From an archaeon (GTDB taxonomy: Archaea > Micrarchaeota > Micrarchaeia > Norongarragalinales > UBA97): a stretch of DNA of 61,366 nt. The stretch covers positions 1-61,366 of the forward strand of contig JAGVFW010000009.1 of NCBI GenBank assembly GCA_020057405.1, written 5' to 3'. How positions within the stretch are numbered: the stretch's first letter is position 1; every line of letters begins with the position of its first letter. The notes beneath the pieces were generated by a model, which did no database searches, was not told the origin of the DNA, and saw nothing but the letters and a program-made list of their open reading frames with translations. A program made the position numbers and the translations under genes. Positions 1 through 61,366 of the stretch are shown here, piece after piece.

Positions 1-63
1 CCGCGCGGCCGCTAATACCTCAAAAACTAGCGGCAGAGAAAAAGATGCCGATTCATCCCACGA

Positions 64-402
64 CTAAACTCGTGGGGTTTCTCGACCAGTAGGCACTAAT
101 TCCGGCGGGTAATGGCCGAGGGCGAATTCTGATGAAAACAAGCCGACCGAACCGTTTGGCAGTAGGTCAAGCCCTTCCTCGAACTCGGCCCGCACCTGAA
201 GCCAATTGGTGTTGTGCGCCTTGACGAAAGGCAGGCTGTGCTCAACCGAAGGCAGCCGCACTCTCTTCAAGTCAATTCCGACAAAATCAAGTGAAGGAAA
301 ACGCTGGGCGTACGCTGCAGTCTTTTCCGCCCTCCCGCGGCGGCCCGCGTTCCCCAAATGCACTATCCAACCAGTCACGAAAAAAGCTAGACGCCAAGAC
401 AT
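64..402 (-). pseudogene. class I SAM-methyltransferase-like ORF, possibly interrupted by TAG at 64-66
   Basis: IVHLGNAG...YAQRFPSLDFVGIDL...GLDLLPNGSV resembles Rossmann MTase motifs. The same frame stays open past the TAG to the window edge (SWDESASFSLPLVFEVLAAAR). Confidence 0.35.
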
Positions 403-426
403 TTAAACCTCAGCGAAATCACAAGA

Positions 427-921
427 GTGAGTGAAATGGACGCGGCATTAAGGCAGGAACGGCTGAACAAGGGCTTGGCCATGGCAGTTGACAAGGGAGA
501 CGTCGGTCGGGTCAAGGATTTTCTTAAGCGCGGCGCTGACGCCAACTGCCACACTGGAGACGTTTTTGGCCACGTTCTTCACGCTGCGATAGGCAAGTGC
601 CTCTTCTCCAGAAGCGCGGAGAGCCTTCCCATTGTGGAGGCTCTTTTGGAGCACAAGGCCGACCCTAACTTGCAAGGCGTTTTCGGCAACCGGCCCCTGC
701 ACGTAGTCACCAGTTTCGGCGACTCGCAAGTAGCACTCGACATAGCCCACTTGCTCTTTCAGCACGGAGCCGACGCCAACCTTGGCTCCTCATTCATGAT
801 AGACACGCCAAAAGGAAGCACGCGCGTAAGGCCAATAGACGACCTCACCATGTTTCCAAAAAGCGGCCCCCACGCCGAAGCACTTCTAAAACTCCTCCAA
901 AGCAAAACGAAAAAAAGCTAG
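427..921 (+). CDS. ankyrin repeat protein
   Basis: Ankyrin-like units LAMAV..GD...VK.FL.RGADAN, VLHAA...IVEALLEHKADPN, GNRPLH...IAHLLFQHGADAN. TATA-like tttaaa at 402-407. Confidence 0.85.
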   Translation: MSEMDAALRQERLNKGLAMAVDKGDVGRVKDFLKRGADANCHTGDVFGHVLHAAIGKCLFSRSAESLPIVEALLEHKADPNLQGVFGNRPLHVVTSFGDSQVALDIAHLLFQHGADANLGSSFMIDTPKGSTRVRPIDDLTMFPKSGPHAEALLKLLQSKTKKS

Positions 922-926
922 ATTTT

Positions 927-2111
927 ATGGTTGGAACTAAAGCGGTCGCGCCGGAAGGGCACTTGATGGTTTCTGACGCGGCGGAGCGCATCGGCGTAAA
1001 GCCCGGCAGAATAATTTCCTGGATTCACCTTCCAAAGCCGCGCATTGCTTTCAAGGTAGTGAATCGTGGAAAGCTGCAGTTTTACGCAATCCCGGAGGAG
1101 GAAGCTGAGCGCATGGGCCGCGTGTTCAGGGGGAAGAAGACGGTAGAGGAGATGGTTGACGAGGTCAACGGGCTTTACCCGGACACCATCTCCAAGTCCG
1201 GCCTGCGCGCGTGGCTCGTGCGTGGCGTGATTGCGCCGGGATTCAAGCAAAAGCTCGCCCTCGATCCTAGGGGCGAGTACCTCTTCTCGGAGGGGGACCG
1301 GGCCAAGGTCAGGGCGTACGTGAGGAACCGCAGGCTGATTGAGGAAAACACTCACTCGACTTCCGACATCGCAAGCGCTGTTGACGAGAAAGTGCGCCCA
1401 AGCGAAGTCCGCGTCAAAAGGTGGGTACGTACCGCAAAAAAGCTCGGCCTGCCCGTCTACACGCTGGAACAAGACCACATCCGCATCCCCACTTGGGCTT
1501 CGCCGCATTTGGTTCGTGCACTCAACGAAGGCCCAGCCAACCGGTGGAGGGGCGGGCAGGAAAAAGCCCTTTCAGAGGCGGTCGGCCTGGCTATCAGGGA
1601 ACATGAGCGGCACGAACTGCGACCCAAGCTTGACGCGGCGCAAAAGGCGCTCGACCGCGCTTACGCCTCCCCGACCTACGTCTCAAGAGACAGGTCGAGG
1701 AAATTCACGCAGGAGGAAGTCAACGCCAAGCTGGGGCTTCCCGGCGGCCAGACGCCGGCGTTCCTTTCGGCAGTCAACAGCCTAAGGAAGCACGAGCACA
1801 AAGTCGAGCTGTTCAAGGCTGCCAAGCTAGTGCTCCAGGCCGCCAACGGCAATTCGGTTGAAATATTCGCACGCGTCTTTACCTCGATCTACGGCAACGA
1901 CGCGGAAAAGGCAAAGCCGTTTTTTGGCTTACTGCGAAAAGCCAGCCAAGGAAAGGCCGAAGACCGCCTCCACCGCATTACGGCGGTCTTTTCCCACTTC
2001 GCAACCAACCCGGAAAACATCAGCCGCGTACTAGAAGAAAACGGCCACCTCAAGTTCGATGCAATCCTGAAAAAAGCACGCGAAAAACTCGAAGAAGACC
2101 GCGTGCACTAA
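927..2111 (+). CDS. hypothetical protein with repeated MerR/Xis-like HTH modules
   Basis: 394-aa ORF 5 nt after the ankyrin gene; VSDAAERIGVKPGRIISWI and two similar downstream segments. Confidence 0.6.
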   Translation: MVGTKAVAPEGHLMVSDAAERIGVKPGRIISWIHLPKPRIAFKVVNRGKLQFYAIPEEEAERMGRVFRGKKTVEEMVDEVNGLYPDTISKSGLRAWLVRGVIAPGFKQKLALDPRGEYLFSEGDRAKVRAYVRNRRLIEENTHSTSDIASAVDEKVRPSEVRVKRWVRTAKKLGLPVYTLEQDHIRIPTWASPHLVRALNEGPANRWRGGQEKALSEAVGLAIREHERHELRPKLDAAQKALDRAYASPTYVSRDRSRKFTQEEVNAKLGLPGGQTPAFLSAVNSLRKHEHKVELFKAAKLVLQAANGNSVEIFARVFTSIYGNDAEKAKPFFGLLRKASQGKAEDRLHRITAVFSHFATNPENISRVLEENGHLKFDAILKKAREKLEEDRVH

Positions 2112-2173
2112 AAAAAGAATAGCGAATGAAAGCCGAGAAGAAAGCTAGCGGCTTTTGGCGTTTGCCGCTGGCG

Positions 2174-2902
2174 CTAGGGCTTGCCGCCGACTTTGCGGTA
2201 GTGTTCTTCGAGAAAGATTTTCTCGGCCGCGCTAAGGGCGTCGTTGAGCTTCTTGAGCTGGGTTTTTGCGCTTTGTGGCAGGGTCATTTCCATCCTTCGG
2301 TGGATGGTGTTTTGCACGAAGTCGGCGTGCGTGATGGCGCTGTCTGAAGGCGCGTTTGCCGGAATCAGCATCTTTTCGCCCGCTCTTTGGGCAGCCTGGG
2401 CGAAGCGAACTAAGCCGTCTGTTGTCTCCTCCATGTGCGCAAGCACCGCTTGCCAGTCTTTTTTCGTGCCGCCGACGTAGACTTTTCTGGCAGCCTCTGG
2501 GTCGCCGACCGCCTCTTTCGCTATTGCGTTGAACTCGTCGAGGTGCTTGGTTGGAATGGGGTAGAGCTCCTGGAACGCGTACATCACGGCCATGCAACGC
2601 GCCTGCTTTGCCATGGTTTCGCGCACGAGCTTCTTGACGCTAGCCTCCTGCGGCCATTCACTTAACTCGTCCTCGACAACGGCGGAAACGAACTTCCTTC
2701 TCGCCTCAAGAACAGCGGCAAACGCGTTGCCGTGAGCAACTAGCTTGAGCCGGGCAGGCTCCCGCTCGTAACTAATGGTTTTGGGATTGTTGTAAACGTC
2801 AAGCAAGCCCTTGACTTTATTCGAATAAGAGAGCCTAAGCTGCCTTTGGCCGACCTTGCCAAGCTCACTTTTAGCAAGCTCTCGCATCCGCGTCAATTCC
2901 AT
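2174..2902 (-). CDS. hypothetical helical protein
   Basis: Start reassigned to ATG at 2902 (MELTRMRE), divergent from the 2960 gene; the upstream part of the track ORF overlaps that gene. Confidence 0.6.
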   Translation of the reverse strand: MELTRMRELAKSELGKVGQRQLRLSYSNKVKGLLDVYNNPKTISYEREPARLKLVAHGNAFAAVLEARRKFVSAVVEDELSEWPQEASVKKLVRETMAKQARCMAVMYAFQELYPIPTKHLDEFNAIAKEAVGDPEAARKVYVGGTKKDWQAVLAHMEETTDGLVRFAQAAQRAGEKMLIPANAPSDSAITHADFVQNTIHRRMEMTLPQSAKTQLKKLNDALSAAEKIFLEEHYRKVGGKP

Positions 2903-2959
2903 GTTAATCCCAATCAGGCAAGAGGCAATTATTAAGGCCGACGGCACGATTATTTGCTC

Positions 2960-4066
2960 ATGGCCCGCACTCAGTTCTTCATCGCACCCTTCCACATGGA
3001 AAGCGGTTCGCAAATCAGCCGGAAGGCCGAGATATACGAGGATACGCGCAGGCGCATGGCGGAATTCAACCGCAAGACAGCCGGCGAGGGCGGCATGCCG
3101 GTGCTGCTTAGGCAGTACGGGATTGGCGAGGGCAGGAAGTTCGGTACTATCGTAAGCGTAGAGCGCTTGATGGACGCTTTCATGAGGGACCCAACTGATT
3201 CGACGACTAATTTCCTTTGGGGCCTGATGCAGGCTTCCGACCCGAGGGAAGTGCTTAAGTCGCACAAGGAAGCCCTCGCGCTTGTAAAGCAGCTGCACGA
3301 CTTGGGCCACGATGTGTTCGTGCAGGACCACGATGATCCCGCAAGGGCGAAGTTTGTTAGCGCGGCCAGGATGGCTGGAGCGGACGTGATTGAGCCAACC
3401 GAAAGAGAGCAAAGTGAACGGGAAGAGCGAAGCTTACTTTCTGGCCTTTACAGTGGTTTTGCGTGGGCGCGCGACCAGCACGTGAAAATTGACGACAGCT
3501 ATGAGCGGCCGATCAAGGACTTTCTTTCACTGGCACGTGGCGTCCAGCACATGTTCGGCGAGGGCGGGGGCATGCTGCAGGTGGCGCCGAAGGGCTGGCT
3601 GGTGCTCAACCACGTGCTTTCAGACCCGCGCGTGCTCAAGTACGCAAAGAATGGCCACGACTTCCACCCCATGCCAAACGGCCTGCAGTACGATACTACC
3701 TTTAGCCAAATGTTTGGCACGCCCTTCTACAATTCCGTTCCCCATCTTGACTTTAATTTGGGCGCCGTTCCTGAAAAGAAAGTCCTCGCCGTCTGCCCCC
3801 ACTACTATTCCGAAAACGAGAAGGCAGTCGACTTGGCAGTAAGACATTTTGGCCTGACTAAAGTCATGGTCCCCGAAGAGGAAGCCAGCCGACACCCGGC
3901 CGGATTCCTACCCCTTGGCAACGGCGCGGCCCTAGTCGACTCCGGCGCACCCAAGTTCATTGCCCGCTTAAGAAAAGCTGGCGTTAAAGTCGTGCCAACC
4001 GCACTGCCCCTCGACTCGATGATAGTCAACAAGGCGACGCTACACTGCCTGTTCAACGAGCTGTGA
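2960..4066 (+). CDS. amidinotransferase/pentein superfamily enzyme (ADI/DDAH-like)
   Basis: WARD, GEGGG, HLD and C-terminal ATLHC motifs match the Cys-His-Asp guanidino-modifying fold. Confidence 0.7.
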   Translation: MARTQFFIAPFHMESGSQISRKAEIYEDTRRRMAEFNRKTAGEGGMPVLLRQYGIGEGRKFGTIVSVERLMDAFMRDPTDSTTNFLWGLMQASDPREVLKSHKEALALVKQLHDLGHDVFVQDHDDPARAKFVSAARMAGADVIEPTEREQSEREERSLLSGLYSGFAWARDQHVKIDDSYERPIKDFLSLARGVQHMFGEGGGMLQVAPKGWLVLNHVLSDPRVLKYAKNGHDFHPMPNGLQYDTTFSQMFGTPFYNSVPHLDFNLGAVPEKKVLAVCPHYYSENEKAVDLAVRHFGLTKVMVPEEEASRHPAGFLPLGNGAALVDSGAPKFIARLRKAGVKVVPTALPLDSMIVNKATLHCLFNEL

Positions 4067-4186
4067 AAAAAACTGAAGCCCCCGGCAAGCTCGGCAAGCC
4101 ACCCTTCCAATAAGCGCTTAAGCCGGCCTGCACTAATTTAATATACCACTTTGCGTATTAACTTATTGTGACTACGGTGCGTTTAA

Positions 4187-4468
4187 ATGATTTCTTGGAA
4201 GGGCAGGGAAGTCCGTTACTCGACTTCCGCCTATCACGAGATGTCACGATACAATCTAGGCCAGCACGACATTCTGGGCGTGCTCGAACTGGGAATGGAA
4301 ACAGGGGAGAGGAGAACCGAGGGAGTGGTGGAAAAGTGCCTGCAAAAAAAGCAGGGCTTGCTCAAAGTGGTGGTCGCCGAGTCTTTCGACTACTCGAGCA
4401 AACAAGTAGTCTGGACCGTAATTCACGTTGCAATTATAAAATCGCCTAAAGGGAGTGAGCTGAAATGA
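4187..4468 (+). CDS. DUF4258-like toxin (RelE-like fold)
   Basis: 93 aa; YSTSAYHEMSRYNL..HDILGVLE.G...LKVVV...WTVIHV pattern; overlaps the next gene by 4 nt. Confidence 0.55.
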   Translation: MISWKGREVRYSTSAYHEMSRYNLGQHDILGVLELGMETGERRTEGVVEKCLQKKQGLLKVVVAESFDYSSKQVVWTVIHVAIIKSPKGSELK

Positions 4469-4770
4469 AAGGGATGAAGTGCGTCGCGTGCGGAAAAACT
4501 GCCAAGCCCGCTACGCTGCGCGTTGACAAAACTGCCGTGCCAGGCTGGAAGTGCGCCTCCTGCGGCGAAGAATACCTCGATGGAGCAGCAGTCGAGACAC
4601 TCCTTGCAGTCAGGAAACTCAAGACCGAGCACCTCACCGCTAAAGTCAGCAAGCAAGGCAACTCCTACTCCATCCGCGTACCGATGAAAATAGTGGACGC
4701 CTACCACCTAAAGGACAAAAAACAACTCAAAATCCTTCCAGAAGAAAGCAGGATAGTGCTGGAAATCTAG
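4465..4770 (+). CDS. antitoxin: YgiT/MqsA-type zinc finger fused to AbrB/MazE domain
   Basis: CVAC...WKCASCGEEY zinc ribbon followed by KVSKQGNSYSIRVP (AbrB motif). Confidence 0.75.
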   Translation: MKGMKCVACGKTAKPATLRVDKTAVPGWKCASCGEEYLDGAAVETLLAVRKLKTEHLTAKVSKQGNSYSIRVPMKIVDAYHLKDKKQLKILPEESRIVLEI

Positions 4771-4775
4771 CCGGC

Positions 4776-5054
4776 TCATAGCCCCAGCCGCTTACTCCTG
4801 CGCTCTACAATAGCCTCGATTTCAGTTTTCTTGACGGGGTTTAGTGACCACTGCCACTCATGGCCGCTTGCGCGCTTGTAAAGAATGCCTTGCTTGAGAA
4901 GATTTTCGGCAACCCTCTCGACAAGCTTGCCGCTCACGTGGCTGGGAAAGCCCTTGGTGAAGAGAGGCGTCTGTGAGTGGTGGCCGGCTCCCCAGCAGCC
5001 GTCACGGTAAAGCTTCCAAACAAGCGTCTCCTCGATGAGTTCCTCAAGCGACAT
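4776..5054 (-). CDS. hypothetical winged-helix-like protein
   Basis: ATG at 5054 (MSLEEL); WGAGHH...KGFPSH...AENLLKQGIL...WSLNP. Confidence 0.55.
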   Translation of the reverse strand: MSLEELIEETLVWKLYRDGCWGAGHHSQTPLFTKGFPSHVSGKLVERVAENLLKQGILYKRASGHEWQWSLNPVKKTEIEAIVERRSKRLGL

Positions 5055-5198
5055 TGCACCACACTCAAAACCAGCCGGAATTAGTGGCGCCAAGATCGTT
5101 CTTAAACGAAGCTAGAGTGGTTTGCCGACCAGGACAACAGTATAGAAACTAGGCAATTAATGCATAACTATTAATAGTTCGCTCGTCATTTCTTTTGT

Positions 5199-5525
5199 AT
5201 GACAAAAAGCAGCTTGCTTGAAGTGATTGGCGACTCTCCCCGGGCGCGCGTGCTCGACTTTCTGTTGACATATGCCGGTTTCGACTACTCGAAAACCCAG
5301 GTAGCCCGCGAGGCCGGCGTCTCGCGCGTGACAATAGACGCCATTTGGCGCAACCTCGAGAAGCAGGGCTACATCAAGCAAACCCGCTCGATTGCGAATG
5401 CCCAGCTCTACGCGCTAAACACACAAAACCCGCAAGTAAAGGCCCTTGTACAGCTTGAAATGGCGCTAGCAAAAGCAAAAAGTGAGAAAGCGATGGAAAG
5501 GCAGACGGCGAAAGCCAGAACTTGA
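5199..5525 (+). CDS. winged helix-turn-helix transcriptional regulator
   Basis: PRARVLDFLL...YSKTQVAREAGVSRVT...NLEKQGYIKQTR...LYALN. Confidence 0.8.
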   Translation: MTKSSLLEVIGDSPRARVLDFLLTYAGFDYSKTQVAREAGVSRVTIDAIWRNLEKQGYIKQTRSIANAQLYALNTQNPQVKALVQLEMALAKAKSEKAMERQTAKART

Positions 5526-5556
5526 GCTTGAGCGCGGGAAGATATCGGCTACTATT

Positions 5557-5934
5557 TCAGCGCGGTTTGGTTTGTAGTAACCGGGCAAACTCTGCTTCAA
5601 TTTCAGTCAATCGACGGATTAACGCGGCTTCTTTGTTCCAGCCAAAATGATCTTTTTTTACTATTGCATATATGCAAACCGCTAGACCAACTAAGAATAG
5701 CAAACCGTGGCCTATAGCACGAATACCTGGACTAACTTGCATAGCTGCATAAATCATACTGTAGAATCCAAAAATCATCGCTACAAATAGCGCAGAAAAC
5801 TGAAACTTAATCGAAAAGGAATTAGAAATTGCAGTCAGCCCCCGATTATGCAAAAGCTTCAGAACTTCAAGCTTGCCTTTGGATGACAGCTTCGAGTAAA
5901 CTTCGGGATGAGCTAACTCTAAACTTGTGTCCAC
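5557..5934 (-). CDS. hypothetical membrane protein (2 TM)
   Basis: Two hydrophobic segments; AT-rich coding; start overlaps the stop of the upstream gene. Confidence 0.6.
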   Translation of the reverse strand: MDTSLELAHPEVYSKLSSKGKLEVLKLLHNRGLTAISNSFSIKFQFSALFVAMIFGFYSMIYAAMQVSPGIRAIGHGLLFLVGLAVCIYAIVKKDHFGWNKEAALIRRLTEIEAEFARLLQTKPR

Positions 5935-6419
5935 TAGTTATCCCGGGTTTTGACTTTCGTTACATCAAGATAGTAAATTTCGTTGATTGAATCGCACTCG
6001 AATTTTCGCGAAGGGTTTTCTTGAGCTGCTTGTTGACACGCTACAACCGTAGTTTTGCCAATACCTATTCTAGTTTCCCCACTACCGCCAAGATTGGTAT
6101 CATAACATCCGCAAACACTTACTTTTCTTACAACACCAGTAAGTTCGCAATTTAGGCAGTAAAAGTAGTCATATTTTACAAGAACGCCTACTATTCGACC
6201 CTCTTCGTTTCGGGCAGTTATGCAGTACTTAATCTGATTGGACGTAAATCCAGAATCGCAAAAATAGCTAGCGGAAGGCATTCCGACTATCGTAACCGAT
6301 TGACCGAGATAGTTTTCTGAATGTTCGATAAGATCCAACGTGCTCACGCCGCCGAACGTACCAAGGCATCCAGTAAAGAGAATGGCGAGGCTTCCGACAC
6401 TCAACAAAAGTAATTTCAC
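5934..6419 (-). CDS. Cys-rich putative lipoprotein
   Basis: GTG start then KLLLLSVGSLAILFTGC lipobox-like signal; several further Cys; OB-fold-like ENYLGQSVTIVG. Confidence 0.6.
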   Translation of the reverse strand: MKLLLLSVGSLAILFTGCLGTFGGVSTLDLIEHSENYLGQSVTIVGMPSASYFCDSGFTSNQIKYCITARNEEGRIVGVLVKYDYFYCLNCELTGVVRKVSVCGCYDTNLGGSGETRIGIGKTTVVACQQAAQENPSRKFECDSINEIYYLDVTKVKTRDN

Positions 6420-6715
6420 AAAAGAACTTAGCCAAGCCAACTTAATAGAATATCGCCAAATTTCCTTCCACTTTTTTCGAACACACGCCTCATTTTTCTG
6501 AAACGGCCTTTGTTCATACTTTTCCGAACTACCTGTTTTCTCTTTCCGCAACTGTCTCATTAAATTCGGAAATGAGCCTCGGGTGGGATATGCCCCTGCC
6601 CAAACACTAGCTTTCTACTCGTAAAAACGCAAAATGGCCCTTTTGGCACCAAAAGCTGGGCAAAAAATTGAGACGGGCGTTTTGGGGTAGTTTACGATAG
6701 TGCGAAAAAACGAGA

Positions 6716-6997
6716 CTAAACACCTGGGAGTTTGGTCCATGGAACGTGATGAGTTGCAATAAGGAAAGAGCCCGCGCTCGTCTGTTGGCCGGAAAATTCA
6801 ATAGAAGCGGGAAAGCCCATGCCTTGCAGCTTTGAAGCCGTCGCGCGTACCTTGCTGAAGTAACTCAAGTTAGGCTTTACATTTTTGGGGGTGAAAACGT
6901 GAGATACTTTGGCATCCTGCCTAAGGCCGCCAGTAATTTCGGTTCTGACGAAATCAAAGCCCGTCTCGCGCTTGATGCGCGCTATCAACGCCCTCAT
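6716..6997 (-). CDS. hypothetical protein
   Basis: ATG at 6997 (MRALIARIK), 20 nt after the preceding stop on the same strand. Confidence 0.5.
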   Translation of the reverse strand: MRALIARIKRETGFDFVRTEITGGLRQDAKVSHVFTPKNVKPNLSYFSKVRATASKLQGMGFPASIEFSGQQTSAGSFLIATHHVPWTKLPGV

Positions 6998-7017
6998 TGG
7001 GTTCTTACCTGTACGAA

Positions 7018-7350
7018 CTATCTTCTGGCGCGGTAGCTGCTTTTTGGCAGTGCATCGCGCACCCAAACGAGGATGCTGGCGACGATGTAGAGGTAGACTG
7101 CGGCAAGCAAGAGCGCAATGCCGAGCTCGACGATGAGGAAAAGATCTCCAGTCATGCCACCGGGCACGCGCATGCCTGAAGCCATTTGAATAAAGGCGTT
7201 AGCGGGAAACGTGAGGACGGCAACTAGAGTGCCGGTCCAGGGCCTAACTGAAATGACTACCGCGGAGACTGCAGCAAGCACGATGGCCGTTGCAAAGAGC
7301 GCGTACGCGAGGACGAATTTCTCGTGGGACGGCGACAACAATGAACTCAC
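7018..7350 (-). CDS. hypothetical membrane protein
   Basis: 110 aa with about three hydrophobic helices. Confidence 0.6.
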   Translation of the reverse strand: MSSLLSPSHEKFVLAYALFATAIVLAAVSAVVISVRPWTGTLVAVLTFPANAFIQMASGMRVPGGMTGDLFLIVELGIALLLAAVYLYIVASILVWVRDALPKSSYRARR

Positions 7351-7429
7351 GCAGCGTATTTCGGAATCAAAGTATTAAAGCGTATTGTTAGCACTAACGA
7401 AAAAAACCTGCGTTCTTAGACGTAAGAAA

Positions 7430-7789
7430 CTAGCGGCCGTTAGCGACCTTGATTCCGGCCTGCTTAAGCGCGCTCCTTACTGCATCAGAGCCAATGGCAG
7501 CGCCATCGCCGTCTTTGTCGGGAACCGCATAGTAAATGCGCTTTGAAACAGCATCGAACTTAAGCTGCGCGGGAGTCGAACCATTGGCAGACCTAGAGCT
7601 AATGTCCCGCGCAAAGTGCTGCAACTCGTCAACCTGCGAGTCACTCACTTCACGCGCCTCGAGGCGAACCATCACTTGGCCGAACTCCTCATGGACAACA
7701 GTAGAGTCAAGCGCGGGGCCGAGAATACCCGCCACGCGTCTGACGTCGTCTACGCACTGCTTCATATTAGACACCTTGAATTGCCCCAT
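7430..7789 (-). CDS. hypothetical protein
   Basis: ATG at 7789 (MGQFKV), TATA-like ttatta about 25 nt upstream on the minus strand. Confidence 0.55.
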   Translation of the reverse strand: MGQFKVSNMKQCVDDVRRVAGILGPALDSTVVHEEFGQVMVRLEAREVSDSQVDELQHFARDISSRSANGSTPAQLKFDAVSKRIYYAVPDKDGDGAAIGSDAVRSALKQAGIKVANGR

Positions 7790-7838
7790 ATAGATAGCAG
7801 GAACGGAAGTTAATAAAACTAACGAAGGTCGTCCAAAA

Positions 7839-8138
7839 TCAGTCAAAATAATCCGGTTCAGCCAGAAAAAGCTGGTTCTTACGAGTATGAACTAAACTAG
7901 TTGGCTTTTTCACTCTCAGCTTTGCCAAAATCCTCCTCTCGGGCCCCCGGCCGACCAAATGCCGCTTTTCCTTCATCTGCTTGAAAAACGTCCGCGCCTT
8001 TCCGGCACGCTTGTAAAGCAAATAATCGAGAGCGTCTGAGAGCGACACCCTGTGGCCCAGGCGCGCCTGGAGTTTTCCGGCAGTCTGGGCCAAGCGCAAG
8101 TAGGCGGAATTTGAGGCACGAATCAAGCGATGCACCAT
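7839..8138 (-). CDS. small basic protein with ribbon-helix-helix-like N-terminus
   Basis: MVHRLIRASNSAYLRL...GKLQ...RVSLSDALDYLL resembles VapB/RHH-type DNA binders. Confidence 0.5.
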   Translation of the reverse strand: MVHRLIRASNSAYLRLAQTAGKLQARLGHRVSLSDALDYLLYKRAGKARTFFKQMKEKRHLVGRGPERRILAKLRVKKPTSLVHTRKNQLFLAEPDYFD

Positions 8139-8402
8139 ATTTTTTCCTCTGACGAAATAGAGTAATGTAAACAAAGTATAATAAGTTTACTATTAGGTTC
8201 GCCACAGTTTTTTGTGCGGGAAAAAAAGCGGCTGCGGAAAAAAAGTCGGAGAAACGGACAGGCTTGCTGCGCTGGTGACAAAAGCTGGCCGGGTGCGCAA
8301 GAGCGAGGAAAAATTAAAATAGTCGATTGCACTAAATACATTAAATCCCAAAAAGGCTGTTTTTAGCGCCCCCCTGGGGGTATTATTCGAGATGAAAAAC
8401 TC

Positions 8403-8513
8403 ATGCACGGTACTTGGAGCGATGCGCGCGAGCTGCGCAACATCATGATGGTTTCCCTCTTGTTCATGCTAGTGCTCTACATCCTTCTTGCAGCAGTGCG
8501 CGGCATAGGCTAG
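8403..8513 (+). CDS. 36-aa single-pass membrane peptide (not in ORF track)
   Basis: MHGTWSDARELRNIMMVSLLFMLVLYILLAAVRGIG*; one clean TM helix; ttatta-like box at 8381. Confidence 0.45.
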   Translation: MHGTWSDARELRNIMMVSLLFMLVLYILLAAVRGIG

Positions 8514-8658
8514 CGTCCCCCTAGACGCTTCAGAAGCTATTTCCACCCACTCTAGGCCCTAAAGGACCAAAACGCATGTTCTGCGTCTTGCGTTTGGAGC
8601 AAAACCTGCCTAGTCGGGCCTCCGGAAGGGTTTAAACCGCGCTTTGAGAAACGAATTG

Positions 8659-8928
8659 GTGAAATACCCCGTTATTTTCGCCATAAGCGCGTTTTTCATT
8701 TGGAAAACGCTGTCGGAGTTCGTTCCGGAGGCGGGCTTTGGGGAAATGAACTTGCCAGTAATGGTGGCTCTAGCGAGCGTGGTTTGCGCGGCTGGACTTA
8801 CGTTTTTAATCTACCAAGTAGAGAAAGCACTCGCCCATGACCGCGTCGAGCCGGAAAAATACTCTGCTCCGGGCCGCAAAAAAGAGTCCGAACCCAAATT
8901 CGAGGACATTTACCGTCCAAAAAGCTGA
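8659..8928 (+). CDS. hypothetical membrane protein (2 TM)
   Basis: GTG start about 22 nt after tttaaa (8631); two hydrophobic segments and a charged tail. Confidence 0.6.
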   Translation: MKYPVIFAISAFFIWKTLSEFVPEAGFGEMNLPVMVALASVVCAAGLTFLIYQVEKALAHDRVEPEKYSAPGRKKESEPKFEDIYRPKS

Positions 8929-9050
8929 ATCCAAGCTAAGCATAACTCGCTTGGAGCGAAAACCGGCCTAGTTGGGTGCTAAAAGAGGCAAAACTGGTTG
9001 CGGGCGACCGCTTGCGGTGCGCTTAAAGCTTTGAAGAAACAAATCTTACT

Positions 9051-9218
9051 ATGGCACACGGTCTCGACCCGCGTTACTTCGACATCAAGCCAGTCAAGAT
9101 TAAGCCTAGCCTGTGGCCTGCAAAGCCGTCGGGAATGCCCGACGGGCACTATTACCTCTGCAACACCGAGTTCAACGGGCGCAAAATATGCTGGGGAACC
9201 GTCATAGAGCGAAAATGA
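9051..9218 (+). CDS. 55-aa hypothetical protein (not in ORF track)
   Basis: MAHGLDPRYFDIKPVKIKPSLWPAKPSGMPDGHYYLCNTEFNGRKICWGTVIERK*; cttaaa box at 9022. Confidence 0.5.
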   Translation: MAHGLDPRYFDIKPVKIKPSLWPAKPSGMPDGHYYLCNTEFNGRKICWGTVIERK

Positions 9219-9268
9219 GTCATTAGAGAGCTGCTTTTGGAGCAAAACCTAGTCAGGTCGATTAAATT

Positions 9269-9886
9269 ATGGCGCGCAATGTGATTTTTGATTGGTCGGG
9301 CACTTTGAGTGACGACTTTGGGATGGTACACTCGACTACTTGCGCAATTTTCGCGCGCTTGGGGCTGGGCGCAATCTCGCTAGAGGAGTACAAGCGCGAG
9401 TGCGAAATGCCTTACATGGAATTTTGGAAAAAATACACGCCAATTAGCAAAGAAGAGCTCGACGTGATGTGGCTAGAGGAAGTTTTCAGCGCGCCAAATG
9501 CAGTTTCGTTCCCAGGAATACGCCAGGAGCTGGAAACGCTCTATAAGCAGGGCGTCAGCATGGTCGTTCTAAGCGGCCAGGCGAGCAAAAAACTCAAGGC
9601 CGAAGCCGCGGAATTCGGTTTTAGCGATTTCTTCGACGGCATTTACGGGGGCGCGCACGACAAGAGGCACTCCGTTAGCCAAATCATGGCGGAGCACGGC
9701 TTCGATGCAGGAGAAACCTGCCTAGTAGGCGACATGGAACACGATTTGGACACCGCAAAGCACGCCGGAGTCACACCAGTGGCAGTCACCTGGGGCTACC
9801 ACGCTCGCCAAAGGCTCGAGAAATCAAATCCTAGAGCTATTCTAGACGACGTGAGCGAACTCGCAAGCGCAGTTAGTCTAGTCTAA
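9269..9886 (+). CDS. HAD-superfamily phosphatase
   Basis: FDWSGT motif I (second Asp replaced by Ser), conserved K in HDK, VGDMEHD motif IV. Confidence 0.85.
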   Translation: MARNVIFDWSGTLSDDFGMVHSTTCAIFARLGLGAISLEEYKRECEMPYMEFWKKYTPISKEELDVMWLEEVFSAPNAVSFPGIRQELETLYKQGVSMVVLSGQASKKLKAEAAEFGFSDFFDGIYGGAHDKRHSVSQIMAEHGFDAGETCLVGDMEHDLDTAKHAGVTPVAVTWGYHARQRLEKSNPRAILDDVSELASAVSLV

Positions 9887-9907
9887 ACCGAGTGGCTTGC
9901 TGCAAAA

Positions 9908-11470
9908 TCAGTATTCCGCCTCTATTTTGCGACGCACGCGATTGTATTTGAGAGCGAAACGATGCGCTTCGTCCCTGCAGGCCATGAGCAAGCGCAATCC
10001 TGCGCTCGTTTTGGGGAGCTTAATTGGCGTCATTGAGTCTGGCACGTAGAGCTCTTCCTCGCGTTTGGCGAGCGCGGCTATCGGGAATTCGAGAGACAAG
10101 TCTTGCAGCGCCTGCATTGCGGCGTGAAGCTGCCCAATACCCCCGTCGATGAGCACTAGATCGGGCAGCGGCTCGTTTTTCTCAAGCGCACCACGATAGC
10201 GGCGGTAGACTATTTCCTTCATCGAGGCGAAATCGTCTTGCGTCGGCGTTGACTTGACTTGGAAGCGCCGGTAGAATGACTTTTCGGGAGTGCCGTCGAG
10301 GAATCGCACGCAGCTGCCCACGATTTGCTTGCCTGCGAGGTTGCTTGCGTCAAAGCAGTCTATTCTCGCAGGCGGCTTTGAAAGGCCGAGAGATTTTTGC
10401 ACTGCAAGTGCCGCTTGAGACGAGCCGGCGACGCCGCTAGAGAGCGCCGCGTTCTTTTCAGCGAGGGCTACCAGCTCTAGCTTGTCGCCTTTCTGCGGTA
10501 TTGCAAAAATGCAGCCCCCTGTTGCTAGCAATTGAGCGAGAGCCTGCCCATCTGCAGCATTTTGGAGGGCTGCGAACGCTTTTTCGGGCATGGCGCGGCT
10601 CTCGTAATAACGGAGGATGAATTCCGCCTGCGGCGACTCACCGATTGCGTCTATGGTAAACGATTCTCGCTCGCGAATGACTCCTTCGCGGCTCTTTAGC
10701 ACGCACACGCGCATCTTGGCACCGTCAGTGACAAAGCCGAAGAAGTCCTCGTTGCCGGAATGGTAAGTCTCCATGAGCTGGCGCTGCTTGATGCGGGAAA
10801 TGGCTGCCAAGCGGTTTCTCAACTCTAGGGCGCGCTCAAAATTCTCTTCCCTCGAGGCAACCTTCATTTCCTCGCCAATGCGCTTCTCAACATCCTCGGT
10901 TTTTCCCGAAAGCACGTTAGTCGCCGCTTTCACGTTCTCGCCGTAATCTTTTTCGCGTATTTTTCCTATGCATGGGGCAGTGCAGAAGCCAAGGCGGTAC
11001 TGCAGGCACGCCTGGTGCGGCAGTTCATTGCAGATGCGGATGCCGAATGAGCGCGTTGCCTCGCGCAGCGCAACGAAGCGGCCCTCGCCGCTAGTGAATG
11101 GGCCCAGGAGCTTCTCGCCCCTCTTGGCAGAGCGCTTGCGCGTGACTAGGATGCGCGGGAACTTTTCGTCAGTCACTTTGAGGTACGCGTACTGCTCGCC
11201 GTCCTTTAGTGAAATGTTGTAGTCGGGCTTGTGCTGCTTGATGAGCGTGTTCTCGAGAACAAGTGCCTCCGCCTCGTTGCGGCAAGCAATGAATTCAACT
11301 GAATGCGCCAGGCGCATGAGGACCGCGGTCTTCGCGTCAGTCGGATTTCGGTAGTGGGAAACGCGATTGAAGATATTCTTGGCCTTTCCCACGTACAAAA
11401 TCTGCCCACTTGCAGCCTTGTAGATGTAGACGCCGGGCGCCTTCGGTGCGGAAGAGAAGTCGATTGCCAC
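9908..11470 (-). CDS. uvrC: excinuclease ABC subunit C
   Basis: GIY-YIG (PGVYIY...LYVGKAKN), Cys cluster, UVR domain, RNase H-like DASN/DDF/DGG, RDEAHRFA. Confidence 0.95.
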   Translation of the reverse strand: MAIDFSSAPKAPGVYIYKAASGQILYVGKAKNIFNRVSHYRNPTDAKTAVLMRLAHSVEFIACRNEAEALVLENTLIKQHKPDYNISLKDGEQYAYLKVTDEKFPRILVTRKRSAKRGEKLLGPFTSGEGRFVALREATRSFGIRICNELPHQACLQYRLGFCTAPCIGKIREKDYGENVKAATNVLSGKTEDVEKRIGEEMKVASREENFERALELRNRLAAISRIKQRQLMETYHSGNEDFFGFVTDGAKMRVCVLKSREGVIRERESFTIDAIGESPQAEFILRYYESRAMPEKAFAALQNAADGQALAQLLATGGCIFAIPQKGDKLELVALAEKNAALSSGVAGSSQAALAVQKSLGLSKPPARIDCFDASNLAGKQIVGSCVRFLDGTPEKSFYRRFQVKSTPTQDDFASMKEIVYRRYRGALEKNEPLPDLVLIDGGIGQLHAAMQALQDLSLEFPIAALAKREEELYVPDSMTPIKLPKTSAGLRLLMACRDEAHRFALKYNRVRRKIEAEY

Positions 11471-11489
11471 GATTATTCCTTATGGCGGC

Positions 11490-11879
11490 TCAAAGTATTA
11501 TTGCGTTTGCAAAAGCCTTGAAGTGCGGGTCACCGGTGACGACAATGGCATCGCTTGCTAGGGCGCTTGCGGCAATCACGCAGTCAATGAGGCCAATGTT
11601 TTGCTTGGAATGAAATTTTGCCCAGTACTCGCCGGCCTTGGCGGCGATTGACTCGTCGATTTCCACTTTCGTTGCCCTAGTAGATATTGCGGAGAGCACG
11701 TGATGAACATCGGCAGTCCGCCCTGCAGAAGTTAGTCTTGCAGATACTTCAGCAAGCGAGAGTGATGAAATTAGTATTGTCGCATCCGTCTCCGCTAAGA
11801 TGCGCTTTACAGCTGGCTTTTTCGGGCCGTTTGTAAAAAGCTCTAGCCAACAGAAAGTGTCAAGCAAGTAGCGCTTCAT
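11490..11879 (-). CDS. vapC: PIN-domain toxin
   Basis: YLLDT...LAEV...GLIDCVIAA...VTGDPHF. Confidence 0.9.
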   Translation of the reverse strand: MKRYLLDTFCWLELFTNGPKKPAVKRILAETDATILISSLSLAEVSARLTSAGRTADVHHVLSAISTRATKVEIDESIAAKAGEYWAKFHSKQNIGLIDCVIAASALASDAIVVTGDPHFKAFANAIIL

Positions 11880-12094
11880 CGGTTCTCATCCGCCCACAGC
11901 TCTTTTCTGGAAGGCCCATTCTTCAATTCTGGAAACTTTCCTTCAAGGTCTAGAAGGGAAGGCACGACAATCAGGCGCAAGTCCTTGCCCTCGGGCTCAA
12001 AGACCACCCGCTGGCCCTTCTTTATGCCCATCTTCTTTCTGACTCCTTCCGGAATCACAACCTGAAACTTAGACGAAACTACTGCAGACTCCAT
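11876..12094 (-). CDS. vapB: AbrB/MazE-family antitoxin
   Basis: VVSSKFQVVIPEGVRKKMGIKKGQRV; 4-nt overlap with vapC. Confidence 0.85.
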   Translation of the reverse strand: MESAVVSSKFQVVIPEGVRKKMGIKKGQRVVFEPEGKDLRLIVVPSLLDLEGKFPELKNGPSRKELWADENR

Positions 12095-12216
12095 CGAACC
12101 CTCACCGTAAGACGAATGGCTATCGATGTATTTAAGGGTTACTGGCACCGGAATCACTGAAGAAGTTTGCGCTTTCGAGTAGTTAAACAAAAGGAGAGTG
12201 GCTTGCCGGGCAAAAG

Positions 12217-12945
12217 CACTCCCCCTGCACTTAGACCTGGTCTAGAAGCAGACCTTGTCTCCAACGACTTGTTTTCATATCCAGAGACACAATTCCCGAG
12301 GTTATAACCTCTGCCCCACTTAGGCAATGAACGATAGCACTTTAGGCAATATATAAACAAAAATCAGAATGCTAAAAGAAGTCGAATACGACACAATTTT
12401 GTCTTTTGCGGGGGTTGTAATCCGCAGGACTGCATTTTACTTGTGGAAAGTAGTCTAAAACCGATCATCCTCGTGCGGATGACCAAGTAGCTTAAGTTCT
12501 TCCAGAAGCGCGTGAGCGAACAAGTGGTCTGGGTCGTTCCGAAGGTCGGTAAAGTTCACACTCAGGGTATTATTTTTATCCTTGGGCAGATGCAGCTGAG
12601 GTGTTGAATGTTCTGGAAAAGCAGACTTAAGCAAATCCGTTGCCTTTGCCATTGAGTCCATGGCCCCTTTAACCTTTATGCCCAATGCACTTTTTGGTTC
12701 TATGATGATGGTGTTAGAAACAATCCGGCCTACGCCAGGTGTATTTTTGTACGCTGTTGTTACCATTCGAATTTTCAAACCATTCAAATCGTGCAATTTT
12801 CGTGCAAATTCTTGTGCAGGTCTAATCATAAGATCGCCTCTCAATTTATACTGGATTCGAGCTTATTTAAGCATTGAGACTCAATCGTGTCTCTTCACCT
12901 ACTGCACCTAGACGTAGCCTACGTTCACTCCCCCTGCACTTAGAC
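12217..12945. repeat. exact 20-bp direct repeat cactccccctgcacttagac (12217-12236 and 12926-12945)
   Basis: Read directly from the sequence; a degenerate third copy lies at 12896-12913. Confidence 0.9.
12455..12829 (-). CDS. hypothetical protein (AT-rich)
   Basis: 124-aa ORF between the two direct repeats. Confidence 0.55.
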   Translation of the reverse strand: MIRPAQEFARKLHDLNGLKIRMVTTAYKNTPGVGRIVSNTIIIEPKSALGIKVKGAMDSMAKATDLLKSAFPEHSTPQLHLPKDKNNTLSVNFTDLRNDPDHLFAHALLEELKLLGHPHEDDRF

Positions 12946-12955
12946 TAGTGTTGCG

Positions 12956-15787
12956 CTATTGCCGCAGGTATTCCTTCAAGTACTTGCCCGTCTCGCTGTT
13001 CCTATTTGCTGCGATTTGTTCGGGCGAGCCGCTTGCGATGATGCGGCCGCCTTCGTTGCCCCCGGCCGGGCCCATGTCAACAACCCAGTCGGCGCTTTTT
13101 ATGACGTCGAGGTTGTGCTCGATGACGAGGACAGTATTGCCCTTGTCGACCAAGCGCTGGAGGACGACGAGGAGTTTCTTCACATCGTCGAAGTGAAGGC
13201 CTGTTGTCGGCTCGTCAAGAATGTAAAGCGTCTGTCCCGAATCGCGCTTGGTGAGCTCGGCTGCAAGCTTGATGCGCTGAGCCTCGCCACCCGAGAGCGT
13301 TGTCGAAGGCTGGCCTAGCTTGATGTAACCCAAGCCCACGTCAAAAATCGTCTGGAGTTTTTTGCGCGCTTGCGGAATGTTCTCAAAAAACAAAAGCGCT
13401 TCTTCCACGCTCATGTCGAGAACTTCGGCAATGTTCTTTCCCTTAAAGCGGATTGAGAGAGTAGACGGCTCGTAGCGCTTGCCCTTGCACTGCTCGCACT
13501 GAACATAGACGTCGGGAAGAAAGTGCATCTCAATTTTGATGAGGCCGTCGCCAGCGCAGTTTTCGCACCGCCCGCCGACGACATTGAATGAGAAGCGGCC
13601 GGGACGGTAGCCGCGCGCTCGGGCTTCCGGCGTTTCGGTGAAGATGTCGCGAATGATTGAGAAGACGCCAATGTAGGTTGCTGGGTTGCTGCGGGGAGTG
13701 CGGCCGATTGGAGTCTGGTCGACGGTGACGACGTGCTCGATTTTGTCAACGCCCTCGATTAAGCCGTGCGGCAATGGCGCATCACCGAGGCCGTACTTGA
13801 GGCGGAAGAGAGACTTTTGTAGGGTGTCGACAATTAGTGTGCTCTTGCCCGAGCCGGAAACGCCGGTGACGCAAGTGAAGCTGCGAACCGGGAATCGTGC
13901 GTCAATGTTTTTGAGGTTGTTGCCAGTGCAGTTGCGGACCGTGATGAAGTCAACGGGGTGTCGCCGCTTGGTGGGCAAGTCGATTTTCTTGTCGCCGCGC
14001 AAGTAAGCGGCGGTGATGGAATCCTTGGACTTGAGGAATTCCGTTGGAGAACCACTTGCCACAATGCGTCCGCCGTGCTCGCCTGCACCGGGGCCCAAGT
14101 CAACGAGAAAATCTGCTGCAAGCATGGTGTCCTTGTCATGTTCGACAACAATTAGCGTGTTGCCCAAATCGCGCAGGCGCTTGAGGGTTGCCAGGAGCTT
14201 GTCATTGTCCTTTTGGTGCAAGCCAATTGACGGCTCGTCGAGGACGTAGAGCACGCCAGTGAGGCCCGAGCCGATTTGCGTTGCCAGGCGAATGCGCTGT
14301 GCTTCGCCGCCCGAGAGCGTACCTGCGCTCCGCGAGAGCGTAATGTAGCCAAGACCCACATCGCAGAGGAAAGTCAGGCGCGCTTCGAGCTCGCGCATGA
14401 TGAGCTTGCTGATTTCAAGTTGCGTTGGCGTTTGCTTGAAATTTCGCAACCGCTCCCGGCCGTTTGTCGCGTCAAGTGCAGTGAATTGCGCGATGTTTAG
14501 AGAGTCTAGTTTGACTGCAAGCGCTTCTGCCTTGAGGCGAAGGCCGTGGCAGGCTGGGCACTCGGTGCTAATCATGTACTGCGCAAGGTCCTCACGCCTG
14601 CTCTCGGATTGAGTTTCGGCAAGCATTCGCTTTAGGTTGGGAATGACGCCCTCGAATCCACCAGTGTGCGTGAAGGTCGCGTCACCGTCGCGGCTCACGT
14701 GCTTGTACTTGACTTCCTTTTCATAGCCATAGAGAATTGCGGCAATGTGCTCTTTCTTGAGCTTCTTGATTGGAACATCGACCGAAAAGCCTATTGTCTT
14801 GCCTAGTGCAGCCAGTTGCGATATGCGGTAGCTCTTGAACATTCCGCCCCAAGGTGCAACTGCGCCTTCTGCAATAGTTTTTTCAGTGTTTGGAATTACG
14901 AGGCTTTCGTCAAATTCGCTTTTCACGCCCAAGCCATGGCAGTCTGGGCACGCGCCGAATGGCGAGTTGAATGAGAAGAGGCGGGGTTGCAGTTCCTCAA
15001 ATGAAGTGCCGCAGTTCGAGCAGCTGTTCTTCTGGTTGAAGAGCTCGGATTGCTTGAAGTCGGAGTCGGCAACTATTGCCAGGCCGCCTGCGAGGCTGCA
15101 AGCCGACTCGAGTGCCTCAGTCACGCGGGGTGCGGAATCTTGAGAGCACTCGAACTTGTCGGCTTCCACCCAGATTTCGTGCTTTTCGTAGCGGCCGAGT
15201 TCAGGCACCTTGCCCGAATCGTCGAGCATGACGTCATGGCCATTGACGCGGAAGGAAACAAATCCCTTGGAATAGAGTTCGGAAAAGAGCGCTTCGTAAG
15301 TGCCTTTCTTGCCGCGGACCATGGGTGCAAAGACGCGGATTTTCTTGCCTTCAAATCGGTTGATGACGTGGCTTGCCATCGAGGCAATGCTTGAAGCTGC
15401 GATTGGAGTGTTGCAGTTGGTGCAATGCGGCGTGCCAATGCGGGCGTAGAGGAGGCGGAGGTAGTCGTAAATTTCGGTCACGGTGCCGACTGTCGAGCGC
15501 GGGTTGTGGCTGCCGCTCTTTTGGTCAATTGAAATTGCTGGCGAGAGGCCCTCGATTGAGTCAACGTCGGGCTTGTCCATCACTCCCAGAAACTGGCGGG
15601 CATAAGAGGAGAGACTCTCGACGTAGCGGCGCTGGCCCTCGGCGTAAATCGTGTCGAAAGCAAGGGTACTCTTGCCTGAACCCGAGAGGCCGGTGAAGAC
15701 TGCGAGAGCATTTTTGGGAATGGTGAGGTCAATGCCCTTCAGGTTGTGCTCGCGTGCGCCGCGAATGACGATGTTTTCTAGAGCCAT
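12956..15787 (-). CDS. uvrA: excinuclease ABC subunit A
   Basis: Two ABC modules (GLSGSGKS, GVSGSGKS, LSGGEAQR twice) and zinc fingers. Confidence 0.98.
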   Translation of the reverse strand: MALENIVIRGAREHNLKGIDLTIPKNALAVFTGLSGSGKSTLAFDTIYAEGQRRYVESLSSYARQFLGVMDKPDVDSIEGLSPAISIDQKSGSHNPRSTVGTVTEIYDYLRLLYARIGTPHCTNCNTPIAASSIASMASHVINRFEGKKIRVFAPMVRGKKGTYEALFSELYSKGFVSFRVNGHDVMLDDSGKVPELGRYEKHEIWVEADKFECSQDSAPRVTEALESACSLAGGLAIVADSDFKQSELFNQKNSCSNCGTSFEELQPRLFSFNSPFGACPDCHGLGVKSEFDESLVIPNTEKTIAEGAVAPWGGMFKSYRISQLAALGKTIGFSVDVPIKKLKKEHIAAILYGYEKEVKYKHVSRDGDATFTHTGGFEGVIPNLKRMLAETQSESRREDLAQYMISTECPACHGLRLKAEALAVKLDSLNIAQFTALDATNGRERLRNFKQTPTQLEISKLIMRELEARLTFLCDVGLGYITLSRSAGTLSGGEAQRIRLATQIGSGLTGVLYVLDEPSIGLHQKDNDKLLATLKRLRDLGNTLIVVEHDKDTMLAADFLVDLGPGAGEHGGRIVASGSPTEFLKSKDSITAAYLRGDKKIDLPTKRRHPVDFITVRNCTGNNLKNIDARFPVRSFTCVTGVSGSGKSTLIVDTLQKSLFRLKYGLGDAPLPHGLIEGVDKIEHVVTVDQTPIGRTPRSNPATYIGVFSIIRDIFTETPEARARGYRPGRFSFNVVGGRCENCAGDGLIKIEMHFLPDVYVQCEQCKGKRYEPSTLSIRFKGKNIAEVLDMSVEEALLFFENIPQARKKLQTIFDVGLGYIKLGQPSTTLSGGEAQRIKLAAELTKRDSGQTLYILDEPTTGLHFDDVKKLLVVLQRLVDKGNTVLVIEHNLDVIKSADWVVDMGPAGGNEGGRIIASGSPEQIAANRNSETGKYLKEYLRQ

Positions 15788-15793
15788 TTTACT

Positions 15794-17728
15794 TCATCTC
15801 ACCATTTTCTCCCGCATTTTGCGGATTTGCTCCCTTAGTTCGATTGCGCGCTCGAAGTCAAGCGTCTCTGCAGCGCGCTTCATTTCAGTCTCAATCTCAA
15901 TCATTTGCTTGCGCGACGGGGCGCGGCCGGATTTCGTCGCCTCAGCCAGCTCGCCCTCCAGGGCAGCGACTTTCTTGATGATTGAGGCAGGCGTGATGCC
16001 ATGGCTCTTGTTGTAGTTTAATTGATAGGCGCGGCGACGATTGGTCTCGGAGAGCGCTTTCTTGATTGAAGCGGTTTCGCGCTCGCAATAGAGGATGGCG
16101 CGGCTCTGGGAATTTCTTGCAGCGCGGCCGATTGTCTGGATGATGCTAGTTTCGTTGCGCAGGAAGCCCTCCTTGTCAGCATCGAGGATGGCGACTAAGC
16201 CTACTTCGGGAATGTCGAGTCCTTCCCGCAAGAGATTAATGCCAACGAGGCAATCGAATTCTCCGAGGCGCAGGCGGCGGATGATGTCGGTGCGCTCGAG
16301 AGTCTCGATTTCAGAGTGCAAGTAACGCGCTTTCAGGCCCTTCTTGAGGAGAAATTCGGTTAAGTCCTCGGACTGGCGCTTGGTGAGCGTGGTGATGAGA
16401 GTGCGGAAGCCGGCTTTCGTCGTTGCAACGACTTCATTGCACAAGTCCGCGATGCTGCCCTCGGTGGGCCGGACGATAACTTGCGGGTCGACAATGCCTG
16501 TTGGCCGCACGAGTTGCTCGACGACTTGGCTGCTGACTTTACGCTCGTATTCGCCCGGTGTTGCGGAAACGAAAATCGTGGGGCGCACGAGGGAGATTTT
16601 TTCGAATTCGGCGTACTTTAGCGGCCGGTTATCAAAAGCGCTTGGCAGGCGGAAGCCGTAGTCAACTAGGTTCTTCTTGCGCGAGAAGTCGCCGTTGTAC
16701 ATGCCGTGAAGCTGCGGAATGGTGACGTGGCTCTCGTCGATGACGATGAGCGAGTCGTCGGAAAAGAAGTCCATCAGGCAATACGGCTTTTCCCCGGGCT
16801 TTCGGCCATCGAAAAAGCGCGAGTAGTTTTCGATGCCCTTGCAAAAGCCGGTATTCTCAATCATTTCCGCGTCATAGTTCACGCGCGTTTTCAGACGATG
16901 CACGGCCATCTCGTCTTTCACGTGCGGCAGGCGCTCTTTCAGTTCTGCACGGATTGCGGCGACAACGGGCTTGACTCTTTCCTGCGGCACGACGAAGTGG
17001 CGGGCGGGGAAAATGCGCACAAAAGGCAGTTTTCCTAATGAGGCGGAATTGGTAGTTGAGAATGCAGTGATTGAGGCGATTGCGTCGTTCTCGAGCTGGA
17101 TGCGATAGTAAACGTGCTTGTAGGAAGGGAAGATGTCAACAATATTTCCGCGCGAACGCACATCACCCGAACCTGGAGCAGAGTCATTGCGCTCGTACTG
17201 GATTGCAGAAAGGGCCGCGATTAAGTCCCCGCGGCTCATCGAGTCGCCGGGCTTGAGTTCAACCGCCAGTTCCATATAGTCTTTGGGGCTGCCAAGGCCG
17301 TAGATGCAGGAAACGCTGGCGACAACAATAGTCGGCTCGCCTGAGAGGAGGGAGGCAGTTGCGGAAAAGCGCAACTGCTCGATTTTCTCATTCACCATCG
17401 CAGTCTTCTCGATGTAAGTGTCTGAGGACGGCAGGTAGCTCTCGGGCTGGTAGTAATCGTAGTAGGAAACAAAATACTCGACGTTGTTTTGCGGGAAGAA
17501 CTCCTTGAACTCGGAGTAAAGCTGGCTTGCTAGAGTCTTGTTGTGGCTGATGACAAGCGCGTTTTTGCCCGTTTGCGCGATGACGTTGGCGATTGTGAAA
17601 GTCTTTCCTGAGCCGGTGACGCCGAGGAGAGTCTGACGCTTGCCCTTGAGGACGCCGGACGAAAGCTCCGCTATTGCCTCTGGCTGGTCGCCGGTAGGCG
17701 AGAATCCCGACTGCAGGCGGAAACTCAT
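15794..17728 (-). CDS. uvrB: excinuclease ABC subunit B
   Basis: PTGDQP, GVTGSGKT, YYDYYQPE, DESH, C-terminal UVR domain. Confidence 0.97.
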   Translation of the reverse strand: MSFRLQSGFSPTGDQPEAIAELSSGVLKGKRQTLLGVTGSGKTFTIANVIAQTGKNALVISHNKTLASQLYSEFKEFFPQNNVEYFVSYYDYYQPESYLPSSDTYIEKTAMVNEKIEQLRFSATASLLSGEPTIVVASVSCIYGLGSPKDYMELAVELKPGDSMSRGDLIAALSAIQYERNDSAPGSGDVRSRGNIVDIFPSYKHVYYRIQLENDAIASITAFSTTNSASLGKLPFVRIFPARHFVVPQERVKPVVAAIRAELKERLPHVKDEMAVHRLKTRVNYDAEMIENTGFCKGIENYSRFFDGRKPGEKPYCLMDFFSDDSLIVIDESHVTIPQLHGMYNGDFSRKKNLVDYGFRLPSAFDNRPLKYAEFEKISLVRPTIFVSATPGEYERKVSSQVVEQLVRPTGIVDPQVIVRPTEGSIADLCNEVVATTKAGFRTLITTLTKRQSEDLTEFLLKKGLKARYLHSEIETLERTDIIRRLRLGEFDCLVGINLLREGLDIPEVGLVAILDADKEGFLRNETSIIQTIGRAARNSQSRAILYCERETASIKKALSETNRRRAYQLNYNKSHGITPASIIKKVAALEGELAEATKSGRAPSRKQMIEIETEMKRAAETLDFERAIELREQIRKMREKMVR

Positions 17729-17836
17729 CAGGTAAGACCGCATAGTTTTGGGGGCGCAAAGCATTAGATGCTTTCCTACAGCAGTTTGCCGGCCCAACGT
17801 GGCAGGAAAATCGGCCACTTGCGAACCGGGAGGCAG

Positions 17837-18667
17837 CTATGCTTTTCTTTCAAGCGCTTGCCTGTGACGCAAATACTCGTCGAGGAAGCGCTTTTCATCC
17901 GCTTCAGTCTCGAAAAGGCCGTTGGTGCCGAAATAGTCGTGCTTGCGGCTCAATTCCACAAAGCGCGTCGCCTCTTCAAGGCCGAACCTCTCGCTAGGCC
18001 TTTTGGCAAGCCGCTCGACGTACCCGAAATTCGTCAGGTGCGCGTGGTTCTTGCTGCTGTTGAAGACTATGTGCGCCGGATCGAGATTGAGCCTGAAATA
18101 GCCCGCGTGATGGTAGCTTGCAATCTCCCTGGCAACGGCGGTTATCACCTTATTGCGCAGGTTCCTGGGCTTGTTGGAAAAATCTGCGTACAAGCCGATG
18201 CCTGCAACCAAGCGAGTGTAAAGTGTGGACGAGTCGGACGCCGAGAGGAAGCCCAGGGGTTCCGGAGCTGCAAGCCCTTTTTGCCGCATTTCGAGAAGCA
18301 ACTTCATCATCTCGGGCGCGGGGTACCCTAACGGAATGACCGGCGAACGGCTTAATCCGGATTGCGGCAAAACCGCTTCTGTCAGCTCGGGAAATTCGAT
18401 TTCCAGTTGCTCTAGGGAAGTCGGGAGAAGGACTTCCCTTTTTGGGGCGAGTTTGGCAACAATGCGCAATCGCGCCCTTCCCCGCTTTGGCCTGACCTCG
18501 TAAACGACCGTCCCGCTCTTGAGCACCGACTTTCCCAGCTCCGGGTCGTGGCCATACCGAGCGACAAGCGTGCTCTTCTGCTCGTGCACGCCCGTGGTGA
18601 AAAGGCGTACCAAATCCTTCCTGAAGGTCAGCCTCCCGTTGCGGAAGGGAACCGTGACGAATTTCAT
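17837..18667 (-). CDS. Kdo/WaaP-like kinase-fold protein with degenerate catalytic motifs
   Basis: IVAK, GLAAPEPLG, IASYHHAGYFRLNLDPAHIV, LTNFG. Confidence 0.6.
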   Translation of the reverse strand: MKFVTVPFRNGRLTFRKDLVRLFTTGVHEQKSTLVARYGHDPELGKSVLKSGTVVYEVRPKRGRARLRIVAKLAPKREVLLPTSLEQLEIEFPELTEAVLPQSGLSRSPVIPLGYPAPEMMKLLLEMRQKGLAAPEPLGFLSASDSSTLYTRLVAGIGLYADFSNKPRNLRNKVITAVAREIASYHHAGYFRLNLDPAHIVFNSSKNHAHLTNFGYVERLAKRPSERFGLEEATRFVELSRKHDYFGTNGLFETEADEKRFLDEYLRHRQALERKA

Positions 18668-18777
18668 CAAGGAATTGTTCGAATCAGACTGTTTAAATCT
18701 GTTCTTTGGCCCAAGCATTGCAGAGGCCGCGGGCACATTGTTGCTTGCGGCCAACTCCATGAATGTAGTGCCTAACT

Positions 18778-21624
18778 ATGACCGAAAACGCGTTTGACTT
18801 GCTGCACCCGAAAATCGCGGCCCTAGCGAAAGCGCGCTTTGGCGAGCCAAGCGAAGTGCAGGCGGCAGCTATTCCGCTTGCAATGGCGGGCGAGAATGTC
18901 CTGGCAATCGCGCCTACTGGAAGTGGCAAGATGGAGGCGGCATTCCTTCCCGTCGTTAGTCGACTACTCGAGAGCACTGAGGCAGGGGACAAGGAAGGCA
19001 TCCGTTTTCTTTACATCACGCCCCTGCGTGCCCTCAACCGCGACATGCAACATAGAATGGAGTACTGGGCGCATTTGCTGGGGCTCTCGCTTGGCGTGCG
19101 CCACGGTGACACGAAACAAAGCGAGCGCGTCAAGCAAAAAATCAAGCCCCCCCAAATCATGGTCACCACTCCCGAGAGCTTAAGCACGATTTTGATTTCC
19201 CCAGGCATCCGCGACGCCCTGCGCAATGTCAAGTGGGTTGTTGTTGACGAGATACACGAGCTAATCGACAGCAAGCGCGGCGTGCAGCTATCGCTCGCCC
19301 TTGAGAGGCTGCGGGAGCGCGTGAAAGAAAAGGGCCCTGTGCAAAAAACACCGCGCGATTTCCAAATCATCGGGCTTAGCGCGACTGTGGGCGACGAGGC
19401 GAAGGCAGCTGAGTTTCTTTCCCCCAAGACTAAAGTCGCGCGGGCGGACCTCAAGCGCAAGATTGAGCTCAAAGTCGAGTTTCCCACGGTTGTCAAGGAC
19501 GCCGAGTTTGCGGCAAAGTGGCGCCTTGAGGGAGAGGCGGCTGCGCGAGTAGAGCGCTTGTCCCAGCTCATTGAGGAAAGCAAGAGCATTCTCGTTTTCG
19601 TAAACACGAGGAGCATGGCTGAAAGCCTGAGTGCATTGCTTTTCCAAGTCGAGATATTGCGGGGAAAGGTGGGCGTGCACCACGGTTCGCTCGCTCGCGA
19701 AAGCAGGATTGCGACCGAAGCGGAATTCAAGCGCGAGGGAACTGAAGGCGAGAAGAAACTAAAGGCGATTGTGTGCACGAGCAGCCTTGAGCTCGGCATC
19801 GATGTTGGCCGCATCGACATGGTGGTGCAGTACCACTCGCCCCGGCAGGTGACGCGCCTGCTGCAGAGAGTGGGGCGAAGCGGGCACAGAAAGAACCTCG
19901 TGCCAAAAGGAATTGTGCTTGCTGTCGCCGGCGGGGACTGCGTTGAAACTGCGGTACTGGCGCATCGCGCGCTTGGGGGAAAACTCGAGGCCATCAGGCT
20001 GCCAATAAACTGCCTTGACGTGCTTGGCGCCCAAGTGTCGGGATTTGTGCTTGACAAGTGCATCAATCCCGACGACAAGCTTGACACGAAAAGCGTCTAC
20101 GAGATTTTCAAGCGCTCGCCCTACTACCGCACGCTAGAGTTTTCCGAGTTCATCATGGTCTGCAAACAATTGTCGCAACAGCGGCTCCTCGCCTTAAGCG
20201 AGGACTTTGCAAGCCTGGCTCCAGCAAGGGCGACGAAGCTCTATTACTACGAAAACTTGAGCACCATCCGCGACCTGAGGCGATACTTTGTCAAGGACGC
20301 GGAAAAGCGGCGCAATGTCGCCGTCCTCGACGAGGAGTTTGTCGCCGAGTACCTGCAGAAGGGCGTGACGTTCATTTCGCGGGGCGTGCCTTGGAAAGTG
20401 CTAAGCATCACAGACGACGAAGTCATTGTGGAGCAGGCCCAAGACTTTACCGCAAGCATTCCGGATTGGGTGGGCGAGGAGATTCCCGTTGTCTTTGACG
20501 CGACGCAGGAATTCGCCGAGCTTCTTGAGAAGACGGGCAAGGGGCTTTTGGGAAAGTACGAACTTCTGCGCGACTACTCGTGCGCAGGAAGCGCTGCTGA
20601 CCAGATTCTTGCTTATGCGGAAAAGCAGCGCAAGTACTTTTTGCCCCAGAAAGGAAAATTCTTCCTCGAGGAGAGCGGCAAGACCCTGCTTCTGCACACT
20701 TTTGCGGGCAACGAGGCAAACGAGGCCCTCGCGCGGGCCATAGCGGCGATGCTGTCGGCAAGCCGCGGGGAAAGCACGAGGACGCGCGCGAGTGCCTACT
20801 CGATTGCATTCGAATTTTCCCACCCGCCCGACTCGAAGAAATTCCTCAAGATACTTGCTGAACTCGACGCGGACTCTGTTGAAAAAATCTTGCGCAACGC
20901 CATCCCCCACACTGCGATTTTCAGGAGCAGGTTCGTTGACGTGGCAAAGCGGTTCGGCATGATTCGGCGGGACGCTGACCTGAAGAGCATCAACATCAAG
21001 CGGTTGGTTGAGGCGAGCACTGAGACTCCAATTTGGCGCGAGGCTCTAAGCGAAGTGCTCACCGAGAAGATGGACATCCCGCGGCTGCGGCAAATCATCA
21101 AGTGGCCAGTCGAGCAAGTGATTCGCAGCGACTTGTCGCCATTGGCTTCCGAGTTCGTCGACCTGTATGCCAGCAGGGAACTCCTCGCAGCCGTCGAGCC
21201 TACCGCGCAGCTAATTGATGCGTTCAAGAAAAATTTGCTCGGCCAGCGGATGAAGCTCGTGTGCAACTACTGCCTCAACACTTTCAGCATTTACCTCAGG
21301 GAAGCGCCGGAAAAGATTTCCTGCCCTCACTGCCAAAGCACGCAGTCAACTCTCGCCGAGTACAGAAAAGTGCTGGAAAAGTCCGCGAAGGGAGAGAAAT
21401 TAGAGAAAGGCGAGGGCAAGCTTCTTGAGGACGCACGGCGAGTGGAGTCGCAAATCGGCGCGTACGGAGGAAAGGCGCTCATCGCGCTTGCAACTTACGG
21501 AGTCGGCCCCGACAGCGCAAGCCGCGTGCTCTCAAGGCTCCGCGACGACGAAGCGGAGTTCTACAGAGACCTCCTAGAGCAACAAAAGCAGTTCATCGCC
21601 AACCGCAAGTACTGGAAGGCCTAA
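18778..21624 (+). CDS. lhr: Lhr-like SF2 helicase
   Basis: APTGSGK, TPLRAL, DEIH, SAT, HHGSL, LELGIDVG, QRVGRSGH, C-terminal CxxC...CxxC. Confidence 0.92.
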   Translation: MTENAFDLLHPKIAALAKARFGEPSEVQAAAIPLAMAGENVLAIAPTGSGKMEAAFLPVVSRLLESTEAGDKEGIRFLYITPLRALNRDMQHRMEYWAHLLGLSLGVRHGDTKQSERVKQKIKPPQIMVTTPESLSTILISPGIRDALRNVKWVVVDEIHELIDSKRGVQLSLALERLRERVKEKGPVQKTPRDFQIIGLSATVGDEAKAAEFLSPKTKVARADLKRKIELKVEFPTVVKDAEFAAKWRLEGEAAARVERLSQLIEESKSILVFVNTRSMAESLSALLFQVEILRGKVGVHHGSLARESRIATEAEFKREGTEGEKKLKAIVCTSSLELGIDVGRIDMVVQYHSPRQVTRLLQRVGRSGHRKNLVPKGIVLAVAGGDCVETAVLAHRALGGKLEAIRLPINCLDVLGAQVSGFVLDKCINPDDKLDTKSVYEIFKRSPYYRTLEFSEFIMVCKQLSQQRLLALSEDFASLAPARATKLYYYENLSTIRDLRRYFVKDAEKRRNVAVLDEEFVAEYLQKGVTFISRGVPWKVLSITDDEVIVEQAQDFTASIPDWVGEEIPVVFDATQEFAELLEKTGKGLLGKYELLRDYSCAGSAADQILAYAEKQRKYFLPQKGKFFLEESGKTLLLHTFAGNEANEALARAIAAMLSASRGESTRTRASAYSIAFEFSHPPDSKKFLKILAELDADSVEKILRNAIPHTAIFRSRFVDVAKRFGMIRRDADLKSINIKRLVEASTETPIWREALSEVLTEKMDIPRLRQIIKWPVEQVIRSDLSPLASEFVDLYASRELLAAVEPTAQLIDAFKKNLLGQRMKLVCNYCLNTFSIYLREAPEKISCPHCQSTQSTLAEYRKVLEKSAKGEKLEKGEGKLLEDARRVESQIGAYGGKALIALATYGVGPDSASRVLSRLRDDEAEFYRDLLEQQKQFIANRKYWKA

Positions 21625-22049
21625 TCGACGAGTATGCGTTCGGGAGAACGGCCATGGTGCGGTTGGTAGTGGGTGCATCCGCGCTCGTTTAGCAAGTGCG
21701 CTTTGATTGCATCCTTGACAAGCTCGTCGAATTTCGCTTTACTTTGCGGGTTTGAAAAAATCTTTGCGTCGTGGACAAAAAAGGACTTGATGGCGACATT
21801 TTTGAGGTTTTCATAAACAGCTTTGATGACTCGAACTGGCCGGCTGTGCTCGTCCTTGAGGCGGGGCTCTTCGCCAAGCTCCTTTGGAAACTCGAAAACT
21901 TGAACCAAGTGCATGCCGCCCCGGTGCTCGAGTGCCTCTAAAATTTCCCTGCTATCGTGAACGCGAACCTCGTAGTGTTCATGCGCAGGCAAGGCCGAAC
22001 TTGCCGGCTCGTGCCTATGATAGAGCGCATAGTGCGTCAGCGTGTGCAT
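21621..22049 (-). CDS. hypothetical protein
   Basis: ATG at 22049; cttaaa box about 22 nt upstream. Confidence 0.6.
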   Translation of the reverse strand: MHTLTHYALYHRHEPASSALPAHEHYEVRVHDSREILEALEHRGGMHLVQVFEFPKELGEEPRLKDEHSRPVRVIKAVYENLKNVAIKSFFVHDAKIFSNPQSKAKFDELVKDAIKAHLLNERGCTHYQPHHGRSPERILVD

Positions 22050-22105
22050 ACTGAACTCTGGGCTTAAGGAGTTTAAGAGCGTTTGGGGGACGCAGGCGCG
22101 AAAAA

Positions 22106-22330
22106 TTAGCGCAAATCTTTCCTTCCAAACGCACCCAGGACAAAGCAATGCGAGAGGACTGCTTCGGCAATTGCGACAACGCCAGCAAAAGCCATGATGA
22201 ACTTGACAACGACATCCGGAACGAGGACGGCAATAACTATTGCCCCAGCGCCAATTGCGAGGCGAAAGAGGCGGTTGTCGGGCCCGATGTTTGGCGGACA
22301 GACTTTTTCAACGGGTTTCAATGCCATCAC
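22106..22330 (-). CDS. DUF2892 (YgaP-like) membrane protein
   Basis: PNIGPDNRLFRLAIG, two TM helices, AVLSHC. Confidence 0.7.
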   Translation of the reverse strand: MMALKPVEKVCPPNIGPDNRLFRLAIGAGAIVIAVLVPDVVVKFIMAFAGVVAIAEAVLSHCFVLGAFGRKDLR

Positions 22331-22333
22331 TCT

Positions 22334-22876
22334 TCACGCTGCCTTGCCTAGTGGATAAACGCCCCTGCAAATGCGGCGGTGGTAAACGGTTAGGGGAATC
22401 TCGGTATTGAATGATATGCCCACTAGGGCGAGCTGCTTTTTGCGGGGCGTGGATGCTCCGACCGTGGTGCTAAAAGACTTGTAACCTAGGACTTTGAGCT
22501 TGTGGGCGGCGTGCTTCTCGGCAAAATAGCTCATCCCGATTATTGTCCCAGAATAGGGAGCCCGGTTCAAAATCTGGTAATCATCGGAAACTGCCTTAGA
22601 CCCCGCTCGTTCATAGGATACAAAGCCTAGGGCACGCTGGAAGCTGGACGGGTAGGACGCCTCCTGCAACGGCTTCAAAATGTGCTTTGGGATGCGCACG
22701 TGCTTTATCAAGGTAAGCGGCAACTCGCTGCTGCCTGACGCCTGGTTGTCGTCTGAAAACACGATGGTCGGGCTAGCCTTTCCGGAAGTCAGGTCAAACG
22801 CGAAAACCTCGTGGCCGCGCGTAGTGGTATGGTAAACCGCAAGATGCGTGATTGGCTTTGGTTCGGGCAACATCAT
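22334..22876 (-). CDS. hypothetical protein
   Basis: 180-aa ORF tightly coupled to both neighbours on the minus strand. Confidence 0.6.
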   Translation of the reverse strand: MMLPEPKPITHLAVYHTTTRGHEVFAFDLTSGKASPTIVFSDDNQASGSSELPLTLIKHVRIPKHILKPLQEASYPSSFQRALGFVSYERAGSKAVSDDYQILNRAPYSGTIIGMSYFAEKHAAHKLKVLGYKSFSTTVGASTPRKKQLALVGISFNTEIPLTVYHRRICRGVYPLGKAA

Positions 22877-23043
22877 TTCACACCAATCATGGCTTTGAGC
22901 CTATCGATAAAAGAGACTTGCCTTGAATCGGCTACGCGTCCTTCAGGCTCCCACTTTTCAATGAACTGAACATCTTTTTCACTCGGCGGTGCCCGCTCCT
23001 CTAGAGCCAATTCCTTTACCGACAGCACGCGGGGTTTTGCCAT
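22873..23043 (-). CDS. 56-aa protein translationally coupled to the E2 gene (not in ORF track)
   Basis: MAKPRVLSVKELALEERAPPSEKDVQFIEKWEPEGRVADSRQVSFIDRLKAMIGVK*; TAATG overlap with the E2 stop and ATGA overlap with the next gene. Confidence 0.65.
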   Translation of the reverse strand: MAKPRVLSVKELALEERAPPSEKDVQFIEKWEPEGRVADSRQVSFIDRLKAMIGVK

Positions 23044-23519
23044 TAGAGCACTATCCTCGGCTTGCCTGGCTTTGGCGCGAGTGCGCCTGGGGCGGCGAGG
23101 CCGTGTTCGACGAAATACTTTGCAGCTGATTTGTTAAGAGGGTCCGATGGGTTGGGGTGATCAAGCAGGTGGCGCAGTCCTTTGGCAAGCGAAACTAGAG
23201 TGAGGCCCTCGCTCCAGGCGTTGAGAATCTGGATGCACACTTTGCCGTCCTCGGCCCGGATGTTGGGGTGGAAAATTGGAGTCACCCACGTCACGTCGAT
23301 GCCACCCGCGTAAGGATAGTCGCGCAAAAGCTGCACGCGAACCTTGTGTGAATCGATTGTCTTTACCGTCCCGCCGTCAAGAAAGTAGCCTCGGCCGGAA
23401 AACTCGAGCACGTAGTCGGTGCGGTCGGCACTCGCAGTAAACTTGATGCCTGTGCGCGACAGCTCGGCAAACTCGTTGTCGATGCGGCGTTTCCAAATCG
23501 CTTGCGGAAGGCGGGGCAT
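23043..23519 (-). CDS. ubiquitin-conjugating enzyme E2 (UBC fold)
   Basis: KRRIDNEF, DYPY, TPIFHPNI...GKVCIQILNAWS, LLDHPNPSDPLNKSAA. Confidence 0.93.
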   Translation of the reverse strand: MPRLPQAIWKRRIDNEFAELSRTGIKFTASADRTDYVLEFSGRGYFLDGGTVKTIDSHKVRVQLLRDYPYAGGIDVTWVTPIFHPNIRAEDGKVCIQILNAWSEGLTLVSLAKGLRHLLDHPNPSDPLNKSAAKYFVEHGLAAPGALAPKPGKPRIVL

Positions 23520-23572
23520 AGAAGAAAACCAGTATCGCAAGCAATTTATTGCCTGCGGCTGTTCGTTTTTGC

Positions 23573-23806
23573 ATGGACTTGCCTGAAGGCCTAGGATGGT
23601 ACGGCATTGCCGCCGTTTTTGCGGCCTACGCGGGCAACAGCCTCGCTTATTTCAACGCACAAAACCCACTCTACCCTGCGCTCAACTTCACGGGCGCCCT
23701 TGCGCTTATCGTCGACACGCGAGCGAAAAAAGACTGGCCCCTGTTCGCACTAAACCTTGTTTGGGCTGCGATTGCGGCTTACTCGCTTGCGAGAATCTAC
23801 TTTTAG
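23573..23806 (+). CDS. CBU_0592-like 3-TM membrane protein
   Basis: LGWYG...AY...LYPALNFTGA...KKDWP..ALNLVWAAIA. Confidence 0.7.
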   Translation: MDLPEGLGWYGIAAVFAAYAGNSLAYFNAQNPLYPALNFTGALALIVDTRAKKDWPLFALNLVWAAIAAYSLARIYF

Positions 23807-24045
23807 CCGCCGGTAGGATCGGGCATCAGAATTAGCTTGGCGCCCTCGGCCACTCCGGCTTCCTTTAGCGAGAGGTCGGGGTTGAGGATCTTGTTGTCGG
23901 CAGTTGCAAGCACGAAGCGGTCCTTGAGTTGGAGGTTCTCGGCCAGCACTTCAAGCACGCTGCCGACCGTGAACTGTGGCTCGACCGCCATAGTGATTTC
24001 CTTGCCGCTAGTTGAATGAGTCACCGTAACGTTGTATTCGACCAT
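23803..24045 (-). CDS. ubiquitin-like protein with free C-terminal GG
   Basis: 80 aa; SGKEITMAVEPQFTV, NKILNPDLSLKEAGVAEGAKLIL, ends PDPTGG*. Confidence 0.88.
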   Translation of the reverse strand: MVEYNVTVTHSTSGKEITMAVEPQFTVGSVLEVLAENLQLKDRFVLATADNKILNPDLSLKEAGVAEGAKLILMPDPTGG

Positions 24046-24099
24046 CGCCGTTAGCCCCTCTGAAAGCTATTTATTACGCCCGATTAATAACCTTGCTGC

Positions 24100-24864
24100 A
24101 TGGACAAGCCAAAAATCGTTGCAATCCACCGGCCCGAGGACGAAAGCGAAGTCCCGCCAGAGCGCGAACCGCAGCAAGAGCCATCGGCAGAGCAACAGAA
24201 AACTCCGACAAATGTTGAAACGCAGCCGGTTGAAACTCCCCAAACCGGCGGGGCAAACCCCGAAGCTGCGGTTCAAACGGCACCACAAGCTGAAGCAAAG
24301 CCCGAGCGGCCGGAAAAGCAGGCTGTGGGCCCCGACGGGCTCACCGACCTCGAACGCAGCGTGCTTGACGAGATGAGAAAACGCGGGGAAATAAGCCTCA
24401 ACGAAGAACGCGCAATAGCGCAGGAGGCAAGGGCCAGAAACGACGCGCTTAGCCAACCCACGGCGCCACCCGCACCGAAAACCGAAAGGCCAGTGGGCGC
24501 AATCGAAGCTCCCGCGGAAAAGCCGGCTGGCGAAATGGAAGTCGCTTCAGAAGAACAGCATCCCCGCGTGATTGCGGGGGCCCCGCCTTGGGTGAGCAGG
24601 CAGGCAAAGCCCATCATCAAGCAGACGCGAGTAAACGGCGTCGTCGTAAGCGAGCGGGGAGAAAGCGCAGGCAAGCAAACCGAAGACCACTTGGCCCAAC
24701 CCCAGGCGAGCGGGGACCACACGCAAGACGAACGCGAGCGCGCAGCCGACTTGGCGCGAAAGATTTACGCGCGCAAACAACGCGAAAAGAGTTTCTTTTA
24801 CCGCCTACAGAAAATGCTTGGCCTTGTGAAGGAAGAACCGCTGGTGACCCAACGGAATGATTGA
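24100..24864 (+). CDS. Pro/Glu/Gln-rich, largely disordered hypothetical protein
   Basis: Low-complexity 254 aa; divergent from the Ubl gene; overlaps the JAB start. Confidence 0.7.
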   Translation: MDKPKIVAIHRPEDESEVPPEREPQQEPSAEQQKTPTNVETQPVETPQTGGANPEAAVQTAPQAEAKPERPEKQAVGPDGLTDLERSVLDEMRKRGEISLNEERAIAQEARARNDALSQPTAPPAPKTERPVGAIEAPAEKPAGEMEVASEEQHPRVIAGAPPWVSRQAKPIIKQTRVNGVVVSERGESAGKQTEDHLAQPQASGDHTQDERERAADLARKIYARKQREKSFFYRLQKMLGLVKEEPLVTQRND

Positions 24865-25315
24865 AGCTTATTTCGAGGAGCCCGTGATGCGGGCGGCCCA
24901 AGAGCACTGCAAAAAAGCTGCGGGCTTGCGCCTTGAGGCAATGGGCCTGCTTTCGGGCACTGCAGCCAAATGGCAGGGCACCACTTACGTCGTAATTGAC
25001 GAGTACATCACCGCAGAGAACGACGCGACTGCAGTGAGCGTACGGTTCGGCAGGGAAGCGTTCGGCGCCCTTGCGGCAAGAATAAACGAGGCTGCAGGCC
25101 GGGGCAAGCTCGTCGTGGGCTGGGCGCACGCGCACCCAAACTACGGGTGCTTCCTCTCGTCGACAGACGTGCGAACGCAGCGCCAGTACTTTGCCGAGGA
25201 ATTCAACATCGCCCTCGTAATCGACCCCGTGCGCGGGGAAAAGCGAGTCTTCAAGCTTTCGCAAGATGCAAAAGGATACCGGCCCGCCGGCTATGCCGTT
25301 GTTGCCAGAAAGTGA
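24857..25315 (+). CDS. JAB/MPN+ (Rpn11-like) metallo-isopeptidase
   Basis: EAMGLL...GWAHAHPNYGCFLSSTD (E...HxH x7 S x2 D), LVIDP. Confidence 0.93.
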   Translation: MIEAYFEEPVMRAAQEHCKKAAGLRLEAMGLLSGTAAKWQGTTYVVIDEYITAENDATAVSVRFGREAFGALAARINEAAGRGKLVVGWAHAHPNYGCFLSSTDVRTQRQYFAEEFNIALVIDPVRGEKRVFKLSQDAKGYRPAGYAVVARK

Positions 25316-26111
25316 GCCGACCGCGCCGGCAATACAGCAAGCGCAACCCACAAAAGGAGAAAAGAAATTGAAATCGCCAAAGCCCCGAAAGGCACGAAAA
25401 ACACGCCTGAAGCTCACGCGCTTTGACAAGGACGCAATCGAACTAATGCGCAAGGGCACCCGAAGCGCAGGGAGGCTCGCTGCACTCATGGGCCTTGACT
25501 CGACGCAAGTGCGAGGCAGGCTCCTCGAGCTAGAGTCCCACGGCATCATCGCGTTTGACGCAAGCGAACCCGACAAAGTCAGCCTCACGGTCAAGGCATA
25601 CAATGACCTCAAGCTCTCGCCAATAGAGGAAAAAAAGCAGGAACCGGCACCAAACGTTCCAGTAAGACACCCCCCCGCTATTGAAGCGCCGCAAGCCCCG
25701 ACCCAAAAGCCTCCCGCTCAAACTTCCGGCATCAGCGAACGCATCGACTTGGCCGAGCTATTGCGCCGGGGCGCGCCAAAAGACCCGCTTTTTGTCCGAA
25801 GGAAAGTCGGCGGAGACGAAGTGATTGAGGAGAAGAAAATCGACGCGCAAACCACTGAGCTTTTGAAGAAAACCATTGCCGAATACGAGGGCGAAAAATG
25901 CGAACTATGCCGAGGCGAGTTCCGCCTCGCGCTTGCAGACGGCCACCCGAAATACGGGCATTGCTTCTGCGGCGCCGCCTACCACCAGGACTGTTACGAC
26001 AGCCTCTTGGACGACAAGGGCAGCTGCGCGCGCTGCGGCAGGACAATGGAAATCATTTTAGACAGGCAAAGCGAAGAAGCAGTCAGGGCGATTAGAAAGT
26101 TGTTTGAGTAG
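25293..26111 (+). CDS. winged-helix plus C-terminal RING-like zinc finger, candidate E3 ligase
   Basis: SAGRLAALMGLDSTQVRGRLLELESHGII (wHTH); CELC...CFCGAAYHQDC...CARC (C4HC3 spacing). Confidence 0.72.
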   Translation: MPLLPESEPTAPAIQQAQPTKGEKKLKSPKPRKARKTRLKLTRFDKDAIELMRKGTRSAGRLAALMGLDSTQVRGRLLELESHGIIAFDASEPDKVSLTVKAYNDLKLSPIEEKKQEPAPNVPVRHPPAIEAPQAPTQKPPAQTSGISERIDLAELLRRGAPKDPLFVRRKVGGDEVIEEKKIDAQTTELLKKTIAEYEGEKCELCRGEFRLALADGHPKYGHCFCGAAYHQDCYDSLLDDKGSCARCGRTMEIILDRQSEEAVRAIRKLFE

Positions 26112-26113
26112 AG

Positions 26114-26440
26114 GTGGATAAAATGAGGAATATACTTAGACCGAAAACGCTGAGGGCAGCGGAACAGGCATTCAAGCGCCTTCACGGGACGGTTTACTAC
26201 GGGTCCAGCGGACTGTCTTACGAAGTAACCGAGGGTCCGCAAGAACTGGAAAACGGGGAAGGGCATTACATCCACCTAGCGCCCAACAAACACCCCGCAA
26301 GTAGCGCGGAACACTCATCCTACGAAATTATCCTTAACTCGGAAATCCAGCGCCTTGCGAAAAATATGAAAGTTGGCCTCGGAATAATCACCCATCCATC
26401 TGAAAAACGCGATCTGCGAATAGCCTTCCTTAAAGACTAG
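26114..26440 (+). CDS. hypothetical protein
   Basis: 108-aa ORF 2 nt after the RING-gene stop. Confidence 0.55.
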   Translation: MDKMRNILRPKTLRAAEQAFKRLHGTVYYGSSGLSYEVTEGPQELENGEGHYIHLAPNKHPASSAEHSSYEIILNSEIQRLAKNMKVGLGIITHPSEKRDLRIAFLKD

Positions 26441-26442
26441 CC

Positions 26443-26769
26443 GTGAACCGAATGCCTTGGAAACTGTGGGGAAATAAACCGGCCGAAACGCCCAAGCTTA
26501 AGCCCCTCCAACAGAGTGCAAGGGAAGCCAAGCTTTCGGCTTTCCGCAGCCTAAGGGAAAGCAACGTGCTTGTTGAAGACCATCTTTCAACAGACAACGA
26601 GCATTGCCTCAAAGTGACCCTTAAAACGCACGACGACGACCTTACCCGGGAGCTTGCCAACACTATTGCAGACAAGCACGCAAGCGAAAAGCAGGTAAAT
26701 AACAACTCGAGCGTGATTGGTACCGAAATGATCCTCGCGTTTAAAGCAACTGCCAGAAAAGCGCGCTAG
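26443..26769 (+). CDS. hypothetical protein
   Basis: 108-aa ORF 2 nt after the previous stop; shares a CTAG stop with the E1 gene. Confidence 0.55.
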   Translation: MNRMPWKLWGNKPAETPKLKPLQQSAREAKLSAFRSLRESNVLVEDHLSTDNEHCLKVTLKTHDDDLTRELANTIADKHASEKQVNNNSSVIGTEMILAFKATARKAR

Positions 26770-27620
26770 CCGTGCACCGGACAGCTCTCCCGCTTTGCAA
26801 TCTCAAAAACAGCGCTCTCGTTAGTCAGGCCATTGTAGAACCAGTACTTGCCAGCTAGGCCGGACTCCGGCAGGTCGAACTTGCGGGGCTTGTTTTCGCG
26901 CGCTACGCGCTTTTGCGTCAAGTGGTTGACCACGCCACCGACAGGCGGCTCCTCGCTTTTCGCGTGCGCCATTTTGACAAACTCGCTTGCCATCACGCCA
27001 GCGACTATGCTCGTCGTGGTCGGAAGCGCGGGCATTTTGGGGTCGACGAACTCAAGCATCTCGCCGGTGCAGCTGTACTTTCGCCACAAAAACGAATAGT
27101 CGCGGGGGCTAAGGCCGCACTCAAGGCAACTGCCGCCGTCGACAACCTGCACTTTGCCGTTAAAACCCGCCGTGCCGCCGTCGACGAGCGGAGTTTTTCC
27201 ATAGCAATGCGCATTCGCGTGCAGCCGCGCGCCAAGGTTGTCAAGGCAGCTAAAGGCGTAATCGAATTTTGAAAAGAAATCCTCGTCGAGAGTCTCGACG
27301 CGCTCGAGGACGGGTTCGATTTGCGCAGACGGGTTAAGCCGGCCGGCGGATGCTGCAAGAGCCTCGGCCTTCTTCGCGCCCTTTTGCGCGTCCTCGTGAG
27401 TGAAGAACACGCAGCGGTTGAGGTTTGCGGTGACGACCGTGTCAAAGTCGACTATCGAAATTTTTCGCACGCCAAGCTGCAGCAAGAGCTTCGCCGCCTC
27501 GTTGCCAAGGGCGCCCGCACCTATTAGCACGCAATGCGACTGCTCGACTGCAGTCTGCTGCCAGCCGCGGATGCGCCGCTGCCTGTCCCATTGGTCCGCG
27601 TCGATGAGGTCCATTGCCAT
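26766..27620 (-). CDS. ThiF/UBA-family ubiquitin-like activating enzyme (E1)
   Basis: WDRQ, IGAGALGNE, DFDTV..ANLNR, LDNLGAR, CLEC, candidate catalytic Cys in KYSCT, C-terminal CPVH. Confidence 0.9.
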   Translation of the reverse strand: MAMDLIDADQWDRQRRIRGWQQTAVEQSHCVLIGAGALGNEAAKLLLQLGVRKISIVDFDTVVTANLNRCVFFTHEDAQKGAKKAEALAASAGRLNPSAQIEPVLERVETLDEDFFSKFDYAFSCLDNLGARLHANAHCYGKTPLVDGGTAGFNGKVQVVDGGSCLECGLSPRDYSFLWRKYSCTGEMLEFVDPKMPALPTTTSIVAGVMASEFVKMAHAKSEEPPVGGVVNHLTQKRVARENKPRKFDLPESGLAGKYWFYNGLTNESAVFEIAKRESCPVHG

Positions 27621-27656
27621 CAAGAGTTTTAACCGCGGCCGTGCTTTAATGCATTT

Positions 27657-28484
27657 ATGCCAGGAGCAATAATCGCATACACCACCGAAGACCCTGCCGG
27701 AAGCAACGTCGCCAGGCGATTGCACGAGCTCTACGGCTTTAAGCCCTCGGAAATGATTCTCGAGGCGGGAACCGAATTGCGCGCTTGGGAGTACCATAGC
27801 GTCAAGCTTGTTGAATTGCACACTCGGCTGTCTAACGCAAGCGAGTACCTCTCGCAAGTCCCGTCATTTGCTGCTGGCCTGGTTATCTTCGCCTCAAGAC
27901 ACAAGGCCGAGAGCGGCAGGCCCTCGTTTACAGTCCACTCTACGGGCAATTGGGGTGACGACCCGCAATGGGGCGGCAACCCGCACGAGCTTGGCAAGAC
28001 AAGCGCCAAGGCGATTGCCTCTGCCTACCGCTGGTTCAAGGACAATCCTCACGATGGATTCGAACTCTCGCTTGAGGCGACCCACCACGGTCCCACGTCA
28101 CTGCATTCGCCAAGCGTGTTTGTAGAGCTTGGCAGTTCGGAAAAAGAATGGAAGAAGACCGACGCAGGCGGGCACCTGGCAAGCTGCGTGATGGCAGTTG
28201 CGCAGAATTGGTCGTCAGAACAAGGCCGGACCGCCCTCGGCATGGGCGGCACGCACTACGCAAGCAAGTTCAACCCGCTTGAGGGAAAAGAGTTCAACTT
28301 CTCATTCATTTGCCCCAAGCACGCCCTCGATAATTTCTCAACGCAGATGCTCAAGCAGGCGATTGCCAAAACTGCTGAGAAAGTCGAGTGCATAGTGCTT
28401 GACTGGAAGGGAACGACGCTGCCCCAAAGGGACGCCGTGCGCGCGGCTGCGCAAGAGTGCGGACTCGAAGTCGTGCGCGAGTAA
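27657..28484 (+). CDS. dtdA: D-aminoacyl-tRNA deacylase (archaeal Dtd2/GEK1 type)
   Basis: FASRH, TVHSTGNW, EATHHGP, FVELGS, GGTHY. Confidence 0.92.
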   Translation: MPGAIIAYTTEDPAGSNVARRLHELYGFKPSEMILEAGTELRAWEYHSVKLVELHTRLSNASEYLSQVPSFAAGLVIFASRHKAESGRPSFTVHSTGNWGDDPQWGGNPHELGKTSAKAIASAYRWFKDNPHDGFELSLEATHHGPTSLHSPSVFVELGSSEKEWKKTDAGGHLASCVMAVAQNWSSEQGRTALGMGGTHYASKFNPLEGKEFNFSFICPKHALDNFSTQMLKQAIAKTAEKVECIVLDWKGTTLPQRDAVRAAAQECGLEVVRE

Positions 28485-28529
28485 AACAAGTATGAGGCGT
28501 TAAAAGCTTCGCGGGTGCAACTAATTCCT

Positions 28530-29093
28530 ATGGCTTGGCTACAGATAATCGCGGCTTGCGTTGCAGTGTTTTTCCTCCAGATGGCGCTGCCTGGGCTCAC
28601 CAATTCCTTCGCGTTCGTTCCCGCAAACGCATTCTCGCACCCCTGGACTTTCGTCACCTCGCTCTTTTTGCACGGCGGCATCACGCACCTTTTCTTCAAC
28701 ATGTGGGCGCTCTTCATGTTCGGCCCCCTACTCGAACGGCGCATTGGCGAGAGGAAATTCTACGCGCTTTATTTCATTAGCGGCATCGTCGGCAACCTTG
28801 CATTCGTGTTCTTCTACCCTGCGCACGTGCTTGGTCTTGGGGCTTCGGGAGCGATTTTCGGAGTCATCGGCGCGCTTGCGGTCCTGATGCCCAGCCTGCC
28901 GCTCTTGTTCTTCTTCATACCGACGCAGCTGTGGGTTGCGGCGATATTTTGGGTAGCCATTGATTTGTTCTTGACCGGCTCTGCCGACGACGTGGCGCAC
29001 TACGTGCACCTAGCTGGAATCGCCGTCGGAGTGGGATGGGGAATGCTGCTTAAGAAGCAAGAGCCGCCCGAATACTATTTCGGGCAAGGGTAA
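28530..29093 (+). CDS. rhomboid intramembrane serine protease
   Basis: PWTFVTSLFLHG..HLFFNM, GASGA (Ser), AHYVHLAG (His). Confidence 0.93.
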   Translation: MAWLQIIAACVAVFFLQMALPGLTNSFAFVPANAFSHPWTFVTSLFLHGGITHLFFNMWALFMFGPLLERRIGERKFYALYFISGIVGNLAFVFFYPAHVLGLGASGAIFGVIGALAVLMPSLPLLFFFIPTQLWVAAIFWVAIDLFLTGSADDVAHYVHLAGIAVGVGWGMLLKKQEPPEYYFGQG

Positions 29094-29113
29094 GACTAAA
29101 CGGGAGTGGTAAA

Positions 29114-29368
29114 ATGATTTTGAAGAAAGTAAAGTGCATCGGCATCGGGCCGGCCATGACGCCAGAAGGAAAGCGAAAGACGCAAATCACTTTCGGCAGG
29201 GACCTCGACCCCATGAAGCACAGCACGCCCCAAGGCGTGCCAATCCACTACGACAACGAAATCATCGTATTTCTAGACGAGGACGCGTTTAAGACAGTCA
29301 AACGCAAGTTCATCGTTGGCGAGGAATTCAACTTCACCGTCAGCGACAAGGGAATTGAAATCAAGTAA
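29114..29368 (+). CDS. small OB-fold-like hypothetical protein, possibly arcadin-1-like
   Basis: PEG...IVFLDEDAF...IVGEEFNFTV..KGIEIK; resemblance recalled from memory only. Confidence 0.45.
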   Translation: MILKKVKCIGIGPAMTPEGKRKTQITFGRDLDPMKHSTPQGVPIHYDNEIIVFLDEDAFKTVKRKFIVGEEFNFTVSDKGIEIK

Positions 29369-30634
29369 CTAGAGCCACGCGCTCATGCGCTTCTGCGCAA
29401 GCACTTGGCTTCTCTTCACATACTCGCTTACAGGATGGCGCAGGCGGCTCGAGAGAATCTGCAGCGCCTCCTGAAGTGAGCCGCACTTGACAGGCGTTGA
29501 CCGCATTGCCTGACGCACATTCTCACGCACTTGCCACACGCCCATCGGCACTACGTAACCCTCGCTCACTTCTCGGAAAACGACCGCGCGCGCCTGCTTG
29601 CGCATTGAATGCAATCCTTCAATTACGCCAAGCCTTGACGCGTAGTAGCCGCCGCCCTCTAGTTCCGCATACCGCGTGCGCCCCTCGAAGGGTTCGTGCT
29701 CCTCGATGATGTCGGGCGCAGCTTCGGCCCACGGCGTCGACGGGGCCCAGCTCTCGAAGTTTTCAAACTCCCACTTGCCGGGCATCAGGAGGACTTCAAA
29801 GTGGTTGTGCAGAAAATCGCTCGAGTAAATTCGGTACTGGCCGAGCTCGTCAAAATTCCTTATCGACTCGAGCAAGTGCTTGCCGATGATGTCGTCGGCA
29901 CCCGTGATGCTCCACTTCGTCGGCACAAGGCGCCGCTCTTTTCCAAGCACGCCGGCACTCAAGAGTTTCTGGACGTAATAGTAGTCGAGGCCGTGCTGCA
30001 GCATTTCGGGAACAGCCTCACGCACGAGCAGCTTGTCCTCGATTAAGTCGTCCACAATTGACGGAATGCGAGGGTTGTCGGCTAAATCAAACTTGCGCAG
30101 CTGCCCGCTTGGGCCGCTTGGCTGCGATTGGGGCGAGAACATCATCGAGAACGCGGGCTTTGTCTCAAAACCGACTTCGACATCAACGGGCTTAAATGAA
30201 ATCACCGCGTCCTGCACATCAGAAAGATAACGCGAACTACCCTTTACCGAATGCGCGCGCCTCCCCGTGACGAGGGACGAGCGCATGCGAATTATTTCTC
30301 CGTAATCTAGGCTCGTCCATTTTGATGGCGAGTCGATGAAATCCGCATTCGCAGTCTCGTCAACGCTGATGAGCGGCCCGACTGAAACGTTTGGATAACC
30401 GTACTCGCCGACGAAAACACCAGGCGGCGACGGGCCGAACATCTCTTGGGAAAGCTTGGATTCAACAACAGGCGCGGCAAGCAATTTAGCAAGCACGGGC
30501 GAAGTCTGTTCGAGGTTAGAGAAAAGCTGATTCTTGTACTTGATTGCGGCACGGCCGTTGATGCGCACTATCTCCAGGTCCTTGAATACGGAACGCTTTG
30601 GAAGGGGAAAGCGGGCGATTGCGCGGCCAGCCAT
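29369..30634 (-). CDS. nreA: Nre-family DNA repair protein
   Basis: SPPGVFVGEYGYPNV, RRLVPTKWSIT, GGYYASRL, GVWQVRENVR, C-terminal PIP-like QKRMSAWL. Confidence 0.92.
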   Translation of the reverse strand: MAGRAIARFPLPKRSVFKDLEIVRINGRAAIKYKNQLFSNLEQTSPVLAKLLAAPVVESKLSQEMFGPSPPGVFVGEYGYPNVSVGPLISVDETANADFIDSPSKWTSLDYGEIIRMRSSLVTGRRAHSVKGSSRYLSDVQDAVISFKPVDVEVGFETKPAFSMMFSPQSQPSGPSGQLRKFDLADNPRIPSIVDDLIEDKLLVREAVPEMLQHGLDYYYVQKLLSAGVLGKERRLVPTKWSITGADDIIGKHLLESIRNFDELGQYRIYSSDFLHNHFEVLLMPGKWEFENFESWAPSTPWAEAAPDIIEEHEPFEGRTRYAELEGGGYYASRLGVIEGLHSMRKQARAVVFREVSEGYVVPMGVWQVRENVRQAMRSTPVKCGSLQEALQILSSRLRHPVSEYVKRSQVLAQKRMSAWL

Positions 30635-30641
30635 ATTTTCA

Positions 30642-31277
30642 CTAGTCTCTTGGAAAATCTTGCGGAAGTTTCAGCCCATGCAATTCGCTAAGCTCCCTTA
30701 CGCGATTTGCGGATTTCAAATACCCGTCTTGCAACGTCTCGACAAATCGATTGGCGGCCGACAAGCGAGACCTTTTTATAAATCGATTGGCGGCCGGCAA
30801 GCGGGACATCTTTATCAGAGACGCCCTACGCTCTGGGGACATGTCAGCGGCGTGTCCGACCTTTTGTCCAGGCTCGAAATGTCCCAGCAGGTGGCCGTAA
30901 GCCTTGAAATCAAATATTGCTCCGAAACCCTCGCCGCCCACGGGTAGCTTGTTTTCTCCGAAATAATTCGAACCACCCGATACCTCCACCTTCTCGCTAA
31001 TCGAGAGGTAAGGCTCATGGTTTTGGTGCTCAAGCACACTATTTTCAGTGTGGTAGTGAGAAAACATCTGGAACGGGAAACGCACGCGCTTACCATCGAC
31101 GATACGTTTGTAGGGCGTTTTGTGAGTACCGCTCCATTCCTTAATCGGCGCGTCCAAAAGCTCCTGAGCCGTGAAACTAGCCTTGGACATGAAGTAGAAA
31201 TGGTGCACAGGACGCGATTTCTCTTTGCCCAACTCTTCAGTATAATGGTAGACCAATAGTTTACCCACACCCAGCAT
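30642..31277 (-). CDS. hypothetical protein with an internal 12-aa duplication
   Basis: ATG at 31277; SRLPAANRFIKR/SRLSAANRFVET. Confidence 0.6.
   Translation of the reverse strand: MLGVGKLLVYHYTEELGKEKSRPVHHFYFMSKASFTAQELLDAPIKEWSGTHKTPYKRIVDGKRVRFPFQMFSHYHTENSVLEHQNHEPYLSISEKVEVSGGSNYFGENKLPVGGEGFGAIFDFKAYGHLLGHFEPGQKVGHAADMSPERRASLIKMSRLPAANRFIKRSRLSAANRFVETLQDGYLKSANRVRELSELHGLKLPQDFPRD
30744..30807. repeat. 36-bp-period imperfect tandem repeat
   Basis: aaatcgattggcggccgacaagcgagac at 30744 and aaatcgattggcggccggcaagcgggac at 30780. Confidence 0.85.
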
Positions 31278-31830
31278 AGGCCCGCGGGCGAATAAAAAAC
31301 ACACCCCGCCAATCTGCCGGGCTGGAGGCATTTAAAAAAATCCGTCTTTTTCGCAAAAACCTGCCTAATTGCAAAATTCGCGGCTGGAAAAACAGCCGGC
31401 AAGCAAGGCCGCAAAAAACTTGGCAAAAAAACCAGCCCACTTGCCCCGCCACGGCGTTATAAGGCGGGAAAACAAGCTTGCTTTTCGGGTCACTTCCGGC
31501 GTTTTTCAAAAAACCTGCCTAGTCGCCTACTTTTCGCTAGATTTTGAGCCTCAAATTGGAGGCGAAATAGTGGAAGAAAGGTAGTATATCCCACTTATAG
31601 TGAATCTCCACTATTTTTTACTCTTTTCCAAAAGCCTGCCTTTTACCGTAAAAGGCTGGCGCCCGCGTATGCCTCTTACTACTATCATACATACCTCTTA
31701 CGCTAGCCTCGCATGCCTTTTACTAGCCACTTACGGAAACCCGAATCTGGCAAGCGACCCCTTAGAAGGCTTGCAAAGGCATTAGGGGAAGCGTAACCCT
31801 TTTATATGACACTTGAGAGAATAATGCGCG

Positions 31831-33048
31831 ATGAACCAACCTTCTGAAAATGCAGATGTCTTTGGCGCTAAGGAAAAGCTCTTGGGCGACCTCGGCTGGC
31901 AGGAAAACCCGTTTGTCAAGGATTTGCGCATTTACGACCGCGAGAGCTTCCTAAGGTACTATTGCCCCCTTGACGGCGGCAAGGTGCTTGAGCGCCTGGC
32001 ATTTGACGCAAAAGCTTGCATGCTGGTCGGGCCCAAGGGCGTCGGCAAGACGAGCGCACTTTACTTTGCCTACTACAACCTGCCGGGGAGCGAGTTTGAC
32101 ACCATCATGCTCAAGCAACCGGCGGCAGACTTGACGGCTTTGGCAGAAGAATTGGGCCTCCGCAAAGGAGAATCGGCCTTGGACGGCCTCTTTTCGGCAA
32201 TCGGGGGCCTCTGGGGCGCCAAGAAGCCCAAGCGGACTGTCTCAAGGCAGGAGCTGGTCGAGTTCTTGCGAGGCCGGGGCAGGAAGCTGGCAGTGTTTGT
32301 CGATGAGGCTCACTTGGCGGCCGATCCCGGAATGTACATGGAATTCAAGTACTTGCTTGACGAGGTACCGAACCTGCGGATTGTCTTCTCCGCCCTTAGC
32401 CGGGAGGGCTTCCCCGACAGCCTCGTGCAGCTGGTCGGCGAGAACAACGTTTTTGCCCGAAAGGGCTTCTCTAGGGAGGAAATGCTCGAAATCATAGCGC
32501 ACCGCATTGCAAGCGTTGGGGGCAAGGAAACCCATCCCTTTTCGCGCGGTGCGCTTGACGAGATTCTGACCGAACAGAACCTCTTGACGCCCCGCTATGT
32601 CTTTGACGAGCTAAACGGCCGGCTTGCAGAAATGGCGCTGGGCAAGCGCAAGCTAGCCCACGAGTCGGTGCGCCTGGGCCACGACGACGAGCTTGTAAAG
32701 GCGGCAGTGGCGTCCAGCCGCGAGGCGTCGGGAGCGGCCGGAAAGCTTACCAAGATCCACGCCGACTGGTGGGTGGCGCTCTCGCCAAGCCAGCAGTCAA
32801 TCATGCAGCTGCTCCTTGAGGGCGGCGACGGGCTGACTTTGGCTGAAGTGTGCAAGTCGGTTTCGTTAGCCGAGAACACGGCGTTCAACGCCCTCTACCA
32901 GCTGCGGGGAGATGACAAGCGCGAGCTTGAGCGCAAGAAGGACGTGCCTTTCCCGCTTGTCGAAGTCAAGGCCAGGATGGTAGGCGGCCGCAAGAAAAAT
33001 ATGTACTATGTCGCCGAGAAAGTCAGGAACTTGTTTACAGTCAACTGA
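31831..33048 (+). CDS. AAA+ ATPase with C-terminal winged helix
   Basis: WQENPF, Walker A GPKGVGKT, Walker B VFVDEAH, TPR, then LSPSQQSIMQLL...LTLAEV...TAFNALYQL. Confidence 0.8.
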   Translation: MNQPSENADVFGAKEKLLGDLGWQENPFVKDLRIYDRESFLRYYCPLDGGKVLERLAFDAKACMLVGPKGVGKTSALYFAYYNLPGSEFDTIMLKQPAADLTALAEELGLRKGESALDGLFSAIGGLWGAKKPKRTVSRQELVEFLRGRGRKLAVFVDEAHLAADPGMYMEFKYLLDEVPNLRIVFSALSREGFPDSLVQLVGENNVFARKGFSREEMLEIIAHRIASVGGKETHPFSRGALDEILTEQNLLTPRYVFDELNGRLAEMALGKRKLAHESVRLGHDDELVKAAVASSREASGAAGKLTKIHADWWVALSPSQQSIMQLLLEGGDGLTLAEVCKSVSLAENTAFNALYQLRGDDKRELERKKDVPFPLVEVKARMVGGRKKNMYYVAEKVRNLFTVN

Positions 33049-33055
33049 GAGGGGG

Positions 33056-33226
33056 ATGGGGAAAATGGACGTTGGAAGCATGAGTTATTCGCAAGTTGTC
33101 GCTGCCCTTGGCGGGGCAAGCACGGGCTACAAGCTCGAGGCGCGCGGTGGCAAAGTTACCCTCGCAGTTGACGGCATTTACGGCTCAATCAGGCGCAACA
33201 GCCGTCGCAAGGCATTTATTCGTTAA
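33056..33226 (+). CDS. 56-aa hypothetical protein
   Basis: ATG 7 nt after the ATPase stop, preceded by gagggg. Confidence 0.4.
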   Translation: MGKMDVGSMSYSQVVAALGGASTGYKLEARGGKVTLAVDGIYGSIRRNSRRKAFIR

Positions 33227-33297
33227 GCAACAGGAAAGTAACTCCGGCCAGCAGTACCAGGGTGGGGACTTGGGCTGCTGGAAGGCACATGGGTGGG

Positions 33298-33528
33298 GTG
33301 AAAAGAGTGGGTAAGAGAGTATTCTCGATGTTCGACATGGACGACTTCTTACGAGACGCAGGCGCTGAGCGCGTCGACGAGTCGGCCTGCGCCAAGCTAG
33401 GTGAGCTTTTGGAAGACAACGGTTCTGCAGTGCTCTTCCGCGCCGCCCAATTGGCAAGGTATGCCGGCCGCCGGCGCGTGCTGCGCAAGGATGTTATGCT
33501 GGCTGCAAGGCTCCTCAAAGTGGCTTAG
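33298..33528 (+). CDS. archaeal histone-fold protein
   Basis: RDAGAERVDESA...A.QLARYAGRRRVLRKDVMLAA matches HMf-type L1/L2 motifs. Confidence 0.85.
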   Translation: MKRVGKRVFSMFDMDDFLRDAGAERVDESACAKLGELLEDNGSAVLFRAAQLARYAGRRRVLRKDVMLAARLLKVA

Positions 33529-33749
33529 AAGCCCAGTACAAGCAAACAGCGTTTAACCGCCAAAAATAAGCGAGAAATGGGCGGCTTTCGATTGGCAAAC
33601 TAAGGCTCTAGCGGACGCAAGGTGCGCTTTCAAGCCGTAAAAAAGCTCAAAATCGTCTTAGAAGGGAGGAAACCCGTTTTGGGCATCCGAAGCGGCTTAA
33701 GATTAAAATAGGCCCTGGGGCTTGGAACTACTCAAAGGAATCAAAGAGC

Positions 33750-34502
33750 ATGGCCAGGCTAAGAAGTAGACGCAGTCAGCCAGTGGAGCCCGAAAGGCTC
33801 TACGATGAGATTGCCCCGGATTACGCGGAACACGTCGAAAGGCACGCCAAGTTCAATAGTGCTATAGACGAGCTGATTGCCAAGGATGTTGCCGATGGCT
33901 CTAGCGTGGCCGACATAGGGACCGGCACCGGCTTGAGGGCAGCGCAACTAAAGCGGCGCAGGCCGGGGGTGCGCGTGACTGGTTTTGACATTTCGAACGA
34001 GATGCTTCGCCGGGCCATGCCGAGCCTAGACGGGGGAATTCGGGCGAGCCTCCCCAACTTGCCGGTAAGGGACAACTCTTTTGACCACGCCCTATGCCTG
34101 TACAACACGTTCGGCTACCTTCGAACTTACGACGCCAGGGTTAAGGCACTCAAGGACATGGCCCGGATACTCAAGCCCGGCGGGAGGCTGTACATTGACG
34201 TGGTGAACCGCACGAACATGGGCGAGCAGGGGGAATACAAGCGAGGCGCGCTAACCCGCCGATTGCTCTCGGCAATACCCGCCTACGGGTTTTCAAAGCC
34301 AGGCGACTTGAAATTCACCATGAACGTGAAAGGCAAACAATTTACGGGAGACACTCACGCCTTCACCCTCAAGGAACTAAACCACTTGTTCAAAAAAAGC
34401 GGGCTTACGGTCGTGCATAAACAAGTCATTGGCTACACGAGCGGCAAACCGCAAACTGACCCCAATCGGGGACAATTCTTTTTCGTGCTGGAAAAAGCTT
34501 AG
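33750..34502 (+). CDS. class I SAM-dependent methyltransferase
   Basis: ADIGTGTG, GFDISNEML, NSFD, RILKPGGRL. Confidence 0.92.
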   Translation: MARLRSRRSQPVEPERLYDEIAPDYAEHVERHAKFNSAIDELIAKDVADGSSVADIGTGTGLRAAQLKRRRPGVRVTGFDISNEMLRRAMPSLDGGIRASLPNLPVRDNSFDHALCLYNTFGYLRTYDARVKALKDMARILKPGGRLYIDVVNRTNMGEQGEYKRGALTRRLLSAIPAYGFSKPGDLKFTMNVKGKQFTGDTHAFTLKELNHLFKKSGLTVVHKQVIGYTSGKPQTDPNRGQFFFVLEKA

Positions 34503-34609
34503 GGCAAGCAACACCTCCCCCGCAAGTTACCCAAGTTAGTGGAACTGTCGCACACACACTCCGCTGATGAGCACTTAGGTATTTATGCAAAACCAGCTTA
34601 CCTAAAGCA

Positions 34610-35506
34610 ATGAAGACTTTCCTGTTAGGTTTGTTACTAGTTTCTGTCCTGGCGGTAGGGTGCATTGAAGGCCCTGACGAAAGTCGAGAAGCTGCCCCAT
34701 CGCCTACAGGCGCTGAGGTTCAGGCAACGCCTGAAACGATTCCGACTCCTGAAGCCTCACCGCTGCCCACGCTTGAAGTTAAGGCAACACCCATCGCCAC
34801 TGCAAGCCCGTCACCACAGCCCACAATTGTGCCTGACTCCAAGCCCATAGTCTGGGATTACCTTGACGGCAAGTGGGTTTCGTCAGGAACGCCGCCCGAA
34901 TGCCCGGCCTTGGTTTTTTCCAGCCCAGTTGACATTGGCAAGGCGACTTCAATCCTCTACCCGGGCCAGCGTCGTGGCGAATACAAGCCCCACGGCGGCT
35001 TCCGCTTTGACAACCAAAACACTAACGCAATCGATGTTAGGGCTCCTTTTGACGGGTACGTTTGGCGGGGAGCCCGCTACCTTGAAGGAGGGCAAGTGCA
35101 ATACTCGATTGACATCGTAAACGGATGCGGGATTATGCACCGGTTTGACCACCTGCTGGAACTGTCTCCCGAATTTAAGAAACTGGCCGAAAAGCTTCCC
35201 GAACCCAAGGAGGCGGACTCCCGCACCACCGTGCTTGAGCCTTTCTTGTACGTGAAGAAGGGCGACTTGATTGCAACTAAAGTTGGAAAGGGCGGGAATG
35301 TTGGCATGGACTGGGGCGTCTATGACTTGAGGAAGGAAAACGCTGCTTCCAAGGCCGCTTCCTACAGGCAAGAATTCCAGACCCTCGGCTGGTCTGCCTT
35401 CCACGCGCTTTGCTGGCTCAACTACCTTCCCGAGCAGGAAAAATCAGTTGCAACAAGCCTGCCCGGCGGGGACGGAGTTTCCGGCAAGAAAAGCGACTAC
35501 TGCTAA
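34610..35506 (+). CDS. lipoprotein with M23-peptidase-like (duplicated hybrid) domain
   Basis: LAVGC lipobox, Pro/Thr linker, PHGGFRFD, VRAPFDG, FDHL, VKKGD.IA. Confidence 0.65.
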   Translation: MKTFLLGLLLVSVLAVGCIEGPDESREAAPSPTGAEVQATPETIPTPEASPLPTLEVKATPIATASPSPQPTIVPDSKPIVWDYLDGKWVSSGTPPECPALVFSSPVDIGKATSILYPGQRRGEYKPHGGFRFDNQNTNAIDVRAPFDGYVWRGARYLEGGQVQYSIDIVNGCGIMHRFDHLLELSPEFKKLAEKLPEPKEADSRTTVLEPFLYVKKGDLIATKVGKGGNVGMDWGVYDLRKENAASKAASYRQEFQTLGWSAFHALCWLNYLPEQEKSVATSLPGGDGVSGKKSDYC

Positions 35507-35624
35507 ACAATACCCGCATGCAAGCTAAGTGCAAGTGAAGTGAACACGGGCTAAAGCTAGACGTGGACTTTGGAACCGGATTCCAAACACCCCGTTTTTT
35601 AAGCGATTTCGCCTTGTTTTTGTC

Positions 35625-36467
35625 GTGAGAAATTCGGGCGCTTTGATTGCTCTCTTTGCGTTTGCATTTTTTGTTACTGGTTGCGTTTCCCAATCGCCTA
35701 TTGCTGATGAATCCGGGACCGCTTCACCCCCGGTTGCTGAAGCGACGATCACCGAACCTGCGACCCCGACGCCTTATGCAACTGCCAAGCCGACTGATTC
35801 CGCCGCAAGCGATGGTGGGGAACAAGCCGCAGAAATCGAGGAACCCTTGATTGAGCACATAGGCGTGGAAATTGGCGATTACGACCCATCAACTCGTTCG
35901 GCAGGGGATTTCGTATTCACCAGATCGCCCGTTTTCTTGGGAAAAATTTTCCACGATTACGGCGAGCTCCTCAACGCGACAGCGGACGGGAGTAAAACCA
36001 AACTCAACGTGCAACCCACATACCTCCTCCCCATGGGAACGAAGGTTCGGGCGCTTACAAGCGGCACGGTCGAGCGGATTGTAGAGCTTTACAGCGGCGA
36101 CTACTCGGTCATGATTATGAAAAGCCGGGATTCGCCGTGGCGGTACGAGCTCGAGCACGTGATTAACCCCGTTGTGAAGCCCGGCGACAAGGTTGTTGCC
36201 GGCCAAGTGGTGGCGGAAGTGAGCACTCACATGTCCCAATATAATTCGGGGTATGGCTTTGTTGAAATCGGGATACTCAAGGGCGGCAACCCCCCGATTC
36301 ACTATTGCCCTTACGCCTACCTCGACCCGAAAGTCAAGGGCAACCTGACCGCAAAAATATCGGCCTTGTACAAAGCATGGGAAGCGTACCGGGAAGACGA
36401 CAGCCTCTACGAGGAAAACGACTACGCTACACCCGGCTGCCTCACACTTGACCCACTTGAAGGCTAG
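35625..36467 (+). CDS. lipoprotein with M23-peptidase-like domain
   Basis: FVTGC lipobox, Pro/Thr linker, GTKVRALTSGTV, YELEHV..PVVKPGDKVVAGQVVA. Confidence 0.65.
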   Translation: MRNSGALIALFAFAFFVTGCVSQSPIADESGTASPPVAEATITEPATPTPYATAKPTDSAASDGGEQAAEIEEPLIEHIGVEIGDYDPSTRSAGDFVFTRSPVFLGKIFHDYGELLNATADGSKTKLNVQPTYLLPMGTKVRALTSGTVERIVELYSGDYSVMIMKSRDSPWRYELEHVINPVVKPGDKVVAGQVVAEVSTHMSQYNSGYGFVEIGILKGGNPPIHYCPYAYLDPKVKGNLTAKISALYKAWEAYREDDSLYEENDYATPGCLTLDPLEG

Positions 36468-36547
36468 TGTCTGTGAACTGACCTACGTGCAGGGAAAGCG
36501 ACGCTAGAAAGATACTGTGCACAGGGAGAGCAATTTGAACCCCGCAA

Positions 36548-37963
36548 TTAGTGCAGCTGGCTTTTCGCAATTTCGGCCGCCTTGCGCAGGAAAACATCCT
36601 CGCCTCCTGGCGGGAAGGAAGCGCCGGCCGCAATCTTGTGCCCGCCCCCAAGGCCGCCTGCAGCTTTGGCCGACTCGCGCATGAGCGCGTTCAAATCCGT
36701 GCCTGCTGCGACCAGAGTTTTGTTGGCCCGGCCGCTTGCCTTCACGTTTCCCTTCTCGTCAAGCGAGAAGCCAAGGATTGGTTTGGTGCGCTCGACAACG
36801 CCGGAGTTGAAGTAGCTGCCAATGACCGTGCCGATTATCGAGTCCTCGACCTTGCCTTTGGCGTCAAGGAAGTAAAACGCGCCTAAGTCGCTCGTGTTCT
36901 TTTTTGCAAATGAAATGCCCTTGCTAATCATGGTGCGGTGAAGCCGCAGCACGGTCTCAGCGCGCTCGAGTGCACCCGGCACGTTCATCGTCACGTCAAT
37001 GCCAACCTGCACTTGCTCGTGGCGGCCGCAGGCGTTTAGTAAAGTAGAGTACTCGTGCGCGTCGTAAAGAACGCTGTGCGGCGGGGCGTGAGGGAACTCG
37101 TAGACTTCGCCTGCAAGCTCGGCAACTGCCTCCTGCGCAACTCCCTTTGAAAGCAGGTGGAGGATAATGGCGCTTGCGAGCTTCTTTTGCACCTCGGCGG
37201 GAAGGTCGTTGTAGTGGAACCACTCGCCGTTTGGACCGCGGATGGGAATGCCGTTGTCGTCGAGGAACAAGGCGCACGCCTTTTCATCGCCAGTCAGGCC
37301 GGGCATGAAAGGCTCGCTTGCATAGCAGAGGAATCCGACTAGCGAGCGGGATACGCGACCGAAAAGCTTGAGGTCCTTCTTGATTTGCACAATGCCGGAA
37401 GCCGCGCCTCCCTCAACCAAAACGCGATTGAGCTCGATGAGTCCCGAAGAGTCCTGAATGTCTCCAACTGCGCCTACTATTGCAAGCTGCACCAAATCCT
37501 CGTTTCCGGCTTTGTGGCGGAAGCAATAGTACGCCGTGCTAGCAGCCGACGCGTCAGTGCCGCCCTCAAAGCCAAAGTCCATGCAGTTGGCCTGCAAGTA
37601 AAGCGGGGAGTCGATTTGCTTTTGGGGCACGTGGTGGTCGATGACAACCGTCATCACGCCCTTTGCAACAAAAACTTCCTCAAGCATTGCGTTCTGCCCG
37701 CTGCCGAGGTCGACAAAGACAATGCCGCCGTGGCCGCCTGTTGAAAGCAAGTCAAAAGCCCGTTTGAGGCCATCGTCGTCAATCTTCTTGAGCACCAGGC
37801 GGCCGAACTTTCGGCCCGCACGCGTGAGGGCATTTGCAACTAGCCCTCCTGACGAGAGGCCGTCGGCATCGTAATGGTGAACGAGCAGGGGATTGTCCAT
37901 GCTAAGGACAAAGTCGCCAACTTTCTTGGCTTGCTTGCAAAATGAGTCGTAGTCGCCTCGCAT
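36548..37963 (-). CDS. recJ: RecJ/Cdc45-like DHH phosphoesterase
   Basis: HYDADG, DLG, DHH, GAVGD, DHHA1 GGGHKIAAGA. Confidence 0.88.
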   Translation of the reverse strand: MRGDYDSFCKQAKKVGDFVLSMDNPLLVHHYDADGLSSGGLVANALTRAGRKFGRLVLKKIDDDGLKRAFDLLSTGGHGGIVFVDLGSGQNAMLEEVFVAKGVMTVVIDHHVPQKQIDSPLYLQANCMDFGFEGGTDASAASTAYYCFRHKAGNEDLVQLAIVGAVGDIQDSSGLIELNRVLVEGGAASGIVQIKKDLKLFGRVSRSLVGFLCYASEPFMPGLTGDEKACALFLDDNGIPIRGPNGEWFHYNDLPAEVQKKLASAIILHLLSKGVAQEAVAELAGEVYEFPHAPPHSVLYDAHEYSTLLNACGRHEQVQVGIDVTMNVPGALERAETVLRLHRTMISKGISFAKKNTSDLGAFYFLDAKGKVEDSIIGTVIGSYFNSGVVERTKPILGFSLDEKGNVKASGRANKTLVAAGTDLNALMRESAKAAGGLGGGHKIAAGASFPPGGEDVFLRKAAEIAKSQLH

Positions 37964-38019
37964 GGAAGAATTCTTGGCGGGCAACGGTTATTAATTTGGG
38001 GGAAGTGACTTTCCATAGT

Positions 38020-38289
38020 ATGCCACGCATTTCGCAAAACACGCGCCACAGGATTGCCGAGCAGGTGCTTGGACTATTGCTTGAGAAGTACCCCGTGCCG
38101 ATGACCACCCGCGAAGTGGCAAAGGAACTCATTAGGGACAAGGAGTTTACCAAGACGCTCCTTGAGATGCTTCGCGGCCACGGGCTTGTCAAGACTTTCG
38201 GCAAGCCGCAAGGCGTCGGCTACGCGCGGTGGCTCAAGTGGCAGCTGACTGATGAAGGAAAGAGAAAGATGGAGAGCGCGCAGGCCTAA
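38020..38289 (+). CDS. winged-helix DNA-binding protein
   Basis: PMTTREVAKELIRDKEFTK.LLEML..HGLV...WQLT..G. Confidence 0.75.
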   Translation: MPRISQNTRHRIAEQVLGLLLEKYPVPMTTREVAKELIRDKEFTKTLLEMLRGHGLVKTFGKPQGVGYARWLKWQLTDEGKRKMESAQA

Positions 38290-38720
38290 ACTTGGTACTC
38301 AAGGTCGATGTGCGTTTGCCCATACATTTCGTATGGCACGCTCACCTGCTTGAAGCCATTTCTTTCGTAGAAGCCAGCGGCGTCTACTTTGCTGCGGCAC
38401 CAAATTCGCTTTGGCTTCTTTGCAAGCGTTTCCGTAATCGCGTAGGTCAGGAGCTTCTCGCCGATTCCTTTTCTGCGGAAGTTCTTTAGCGTCGCCATCC
38501 GCTCAATTTTGAACTCGCGACCGGGCAGCGGGTTGACCCGCAATGTCGACACTACAGTTTTGCCGTCGACTGCAATGTAGGAGACGGCCGTCTTGTCTTC
38601 CTCGTCGGGCTCCCAGCCTGGGGCGAAGCCTTGCTCGACGATAAAGACGCTTGCGCGGACGCGCACTGCGTCGATGAACTCGGAGAGTGACTCTGCTTTC
38701 TTGAGTACGAGGCGGCCCAT
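38286..38720 (-). CDS. GNAT acetyltransferase (ElaA/YjcF-like)
   Basis: VRASVFIVEQG, ERMAT..FRRKGIG, AGFYERNGF. Confidence 0.9.
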   Translation of the reverse strand: MGRLVLKKAESLSEFIDAVRVRASVFIVEQGFAPGWEPDEEDKTAVSYIAVDGKTVVSTLRVNPLPGREFKIERMATLKNFRRKGIGEKLLTYAITETLAKKPKRIWCRSKVDAAGFYERNGFKQVSVPYEMYGQTHIDLEYQV

Positions 38721-38779
38721 GGAAAAAGGAATGGCTGGGAAATTATTAAGCCTGACGGAAACGGTAGTTTCAGGAAAGT

Positions 38780-38814
38780 GAAAAAAGAGAAAGAGGAGGC
38801 GGCCAAAAGGCCGC
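38780..38814 (-). terminator. GC hairpin followed by pyrimidine/U tract
   Basis: Minus strand gcggcc-tttt-ggccgc then ctcctctttctcttttttc, downstream of the DUF4870 gene. Confidence 0.45.
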
Positions 38815-38889
38815 GTTTTGGTGAAGCTTTGCAAGGCCGAGAAGCGAGCCGCCAAAAGGGCGGGAGCCTCGCAGGCCGCAGCAAAGGTT

Positions 38890-39234
38890 CTAGCTGTACT
38901 TTTGCGCCCACTCGCCAACGATTGGAAGCATGTACTTCTCGCCGTTGAGGGCCTTGTACATCATGAAGAGCCATGAGACAAAGCCGATGATGCCGACGAC
39001 GACTGAAAGGACAGCACCGACGACGCTAATGAGCAGTGCAAAGTTGAGCACGAAGAGGCCTAGGAACCAAATCGTGCTTTGCGCGGCGTGGAACTTGACA
39101 TAGCGGTCGTTGCCTGCAAGCAGGTAGAGGATGATGCCAGAAATGAAGCCGAATAGATAGCTTACTGCGCCAAGAATGTTTGAATTGCTCGTCTTGCTTG
39201 AAGAACCTGTCGACTTGCTCACTGATTTTGCCAT
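38890..39234 (-). CDS. DUF4870 membrane protein
   Basis: GAVSYLFGFISG...YVKFHAAQS...MYKALNGEKYMLPIVG. Confidence 0.85.
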   Translation of the reverse strand: MAKSVSKSTGSSSKTSNSNILGAVSYLFGFISGIILYLLAGNDRYVKFHAAQSTIWFLGLFVLNFALLISVVGAVLSVVVGIIGFVSWLFMMYKALNGEKYMLPIVGEWAQKYS

Positions 39235-39291
39235 TTCAAAAGCACCTCTATAATTGATTTTAGTTGATGTAACCGCCCGCGGTTTTTAAGG

Positions 39292-39747
39292 CTAATGCTT
39301 GAGCCAAAAGCCGCTTTTTAGGCGGGCGACCACGCCGCCGATGCCCGAAAAGACCCCACCAAGCGCACTTGAGACTCCAAGGGAGAAAACTAGAGCGTCA
39401 AGGCCGAAGAAGGGGCCGCCGGAAACGAAGTAGGCAACAAAACCAAGCGCCGCGGCGGCAAACGAAAAGATTGCGCCAGCGACTATTGCCGTAAACGCGG
39501 TGCCATTGGCGCGGACAACCACGTCAAAGCCAAGCCACGCGAGGACTGCAAAGGATGCGAAGAGGAGGGCGTAGCTTGCTGGCTCAAGGACGCTGTTGTC
39601 GCCACCGGTAAGGGCCCAACGCGCGAGCATCTGCTGAAGGACGTCGATTGCGAGGAGGATTGCCGCCTGCCTCCAAAGTAGGCCTAGGTCGCGGCTGCCG
39701 AATTTCGCTATGCGTTCTGAAAGGGCCGACTTGGAAAGAAGGGTCAT
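39292..39747 (-). CDS. hypothetical membrane protein (4 TM)
   Basis: Hydrophobic 151-aa ORF. Confidence 0.65.
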   Translation of the reverse strand: MTLLSKSALSERIAKFGSRDLGLLWRQAAILLAIDVLQQMLARWALTGGDNSVLEPASYALLFASFAVLAWLGFDVVVRANGTAFTAIVAGAIFSFAAAALGFVAYFVSGGPFFGLDALVFSLGVSSALGGVFSGIGGVVARLKSGFWLKH

Positions 39748-39771
39748 TAGTGGAAAAGAGCGGGGTTGAAT

Positions 39772-41103
39772 TTAAATTGCGTGCGTCTCGCCGAGTTCGG
39801 GCACTATTGCCTCGACGCGGTTGCCGCGGGTGGAGCACTGGCGGGAAATGTCGATAGCCAGCTCGTCGCTGCTTGCGCCCTCGCCGTGCACTACGAAGAC
39901 TTTTTTCAGTCCGCGGATGGTTTTTGCAAACTGGAGGAGCTCATCGTGGTCGCTGTGTGCGGAAAATGGCGCCTGCATTACTGACATGTTGACTTGCACT
40001 TGCCTGCCTCCGACTTCGACTTCTTTTGCGCCGTCCAACATTTGCCTGCCGCGGCTGCCTTCTGGCTGGTAGCCCACGAGAATCATCGCGTTTTTTGGGT
40101 CGGGACCGAGCTTCTCGAGGTAAGTCATCACCGGCCCACCCGTCAGCATGCCGCTGGTTGCGATGATGACGCACGGGCCGCCTTCTGTCACGTCGCTTCG
40201 GTCCTTCGTCTTGGGAGTACGGTAGTGCAGGCTCTTGAACGGGTCGTCGTCGCTGGTTAGGATGCGGCGCTTTATCTCGTCTTTTAGGTAAATCGCGTTG
40301 TGGCGGTAGATGCGGAGAGCCTTTGTCACCATGCCGTCAAGGTAGATTGGGACTTCGGGGAGCGCCTTTGAGCGCATGAAGCTCTCGATGGTGAAGAGGA
40401 TTTCTTGCCCGCGGCCGATTGCGAAGGACGGGACGATGACTTTGCCTCCGCCTTCGAGCGTCTTTTTCACTTCGGCGATAAAGTCGGTCACGGTCTTCTT
40501 CGACGACTGGTGGCGCTTTTCTTTTGCTCCGTAAGTGCTTTCGATGATGAGCGTGTCGGCTTCCATGCCGGTCTTGCTGCCTGCAAGCAGGCGCGTCTCG
40601 CGCATGTTGAGGTCTCCGGTGTAGAGCACGCGGTGGCCGGCGGTGTTCACGCGCACAATCGCGCTTCCGAGGATGTGGCCGCTTTCGAAAAACGAGATGC
40701 CCGTTTTCTTCTCTGCCGTGCTGTCCTCAAACTCGAGGATTTCGGTGTTCTTGAGCAGTTTTAGCACGTGCTCTTGGGTGAACTGCGCGTTGCCGCGCTC
40801 TTTTGCCAGGCGCAGGTAGTCGCCGTAAAGGAGTTGGATGATGTCGCGGGTGGGCTTGGTGAGAAACGTCTTTCCGCGGTAGCCCTTTGAATAGAGTGCC
40901 GGGGCGTAGCCCGTGTGGTCGAGGTGCGCATGCGAGAGTATGACTTTGTTGAGCGTGCGGATTTGCTTTTGTTCAAGGAGCGGGTATTCCTCGGTCGCGC
41001 CGAACTTCACTCCGCAGTCTAGAAGCACATTCTCGTCGCCGTTAAGGAGAAAGCAGCTACGGCCGACTTCGCGCACTCCGCCAAGGAAAGTGATTTGAGT
41101 CAT
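39772..41103 (-). CDS. beta-CASP metallo-beta-lactamase ribonuclease (aCPSF2-like, no KH domain)
   Basis: FLGG..EVGRS, HAHLDH, GHILG, YTGD, ESTYG, FSAHSD, VHGE. Confidence 0.9.
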   Translation of the reverse strand: MTQITFLGGVREVGRSCFLLNGDENVLLDCGVKFGATEEYPLLEQKQIRTLNKVILSHAHLDHTGYAPALYSKGYRGKTFLTKPTRDIIQLLYGDYLRLAKERGNAQFTQEHVLKLLKNTEILEFEDSTAEKKTGISFFESGHILGSAIVRVNTAGHRVLYTGDLNMRETRLLAGSKTGMEADTLIIESTYGAKEKRHQSSKKTVTDFIAEVKKTLEGGGKVIVPSFAIGRGQEILFTIESFMRSKALPEVPIYLDGMVTKALRIYRHNAIYLKDEIKRRILTSDDDPFKSLHYRTPKTKDRSDVTEGGPCVIIATSGMLTGGPVMTYLEKLGPDPKNAMILVGYQPEGSRGRQMLDGAKEVEVGGRQVQVNMSVMQAPFSAHSDHDELLQFAKTIRGLKKVFVVHGEGASSDELAIDISRQCSTRGNRVEAIVPELGETHAI

Positions 41104-41290
41104 AGGACATGATTTGCGCACCACTAGGCAATAAAAGAGTAGGGAGGACGTTAGGCCGGGGGGGCATTTGGAGGAGGCTTTGCCGCAGCCCAGTAACTGG
41201 ACTGCCGGTTTTCGCAAAAATCACCCTAAACTCCCCGCGCCTTGCCTTTTCGGCGCCTTTTTAGGCGGGCTTGCGCCTAATTACTAGCGG

Positions 41291-41911
41291 GTGAAATGTA
41301 TCGGCCCTGACGAGCCGGCTCTCTGGAAGGCGAGGGCGGGCTTTTACAAGAAAATAATCGAGCGCTACGGACAAGCGATTGACGAAGGCGAGCGCAAGAC
41401 AATTCCGGACTTAAAGGCCCTAGTCGACGCCAAGGACGCCAGCGTGCTTGCAGTCAAGGCAAAGGCCCTCGAGTCGGCCGGCCTTGCGGAAGGCTACTCT
41501 TTCGAGCGCGACTTTTTGGCTTACGCCGAGGCGGCCTTTAGTTATGTAAGGTCGCTTTCGAGGATTGACAGTGAAATCGAGCCGAGCTTCTGGTTACGGC
41601 CTGCCGAAATCGTCGAGCTTGGCGCGGCAGACGCTTTTGACCGGGCAATCTTTCTGTGCTCCCTGCTCACGGCAGGGGACTGCGAGACGGCACGGGTCCT
41701 CGTCCTTGAGCTTGAGGGCGGGGCGCGCCACCCCGTCGTCGTCTTCTACTACTTAGAGCGCCAGCACTTCCTTGACCCGAGTCAGGAAGCGGCCTTCTCG
41801 ACCTACACTGGGCTCCTTGAGGAAGTGTTCCGCCACTACACTTACGAAGGCAAGCGGGTGCTCAAGTCTGCATTTGAGTTCAACGCAACTGACTACAACG
41901 AATTCGAATAA
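41291..41911 (+). CDS. transglutaminase-like fold protein lacking the canonical Cys
   Basis: FW..PAEI...GAADAFDRAIFLCSLL...RHPVV...LDPS. Confidence 0.55.
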   Translation: MKCIGPDEPALWKARAGFYKKIIERYGQAIDEGERKTIPDLKALVDAKDASVLAVKAKALESAGLAEGYSFERDFLAYAEAAFSYVRSLSRIDSEIEPSFWLRPAEIVELGAADAFDRAIFLCSLLTAGDCETARVLVLELEGGARHPVVVFYYLERQHFLDPSQEAAFSTYTGLLEEVFRHYTYEGKRVLKSAFEFNATDYNEFE

Positions 41912-42025
41912 CACGGCTAGAAAACCCCCAAGCGAGCAAATATATTCCCCCGCACCCTCATTTTGCCTAGTGCGGCTTTTTCACGGCTCATTTTCCGTAA
42001 CGCAGGATTTCTGGAAGGATATCCT

Positions 42026-43228
42026 ATGAAAGTGGCGATGTTGGGTTGGGAGTTGCCTCCCTTTGTTAGCGGCGGCCTTGGGGTTCACTGTTATTACTTG
42101 ACGCGCGAGCTTGCGGCACTGGGGGCAGAGATTGATTTTTACATGCCAAAGACGCGCCTGCCGGTCCGCGTGCCGTGGATGAACGTAATCGAGGTAGTGC
42201 CTCCGGCAAGCGAGTTGACCCGCACTGTGCTTGCGACAATCGGGCCCTACTCGACGTCGGTTTCAGTAACCGGCGGGACTAGCGCCACCGGTCAGCTGAC
42301 CGGACCGCCTTCGGGGTTCTTCGAGTCAGTCGCTTTCTACAACGAGTTTGCAGCCGGCCTCGTCGCAGCCAACCACAAGCGTCGGCACTACAACCTGATT
42401 CACGGCCACGATTGGCTTACTGCTCGGGCCGCGGGTGGCGGAAAGCGGGAGACTGGCTTGCCATTGGTCGAGACGATGCACAGCACCGAGTTTGACAGGA
42501 CCGGCAACGTCGGCCCGTGGGAGTGGATAGTTGGCTTTGAGCGCGAGGCAGTCTTGCAGGCCGACAGGGTGATTGCGGTCAGCGGCATGCTTCGCGACAT
42601 TCTCGTAAACAAGCTGGACTGTCCTGCAGGCAAGGTGCGGGTGGTGCACAACGGAGTTGACTCGGGCAGGTTCTGGCCAAGGAATGGCGGGCGGCTTGGC
42701 CCTAAGGTAGTGCTTTTCCATGGCAGGCTTAGCGTGCAAAAGGGGCCAGAGTTTTTCCTTCGGGCGGCTAAGCTCGTGCTTGAGGTCGAGCCCGACGCGC
42801 TTTTCGTGGTGAGCGGCAAGGGTGAGCTTCTAGAGCGCCTCGTGCACCTTAGCATTGACTTGGGCATTTCGGACAGGGTGCTTTTCGCCGGCTACGTGCC
42901 TGACGAGCTTTTGCAGGAGGCTTACGCGAGTGCGAGTGTCTATGTCATGCCAAGCGTGAGCGAACCTTTTGGCATCACCGCCCTTGAGGCAATGGCAAGC
43001 GGGGTGCCCTGCATTGTCTCAAAAACCAGCGGGGTGACTGAAGTTGCGCGCCACTGCATGCGGGTTGACTTTTGGGACACTGTTGCGATGGCCGATAGGA
43101 TTGTGGGCGTACTTCGCCACGAGCCATTGCGCCGCATGATGTCTGAAAACGCGGTTGTCGAAGCGTCGGCGGTCACGTGGAGAAAGGCTGCCGAGCAGAC
43201 GATGAGGGTTTACGGGGAAATTGCATGA
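42026..43228 (+). CDS. GT4 glycosyltransferase (glycogen synthase-like)
   Basis: WELPP..SGGLG, HGHDW, HSTE, QKGP, SEPFGITALEA. Confidence 0.9.
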   Translation: MKVAMLGWELPPFVSGGLGVHCYYLTRELAALGAEIDFYMPKTRLPVRVPWMNVIEVVPPASELTRTVLATIGPYSTSVSVTGGTSATGQLTGPPSGFFESVAFYNEFAAGLVAANHKRRHYNLIHGHDWLTARAAGGGKRETGLPLVETMHSTEFDRTGNVGPWEWIVGFEREAVLQADRVIAVSGMLRDILVNKLDCPAGKVRVVHNGVDSGRFWPRNGGRLGPKVVLFHGRLSVQKGPEFFLRAAKLVLEVEPDALFVVSGKGELLERLVHLSIDLGISDRVLFAGYVPDELLQEAYASASVYVMPSVSEPFGITALEAMASGVPCIVSKTSGVTEVARHCMRVDFWDTVAMADRIVGVLRHEPLRRMMSENAVVEASAVTWRKAAEQTMRVYGEIA

Positions 43229-44424
43229 CAGCGGGGATTTGCCTTTACTTTCACGTGCACCAGCCGATGAGGCTCAAGCGGCACTCGGTTTTTGCACCGC
43301 CTAACGGCGGGAGCTTCGAGGATGAGATTTTTGACGCTCGCCTCTCGCGCGAGTACTTCGAGCGCGCGGCGGCCAAATGCTACCTGCCGACAAACGCGGC
43401 GCTCCTTGAGCTGATTGGCGAGACAGGACTCAAGGTGAGCTTCAGCGTTTCTGGCGTTTTTCTCGAGCAGGCAATGCGTTGGCAACCCGCGGTTGTCGAG
43501 AGTTTTAGGAAACTCGCGCAGACAGGCAACGTCGAGTTCGTCAACGAGACTTACTACCATTCTCTATCGTCGCTTTGGTGGGACAAGCGCGAGTTTCGGG
43601 AGCAGGTGCTCATGCACAGGAATGCGGTTGAATCGCTTTGCGGGAACGCGCCAACGGCATTTAGGAACACGGAATTGCTTTACTCTGATGACATTGCGGC
43701 CGAGGCGGGCCGGCTTGGGCTTGGCACCGTGCTTGCCGAAGGCGCCGACAGGGTGTTGGCCGGCCGCTCGCCCAACTTTGTTTACTCCGCTGCTGGGACT
43801 AATGGCAAGGTGAAAGTGCTTTTGCGGAACTACAGGCTTAGCGACGACCTGGGTTTCCGATTCGGCGCAAGGGGATGGCCAGAGTGGCCCCTGACTGCAG
43901 ACAAGTATGCCGACTGGATTGCGGCTAGTGGCGGGGACACGGTGAACCTCTTTCTTGACTTTGAAACTTTTGGCGAGCACCACTGGGCAGAGAGCGGAAT
44001 ATTCGATTTCCTGCGCAGGTTCCCGAAAGCCGCGGGCGAGCGCGGGCTGGTCTTTCGAACTATTTCTGAAACGGCCCGCGACTGTCCGTCCGCCGGGGAG
44101 TTGTCGGTACCGTCGGTTGTATCTTGGGCCGATGCCGAGCGTGACGCTAGCACGTGGCTCGGTAACCGCATCCAACAACACGCGTTTAGCGAGCTCATGA
44201 AAGCGCGGCCTGAGGCCGACGGCCCCGCGCTTGCTGCGCACCGGATGCTGCAGACGAGCGACCACTTCATGTACATGAGCACCAAGGGGATGGGAGACGG
44301 CGAGGTGCACAAGCACTTCTCGCCATACAAGGACTGGGGTCCTTACGAGAATTACATTAATTTCATGAACTCGCTTTCGTCGTTTAGGCGAAAAGCGGTA
44401 GGCAAGGAGGTGTTGGTGAGATGA
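43225..44424 (+). CDS. GH57 alpha-amylase-family glycoside hydrolase
   Basis: HVHQP, ETYYHS, FRNTE (nucleophile), DFETFGEH (acid/base), LQTSDH. Confidence 0.92.
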   Translation: MTAGICLYFHVHQPMRLKRHSVFAPPNGGSFEDEIFDARLSREYFERAAAKCYLPTNAALLELIGETGLKVSFSVSGVFLEQAMRWQPAVVESFRKLAQTGNVEFVNETYYHSLSSLWWDKREFREQVLMHRNAVESLCGNAPTAFRNTELLYSDDIAAEAGRLGLGTVLAEGADRVLAGRSPNFVYSAAGTNGKVKVLLRNYRLSDDLGFRFGARGWPEWPLTADKYADWIAASGGDTVNLFLDFETFGEHHWAESGIFDFLRRFPKAAGERGLVFRTISETARDCPSAGELSVPSVVSWADAERDASTWLGNRIQQHAFSELMKARPEADGPALAAHRMLQTSDHFMYMSTKGMGDGEVHKHFSPYKDWGPYENYINFMNSLSSFRRKAVGKEVLVR

Positions 44425-45959
44425 GTAAGGCATTGTTCTTGATTACGGAACTGCACAAGCCAGTCGGTGGCCTCTACCGGTTCACTACCGAGCTATTGCC
44501 CGCCTGGCGTGCCGCTTTTGCAAGAGGAGAATGCACCTACGAACCGCTTGTGCTTAGCGTGCGCGACCCGCGCGCACCGTTAGGCGACCTTCGCGAGAGC
44601 AAGAAGATGAAGGCAGTTGCTGACGGGGCCGGAGTGGAAATCTTTGAGGCGGTCCGCGGCGGCGAGACTTGCTACTTCATCGACAAGACAATGGACGGCC
44701 CTGAGCGAAACGACTTCCACAAACTATTGTGGGACAAGTACCGCATTCAGAGCGAGAAAGCAAGCGGCTGGGCGGACTACGCCGTTCTCAACACGTTTTG
44801 GAAGTACGCGCCTATCGTTGCGACCGCGCTTGTAAAGGAGGGCGAGAAGATTAGCGTGATTGACGCGCAGGATTGGCTTGCGTTCCCCGCCGGCTTCCTT
44901 TGCGCCGAGGCGCTTGGAAAGGCGCTTAACTGTAGGTTCCACAGCGGCGAGTTCGGCCGCTCGCTTGGGAATCCCGACCTGTCTTCGGCACCCGTGCAAA
45001 TCGAGAGAGCGGCGCTCCAGGAAGCGGATTTCGTCCAGGGAGTCAGCGTTGGTGAGGCGAAGTTCGAGCTCTACCACCTCTTGCCGCTCAAAAACGAGTT
45101 GTACAACCAACTCAAGGACTCTCGGTCCGCGGCGTGGCGGGAGGAGCAGGAATGGAAGACCGGGCTTTACGAGGAGTTCTTGTTGCTTGAGTCAGAGGGC
45201 TTAGAGCTTCTTGGCAGAAACGCCGGCGGCTTGCCCAACGGCATCATCATCGACGGTTGGGACACGGTGACAAAGGCGGATGTGAAAAAAGGCCGAAAGG
45301 CGCTCGAGCGGCTTTTGCCCGGAAAGAAAAAGTACGTGCTCTTCATCGGCCGCGCGGAGTACCGAAAAGGCATCGACCACTTGCTTGAGGCATTCGCCTT
45401 GCTTGGCGATAAAGACACGGGACTCATCATCAGCTCGGTCCTTAGCGAGCCGGAACTAAACAGGTTGCTTCTAAAGGCGTCAAACCTCGGCATTGCTGAA
45501 CGGGTGCGCGTGTCTAACGGCTGGTTGGACGAGGAAATGAAGAAGCCCATGTTCTGCGCTGCCGAAGTGATTGCGCTGCCGTCGCTTTACGAGCCGTTCG
45601 GCATCGTCACCCTCGAGGGCCTCGCGGCCGACTTGGCTTGCGAGAAAAACGGGCTTCGCGGTCCGGCAGTCATCGTTGGCGACACGGGGGGCATGCGCGA
45701 GGTCATCAAAAACGGCGTCAACGGCTTTAAAGTGCCGCTAGAGGAAGGCCGGTTTGACATGAACCCGGCGTTCATGGCCAAGATTCTCTCAATTGTGCTA
45801 ACAAACGAAGAGATTGCGCGCAACATTTCAAAGGGCGGCGGACAGCGCGTGATGAACCCGGACTTCAACTGGGAGCATGTTGCAACGCGGGTCTCCGAAA
45901 TCTACAAGCGCGCCATCGCCAACCACGCAAAATGGGAAGCGGCACTGAGGGTGAAATGA
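44421..45959 (+). CDS. GT4 glycosyltransferase
   Basis: VGGL, QDW, FIGRAEYRKG, PSLYEPFGIVTLEG. Confidence 0.85.
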   Translation: MSKALFLITELHKPVGGLYRFTTELLPAWRAAFARGECTYEPLVLSVRDPRAPLGDLRESKKMKAVADGAGVEIFEAVRGGETCYFIDKTMDGPERNDFHKLLWDKYRIQSEKASGWADYAVLNTFWKYAPIVATALVKEGEKISVIDAQDWLAFPAGFLCAEALGKALNCRFHSGEFGRSLGNPDLSSAPVQIERAALQEADFVQGVSVGEAKFELYHLLPLKNELYNQLKDSRSAAWREEQEWKTGLYEEFLLLESEGLELLGRNAGGLPNGIIIDGWDTVTKADVKKGRKALERLLPGKKKYVLFIGRAEYRKGIDHLLEAFALLGDKDTGLIISSVLSEPELNRLLLKASNLGIAERVRVSNGWLDEEMKKPMFCAAEVIALPSLYEPFGIVTLEGLAADLACEKNGLRGPAVIVGDTGGMREVIKNGVNGFKVPLEEGRFDMNPAFMAKILSIVLTNEEIARNISKGGGQRVMNPDFNWEHVATRVSEIYKRAIANHAKWEAALRVK

Positions 45960-46174
45960 TGGAAAGCACTTCCGGGGACTATTTTGGCAAGAAAGCCGGC
46001 GCAGTGTGGAAGGCGCTAAAGGAAAACGGGCCGATGGGAATCGCAGGCCTCAAGAAAAAGACCGGGCTTGCCGAGCGCGACGCTTACGCCGGCCTCGGGT
46101 GGCTTGGCCGCGAAGGGAAAATCCGCATAATCGGCGATAGGCCGATGAACTACAAGTTCTCGCTGATAGAATGA
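45956..46174 (+). CDS. DUF2582-type winged-helix protein
   Basis: FGKKAGAVWKAL...GLGWLGREGKI. Confidence 0.8.
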   Translation: MMESTSGDYFGKKAGAVWKALKENGPMGIAGLKKKTGLAERDAYAGLGWLGREGKIRIIGDRPMNYKFSLIE

Positions 46175-48216
46175 AAGAAACCGAAGCCGAGATTGACATC
46201 CGAGAAAAACGCGACTGGAGTTACGGCCGCAACACTCGCGTGCTTTTGCGAAACGCTGTTGCCGAATTCGGCGCAAGCGCGTTTAGCGTGCGGCTTGGCG
46301 ACTACTGGTGCCCCAACCGCGACTACGGTCACGAGGGACTTTGCGCAAACGAGGACGGCGAGAACTGGAAGTACGCAGACGCAATTGCATTTTGCCTCCT
46401 AAAGGAAGGCCACGCGCTTGAGCTTGCGCCGCAAAAAGTCGTCGCGTCGCCGCTGAAAGCCGACTACCACTACGAATTCGACGGCGGCAGCCTTGTCGTC
46501 AGCTACTATCTTCTTGAAAAATCAAGCGAGCCGACGCTAAGCGTTGCCTTTAGCGTCACGGGCGGCCGCGGCCTGTGCTTAAGGCTAAAGCCAATTGCAG
46601 ACATCCGCTCCATGAACGCTGACAGCGCCCCGCTTGAGACCGCGGTTACTGCGGAAGCAAATGGTCTGCGCATCAGCCGGGCGGGAAGGTCGATGGCGGT
46701 GCGCTCGCTTAACACTTGTGCCGAGCCAGTTGCAACCCCGCAAGTTATCGAGTGGTCCTACAAGCTCGGCAGTGGGGAGCGGACGCAGACGGCCAATGGT
46801 ACTGAATTCATTGGCGAGAAAAGGCAAGTTGTCGTCGCCGGAATGATGGAATGCGAATTCAAGCGCGGGGCAGTCGAGGTGCTCGTCTCCTGCGATGGCG
46901 CGAAAAAGAACGCCGGATGGCCAGGACGAAAGGACGACTACAAAAACGAGGTTGCAAAATACCTGCTTTTCAAAAAGCAAGTTAGGAACCTCAGGGAAGC
47001 CGCCTCGCAGGAGTGGGGCGCGGCCAAGGCAATGCAGCTTGAGGCGCGCGCCTATTGCCTTGCAAACAAGTTCGCGTGGAAAGTCGGTGGAAAAAACGCC
47101 CTTGACGCGGGCGCATTCTGGTTTCGGAACGCGTGGCTCAGGGACGCGGCGTTTGCCCTAGCTGCCGACGCGAAGTTTTTCAACTTAACTGAAAAGCGCT
47201 GGGCAACGCAACTAATTTCCGAAATATTTTCGCAGGCGACCGACGGCGTCGTGCCGTCGATGGCGGGGGGGAACGCGTGCGTTGACGCAACGCCGCTTGC
47301 GGCACTGGCGGCATTCGGGGCGGGTAACGAAAAACTCGCGCGGACCGCGGGTAAAATGCTTACGCAATTTGCGCAAAATTCGCACGAGCACGGAATTTTC
47401 GTTTGCGAAAACGGGTTGCTCTCGTGCCCGCCGAGCTACTCGTGGCGGGATTCAAGGCCGTGGGGCCAACACGCAGGCCTTCGCGTGCAGGTGCCAACTG
47501 CCCTGCCATCCGAGTGGGTCGAACCCATTCTCAGCAAGGCGCGTGACGCGGTCCACGGGCAGGAATTGCTTGACGCGCCCGTTTACTTGCTTGACGCTAA
47601 TGCTCTTTGGGCCGCGGCCATCGAGGCGGCAGAAGCTGCAGGCGTTGCGGAGGGCTTGCCGCACCCGCTTGACGTGCTCCAGTCAATCAAGGAGAACTTC
47701 CGCTCGGATGGGTTTTTGTCGCATATTGCAAGCGAGGAATTCGGGCCTGCCGGAATTGAGAACAGTTCCTGCATTCAGGCGATGGCGCTTTTGCCGCACG
47801 TTTTTTCTGAAGAGGACAAAAAGCGCGCGCTTGCGGTAGCCGAGGAAAAACTTTTCGTCAAGAGGCAGGGCAAGCTCTTCGGGCTCTTGTCAATCAACTC
47901 TGACGAGCGCGTGTTTTACGGCGACGGGCAGTACCACGGCGCGGTCGTCTGGCCGCGGGAAAGCTACTATCTCGCAAAGTTCTTGCTCGAAATGGGCGAG
48001 ACGAAACTCGCGGGAGAGTTGTTGGAAGCGCAACTCGAACACCAGACGCAGGAAGGAACAATGTTCTACAACGCCGAGCTCTTCGCGCTGCCAGAGGGAA
48101 GGAACCTGTTTCCCGAAGAAGAAACTGCAAGCGACCCCGTGCCGGTGAAGAACCCCGCGCAAATGTGGAGCGGCTGGATGGCGCCGTACTACGACTATCT
48201 CGCAGTCAAGGATTGA
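46171..48216 (+). CDS. amylo-alpha-1,6-glucosidase (glycogen debranching enzyme)
   Basis: AG..WF..WLRD, VDATP, SWRD, YHG.VVWP, AELF, QMWS. Confidence 0.8.
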   Translation: MKETEAEIDIREKRDWSYGRNTRVLLRNAVAEFGASAFSVRLGDYWCPNRDYGHEGLCANEDGENWKYADAIAFCLLKEGHALELAPQKVVASPLKADYHYEFDGGSLVVSYYLLEKSSEPTLSVAFSVTGGRGLCLRLKPIADIRSMNADSAPLETAVTAEANGLRISRAGRSMAVRSLNTCAEPVATPQVIEWSYKLGSGERTQTANGTEFIGEKRQVVVAGMMECEFKRGAVEVLVSCDGAKKNAGWPGRKDDYKNEVAKYLLFKKQVRNLREAASQEWGAAKAMQLEARAYCLANKFAWKVGGKNALDAGAFWFRNAWLRDAAFALAADAKFFNLTEKRWATQLISEIFSQATDGVVPSMAGGNACVDATPLAALAAFGAGNEKLARTAGKMLTQFAQNSHEHGIFVCENGLLSCPPSYSWRDSRPWGQHAGLRVQVPTALPSEWVEPILSKARDAVHGQELLDAPVYLLDANALWAAAIEAAEAAGVAEGLPHPLDVLQSIKENFRSDGFLSHIASEEFGPAGIENSSCIQAMALLPHVFSEEDKKRALAVAEEKLFVKRQGKLFGLLSINSDERVFYGDGQYHGAVVWPRESYYLAKFLLEMGETKLAGELLEAQLEHQTQEGTMFYNAELFALPEGRNLFPEEETASDPVPVKNPAQMWSGWMAPYYDYLAVKD

Positions 48217-48219
48217 AAG

Positions 48220-48240
48220 CACTCAACCTGCACTTAGACT
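48220..48240 (-). repeat. copy of intergenic motif A (cactcaacctgcacttagact)
   Basis: Matches 12926-12946 except at two positions; lies between convergent stop codons. Confidence 0.75.
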
Positions 48241-48244
48241 AAAC

Positions 48245-49669
48245 TTAAACTTTTTCAGCAGCGGCCATCACTTGGAGCGCGAGCAGGTCGTTGCCCCAGC
48301 CGGTTGAGATTTGGAGGCCAACGGGCATCTTCTCTTTTGCGTGCAGCCCTGCGCTTACCGAACCTGCTGGCGTGCCAGCGCAGTTTGCGGGCGTGGTCAG
48401 CACGTCGGCTAAGTACATTTGAATCGGGTCCTGCTGGCGTTCACCCATTTTCCACGCGACCATCGGCGCGGTCGGGCCTAGGATGACGTCGTAGTTGGCA
48501 AACGCCTTTGCGAACTCTTTTTTGAGCACGCTTCGCGCGTGAAGCGCTTTGGTGTACCACGCGTCGCGGAACTCTTTTGAAGTCACGTAAGAGCCTAGAA
48601 GGATGCGGCGCTTGACTTCGGGACCGAAGGCCCTGTCGCGCACGGTGCTTACTGCCTCAGCGAGGTCCTTGCTTTCCTCCCACTTCATGCCGAACTTGAG
48701 GCCGTCGTACTTTTGCATTGCTGAGGAGAATTCGGAAAACGCGAGCAGGAAGTAGATGGGGAGGGAGTACTTGAGCGACGGGAGGGAAAACTCCTCGATG
48801 GAAAAGCCGTCGTGGGCGGACTCGAGAGCCTTGATTTTTTTCCACACGAGGTCTGCAACGCCCTCGTCGCAACCTGAGAAGAATTCCTTTGGCACGCCAG
48901 CGCGGATTTCTCTCGGCATCGAGTCAAGCTTGTGGACAAATTCCGTGCGTTTGGTGCCCTTGGTCGTCGCATCGTGCCAGTCCTCTCCCGAAATGGTGTC
49001 GACGAGCATCGCGCAGCTAAGCGCGTCGGGTGCAAGGGGGCCGAGCTGGTCAAAGCTCATTGCGAGGTCGATTATGCCGTAGCGCGAAACTGTGCCATAG
49101 GTTGGCTTGAAGCCGGCGGCGCCGACGAAAGCCGCGGGCTCGCGGATGCTGCCGCCAGTGTCCTCGCTAAGCGTCAGGTCGCAGAAGCCCGCCGCGACTG
49201 CTGCGGCACTCCCGCCGCTTGAGCCGCCGGGAACGCGCGTCTCGTCAAGGGGATTGTGCGTCACGCGAAGGGCGCTTTTGCTGCAGTCGCTGCCGCAGGA
49301 AAACTCGTCGAGGTTTGTTGAGCCGATGATGATGCCGTCTTCCGCGATGATGCGCTCGACTGCGGTTGCGCTGTAGGGGGCGACGTAGTGCTCAAGCATT
49401 TTCGAACCGCAGGTGAGACGATGGCCCTTGATGGCGACGCTGTTCTTGATTGCGATTACGAGGCCGCCTAGGGCGCCGAGTGGCTTGCCGCTTTTCAGTT
49501 TGGAATCAACGCGAGCAGCGTGCTCGCGGGCCATTTCTGGAAAGACGTCAATGAAGGCACCTAGGCTATGGTCGCGTTTTTCGATTTGCGTAAGGAAGTG
49601 CTCGAGACGCGCAGAAGCTCCCTTTGACTTGATTTCGCCAAGCGCTTTTGCGGTTCTTGATTCGTGCAT
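48245..49669 (-). CDS. gatA: Asp/Glu-tRNA amidotransferase subunit A
   Basis: Amidase signature GGSSGGSAAAV, DTGGSIR, KPTYG, FGPEVKRRILLG, MYLADVLT. Confidence 0.93.
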   Translation of the reverse strand: MHESRTAKALGEIKSKGASARLEHFLTQIEKRDHSLGAFIDVFPEMAREHAARVDSKLKSGKPLGALGGLVIAIKNSVAIKGHRLTCGSKMLEHYVAPYSATAVERIIAEDGIIIGSTNLDEFSCGSDCSKSALRVTHNPLDETRVPGGSSGGSAAAVAAGFCDLTLSEDTGGSIREPAAFVGAAGFKPTYGTVSRYGIIDLAMSFDQLGPLAPDALSCAMLVDTISGEDWHDATTKGTKRTEFVHKLDSMPREIRAGVPKEFFSGCDEGVADLVWKKIKALESAHDGFSIEEFSLPSLKYSLPIYFLLAFSEFSSAMQKYDGLKFGMKWEESKDLAEAVSTVRDRAFGPEVKRRILLGSYVTSKEFRDAWYTKALHARSVLKKEFAKAFANYDVILGPTAPMVAWKMGERQQDPIQMYLADVLTTPANCAGTPAGSVSAGLHAKEKMPVGLQISTGWGNDLLALQVMAAAEKV

Positions 49670-49675
49670 TGAAAA

Positions 49676-50035
49676 TCACATGCTTTTTGGCGAGAGCATT
49701 TCGCCGGAATCTTTCTTCTTGGCGAATTGCGAGCGGATGCCGGCGGTGTTGTCGAAAGCCTTGGGCTCATCCTTTCGAAGAACCGTGTTCTGGTTTTTGA
49801 CGTAGTAGAGCTCGCCCTCGCCAGCCCCCTGGACTTCGCTTATTGTTGAGAGGTAGTCGAGTATGAGGTTGAGGTCTTTTCCGAACTTTTCGGCTTCGGC
49901 GTCGGAGAGCTTGAGGCGCGAGATTTCTGCAGTGCGCGCTAGCGTCTCTGCGTCAATTGCTTGGGCTGCCCCGGGTTTTGAAGCGGGCTTGGATTTGGGA
50001 GCTGGGGTGGAGTTTGCGGCTGTTTCTTTTTTCAT
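49676..50035 (-). CDS. gatC: Asp/Glu-tRNA amidotransferase subunit C
   Basis: AEISRLKLSDAE..KF.KDLN.ILDY...LRKDE; adjacent to gatA. Confidence 0.85.
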   Translation of the reverse strand: MKKETAANSTPAPKSKPASKPGAAQAIDAETLARTAEISRLKLSDAEAEKFGKDLNLILDYLSTISEVQGAGEGELYYVKNQNTVLRKDEPKAFDNTAGIRSQFAKKKDSGEMLSPKSM

Positions 50036-51555
50036 ACAAATGCCTCCACGTCCTCGGCGCTCACTTGCCTTTTCGCGCCTTCCTCGAACTTCTTCGCAAG
50101 TTCCTCTAGCCCGGCGCCTTTTCTGCCCTGCGAGGTCTTGCGCCTGCGGACTTGGATGAACACGGGTTGGTTGACGGCTTCGCCGAATAGGATGCCCTCG
50201 CCGACTGCTAGAGTTGTGATTTGTCCGGACAGGTCGGAATCGATTGACTCGCAGCTTTGTGAAATGTGCTCGATGTCGTACGGGTTGGTGACGCGGAAGA
50301 TTAGGAAAGTGTTTAGCTGCGAGAGGGCGGTTGTCGAGAGCTGCACCGGCCTTTGGCTCACGAGGCAAATGGAGCAGCCGAACTTGCGGCCCTCGCGGGC
50401 TATCTTGTTGATGATGGAGCGGGCGATTGCCGCGCCCTTTGGCACTTGGTTGGGCGCGAAGTTGTGCGCCTCTTCGACGATTAGGAGGACGGGTGGAATT
50501 TTTTCTTCCTGGCGGAACTTGAAGAGTTTTTGGGCGAAGTAGGATACGATGACTTGCTTTCTCTTCTGGTCGGTCAGGCCGCTTAAGTCAAAGACGACGA
50601 GCCTGCCGGGCTTGACTAGCTCCTTGACTGCGGGGTAGTCGGCGAGGCCGAAGAGACGCAGGAACTTTAGTTCGGAAAGCCAGCCGACAAGCGGACCTTT
50701 CACGTTCTTGTCCATGTCGGAAGCCTCGACAGAAGCGATTACATCGCGAAGCGAGTACGCCTTTTGCTCGGTGCGCATGCGCTTTTTGAGGCCGAAGAGG
50801 AGTTTTGAAAGCTCGCGGCGCGCTGCGGGGCTCATGTCTGGCATGAACTCTGAAAGCATGCCGGGCGAGACTTTGTGGAGCGCAACTTGCAGTTTGCTCG
50901 CGTCGATTACGGTCGTCTTTGACGCATACTGGGGGTTGGCTCGCTTGTCGCCAAAGCACGAGTACTCGCCGTGCACGTCGAAAATGACTACTGCGATGCG
51001 GCCGTTCTCGATAGGCCGGTCTAGGAGCTCCTCGACGAGGACTGTCGCGGCGTTGCTCTTGCCGCTGCCACTTTTGCCAAGCAAACCGAAGTGTTTTTGG
51101 AGAAGGCCGTTTAGGCTGACGCGCGCGGCCAGGTCGTGCTGGAGCACTTTGCCGAACTCGAGGCCTTTGTCGTCGATGCCGACGAATTGCTTTAGCATGC
51201 TAAGCTCGACTTCGGATACTTTAGTGCCAGGCGAGGGCGGGTAGGTTGCTCGCACGAAGCCTTCGTTCCAGGCGCCCATCACGCGGCATTGCGCCACTAC
51301 GTACTCCCATTCGGCAGTCGGGAGTTCTGCCATGAATGCCTTGCCGCCGTTTTTTTCGTAGACACTCACGCTTTCCGGGCGTTCGAAGTAGCGGTTGGCG
51401 CGGAAGAGGTCCTTCACAAGCGCGATTGTAGTGCCTAACTCTGTCTCAAGAGCCACGAACTGGCCGCGCCTAACGCCGTCGGCCGTGACGACGAAGGAGA
51501 ACTCCTGCGTGCTGGGGCCCTCTGGAGTTGCAACGACTAAACCGAGTTCCTTCAC
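50032..51555 (-). CDS. herA: HerA-family DNA translocase ATPase
   Basis: HAS-barrel N-terminus, GKSGSGKS, FDVHGEY, VEEAHNFAP, IAREGRKFG, SQRP. Confidence 0.88.
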   Translation of the reverse strand: MKELGLVVATPEGPSTQEFSFVVTADGVRRGQFVALETELGTTIALVKDLFRANRYFERPESVSVYEKNGGKAFMAELPTAEWEYVVAQCRVMGAWNEGFVRATYPPSPGTKVSEVELSMLKQFVGIDDKGLEFGKVLQHDLAARVSLNGLLQKHFGLLGKSGSGKSNAATVLVEELLDRPIENGRIAVVIFDVHGEYSCFGDKRANPQYASKTTVIDASKLQVALHKVSPGMLSEFMPDMSPAARRELSKLLFGLKKRMRTEQKAYSLRDVIASVEASDMDKNVKGPLVGWLSELKFLRLFGLADYPAVKELVKPGRLVVFDLSGLTDQKRKQVIVSYFAQKLFKFRQEEKIPPVLLIVEEAHNFAPNQVPKGAAIARSIINKIAREGRKFGCSICLVSQRPVQLSTTALSQLNTFLIFRVTNPYDIEHISQSCESIDSDLSGQITTLAVGEGILFGEAVNQPVFIQVRRRKTSQGRKGAGLEELAKKFEEGAKRQVSAEDVEAFV

Positions 51556-51636
51556 GCAAGAAATTAGTTTCCCAAGCTTTAAATAACGGGCGAGGGGAGT
51601 TTGCCGGGGAGGGGGGTAAAATGGTTGAAGGAAAGG

Positions 51637-51744
51637 CGGGGCCACGGGGATTTGAACCCCGGACTGAAGCTGTTTGCCTCACGGGCTTGCCTAAACCGCG
51701 TGAATTCGCAAGCTCCTGTTTTATCCAGGCTGAACTATGGCCCC
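51637..51744 (-). tRNA. tRNA-Arg(GCG) with 34-nt intron at 37/38 (51672-51705); CCA not encoded
   Basis: Acceptor GGGGCCA/TGGCCCC, anticodon stem GGAGC/GCTTC with TT-GCG-A loop, T-arm CGGGG-TTCAAAT-CCCCG, bulge-helix-bulge via TTGC/GCAA. Confidence 0.92.
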
Positions 51745-51845
51745 GCGTAAAGACGGGCGTAGTAATAGTGGTTGGAAACGTATAAAAGCCTCCTGCGGGC
51801 TCAATTATTTTGCTGGTTCTATTTCAGCAAGAGAGTGGTTTCAAA

Positions 51846-52013
51846 ATGACTAAACAAAGGACTGTGTGCAAGAGCTGCGGTCGCAGCGACTTTTCCCTAG
51901 TGTCTTTCGCCTGCCCGGCAGAAGGGTGCAGCGGCAAGATTGTGCGCTGCAAGGCATGCAAGGAAAACGAGAATCCCTACAAGTGCAGCGAGTGCGGCTT
52001 CAACGGCCCATAG
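51846..52013 (+). CDS. small double Zn-ribbon protein (DUF1610/HVO_2753-like)
   Basis: CKSC...FACP...C...IVRCKAC...YKCSECGFNGP; family normally found near aEF-1beta. Confidence 0.85.
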   Translation: MTKQRTVCKSCGRSDFSLVSFACPAEGCSGKIVRCKACKENENPYKCSECGFNGP

Positions 52014-52026
52014 AGACTCAAAGCAG

Positions 52027-52488
52027 ATGGCGAAGCAAAAGCCCGTCGTGGTCTTCGTTGCCGGCACTTTCGACGGCCTTCACGCGGGACATGTCAAGCT
52101 CTTCGAGTTTGCGCGAAAGAAGGGCGCACAGCTGCAACGCAAGCTCAAGCGCCGGGGCACCAAACTCCACGTTATTGTCGCTCGTGATTCAAGCGTGCGC
52201 AAGTGGAAGGGTAAGCCTCCGGTGCAGAACGAGCGTGAGCGGCTGTCGGTTGTAAGCGCACTTAAGGGCGTCAATGCGGCAATGCTCGGCCACCCGTCTG
52301 ACTTCTTTGAGAGTGTAAGAAAAATCAGGCCTGACTTGATTGTCTTGGGCCATGACCAGGGCGGGGCTCAAATCGTCAAGCGGCTAAGCGCCCTTGGCTT
52401 TGGCCTTGTCGTGCGCTGCAAGCCGTTTAACCGTGCACGATTGCATTCAAGAAACTTAAGAGAAAGAAAATTCCACAAGAATATTTGA
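52027..52488 (+). CDS. ribL: FAD synthase (cytidylyltransferase family)
   Basis: AGTFDGLHAGH, VIVARD, KG..P...E.ER, PDLIVLGHDQ. Confidence 0.8.
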   Translation: MAKQKPVVVFVAGTFDGLHAGHVKLFEFARKKGAQLQRKLKRRGTKLHVIVARDSSVRKWKGKPPVQNERERLSVVSALKGVNAAMLGHPSDFFESVRKIRPDLIVLGHDQGGAQIVKRLSALGFGLVVRCKPFNRARLHSRNLRERKFHKNI

Positions 52489-52498
52489 GGTGCTGTAA

Positions 52499-52744
52499 AT
52501 GGGTAAAGTCATCACAGTAATGAAAGTCTTTCCCGACGAGGGCGTCACGCTAACTGAACTCTTGACTAAAGTCAAGATGGTTGACGGCTGCATCAAGGCC
52601 GAAATCGCCGAATACGTCTTTGGCGCGAAAATCATCCAGGCGAGCTTCCAGTGCGAGGACGCGGCACCACGTGATTTCGAAGAGGAAGTCACCAAAATCG
52701 CGGGCGTCAGCGGCTGCCAAGTTGATGAAGTCGGGCTAGTCTAG
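52499..52744 (+). CDS. ef1b: translation elongation factor aEF-1beta
   Basis: MGKVITVMKVFP...YVFGAK.I...EE...I.GVS..QV. Confidence 0.85.
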   Translation: MGKVITVMKVFPDEGVTLTELLTKVKMVDGCIKAEIAEYVFGAKIIQASFQCEDAAPRDFEEEVTKIAGVSGCQVDEVGLV

Positions 52745-52845
52745 GCTCTCCGCCTGATTTCGCCGCATTATGTTAGAACTGCGAGCCGGCAGGCTGGTTG
52801 GGCATAGCATAATTAATTTCGGCCGGGAACTAACACCCGAGGACA

Positions 52846-55461
52846 ATGATAAAGCAACTGCGCTTGCGCCACTGGAAGAGCCACGAGCAGACCGAAGTGA
52901 CGTTCGGCAAGGGCACCAACTTGCTCGTCGGGGCGATGGGCAGCGGCAAGACTAGCGTGCTTGAAGCGATTTGCTTCGCGCTCTTCGGCACTTTTCCGGC
53001 GCTAAAGAGCAAGCGCGTGAAGTTGGCCGAAGTGGTGATGCAGCGGCCCACGAAGTACGAGGAGGCTAGCGTCGAGCTTTGGTTTTCAGTAGGCGAGGTC
53101 GACTACAGCGTCGAGCGAACGGTGAAGAGCGGCGCTAGCGAGGCGTTCCTTCGCGCCGGGGGTCGGATGCTTGAGTCGGGCAGCGAGCGGGTGACCGAGA
53201 CTATCGGCCGCATTCTTCGCATGGACTACGACCTCTTCACGCGAGCGATTTACAGCGAACAAAACAGGGTAGACTACTTTCTTTCGCTTGGCAAGGGCGA
53301 ACGCAAGAAGCAGATTGACGCGCTTTTGGGCATCGACCAGCTTGAATCCGCGCGGGCAAACGCGGGCACGCTTTCAAACCGCATCCGAACCATAAAGACT
53401 GCGGACGAGGCGTTTTTGCAGGGAATCGGTTTTGAGGAAGTGGAGACTGAGCTTTTGCGCGTGAGAGTCGAGCTCGAGGGAGCCATCACTTTGGGCGAGG
53501 AACTCAAGAAAAAACACGCCGGACAGGAGCGCGAGCTTGGTCAAACGCAAAAACTCGTCGCGCAACTCGATGCTGCTGAGAAAAAATTCAACGAGCTCTC
53601 GCGCCAGGCTGCCGCTGTCGAGTCGCTTGTTACATCGACGAAGGAAATGGCTGGGGCGCTTGAAAAACAGCTTGAGAAAAAATACTCGAAAACGGACTTG
53701 CAAGCCGCAGTGGCGGCGACTGAAAAGTCGCTCGAGTCCCTCAAAAACGCGCGAAGGGCGCTTGAGGAAGTGCGCGGCAACTTGGGCATGGCACGCGGCG
53801 AAAAGCAGGCGCTTGAAAAGCGGCTTTCGGCCCTTCCCGACGGCTCAAAGCCGATTGGCGAAGTCGAGGCAGCCCTTAACGGCCTTGAAAAGCAGGTGGC
53901 GGACGCAAAGGCAATTGCCAAGAAATCCGTCGAAGAGCACGGTCAGACTGGACAGCAGGCGGCAGACCTTTCAAGAAAACTTGAGGAAGCAAAGGCCGCA
54001 GTGTTACGGGCAACCGAGCTTGAAAAGCAGTTAAGCGAGCTAAGGCAATCCGCCTCGGCAATCGGGGAAGCGGCGGCCATTAAGCAATCCGAACGCGAGC
54101 TTGAGGAAACGGCGGCGGGGCATAACGCCCGCGCGCTTGAACTGGAAAAAGCAATCAGCGCGCTTGACACTGCGGATTCAAAGTGTCCCGTGTGCGGCCA
54201 GTCGCTTGACGAGGAGCACCGAAAGCACACGTTCCAGGAAAAAAGCATTGCGCTTGGCATCGCGCGCGCGGGGGCAAAGGCGGCCGGCTCGCAGGCAATT
54301 CAAGCGAGGGAAAGACTGGCGAAGCTCGACGGCCTTTCGCGCACTTCGATGGAACTCGAGCAGCGATTGGCCATACTAAAGCAAGCGCCAGCCGCAGGCG
54401 AAGTCGAGGGCCAGCTAACCGCGGCAAAAGCGGGCCTTGTCGAACTGATTCAGAAAGTGGCGGCTGGCGAAAGCCGGTTGCTTGCTCTTGAAAAAGAACT
54501 TGCTTCAATGCGCGAAGTGGTTGGGGCGGCCCGCGAGAGAGCACAAGCGCTAAAAACGCTTTCCGAAATTGAGGCGAAGCTTAGGCAGTTCTCGGAAGCT
54601 GAAGAAAGGCTTTTGGTAGCTTTTAGCGAGGAGAAAGTCGGTCACGCGCAAGCGCTGCTAAAGCAGCTTGAGAAGGCGGGGCGGCTTTTGGCGCTTGAAG
54701 AAAAGCTTGCTCTTGAGGAAGGAAGGCTTGCGGGCCTGAGAAAGGAGCTTGACGCGACTAAATTTGACTCCGCAGAACTACAGTCTAGCCGCGAGAAGCT
54801 CACTGGCATCGAACGCGAGGAAGCGCGCACTGAAGGCGACGTTGCGGCAATGGCGCTTAAGGTCACTGAAAAGCGCGTGGCGCTTGCGGAGCTTGAGAAG
54901 AAGCACGGGGCGGTCCGGGAGCGGCTCGCGCGCGTAAAGTCGCTTGAGAAGAAAGTCATTGGCGTTACCAAGTTCCAGGAAGCGCTTTTTGAAACGCAGG
55001 CTGCCCTGAGGGGAGAACTCGTTGGCGGCATCAACGAGGCTATGGCGGGGCTGTGGAAGACAATCTATCCCTATCGCGACTATCCTGCGGCGAGGCTGCT
55101 TGCAAGCGAGGACGATTACGAGCTGCAGCTCCAAACAATCGACGGGAATTGGGTGAGCGTCGATTCTGCATCGGGAGGCGAAAGGGCGTGCGGGGCGCTG
55201 TCGCTGCGCACGGCATTCGCGGTCGTGCTCGCACCATCGCTTTCCTGGCTTTTCCTTGACGAGCCTACGCACAACCTCGATTCAACCGCGGTGCAGATGC
55301 TCTCGCACGCGCTTCGTGACGAAGTGCCGCGCATCGTCGAGCAGACGTTCATCATCACGCACGACGAGAACCTGCGCGAGGCTGCAAGCGCAAAAATCTA
55401 CCGCGTCGAGCGCGACAAGGATTCCGGGGACAAGAGCACGGTCGAGGAAGTGACTGTATGA
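52846..55461 (+). CDS. rad50: Rad50 SMC-like ATPase
   Basis: GAMGSGKTS, Q-loop, coiled coils, CPVC zinc hook, ASGGE, FLDEPT..LD, ITHD. Confidence 0.92.
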   Translation: MIKQLRLRHWKSHEQTEVTFGKGTNLLVGAMGSGKTSVLEAICFALFGTFPALKSKRVKLAEVVMQRPTKYEEASVELWFSVGEVDYSVERTVKSGASEAFLRAGGRMLESGSERVTETIGRILRMDYDLFTRAIYSEQNRVDYFLSLGKGERKKQIDALLGIDQLESARANAGTLSNRIRTIKTADEAFLQGIGFEEVETELLRVRVELEGAITLGEELKKKHAGQERELGQTQKLVAQLDAAEKKFNELSRQAAAVESLVTSTKEMAGALEKQLEKKYSKTDLQAAVAATEKSLESLKNARRALEEVRGNLGMARGEKQALEKRLSALPDGSKPIGEVEAALNGLEKQVADAKAIAKKSVEEHGQTGQQAADLSRKLEEAKAAVLRATELEKQLSELRQSASAIGEAAAIKQSERELEETAAGHNARALELEKAISALDTADSKCPVCGQSLDEEHRKHTFQEKSIALGIARAGAKAAGSQAIQARERLAKLDGLSRTSMELEQRLAILKQAPAAGEVEGQLTAAKAGLVELIQKVAAGESRLLALEKELASMREVVGAARERAQALKTLSEIEAKLRQFSEAEERLLVAFSEEKVGHAQALLKQLEKAGRLLALEEKLALEEGRLAGLRKELDATKFDSAELQSSREKLTGIEREEARTEGDVAAMALKVTEKRVALAELEKKHGAVRERLARVKSLEKKVIGVTKFQEALFETQAALRGELVGGINEAMAGLWKTIYPYRDYPAARLLASEDDYELQLQTIDGNWVSVDSASGGERACGALSLRTAFAVVLAPSLSWLFLDEPTHNLDSTAVQMLSHALRDEVPRIVEQTFIITHDENLREAASAKIYRVERDKDSGDKSTVEEVTV

Positions 55462-56384
55462 AGGCGCCTGAAAGAAACGACCCTCGGGAATATGCTGCCT
55501 TGCATCGGCTCCACGACGCGGTTGCAAGCGGGTTAAAGGATCACGTCAGCGAGCACGCGATCAAGTACCCGTGGTCGAGCGACCCGTTTAGGGAAAAAAA
55601 AGACGCGGATGACCTTGCCAAAAGATTCATGGCGGGGAAAATTCCGGCCACGCTCATGCTAAAACCGGACTTTAAGGCTGGCGAATTGCACGTACTCGCG
55701 CGCCTGCCTGGAGATGCCATTAGTGTGGCGACGTTTAAGCTGAAGAAAACTGCCCGCCCCGATCCCGAGATTCATTTTTCAATTTTCTACGTTCCGGGCT
55801 ACGAGAAAATAGGGCTGGAAAAAATGGCGGGGGCGCTTAGAGATAAGACGCTCATCGAGTTGGTCGGATCCGCAACTGAACCGATTCTTTCAAAGCCCGC
55901 TCTTGAAAAACTGCGGAAAAAAGACGACCCGTTTTTGTCAGTAGTCGGAAAGGCCATAGACCACGCACGCCTAGAAAACGAGCCGGAATACGTGCGCGTT
56001 CCCCACGGTAAACAGTCGACGATAATTGTCACGCGCAGGTACTACGACACCAAGCAAATAAAGGAGAAAACTGAGAAAGAGGACTCGATTTCGGTTGCAT
56101 TCACTGCCTTTGAGGACTCGCAAGGCAAGCTGCACGAGATGGATAAGGCAGCGGGACACGACGCCGTCAACTCCAACTTCATCAGCGAGGTTAACGGCAA
56201 GGGAGTCAATCCCAAAGACCTGCTTAGGTTCAGGACGCACTTCGCTGGGGGCGAACAGCACGTCATCGAGGTCTATTCGCAAGAGGGTATGCGCGTTGCG
56301 GAGGCGCTTCAAAACATCATGGAACACGTCAGGCCGACGCACGAAGTTACCATAGAATTGCGTTTCCCGGAGAAAAAGGCCTAG
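55458..56384 (+). CDS. hypothetical protein
   Basis: 308-aa ORF with a 4-nt overlap on the rad50 stop. Confidence 0.65.
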   Translation: MKAPERNDPREYAALHRLHDAVASGLKDHVSEHAIKYPWSSDPFREKKDADDLAKRFMAGKIPATLMLKPDFKAGELHVLARLPGDAISVATFKLKKTARPDPEIHFSIFYVPGYEKIGLEKMAGALRDKTLIELVGSATEPILSKPALEKLRKKDDPFLSVVGKAIDHARLENEPEYVRVPHGKQSTIIVTRRYYDTKQIKEKTEKEDSISVAFTAFEDSQGKLHEMDKAAGHDAVNSNFISEVNGKGVNPKDLLRFRTHFAGGEQHVIEVYSQEGMRVAEALQNIMEHVRPTHEVTIELRFPEKKA

Positions 56385-56413
56385 AGCAATGCCTGCACTC
56401 AGAAAAGAAGAAG

Positions 56414-57607
56414 TTAGATGATTGCCAGCTGCTTGCCGGCTTTTTCAAAAGCGCCAAGCGCCACGGTAAGGTCTTCGCGGGAAAGTTCGGCATTCATCAT
56501 CGTGCGAATGCGCGCCTTGTCCTTTGCAACCATCGGAAACACTATGGGCAGGGCGAAAACGCCTTGTTCGAAAAGCAGTTCGCTTAACGCTTTTGCCTTT
56601 GAGCTCTCGCCGACAATCACGGGGGTGATCGGGGTTTGGCTGATGCCGGTGTCAAAGCCAAGCGACTGCAGCTCCTTCTTGAAGTAACGCGTATTTTCCC
56701 ACAAGCGGGCCAGGTGCTCGGGTTCGGTCTCAAGCACTTCAAGTGCCGCAATGCATGCGGCAACGGTTGCGGGCGGGGCTGAGCCGCTTAGGAGCCACGT
56801 GCGCGACTTGTTGAGGGCAAAATTGACCAGGTCGCGGCTCCCTGCAATGCTTCCGCCGACCACGCCAAACGCCTTTGAGAACGTCCCCATATCGACGTGC
56901 ACGCGCCCCTCAAGGCCGAAGTGGTTGACGATGCCTCGGCCTTTTTCCCCGAGGACGCCGTCGCCGTGCGCGTCGTCAACGTAGACCATGGCGCCGTGCG
57001 CTTCGGCAAGTCCGGTAATTTCCTTTAGCGGCGCGATGTCACCATCCATTGAAAAGACGCCGTCGGTCAAGATTAAAATCCTTCGCGGGGGAGTCGGCCT
57101 GGCGTCAAGTTCATTTAGCACGCGCTCGAGGTCGGATGGATTGGCGTGCTTGAAAATTGCGCGCTCTGCCTTGCAGAGGCGCACGCCGTCAATGATTGAG
57201 CCGTGGTTGAGCTCGTCGCTGATTACGGTGTCGCCCTCGCCGACAAGCTGCGGGATGAGGCCGGCGTTTGCGGCAAAGCCCGTTTGATAGTAAAGTGCCG
57301 CCTCGGTGTGCTTGAAGCTCGCGATTTTTTTCTCAAGAGCGGCGTGCAAGTCCATCGTGCCTGCAATTGCGCGGACGCTTCCCGAACCGGCGCCGCGCGC
57401 GTTGACCGCGTCGATTGCAGCCTGCCTTAAGCGCGGGTGGTTTGAGAGGCCGAGGTAATTGTTCGAGCAAAGGACGAGCACTTTTTTTCCGTCAACGGTT
57501 GCACGCGGCTGGCTCGGGTCCTGTAGCACGCGGATTTTCCAGTCGATGCTCGCGGCTACCATTGCGGCGTATTCAAGCTTAAGAAATGAAGTAGAGTCTC
57601 TAGTCAC
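56414..57607 (-). CDS. kbl: glycine C-acetyltransferase (2-amino-3-ketobutyrate CoA ligase)
   Basis: CSNNYLGL, DELNHGSIIDG, DGVFSMDGD, DDAHG, GTFSKAFG; divergent from tdh. Confidence 0.85.
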   Translation of the reverse strand: MTRDSTSFLKLEYAAMVAASIDWKIRVLQDPSQPRATVDGKKVLVLCSNNYLGLSNHPRLRQAAIDAVNARGAGSGSVRAIAGTMDLHAALEKKIASFKHTEAALYYQTGFAANAGLIPQLVGEGDTVISDELNHGSIIDGVRLCKAERAIFKHANPSDLERVLNELDARPTPPRRILILTDGVFSMDGDIAPLKEITGLAEAHGAMVYVDDAHGDGVLGEKGRGIVNHFGLEGRVHVDMGTFSKAFGVVGGSIAGSRDLVNFALNKSRTWLLSGSAPPATVAACIAALEVLETEPEHLARLWENTRYFKKELQSLGFDTGISQTPITPVIVGESSKAKALSELLFEQGVFALPIVFPMVAKDKARIRTMMNAELSREDLTVALGAFEKAGKQLAII

Positions 57608-57738
57608 GATAAGATTTCAGTGCGACAAGAATAAAACTGCGCGCAACATCGACGCGCGTCGAAAAGACTGGTTTTGTGTTACTGGTTTTTATTGCCGGAT
57701 TCGCCCCTTTAACTAGATTAGATTAATACTGCGAGTTG

Positions 57739-58791
57739 ATGGCATCTATGAAAGCTGTAATGAAAAAGAAGCCCGCAAAGGGGTTTGAGCTTGGCGATGT
57801 CGAAGTCCCGGAAGTTAAGGACGGCGAATTGCTGGTTAAAGTCAAGGCGACGAGTGTTTGTGGAACTGATGTCCACATTTGGAAGTGGGACGAGTGGGCG
57901 CAAAAGCGCATCAAGACTCCCCGAATCATCGGCCACGAGTTTGCAGGCGAAGTCGTCGAGCTTGGAAAGGGCGTCGAAGGGTTCAAGAAAGGCGACATGG
58001 TGAGCGGCGAGACGCACATCAATTGCGAACACTGTTTCCAGTGCAGGACCGGCAACGGCCACATTTGCGAGAATGTCAAGCTCCGTGGCATTGATGTTGA
58101 CGGGTGCTTTGCAGAGTACTTGACGATGCCTGCGGGAACTGCTTGGAAGAACGACCCCAAGATTCCGCTTGAAGTGATGAGCGCGCAAGAGCCTTTCGGA
58201 AACGCGGTGCACACGGTTTATTCGGGCAAGGTGGCTGGGCAGACCATCGTAGTAATGGGCTGCGGGCCCATCGGCATGTGCGCAGCTGCGTTGTGCAACG
58301 CAACGGGCGCGGAAAAGATTTTTGTTGTTGACATCAATGACTACCGCCTCGGGCTGGCGCAAAAGTTGGCGGGAAATTCCTCAAGCATAACGCTTGTGAA
58401 CGCTGCCAAAGAGGATCCGGTAAAGGCCGTCCTTGCGGCAACCGGCGGCCGCGGTGCTGATGTCGTTTTAGAAATGTCGGGCATCGGCGAGTGCCTGCGC
58501 CAGAGCTTCAAGATGGTGAGGGCCGGAGGGCGCGTGTCAATCCTCGGCGTTTATTCGGGCGAAGTGCCGCTTGACGTCACTGATGGGATAGTGTTCAAGG
58601 GCGCGATTGTCAACGGGGTTAACGGCAGGCTCATGTTTGACACCTGGTTTAGGAGCGCGGCGCTACTACGCAGCGGGAAAGTCGACTTGAGTCGGATAAT
58701 CACGCACAAGTTTAATGGCCTTGACAAGATGGATGAGGCAATCGAGGTAATGGCTTCGGGAAAAAGCGGCAAAGTCGTCGTGTTTCCTTAG
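57739..58791 (+). CDS. tdh: L-threonine 3-dehydrogenase
   Basis: CGTDVHI..WD.WA, GHE, SGETH..C..C..C...C, EPFGNAVHT, GCGPIG. Confidence 0.92.
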   Translation: MASMKAVMKKKPAKGFELGDVEVPEVKDGELLVKVKATSVCGTDVHIWKWDEWAQKRIKTPRIIGHEFAGEVVELGKGVEGFKKGDMVSGETHINCEHCFQCRTGNGHICENVKLRGIDVDGCFAEYLTMPAGTAWKNDPKIPLEVMSAQEPFGNAVHTVYSGKVAGQTIVVMGCGPIGMCAAALCNATGAEKIFVVDINDYRLGLAQKLAGNSSSITLVNAAKEDPVKAVLAATGGRGADVVLEMSGIGECLRQSFKMVRAGGRVSILGVYSGEVPLDVTDGIVFKGAIVNGVNGRLMFDTWFRSAALLRSGKVDLSRIITHKFNGLDKMDEAIEVMASGKSGKVVVFP

Positions 58792-60185
58792 AGCCATGCT
58801 GCCTTTTTTCGCACGAACGCGTCGAGCTTCTTTAGTTCAGCGGCATCCATTTCCGAAGGGATTTTTGCGCCCTCGACCAACCGGGCGCGCTTGAAAGCCG
58901 CCTCTAGGTGGCCTCCGACTGCCAACCCCTTGCCGGTCTTTAGCAGTAACTGCAATAACTCTTTCGCCAAAACTGGAGTGCGCTTTTCCTCGGCATACCA
59001 GCGCTCGCCCTTTAGGTACGGTCCGCGCACAGCGCGCTTATGGCCTGCGGCAAAATCGATCGAGTCCTTTGAAAACCACGCGGGTGGCCCTTGGAACACT
59101 TTAACTGCGGGCCGCGAGGCCGACGGCAGTTCAACGAGGAGCCAAAAGCGCCGCTCGTCCATCATCAAGTGGCAGTCCATTATTGGAAATTCCTCGCGCG
59201 CAAGCACGTCGCAGAGCGATTGCATTAGTTTTCTCGCCTGGGGAAACACGGTGTCCTCGACTGAACCGCGCGGTCGGGGCAACTCGACTGCAAAGAACGC
59301 GGTGCCGCGCGAGGTGATGGCGGTAGCGATTGCCGAGGGCAGCGGCGGTTTTTGTTCCGAGGCGGTGAAGAACTCGCGGGAGGGTGATGCGGCAAACGCC
59401 TGGCTGATTGCGGAAAGTATCGCGAGGCTCTCGTTGCTTACTGCGGCAGCGGCGTTGCGGTTTCGGTCAATCGCGTCGACCATGACTAGGGGCGAGCCTT
59501 CGAACTTTTTGGCCAGCTCGGCTTCCTTGCCGCGCCAAGCGGATTCGATGTCGATAACAACCGGCGGCCGCCATTGCGCAGCAGCAGTTAGGAGGCCCCA
59601 AAGCGAGCGGTAGTTTAGCACAAGATACTCGCAAAGGAGGCCGGAGAAGCCGCCTATGGTTGCCTCTGCGCCGTAGACGCCGGCGCGCTTGAGTATCGCC
59701 TTTAGCAGGCGCACGTCGCGCTTTTGCCGAAAGTTAAGCCGCTTTTGCAGGTAATCCATGTGCAGGGGCGACCTATCGACCGCGCTTTTTATCGGCTCGT
59801 GAGGCACTATCTGGAAGCAGGGGATGACTTCGACTTTGTAGTTTCCGACAACTCCTGCGAGATACGGGTGCTCGGCGTAGTGCGTCTCCCATTTTGCGGG
59901 AATGCCGGCGCGCGTTGCGGCAAAAGTCTTTTCCGCAATTTCCTCGCGCGAGTATTTTTGGGGAAAGGCGATGAAGAGGTCGATGTCTTTTTCAAGATGC
60001 AGGCCGGTGTCCCGGGCGGTTGAGCCGATGAAGTAAACGCGTGCGGATGGCAAGCGCAGGGCGTCTTCAAGCTTCTCGACTAGCTCCATGGCGAAGGCTT
60101 TTTCGGCCGCGGACTCTTTTGCAGTGGGGGTTATGCCCACCGAAACTTCAGCAAAGAGCTTCTCCGCCTTTTCAGATGCCTTCAT
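58788..60185 (-). CDS. cca: archaeal (class I) CCA-adding enzyme
   Basis: GSTARDT...DIDLF, YAEHPY, SAVDRSPLH, GVYGAE...GFSGLLCE, RNAAAAVS. Confidence 0.95.
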   Translation of the reverse strand: MKASEKAEKLFAEVSVGITPTAKESAAEKAFAMELVEKLEDALRLPSARVYFIGSTARDTGLHLEKDIDLFIAFPQKYSREEIAEKTFAATRAGIPAKWETHYAEHPYLAGVVGNYKVEVIPCFQIVPHEPIKSAVDRSPLHMDYLQKRLNFRQKRDVRLLKAILKRAGVYGAEATIGGFSGLLCEYLVLNYRSLWGLLTAAAQWRPPVVIDIESAWRGKEAELAKKFEGSPLVMVDAIDRNRNAAAAVSNESLAILSAISQAFAASPSREFFTASEQKPPLPSAIATAITSRGTAFFAVELPRPRGSVEDTVFPQARKLMQSLCDVLAREEFPIMDCHLMMDERRFWLLVELPSASRPAVKVFQGPPAWFSKDSIDFAAGHKRAVRGPYLKGERWYAEEKRTPVLAKELLQLLLKTGKGLAVGGHLEAAFKRARLVEGAKIPSEMDAAELKKLDAFVRKKAAWL

Positions 60186-60210
60186 AAGCAGGGTTACGCA
60201 GGCTGCGGAT

Positions 60211-60738
60211 TTAAAGCAAAGCAAACTCCGCCACAATCGAGTGCACGGCGCCCTTGGAGGAGAGCTCGCTTTTCATCAGGTAAAAGGAATTGACTTGAAA
60301 CGGGCCGAAGTCTGCGGGTGATTTGGAAAGCGCAACGAGCTTGTCGGAATTGTGCTGTGAGCGGATTCTTGCCAGGGTGACGTGCGGGTGGAAAGGCCGG
60401 TCTTCGCGGTAGTTGAGGAAGGAGGAAACTTGTTTTTGCAGTTCCAGTAGTTCCTTGCTCTCAATGCCCGCCCAGAATACTTGCGGGGACTTTTCGTTTG
60501 GGAAAACTCCGAGACCTAAGGCGGTTGCGCTGAAGCGCGGAAAGCTTATGGAGCTAAGGGCTGCGATAAGCTCCTTTGCTTGTCCTTCGCTTTTTTCGCC
60601 AAGGAAGGCGAGGGTGCAGTGGAGTTGGTTTGGGTCGGCGAAACCGGCGTCTGCGCCGGTTTGGATGGCTTTTTCAATCGTCTGCGCCAGGCTATCGCAA
60701 GCCGGCGGGGTCACGGGAATTGAGACGAACAAGCGCAT
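60211..60738 (-). CDS. thpR: RNA 2',3'-cyclic phosphodiesterase (2H family)
   Basis: MRLFV, HCTL.FLGE, PHVTLAR. Confidence 0.92.
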   Translation of the reverse strand: MRLFVSIPVTPPACDSLAQTIEKAIQTGADAGFADPNQLHCTLAFLGEKSEGQAKELIAALSSISFPRFSATALGLGVFPNEKSPQVFWAGIESKELLELQKQVSSFLNYREDRPFHPHVTLARIRSQHNSDKLVALSKSPADFGPFQVNSFYLMKSELSSKGAVHSIVAEFALL

Positions 60739-60791
60739 TTCAATAACCTTTTAAGCCACTCTGGGCCTCTGGATAACTGCAGGTGTGTTTT

Positions 60792-61366
60792 GTGTTCAAA
60801 AAGGCTTTGTTTTTGGCAGTTTTGCTCCTCGTCGTAGCCGGCGCGGGGGCCTCGCAGGTTGACATCATCGACCCCGTTAGGGAAACCATTGCGGCCCAGA
60901 ATGCGCTTTTGCCCGACAGGGCGGTTGACTTGGGCGTAGTTGGGCCGGGCCAGAAGCTTGAGCTCATTGCCTATACTGACACTGGCGAGATTAGCCGCGG
61001 CAACGAAACGATTAGCAGGCGCAATGCAGTCTGGGACCGGATGGAAGTGGTTTCTGACAGCGTGCCAAAAGGCTGGGTCGGCCAGGACAGCCTGCGCTAC
61101 GAGTCACCCATGAAGGCGTTTATCGTCGTTGACAGAAACGCGGCAAACGGGGACTACAACTTTTTGCTAAAGACCGTTGACGAATTCGAGGGAGTCGCAC
61201 CCCTCACTTTCCGCGCAAAGGCGACGGTAACTAGCGCGGTGTTCTCCTTGCGGATTTCGGGCGAGCCGGTTAAAGTGCCGTCACGCTCCACCGCAGTCTA
61301 CCAGCTTGAGCTTGAGAACAAGGGCAGCGCGAGCGATGTGTTTGAAGTCAAGGTCACGGGGCTGCC
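60792..61366 (+). CDS. secreted or surface protein, partial (runs off the window end)
   Basis: GTG start, signal peptide FKKALFLAVLLLVVAGAGA, open beta-rich frame to the window end with an Ig-like LENKGSASDVFEVKVTGL segment. Confidence 0.7.
   Translation, partial: MFKKALFLAVLLLVVAGAGASQVDIIDPVRETIAAQNALLPDRAVDLGVVGPGQKLELIAYTDTGEISRGNETISRRNAVWDRMEVVSDSVPKGWVGQDSLRYESPMKAFIVVDRNAANGDYNFLLKTVDEFEGVAPLTFRAKATVTSAVFSLRISGEPVKVPSRSTAVYQLELENKGSASDVFEVKVTGL

Follow-up and report, generated by a model that had tools for sequence, protein, structure and literature searches.

Prokaryotic RING fingers were reportedly tied to gene neighbourhoods of ubiquitin-like protein (Ubl), E1, E2 and JAB by Burroughs, Iyer and Aravind in 2011. 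The sections of Fuchs et al. 2018 (PMC6043591) consulted here restrict the E3-like RING proteins of archaea to Caldiarchaeum and Asgard and present them as small single-domain proteins. The E3 of the Ub/E1/E2/Rpn11 operon of Candidatus Caldiarchaeum subterraneum, srfp, is described in the consulted part of PMC5654768 as a small single-domain RING-H2 protein, in agreement with an earlier sequence-only reading of the locus studied here, which had cited the Caldiarchaeum E3 as a small stand-alone RING. The same part assigns R69 of srfp a role as linchpin residue, describes C3 and H4 of its finger as misaligned, with an extra Cys, and reports that a PY pair in the partner E2, equivalent to P69-Y70 of the E2 described below, is needed for ligation. 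Our literature search found no description of a ubiquitin system or a RING protein in Micrarchaeota or Norongarragalinales; the main texts centred on Norongarragalinales make no mention of ubiquitin, proteasome or JAMM, and one of them, PMC12892359, none of RING either.

The window analyzed here, a stretch of 61,366 nucleotides from an archaeon of the Norongarragalinales (GenBank assembly GCA_020057405.1, contig JAGVFW010000009.1), carries a gene that joins a winged helix-turn-helix (wHTH) to a C-terminal RING-like finger, amid genes for an E1-like enzyme, an E2, a Ubl and a JAB protease (Table 1). We consider it rather probable that this gene supplies the E3-like part of a Ubl conjugation system of eukaryotic type (with E1, E2, Ubl and JAB), a system fixed in one order of Micrarchaeota, and that its product works by the mechanism proposed below; the wHTH-RING protein probably chooses which proteins get tagged. 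The sequence-only reading had put the gene forward as a candidate E3, and that proposal is now well supported by the fixed slot of the gene in the cluster, its co-occurrence with the E2, its standing as the best RING match of the genome and the RING-like model of its finger. For such a multi-domain wHTH-RING ligase candidate we found no archaeal counterpart in the literature searched.

Table 1. The wHTH-RING gene, the parts of its product and the neighboring genes of the Ubl cluster (positions in the window).
Feature	Position	Strand	Remarks
E2 (UQ_con)	23043..23540	-	PF00179 E=3.8e-17; probable start 23519
Ubiquitin-like protein ending in GG	23803..24045	-	weak Pfam ubiquitin/YukD matches below cut-off
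Low-complexity ORF upstream of JAB	24100..24864	+	no Pfam match; conserved amphipathic C-terminal tail
JAB/MPN metalloprotease gene	24857..25315	+	PF01398 E=6.7e-9; directly upstream of the wHTH-RING ORF
wHTH-RING ORF	25293..26111	+	272 aa from ATG 25293
Basic N-terminal tail, K/R-rich	25353..25415	+	residues 21-41
Winged helix-turn-helix, Lrp/AsnC-MarR type	25416..25610	+	residues 42-106; model, VIA, profile match
Pro-rich low-confidence linker	25611..25742	+	residues 107-150
Linker motif (I)DLxELLx(K/R)GAP	25743..25778	+	residues 151-162; short predicted helix
C4HC3 binuclear zinc finger, RING-like	25899..26036	+	residues 203-248
C-terminal helix after finger, conserved	26061..26105	+	residues 257-271; ends in F271
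E1-like ThiF-family adenylating enzyme	26766..27857	-	PF00899 E=1.3e-44

The E2/Ubl/JAB/X/E1 cluster is conserved, and within it the wHTH-RING gene holds a fixed slot. Of 39 related genome loci, 38 have JAB immediately upstream of it, and the partners recur in most of them (Ubl 36, E1 35, E2 33). The HPN motif, Cys95, P69 and Y70 of the E2 are invariant in 33/33, most Ubl proteins of these loci end in PDPTGG, and the slot upstream of JAB is filled in most by a gene with a similar C-terminus. Overlap with the JAB gene, which the sequence-only reading had noted, depends on the start codon. It holds for ATG 25293, where it spans 23 nt, and for the alternative ATG 25266, and is lost if translation starts at TTG 25368; this last start has a GGAG 8 nt 5' of it, leaves a 52-nt gap after the JAB gene and is the one used in the public gene call (P0002, 247 aa). 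Among the relatives, whose longest possible ORFs measure 229-414 aa, the start of that ORF lies at most 54 nt past the JAB stop in 38/38 loci, and the ORF overlaps or abuts JAB in 25 of these; tight coupling to JAB is a trait of the family. The layout given in that reading, of basic stretch, wHTH, Pro-rich linker and C-terminal Cys/His finger, is borne out by the translation and by the structural model. NCBIfam and PADLOC return no match for the wHTH-RING protein. An anti-phage Ubl/E1/E2/JAB defense operon was considered and set aside: PADLOC matches neither the wHTH-RING protein nor the E2 or Ubl, its output being limited to generic E1-domain matches and weak JAB ones, and the cluster has a single copy and keeps its synteny across the order. 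No sequencing run, RNA included, is given as containing the cluster in the run listing searched.

In a sample of the phylum, one copy of the finger was found in each of 34 of the 35 sampled genomes from the order to which the window belongs and none in the 266 others, and the E2 follows the same line (35/35 and 0/266). Because all homologues come from one clade, these co-occurrence counts weigh approximately as one evolutionary event. Pairwise-distance correlations among the RING protein, E2, JAB and E1 over 31 taxa are weak (Spearman 0.13-0.34), and since the distances are near saturation we draw nothing from them. Are there smaller relatives of this finger? Run against proteins of 50-181 aa, the finger profile yields 14 matches, all of them short-contig fragments of the same wHTH-RING family; being restricted to shared words, this search leaves room for kinship with distant small RINGs. 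A feature search of a protein atlas ranked archaeal zf-RING_2 clusters of Nitrososphaerota and Promethearchaeota first (0.87-0.89), which we take as a lead only.

The Cys/His pattern that the sequence-only reading had picked out is read directly in the translation as C203-x2-C206-x17-C224-x-C226-x4-H231-x2-C234-x10-C245-x2-C248. C203, C206, C226, H231, C234, C245 and C248 are kept in 81/81 homologues and C224 in 80/81, and because these putative ligands are near-invariant the pattern is not a product of chance. The eight residues have the spacing of a cross-brace, and their order is C4HC3, neither C3HC4 nor C3H2C3. Modelled alone, the finger gives a best model of pLDDT 70.3 and four others of 46-61, which allows moderate confidence only; in the predicted model it adopts the RING cross-brace fold. 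All Foldseek matches listed within the first 50 ranks are titled RING/U-box E3 or a complex with one, such as Not4 (prob 0.96) and RNF165 (TM 0.67, rmsd 3.2 over 53), with none at E<=0.001. VIA, which is independent of Foldseek and was run over 48,161 chains, gives RING/U-box E3 titles in 41 of the best 50 rows (RNF12, Z 4.9, rmsd 2.2 over 54) and a single PHD protein, PHF7, itself an E3; its top Z of 5.5 is of a size that, by the tool's own warning, may reflect a common arrangement, and absolute scores are weak for a 55-aa finger. The sequence-only reading had named a PHD fold, together with a failure to bind or activate the E2, as contrary to its proposal; the model resembles RING E3 domains, almost exclusively, rather than PHD, with no sequence or fold score reaching significance.

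Sequence profiles lean in the same direction. Searched against PDB sequences, the finger finds RING proteins in 8 of 9 matches, with AMFR first (E=0.025) and RCHY1 at 0.08. The window protein scores 12.8-14.7 bits against zf-RING_2 (PF13639; gathering cut-off 27.3) and 14.3 bits against Prok-RING_1 (PF14446; cut-off 29.1), the latter being its best Pfam match, and since 14.3 is less than 29.1 it is not a Prok-RING_1 member by the Pfam criterion. Even at these scores below cut-off it is the best match to both families in its genome (1.22 Mb, 90.6% complete), where the sole other match to either is a weaker zf-RING_2 one on another contig (C7; E 0.12, 13.7 bits), also below cut-off. Member by member, matches at E<=0.1 are found to zf-RING_2 in 21/81 homologues (best 9.8e-4) and to Prok-RING_1 in 11/81 (best E 9.3e-5).

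A C4HC3 ligand order defines the PHD and RING-CH classes, and many active RINGs carry an Arg or Lys linchpin directly after the last Cys, some active RINGs being without it. Could the finger be a non-catalytic one, of PHD, C1 or Nse1 type, that reads a modification or binds Ubl while the cascade runs free of any E3? Its ligand order fits PHD, matches to RH_dom (11/81), C1_1 (5/81) and PHD_2 (3/81, E>=0.064) are scattered among the members, PHF7 and Nse1 stand among the VIA rows, and the canonical linchpin position holds a Gly (G249 in 78/81), with R/K one position further on in 78/81 homologues. RING families are nevertheless the commonest in Pfam, RING and U-box E3s outnumber PHD among the VIA rows as given above, and the positions expected to touch an E2, mapped through the AMFR alignment, stay aliphatic: L205 in 80/81, L/I/V/M at 238 in 77/81 and V/A/I/L at 246 in 77/81, so that hydrophobic residues follow the first Cys and the sixth ligand and lie between Cys7 and Cys8. 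We regard such a non-catalytic role as quite unlikely. In the E3 reading that we prefer, the finger would fold as a cross-brace RING and dock the Ubl-charged E2, its aliphatic L205, L/I238 and V/A/I246 meeting the invariant P69-Y70 loop of the E2.

Between finger and winged helix lies a linker with 10 P in 44 aa, modelled at pLDDT of about 50-60 and variable in length among homologues. Such a long, flexible connection would allow the RING-E2~Ubl assembly to reach lysines near the point where the enzyme is anchored. The motif that follows is well kept (D152 70/81, L153 69/81, E155 56/81 with D in 13 more, P162 69/81), with a modelled helix at 153-158, and probably serves as an extra docking site for E2, Ubl or substrate. 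The C-terminal helix, modelled at 258-271, is conserved as well (D257 65/81, A263 60/81, F271 77/81).

The N-terminal half of the protein bears on what the enzyme would be anchored to. The window protein has 11 K/R within its first 42 aa; at least six K/R occur in the 25 aa preceding the wHTH in 58/81 homologues, and the median tail charge is +7. An AT-hook-like RGR(P/K) core is present in 11/81 homologues, the window protein being without it, and AT_hook is matched in Pfam by 3/81. The wHTH itself is modelled at pLDDT 95-98 as three helices, a beta hairpin and a short fourth helix, a winged helix-turn-helix fold of the Lrp/AsnC-MarR type: VIA places it at Z 10.0 and rmsd 1.8 over 70 aa to 7wze_A, with other MarR-type regulators also found, Foldseek gives probability 1.0, and the profile matches Lrp/AsnC PH0140 in the PDB at E=2.6e-4. 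It shares with the Lrp/AsnC and MarR regulators both the fold and an HTH_AsnC/HTH_24-like sequence signature, and differs from them in having no ligand-binding/dimerisation domain, in its acidic wing and variable recognition helix, and in the RING-like finger fused to it.

Archaeal wHTH domains of the Lrp/AsnC and MarR types are mostly regulators, and the operon that holds the gene borders on a divergent promoter region (24046-24099) with TATA-like elements, as would a protein that mainly regulates transcription of the cluster or of other genes, its finger serving dimerisation or sensing with no ligase activity. Yet that promoter region and its flanks hold no inverted repeat, save one 9-nt palindrome within a gene, the recognition helix is variable although the cluster to be regulated is conserved, the finger is RING E3-like, and the cluster is otherwise without an E3. 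A purely regulatory protein is, in our judgement, very improbable.

What, then, does the winged helix bind? Over the 81 homologues the net charge of the wHTH core has a median of 0, the wing loop is either acidic or gapped, and conservation in the recognition helix (helix 3) is limited to R76 (a basic residue in 93% of filled cells and R in 73/81 rows) and L80, so that conserved basic DNA-contact residues are not found in recognition helix and wing, and a canonical MarR-like DNA contact is unsupported. The conserved residues of the surface are clustered elsewhere, at K40, R43, F44, D45 and K46 and at K101, G102, Y103 and N104. These features would suit an E3 whose winged helix docks a protein, be it the E2 backside, Ubl, JAB or a substrate, in the manner of the cullin/APC2 WHB, which acts next to a RING partner, the tail contributing only general electrostatics. 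The WHB of APC2 binds an E2; Cullin_Nedd8 (the cullin WHB) is matched by 2/81 members (best E 4.9e-4), and Cullin-4B is a weak match of the profile in the PDB (E 0.31). Against this stand the best sequence and fold matches, which are to DNA-binding Lrp/AsnC and MarR regulators, and the tail, whose strong basicity in most homologues and occasional AT-hook-like core point to nucleic acid; protein docking by the winged helix is an alternative that we hold to be doubtful, though worth keeping in mind. In the preferred reading, basic tail and winged helix would together anchor the enzyme to what it targets, which would most likely be nucleic acid or proteins bound to nucleic acid. Targeting to DNA by tail and wHTH is plausible from sequence and model, and the winged helix might in this way steer conjugation to DNA-bound substrates, as the sequence-only reading had supposed.

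The surroundings of the cluster had been brought into that argument. The Nre gene and the many repair genes that the sequence-only reading had placed nearby are present (Nre at 29369-30634, Lhr, UvrABC, and a HerA-type helicase gene (DUF87) with Rad50 downstream). Synteny with Nre extends to 18 of 39 loci and with Lhr to 15 of 39, and because it is confined to one order it may simply be inherited gene order. The histone gene that the same reading had mentioned drops out: no histone fold is matched in the window, small ORFs included, and PF00808 matches occur only elsewhere in the genome, on contig C15 (over cut-off) and, weakly, on contig C2. The boldest form of the hypothesis would make this protein the first multi-domain, substrate-targeting E3 of an archaeal Ubl system, tethered to DNA by a basic, AT-hook-like tail and the wHTH and tagging DNA-bound replication or repair proteins in a DPANN archaeon, a functional analogue of Rad18, Bre1 or Nse1 that arose outside Asgard/TACK and in which DLxELLxKGAP is a new E2/Ubl docking element. 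We offer it tentatively, as a possibility that is on balance unlikely.

Within the Micrarchaeota, with their reduced genomes, one order has a complete E1/E2/RING/DUB set as a fixed trait, and the RING of this set carries a putative targeting module. Should the system be active, RING-dependent Ubl tagging would extend further across archaea than reported so far, and a prokaryote whose genome measures about 1.2 Mb would possess the eukaryotic design in which a RING is joined to a module for substrate or location. Given that the cascade consists of five small genes, it is feasible to rebuild it in vitro, and the rebuilt cascade would make testable how an E3 chooses its targets in a minimal system and what role Ubl tagging plays in a symbiont-type cell.

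Among known systems, Prok-RING_1 (PF14446) shares with the window protein a RING-like finger of binuclear type and a prokaryotic gene neighborhood for Ubl conjugation. With the eukaryotic RING ligases Nse1, Rad18 (RING and SAP) and Bre1 the likeness is one of design, a RING-type finger joined to a module that places it on the chromosome; Nse1, too, combines winged helices with a C4HC3 RING-like finger. All three are VIA neighbors of the finger (Nse1 7dg2_A, Z 4.7; Rad18 2y43_B, Z 4.4; Bre1 8guj_L, Z 5.0). Domain order and linker differ, however, and a sequence relationship is not detectable, so that the likeness does not amount to family membership; PF08746 (zf-RING-like), the family of the Nse1 finger, is matched by 2/81 members only, at E>=0.072. 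The comparison with srfp, made from its description in the consulted part of the Caldiarchaeum paper, is closer in context than in build. Each protein is encoded in an archaeal cluster together with a Ubl, an E1-like enzyme, a UQ_con E2 and a JAB/Rpn11-like protease. In both, the first Cys pair is followed by a hydrophobic residue (I30 in srfp, L205 in the window protein), the partner E2 has the PY loop in each case, and both show a shifted register of the third and fourth ligands, the window protein having Ala at the canonical H4 and C224/C226 just before. The host lineage differs, being DPANN (Micrarchaeota) and not Aigarchaeota or Asgard. Whereas srfp is a single-domain C3H2C3 protein, the window protein is no small stand-alone RING-H2: in its 272 aa a C4HC3 finger is joined to three further parts, a basic tail, a wHTH and a long linker.

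The protein that joins a winged helix-turn-helix (wHTH) to a RING-like finger very probably serves as the E3 in a DPANN ubiquitin-like cascade not previously described. The literature searched describes no ubiquitin system or RING protein for Micrarchaeota; the words 'ubiquitin', 'proteasome' and 'JAMM' are absent from the main text of papers centred on Norongarragalinales, and 'RING' is absent from that of PMC12892359. In public annotation the E2 is already a 'ubiquitin-conjugating enzyme E2' and the wHTH-RING protein is 'hypothetical'. On translation, the basic stretch, wHTH, Pro-rich linker and C-terminal finger of the sequence-only reading are all found in that order: a K/R-rich N-terminal tail (11 K/R within the first 42 residues), the wHTH (residues 42-106), a Pro-rich stretch (10 P in 44 residues), the conserved short motif IDLAELLRRGAP, another variable stretch, the finger C203-x2-C206-x17-C224-x-C226-x4-H231-x2-C234-x10-C245-x2-C248 and a final helix. 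The plus-strand ORF ending at 26111 has possible starts at ATG 25266, ATG 25293 (272 aa, the numbering used here) and TTG 25368. The public gene call, of 247 aa, begins at the TTG, which has a GGAG 8 nt upstream. The overlap with the JAB gene, also part of that reading, holds for either ATG only, as the TTG leaves a gap of 52 nt.

Among 5.8 billion proteins, searched by word index, 55 homologues were found, and HMMER, run exhaustively on 1.84 billion cluster representatives, returned 75 at E<=1e-3, 69 of them at E<=1e-10; those with names are all 'hypothetical' or 'uncharacterised' proteins of Candidatus Micrarchaeota or Norongarragalinales. When 81 members are aligned, C203, C206, C226, H231, C234, C245 and C248 are invariant and C224 is present in 80. 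H223 is probably not a zinc ligand, because it is kept in only 75 members. Conservation within the wHTH extends to F44, D45 and G55, which lie in helix 1 and the turn that follows, and to R76 and L80 of helix 3; also conserved are a G-Y-N turn after the wing and a C-terminal helix ending in F271 (77/81). The wHTH-RING arrangement is thus a real, conserved, lineage-restricted family, not chance. Within the otherwise variable and disordered linker, the short DLxELLx(K/R)GAP motif forms a conserved island with a predicted short helix (D152 in 70/81, L153, E155, L156, L157, and P162 in 69/81); its conservation is enough for it to be a putative binding site.

Is the finger a RING? The Pfam evidence is suggestive and sub-threshold, with 14.3 bits for Prok-RING_1 (cut-off 29.1) and 12.8 bits for zf-RING_2 (cut-off 27.3). 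Member by member, zf-RING_2 matches 21 of the 81 and Prok-RING_1 11 (best E 9.3e-5), next to RH_dom in 11, C1_1 in five and PHD_2 in three. A profile of the finger region built from 40 sequences and run against all PDB sequences at E<=10 gave nine matches, eight of them RING proteins: AMFR/gp78 at E=0.025, and others including RCHY1, CWC24, RNF24 and RNF165. The AMFR alignment equates C226, H231, C234, C245 and C248 with ligands 3, 5, 6, 7 and 8. Ala stands at the position of the canonical fourth ligand, so that C224 and C226 would together provide ligands 3 and 4, with the register shifted.

In the full-length AlphaFold2 model the finger region has block pLDDT values of 72-90, falling to 67 after the last ligand and standing at about 80 in the final helix; modelled alone, the finger reaches a pLDDT of 70.3 in the best model and 46-61 in the other four. 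All Foldseek matches listed among the first 50 ranks for the finger-alone model are RING/U-box E3s or complexes containing one, among them TRIM32, RNF8, EL5, RNF24, gp78, Arkadia, Not4 (probability 0.96) and RNF165 (TM 0.67, rmsd 3.2 over 53), with E values of 0.036-0.33, none as low as 0.001. VIA, a search independent of Foldseek that compared 48,161 chains, gave a top Z of 5.5, and 41 of the best 50 rows listed are titled RING/U-box E3 (RNF12: Z 4.9, rmsd 2.2 over 54); the one PHD protein in those 50 rows, PHF7, is itself an E3. For models of about 55 residues such low absolute scores would be expected, and it is the uniformity of the matches that counts. A PHD or non-cross-brace fold, which the sequence-only reading had set against its own proposal, is not what these searches point to: the predicted finger models resemble RING/U-box E3s. 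Aliphatic residues occupy the usual E2-contact positions (L205 in 80/81, positions 238 and 246 in 77/81 each), and the E2 family keeps its HPN, catalytic Cys and P69-Y70 loop in 33/33 sequences. The linchpin, an Arg or Lys directly after the last zinc ligand, is absent: Gly follows the last Cys in 78/81 members, with a basic residue one position later in 78/81. Because Pfam membership failed for both zf-RING_2 and Prok-RING_1, we class the protein as one that apparently acts as RING E3s do, short of proven membership in the two families.

The phyletic distribution follows that of the E2. In a phylum sample of 301 genomes, the finger profile is found, in single copy, in 34 of the 35 genomes of the order to which the window belongs and the E2 profile in all 35; neither occurs in the 266 others. 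The sole E2-positive genome without a finger has a completeness of 84%, and the contig bearing its E2 is small. Given that the genomes of the order are kin, this co-occurrence amounts to a single gain of the entire system rather than to many independent associations. Within the genome at hand (1.22 Mb, 90.6% complete) the wHTH-RING ORF is the best match to both Prok-RING_1 and zf-RING_2, below cut-off; beyond it, the two families have just one match in the genome, a weaker zf-RING_2 one on contig C7 (E 0.12), also below cut-off. This ORF is the candidate for the E3, should the cascade have one.

When prokaryotes were scanned at one genome per species, 39 loci with a relative came up; all but one, an 'uncultured archaeon' record, carry the title Micrarchaeota, Micrarchaeia or Norongarragalinales. 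Queried by tblastn with the proteins of the window, they match JAB directly upstream of the wHTH-RING gene in 38, Ubl in 36, E1 in 35 and E2 in 33, and the missing genes are mostly at contig ends. Downstream of E1 lie DtdA, a D-aminoacyl-tRNA deacylase (25/39), and Nre (18/39), and upstream of E2 the Lhr helicase (15/39). The longest wHTH-RING ORF begins at most 54 nt past the JAB stop in 38/38 loci having both genes; in 25 of these it overlaps JAB or directly adjoins it, and eight of the 25 have a 4-nt overlap, as is typical for translationally coupled genes. A defence-island system was ruled out, with no PADLOC match for the wHTH-RING protein, E2 or Ubl and with fixed synteny among housekeeping genes. 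Of the neighbours named in the sequence-only reading, Nre, Lhr, UvrA/B/C, a HerA-type helicase gene and Rad50 are present. The histone gene is not in the window, where the small ORFs give no histone-fold match; the histone-fold matches of this genome are on contigs C15 and C2.

Features of the conjugation cluster and its surroundings
Feature	Coordinates	Strand	Remarks
PIN-domain and MazE-like antitoxin gene pair	11490-12190	-	inserted between uvrC and uvrA
Cluster flank	18778-21624		syntenic within the order; function or inherited gene order both possible
56-aa ORF	22873-23043	-	directly downstream of E2 gene; no Pfam match; adjoins E2 in 17/39 related loci (tblastn)
E2	23043-23540	-	UQ_con, E=3.8e-17
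Ubl	23803-24045	-	GG-terminated
Low-complexity ORF	24100-24864	+	254 aa, no Pfam; between Ubl and JAB genes
JAB	24857-25315	+	E=6.7e-9
wHTH-RING protein	25293-26111	+	from ATG 25293
DLxELLx(K/R)GAP motif	25743-25778	+	in the linker
Two 108-aa ORFs	26114-26769	+	no assigned family; between RING and E1 genes
E1-like ThiF protein	26766-27857	-	E=1.3e-44
Cluster flank	27657-30634		as for the other flank
Small stand-alone winged-helix protein	45932-46174	+	DUF2582, E=3.4e-15; in a glycosyltransferase and GH57 gene group

The slot of the low-complexity ORF holds a gene of very variable length in most related loci, whose products share a similar amphipathic C-terminal tail (...ASRD-LP...FFxKLKxxLGF); this may be one more part of the conjugation system. 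The 108-aa ORF pair, with no Pfam, NCBIfam or, in the 39 loci, tblastn match, looks like a lineage-specific insertion, because the RING and E1 genes abut in many relatives. Most Ubl genes end exactly at PDPTGG; those with extensions past the GG (loci L003, L011, L016 and L020) would need processing, presumably by the adjoining JAB protease.

What would the N-terminal module bind? No part of the model is as confident as the wHTH (pLDDT 95-98). By VIA it matches MarR-type regulators (Z 10.0, with an rmsd of 1.8 over 70 residues), and Foldseek pairs it with MarR, DtxR and Z-alpha domains at a probability of 1.0 and E about 0.02; as a profile it matches the Lrp/AsnC regulator PH0140 (E=2.6e-4). 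It is thus of a class whose members mostly bind DNA. The chemistry of the wHTH itself is less convincing: the core has a median net charge of 0, the loop of the wing is either acidic or missing, and R76 and L80 are the only conserved residues of the recognition helix. The tail before it has a median charge of +7, with at least six K/R in the preceding 25 residues in 58/81 members. Pfam AT_hook matches three of the 81, and an RGR(P/K) core occurs in 11/81 members and 5/39 loci; the protein of the window has the basic tail and lacks the RGRP core. Nucleic-acid affinity of the module as a whole is likely, the tail probably contributing more than the wHTH, and sequence-specific recognition is unlikely. 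A serious rival is that the wHTH is a protein-docking module like the WHB domains of cullins and APC2, which work beside RING subunits; Cullin_Nedd8 matches two of the 81 members (best E 4.9e-4). DNA targeting of the putative ligase, the proposal of the sequence-only reading, is a reasonable possibility.

In the mechanism that we propose, the GG-ended Ubl would be activated by E1 and handed to E2, and the E2~Ubl would be bound by the RING-like finger. The N-terminal module would serve as an anchor, most likely on DNA, RNA or protein bound to either, with a flexible linker of roughly 90 residues setting the reach. From its gene immediately upstream, JAB is probably co-translated and would trim precursors or remove the tag.

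In design the protein is like Nse1, Rad18 and Bre1; these are weak structural neighbours in VIA, with no sign of homology. The closest known system is the Caldiarchaeum/Asgard operon with a small RING finger protein (srfp), for which in vitro reconstitution is reported (PMC5654768). RING proteins described as E3-like accompany the Caldiarchaeum and Asgard systems, those of Caldiarchaeum being small (Fuchs et al., PMC6043591). Hennell James et al. describe a ligand shift and an extra Cys in the Caldiarchaeum srfp, and report that the PY pair equivalent to P69-Y70 of the E2 is required there (PMC5654768). The two systems have the operon logic in common and probably the fold; a shifted ligand register is present in both fingers, a link that we draw here. 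They differ in ligand set, C4HC3 here against C3H2C3 in srfp, and also in size, added domains and lineage.
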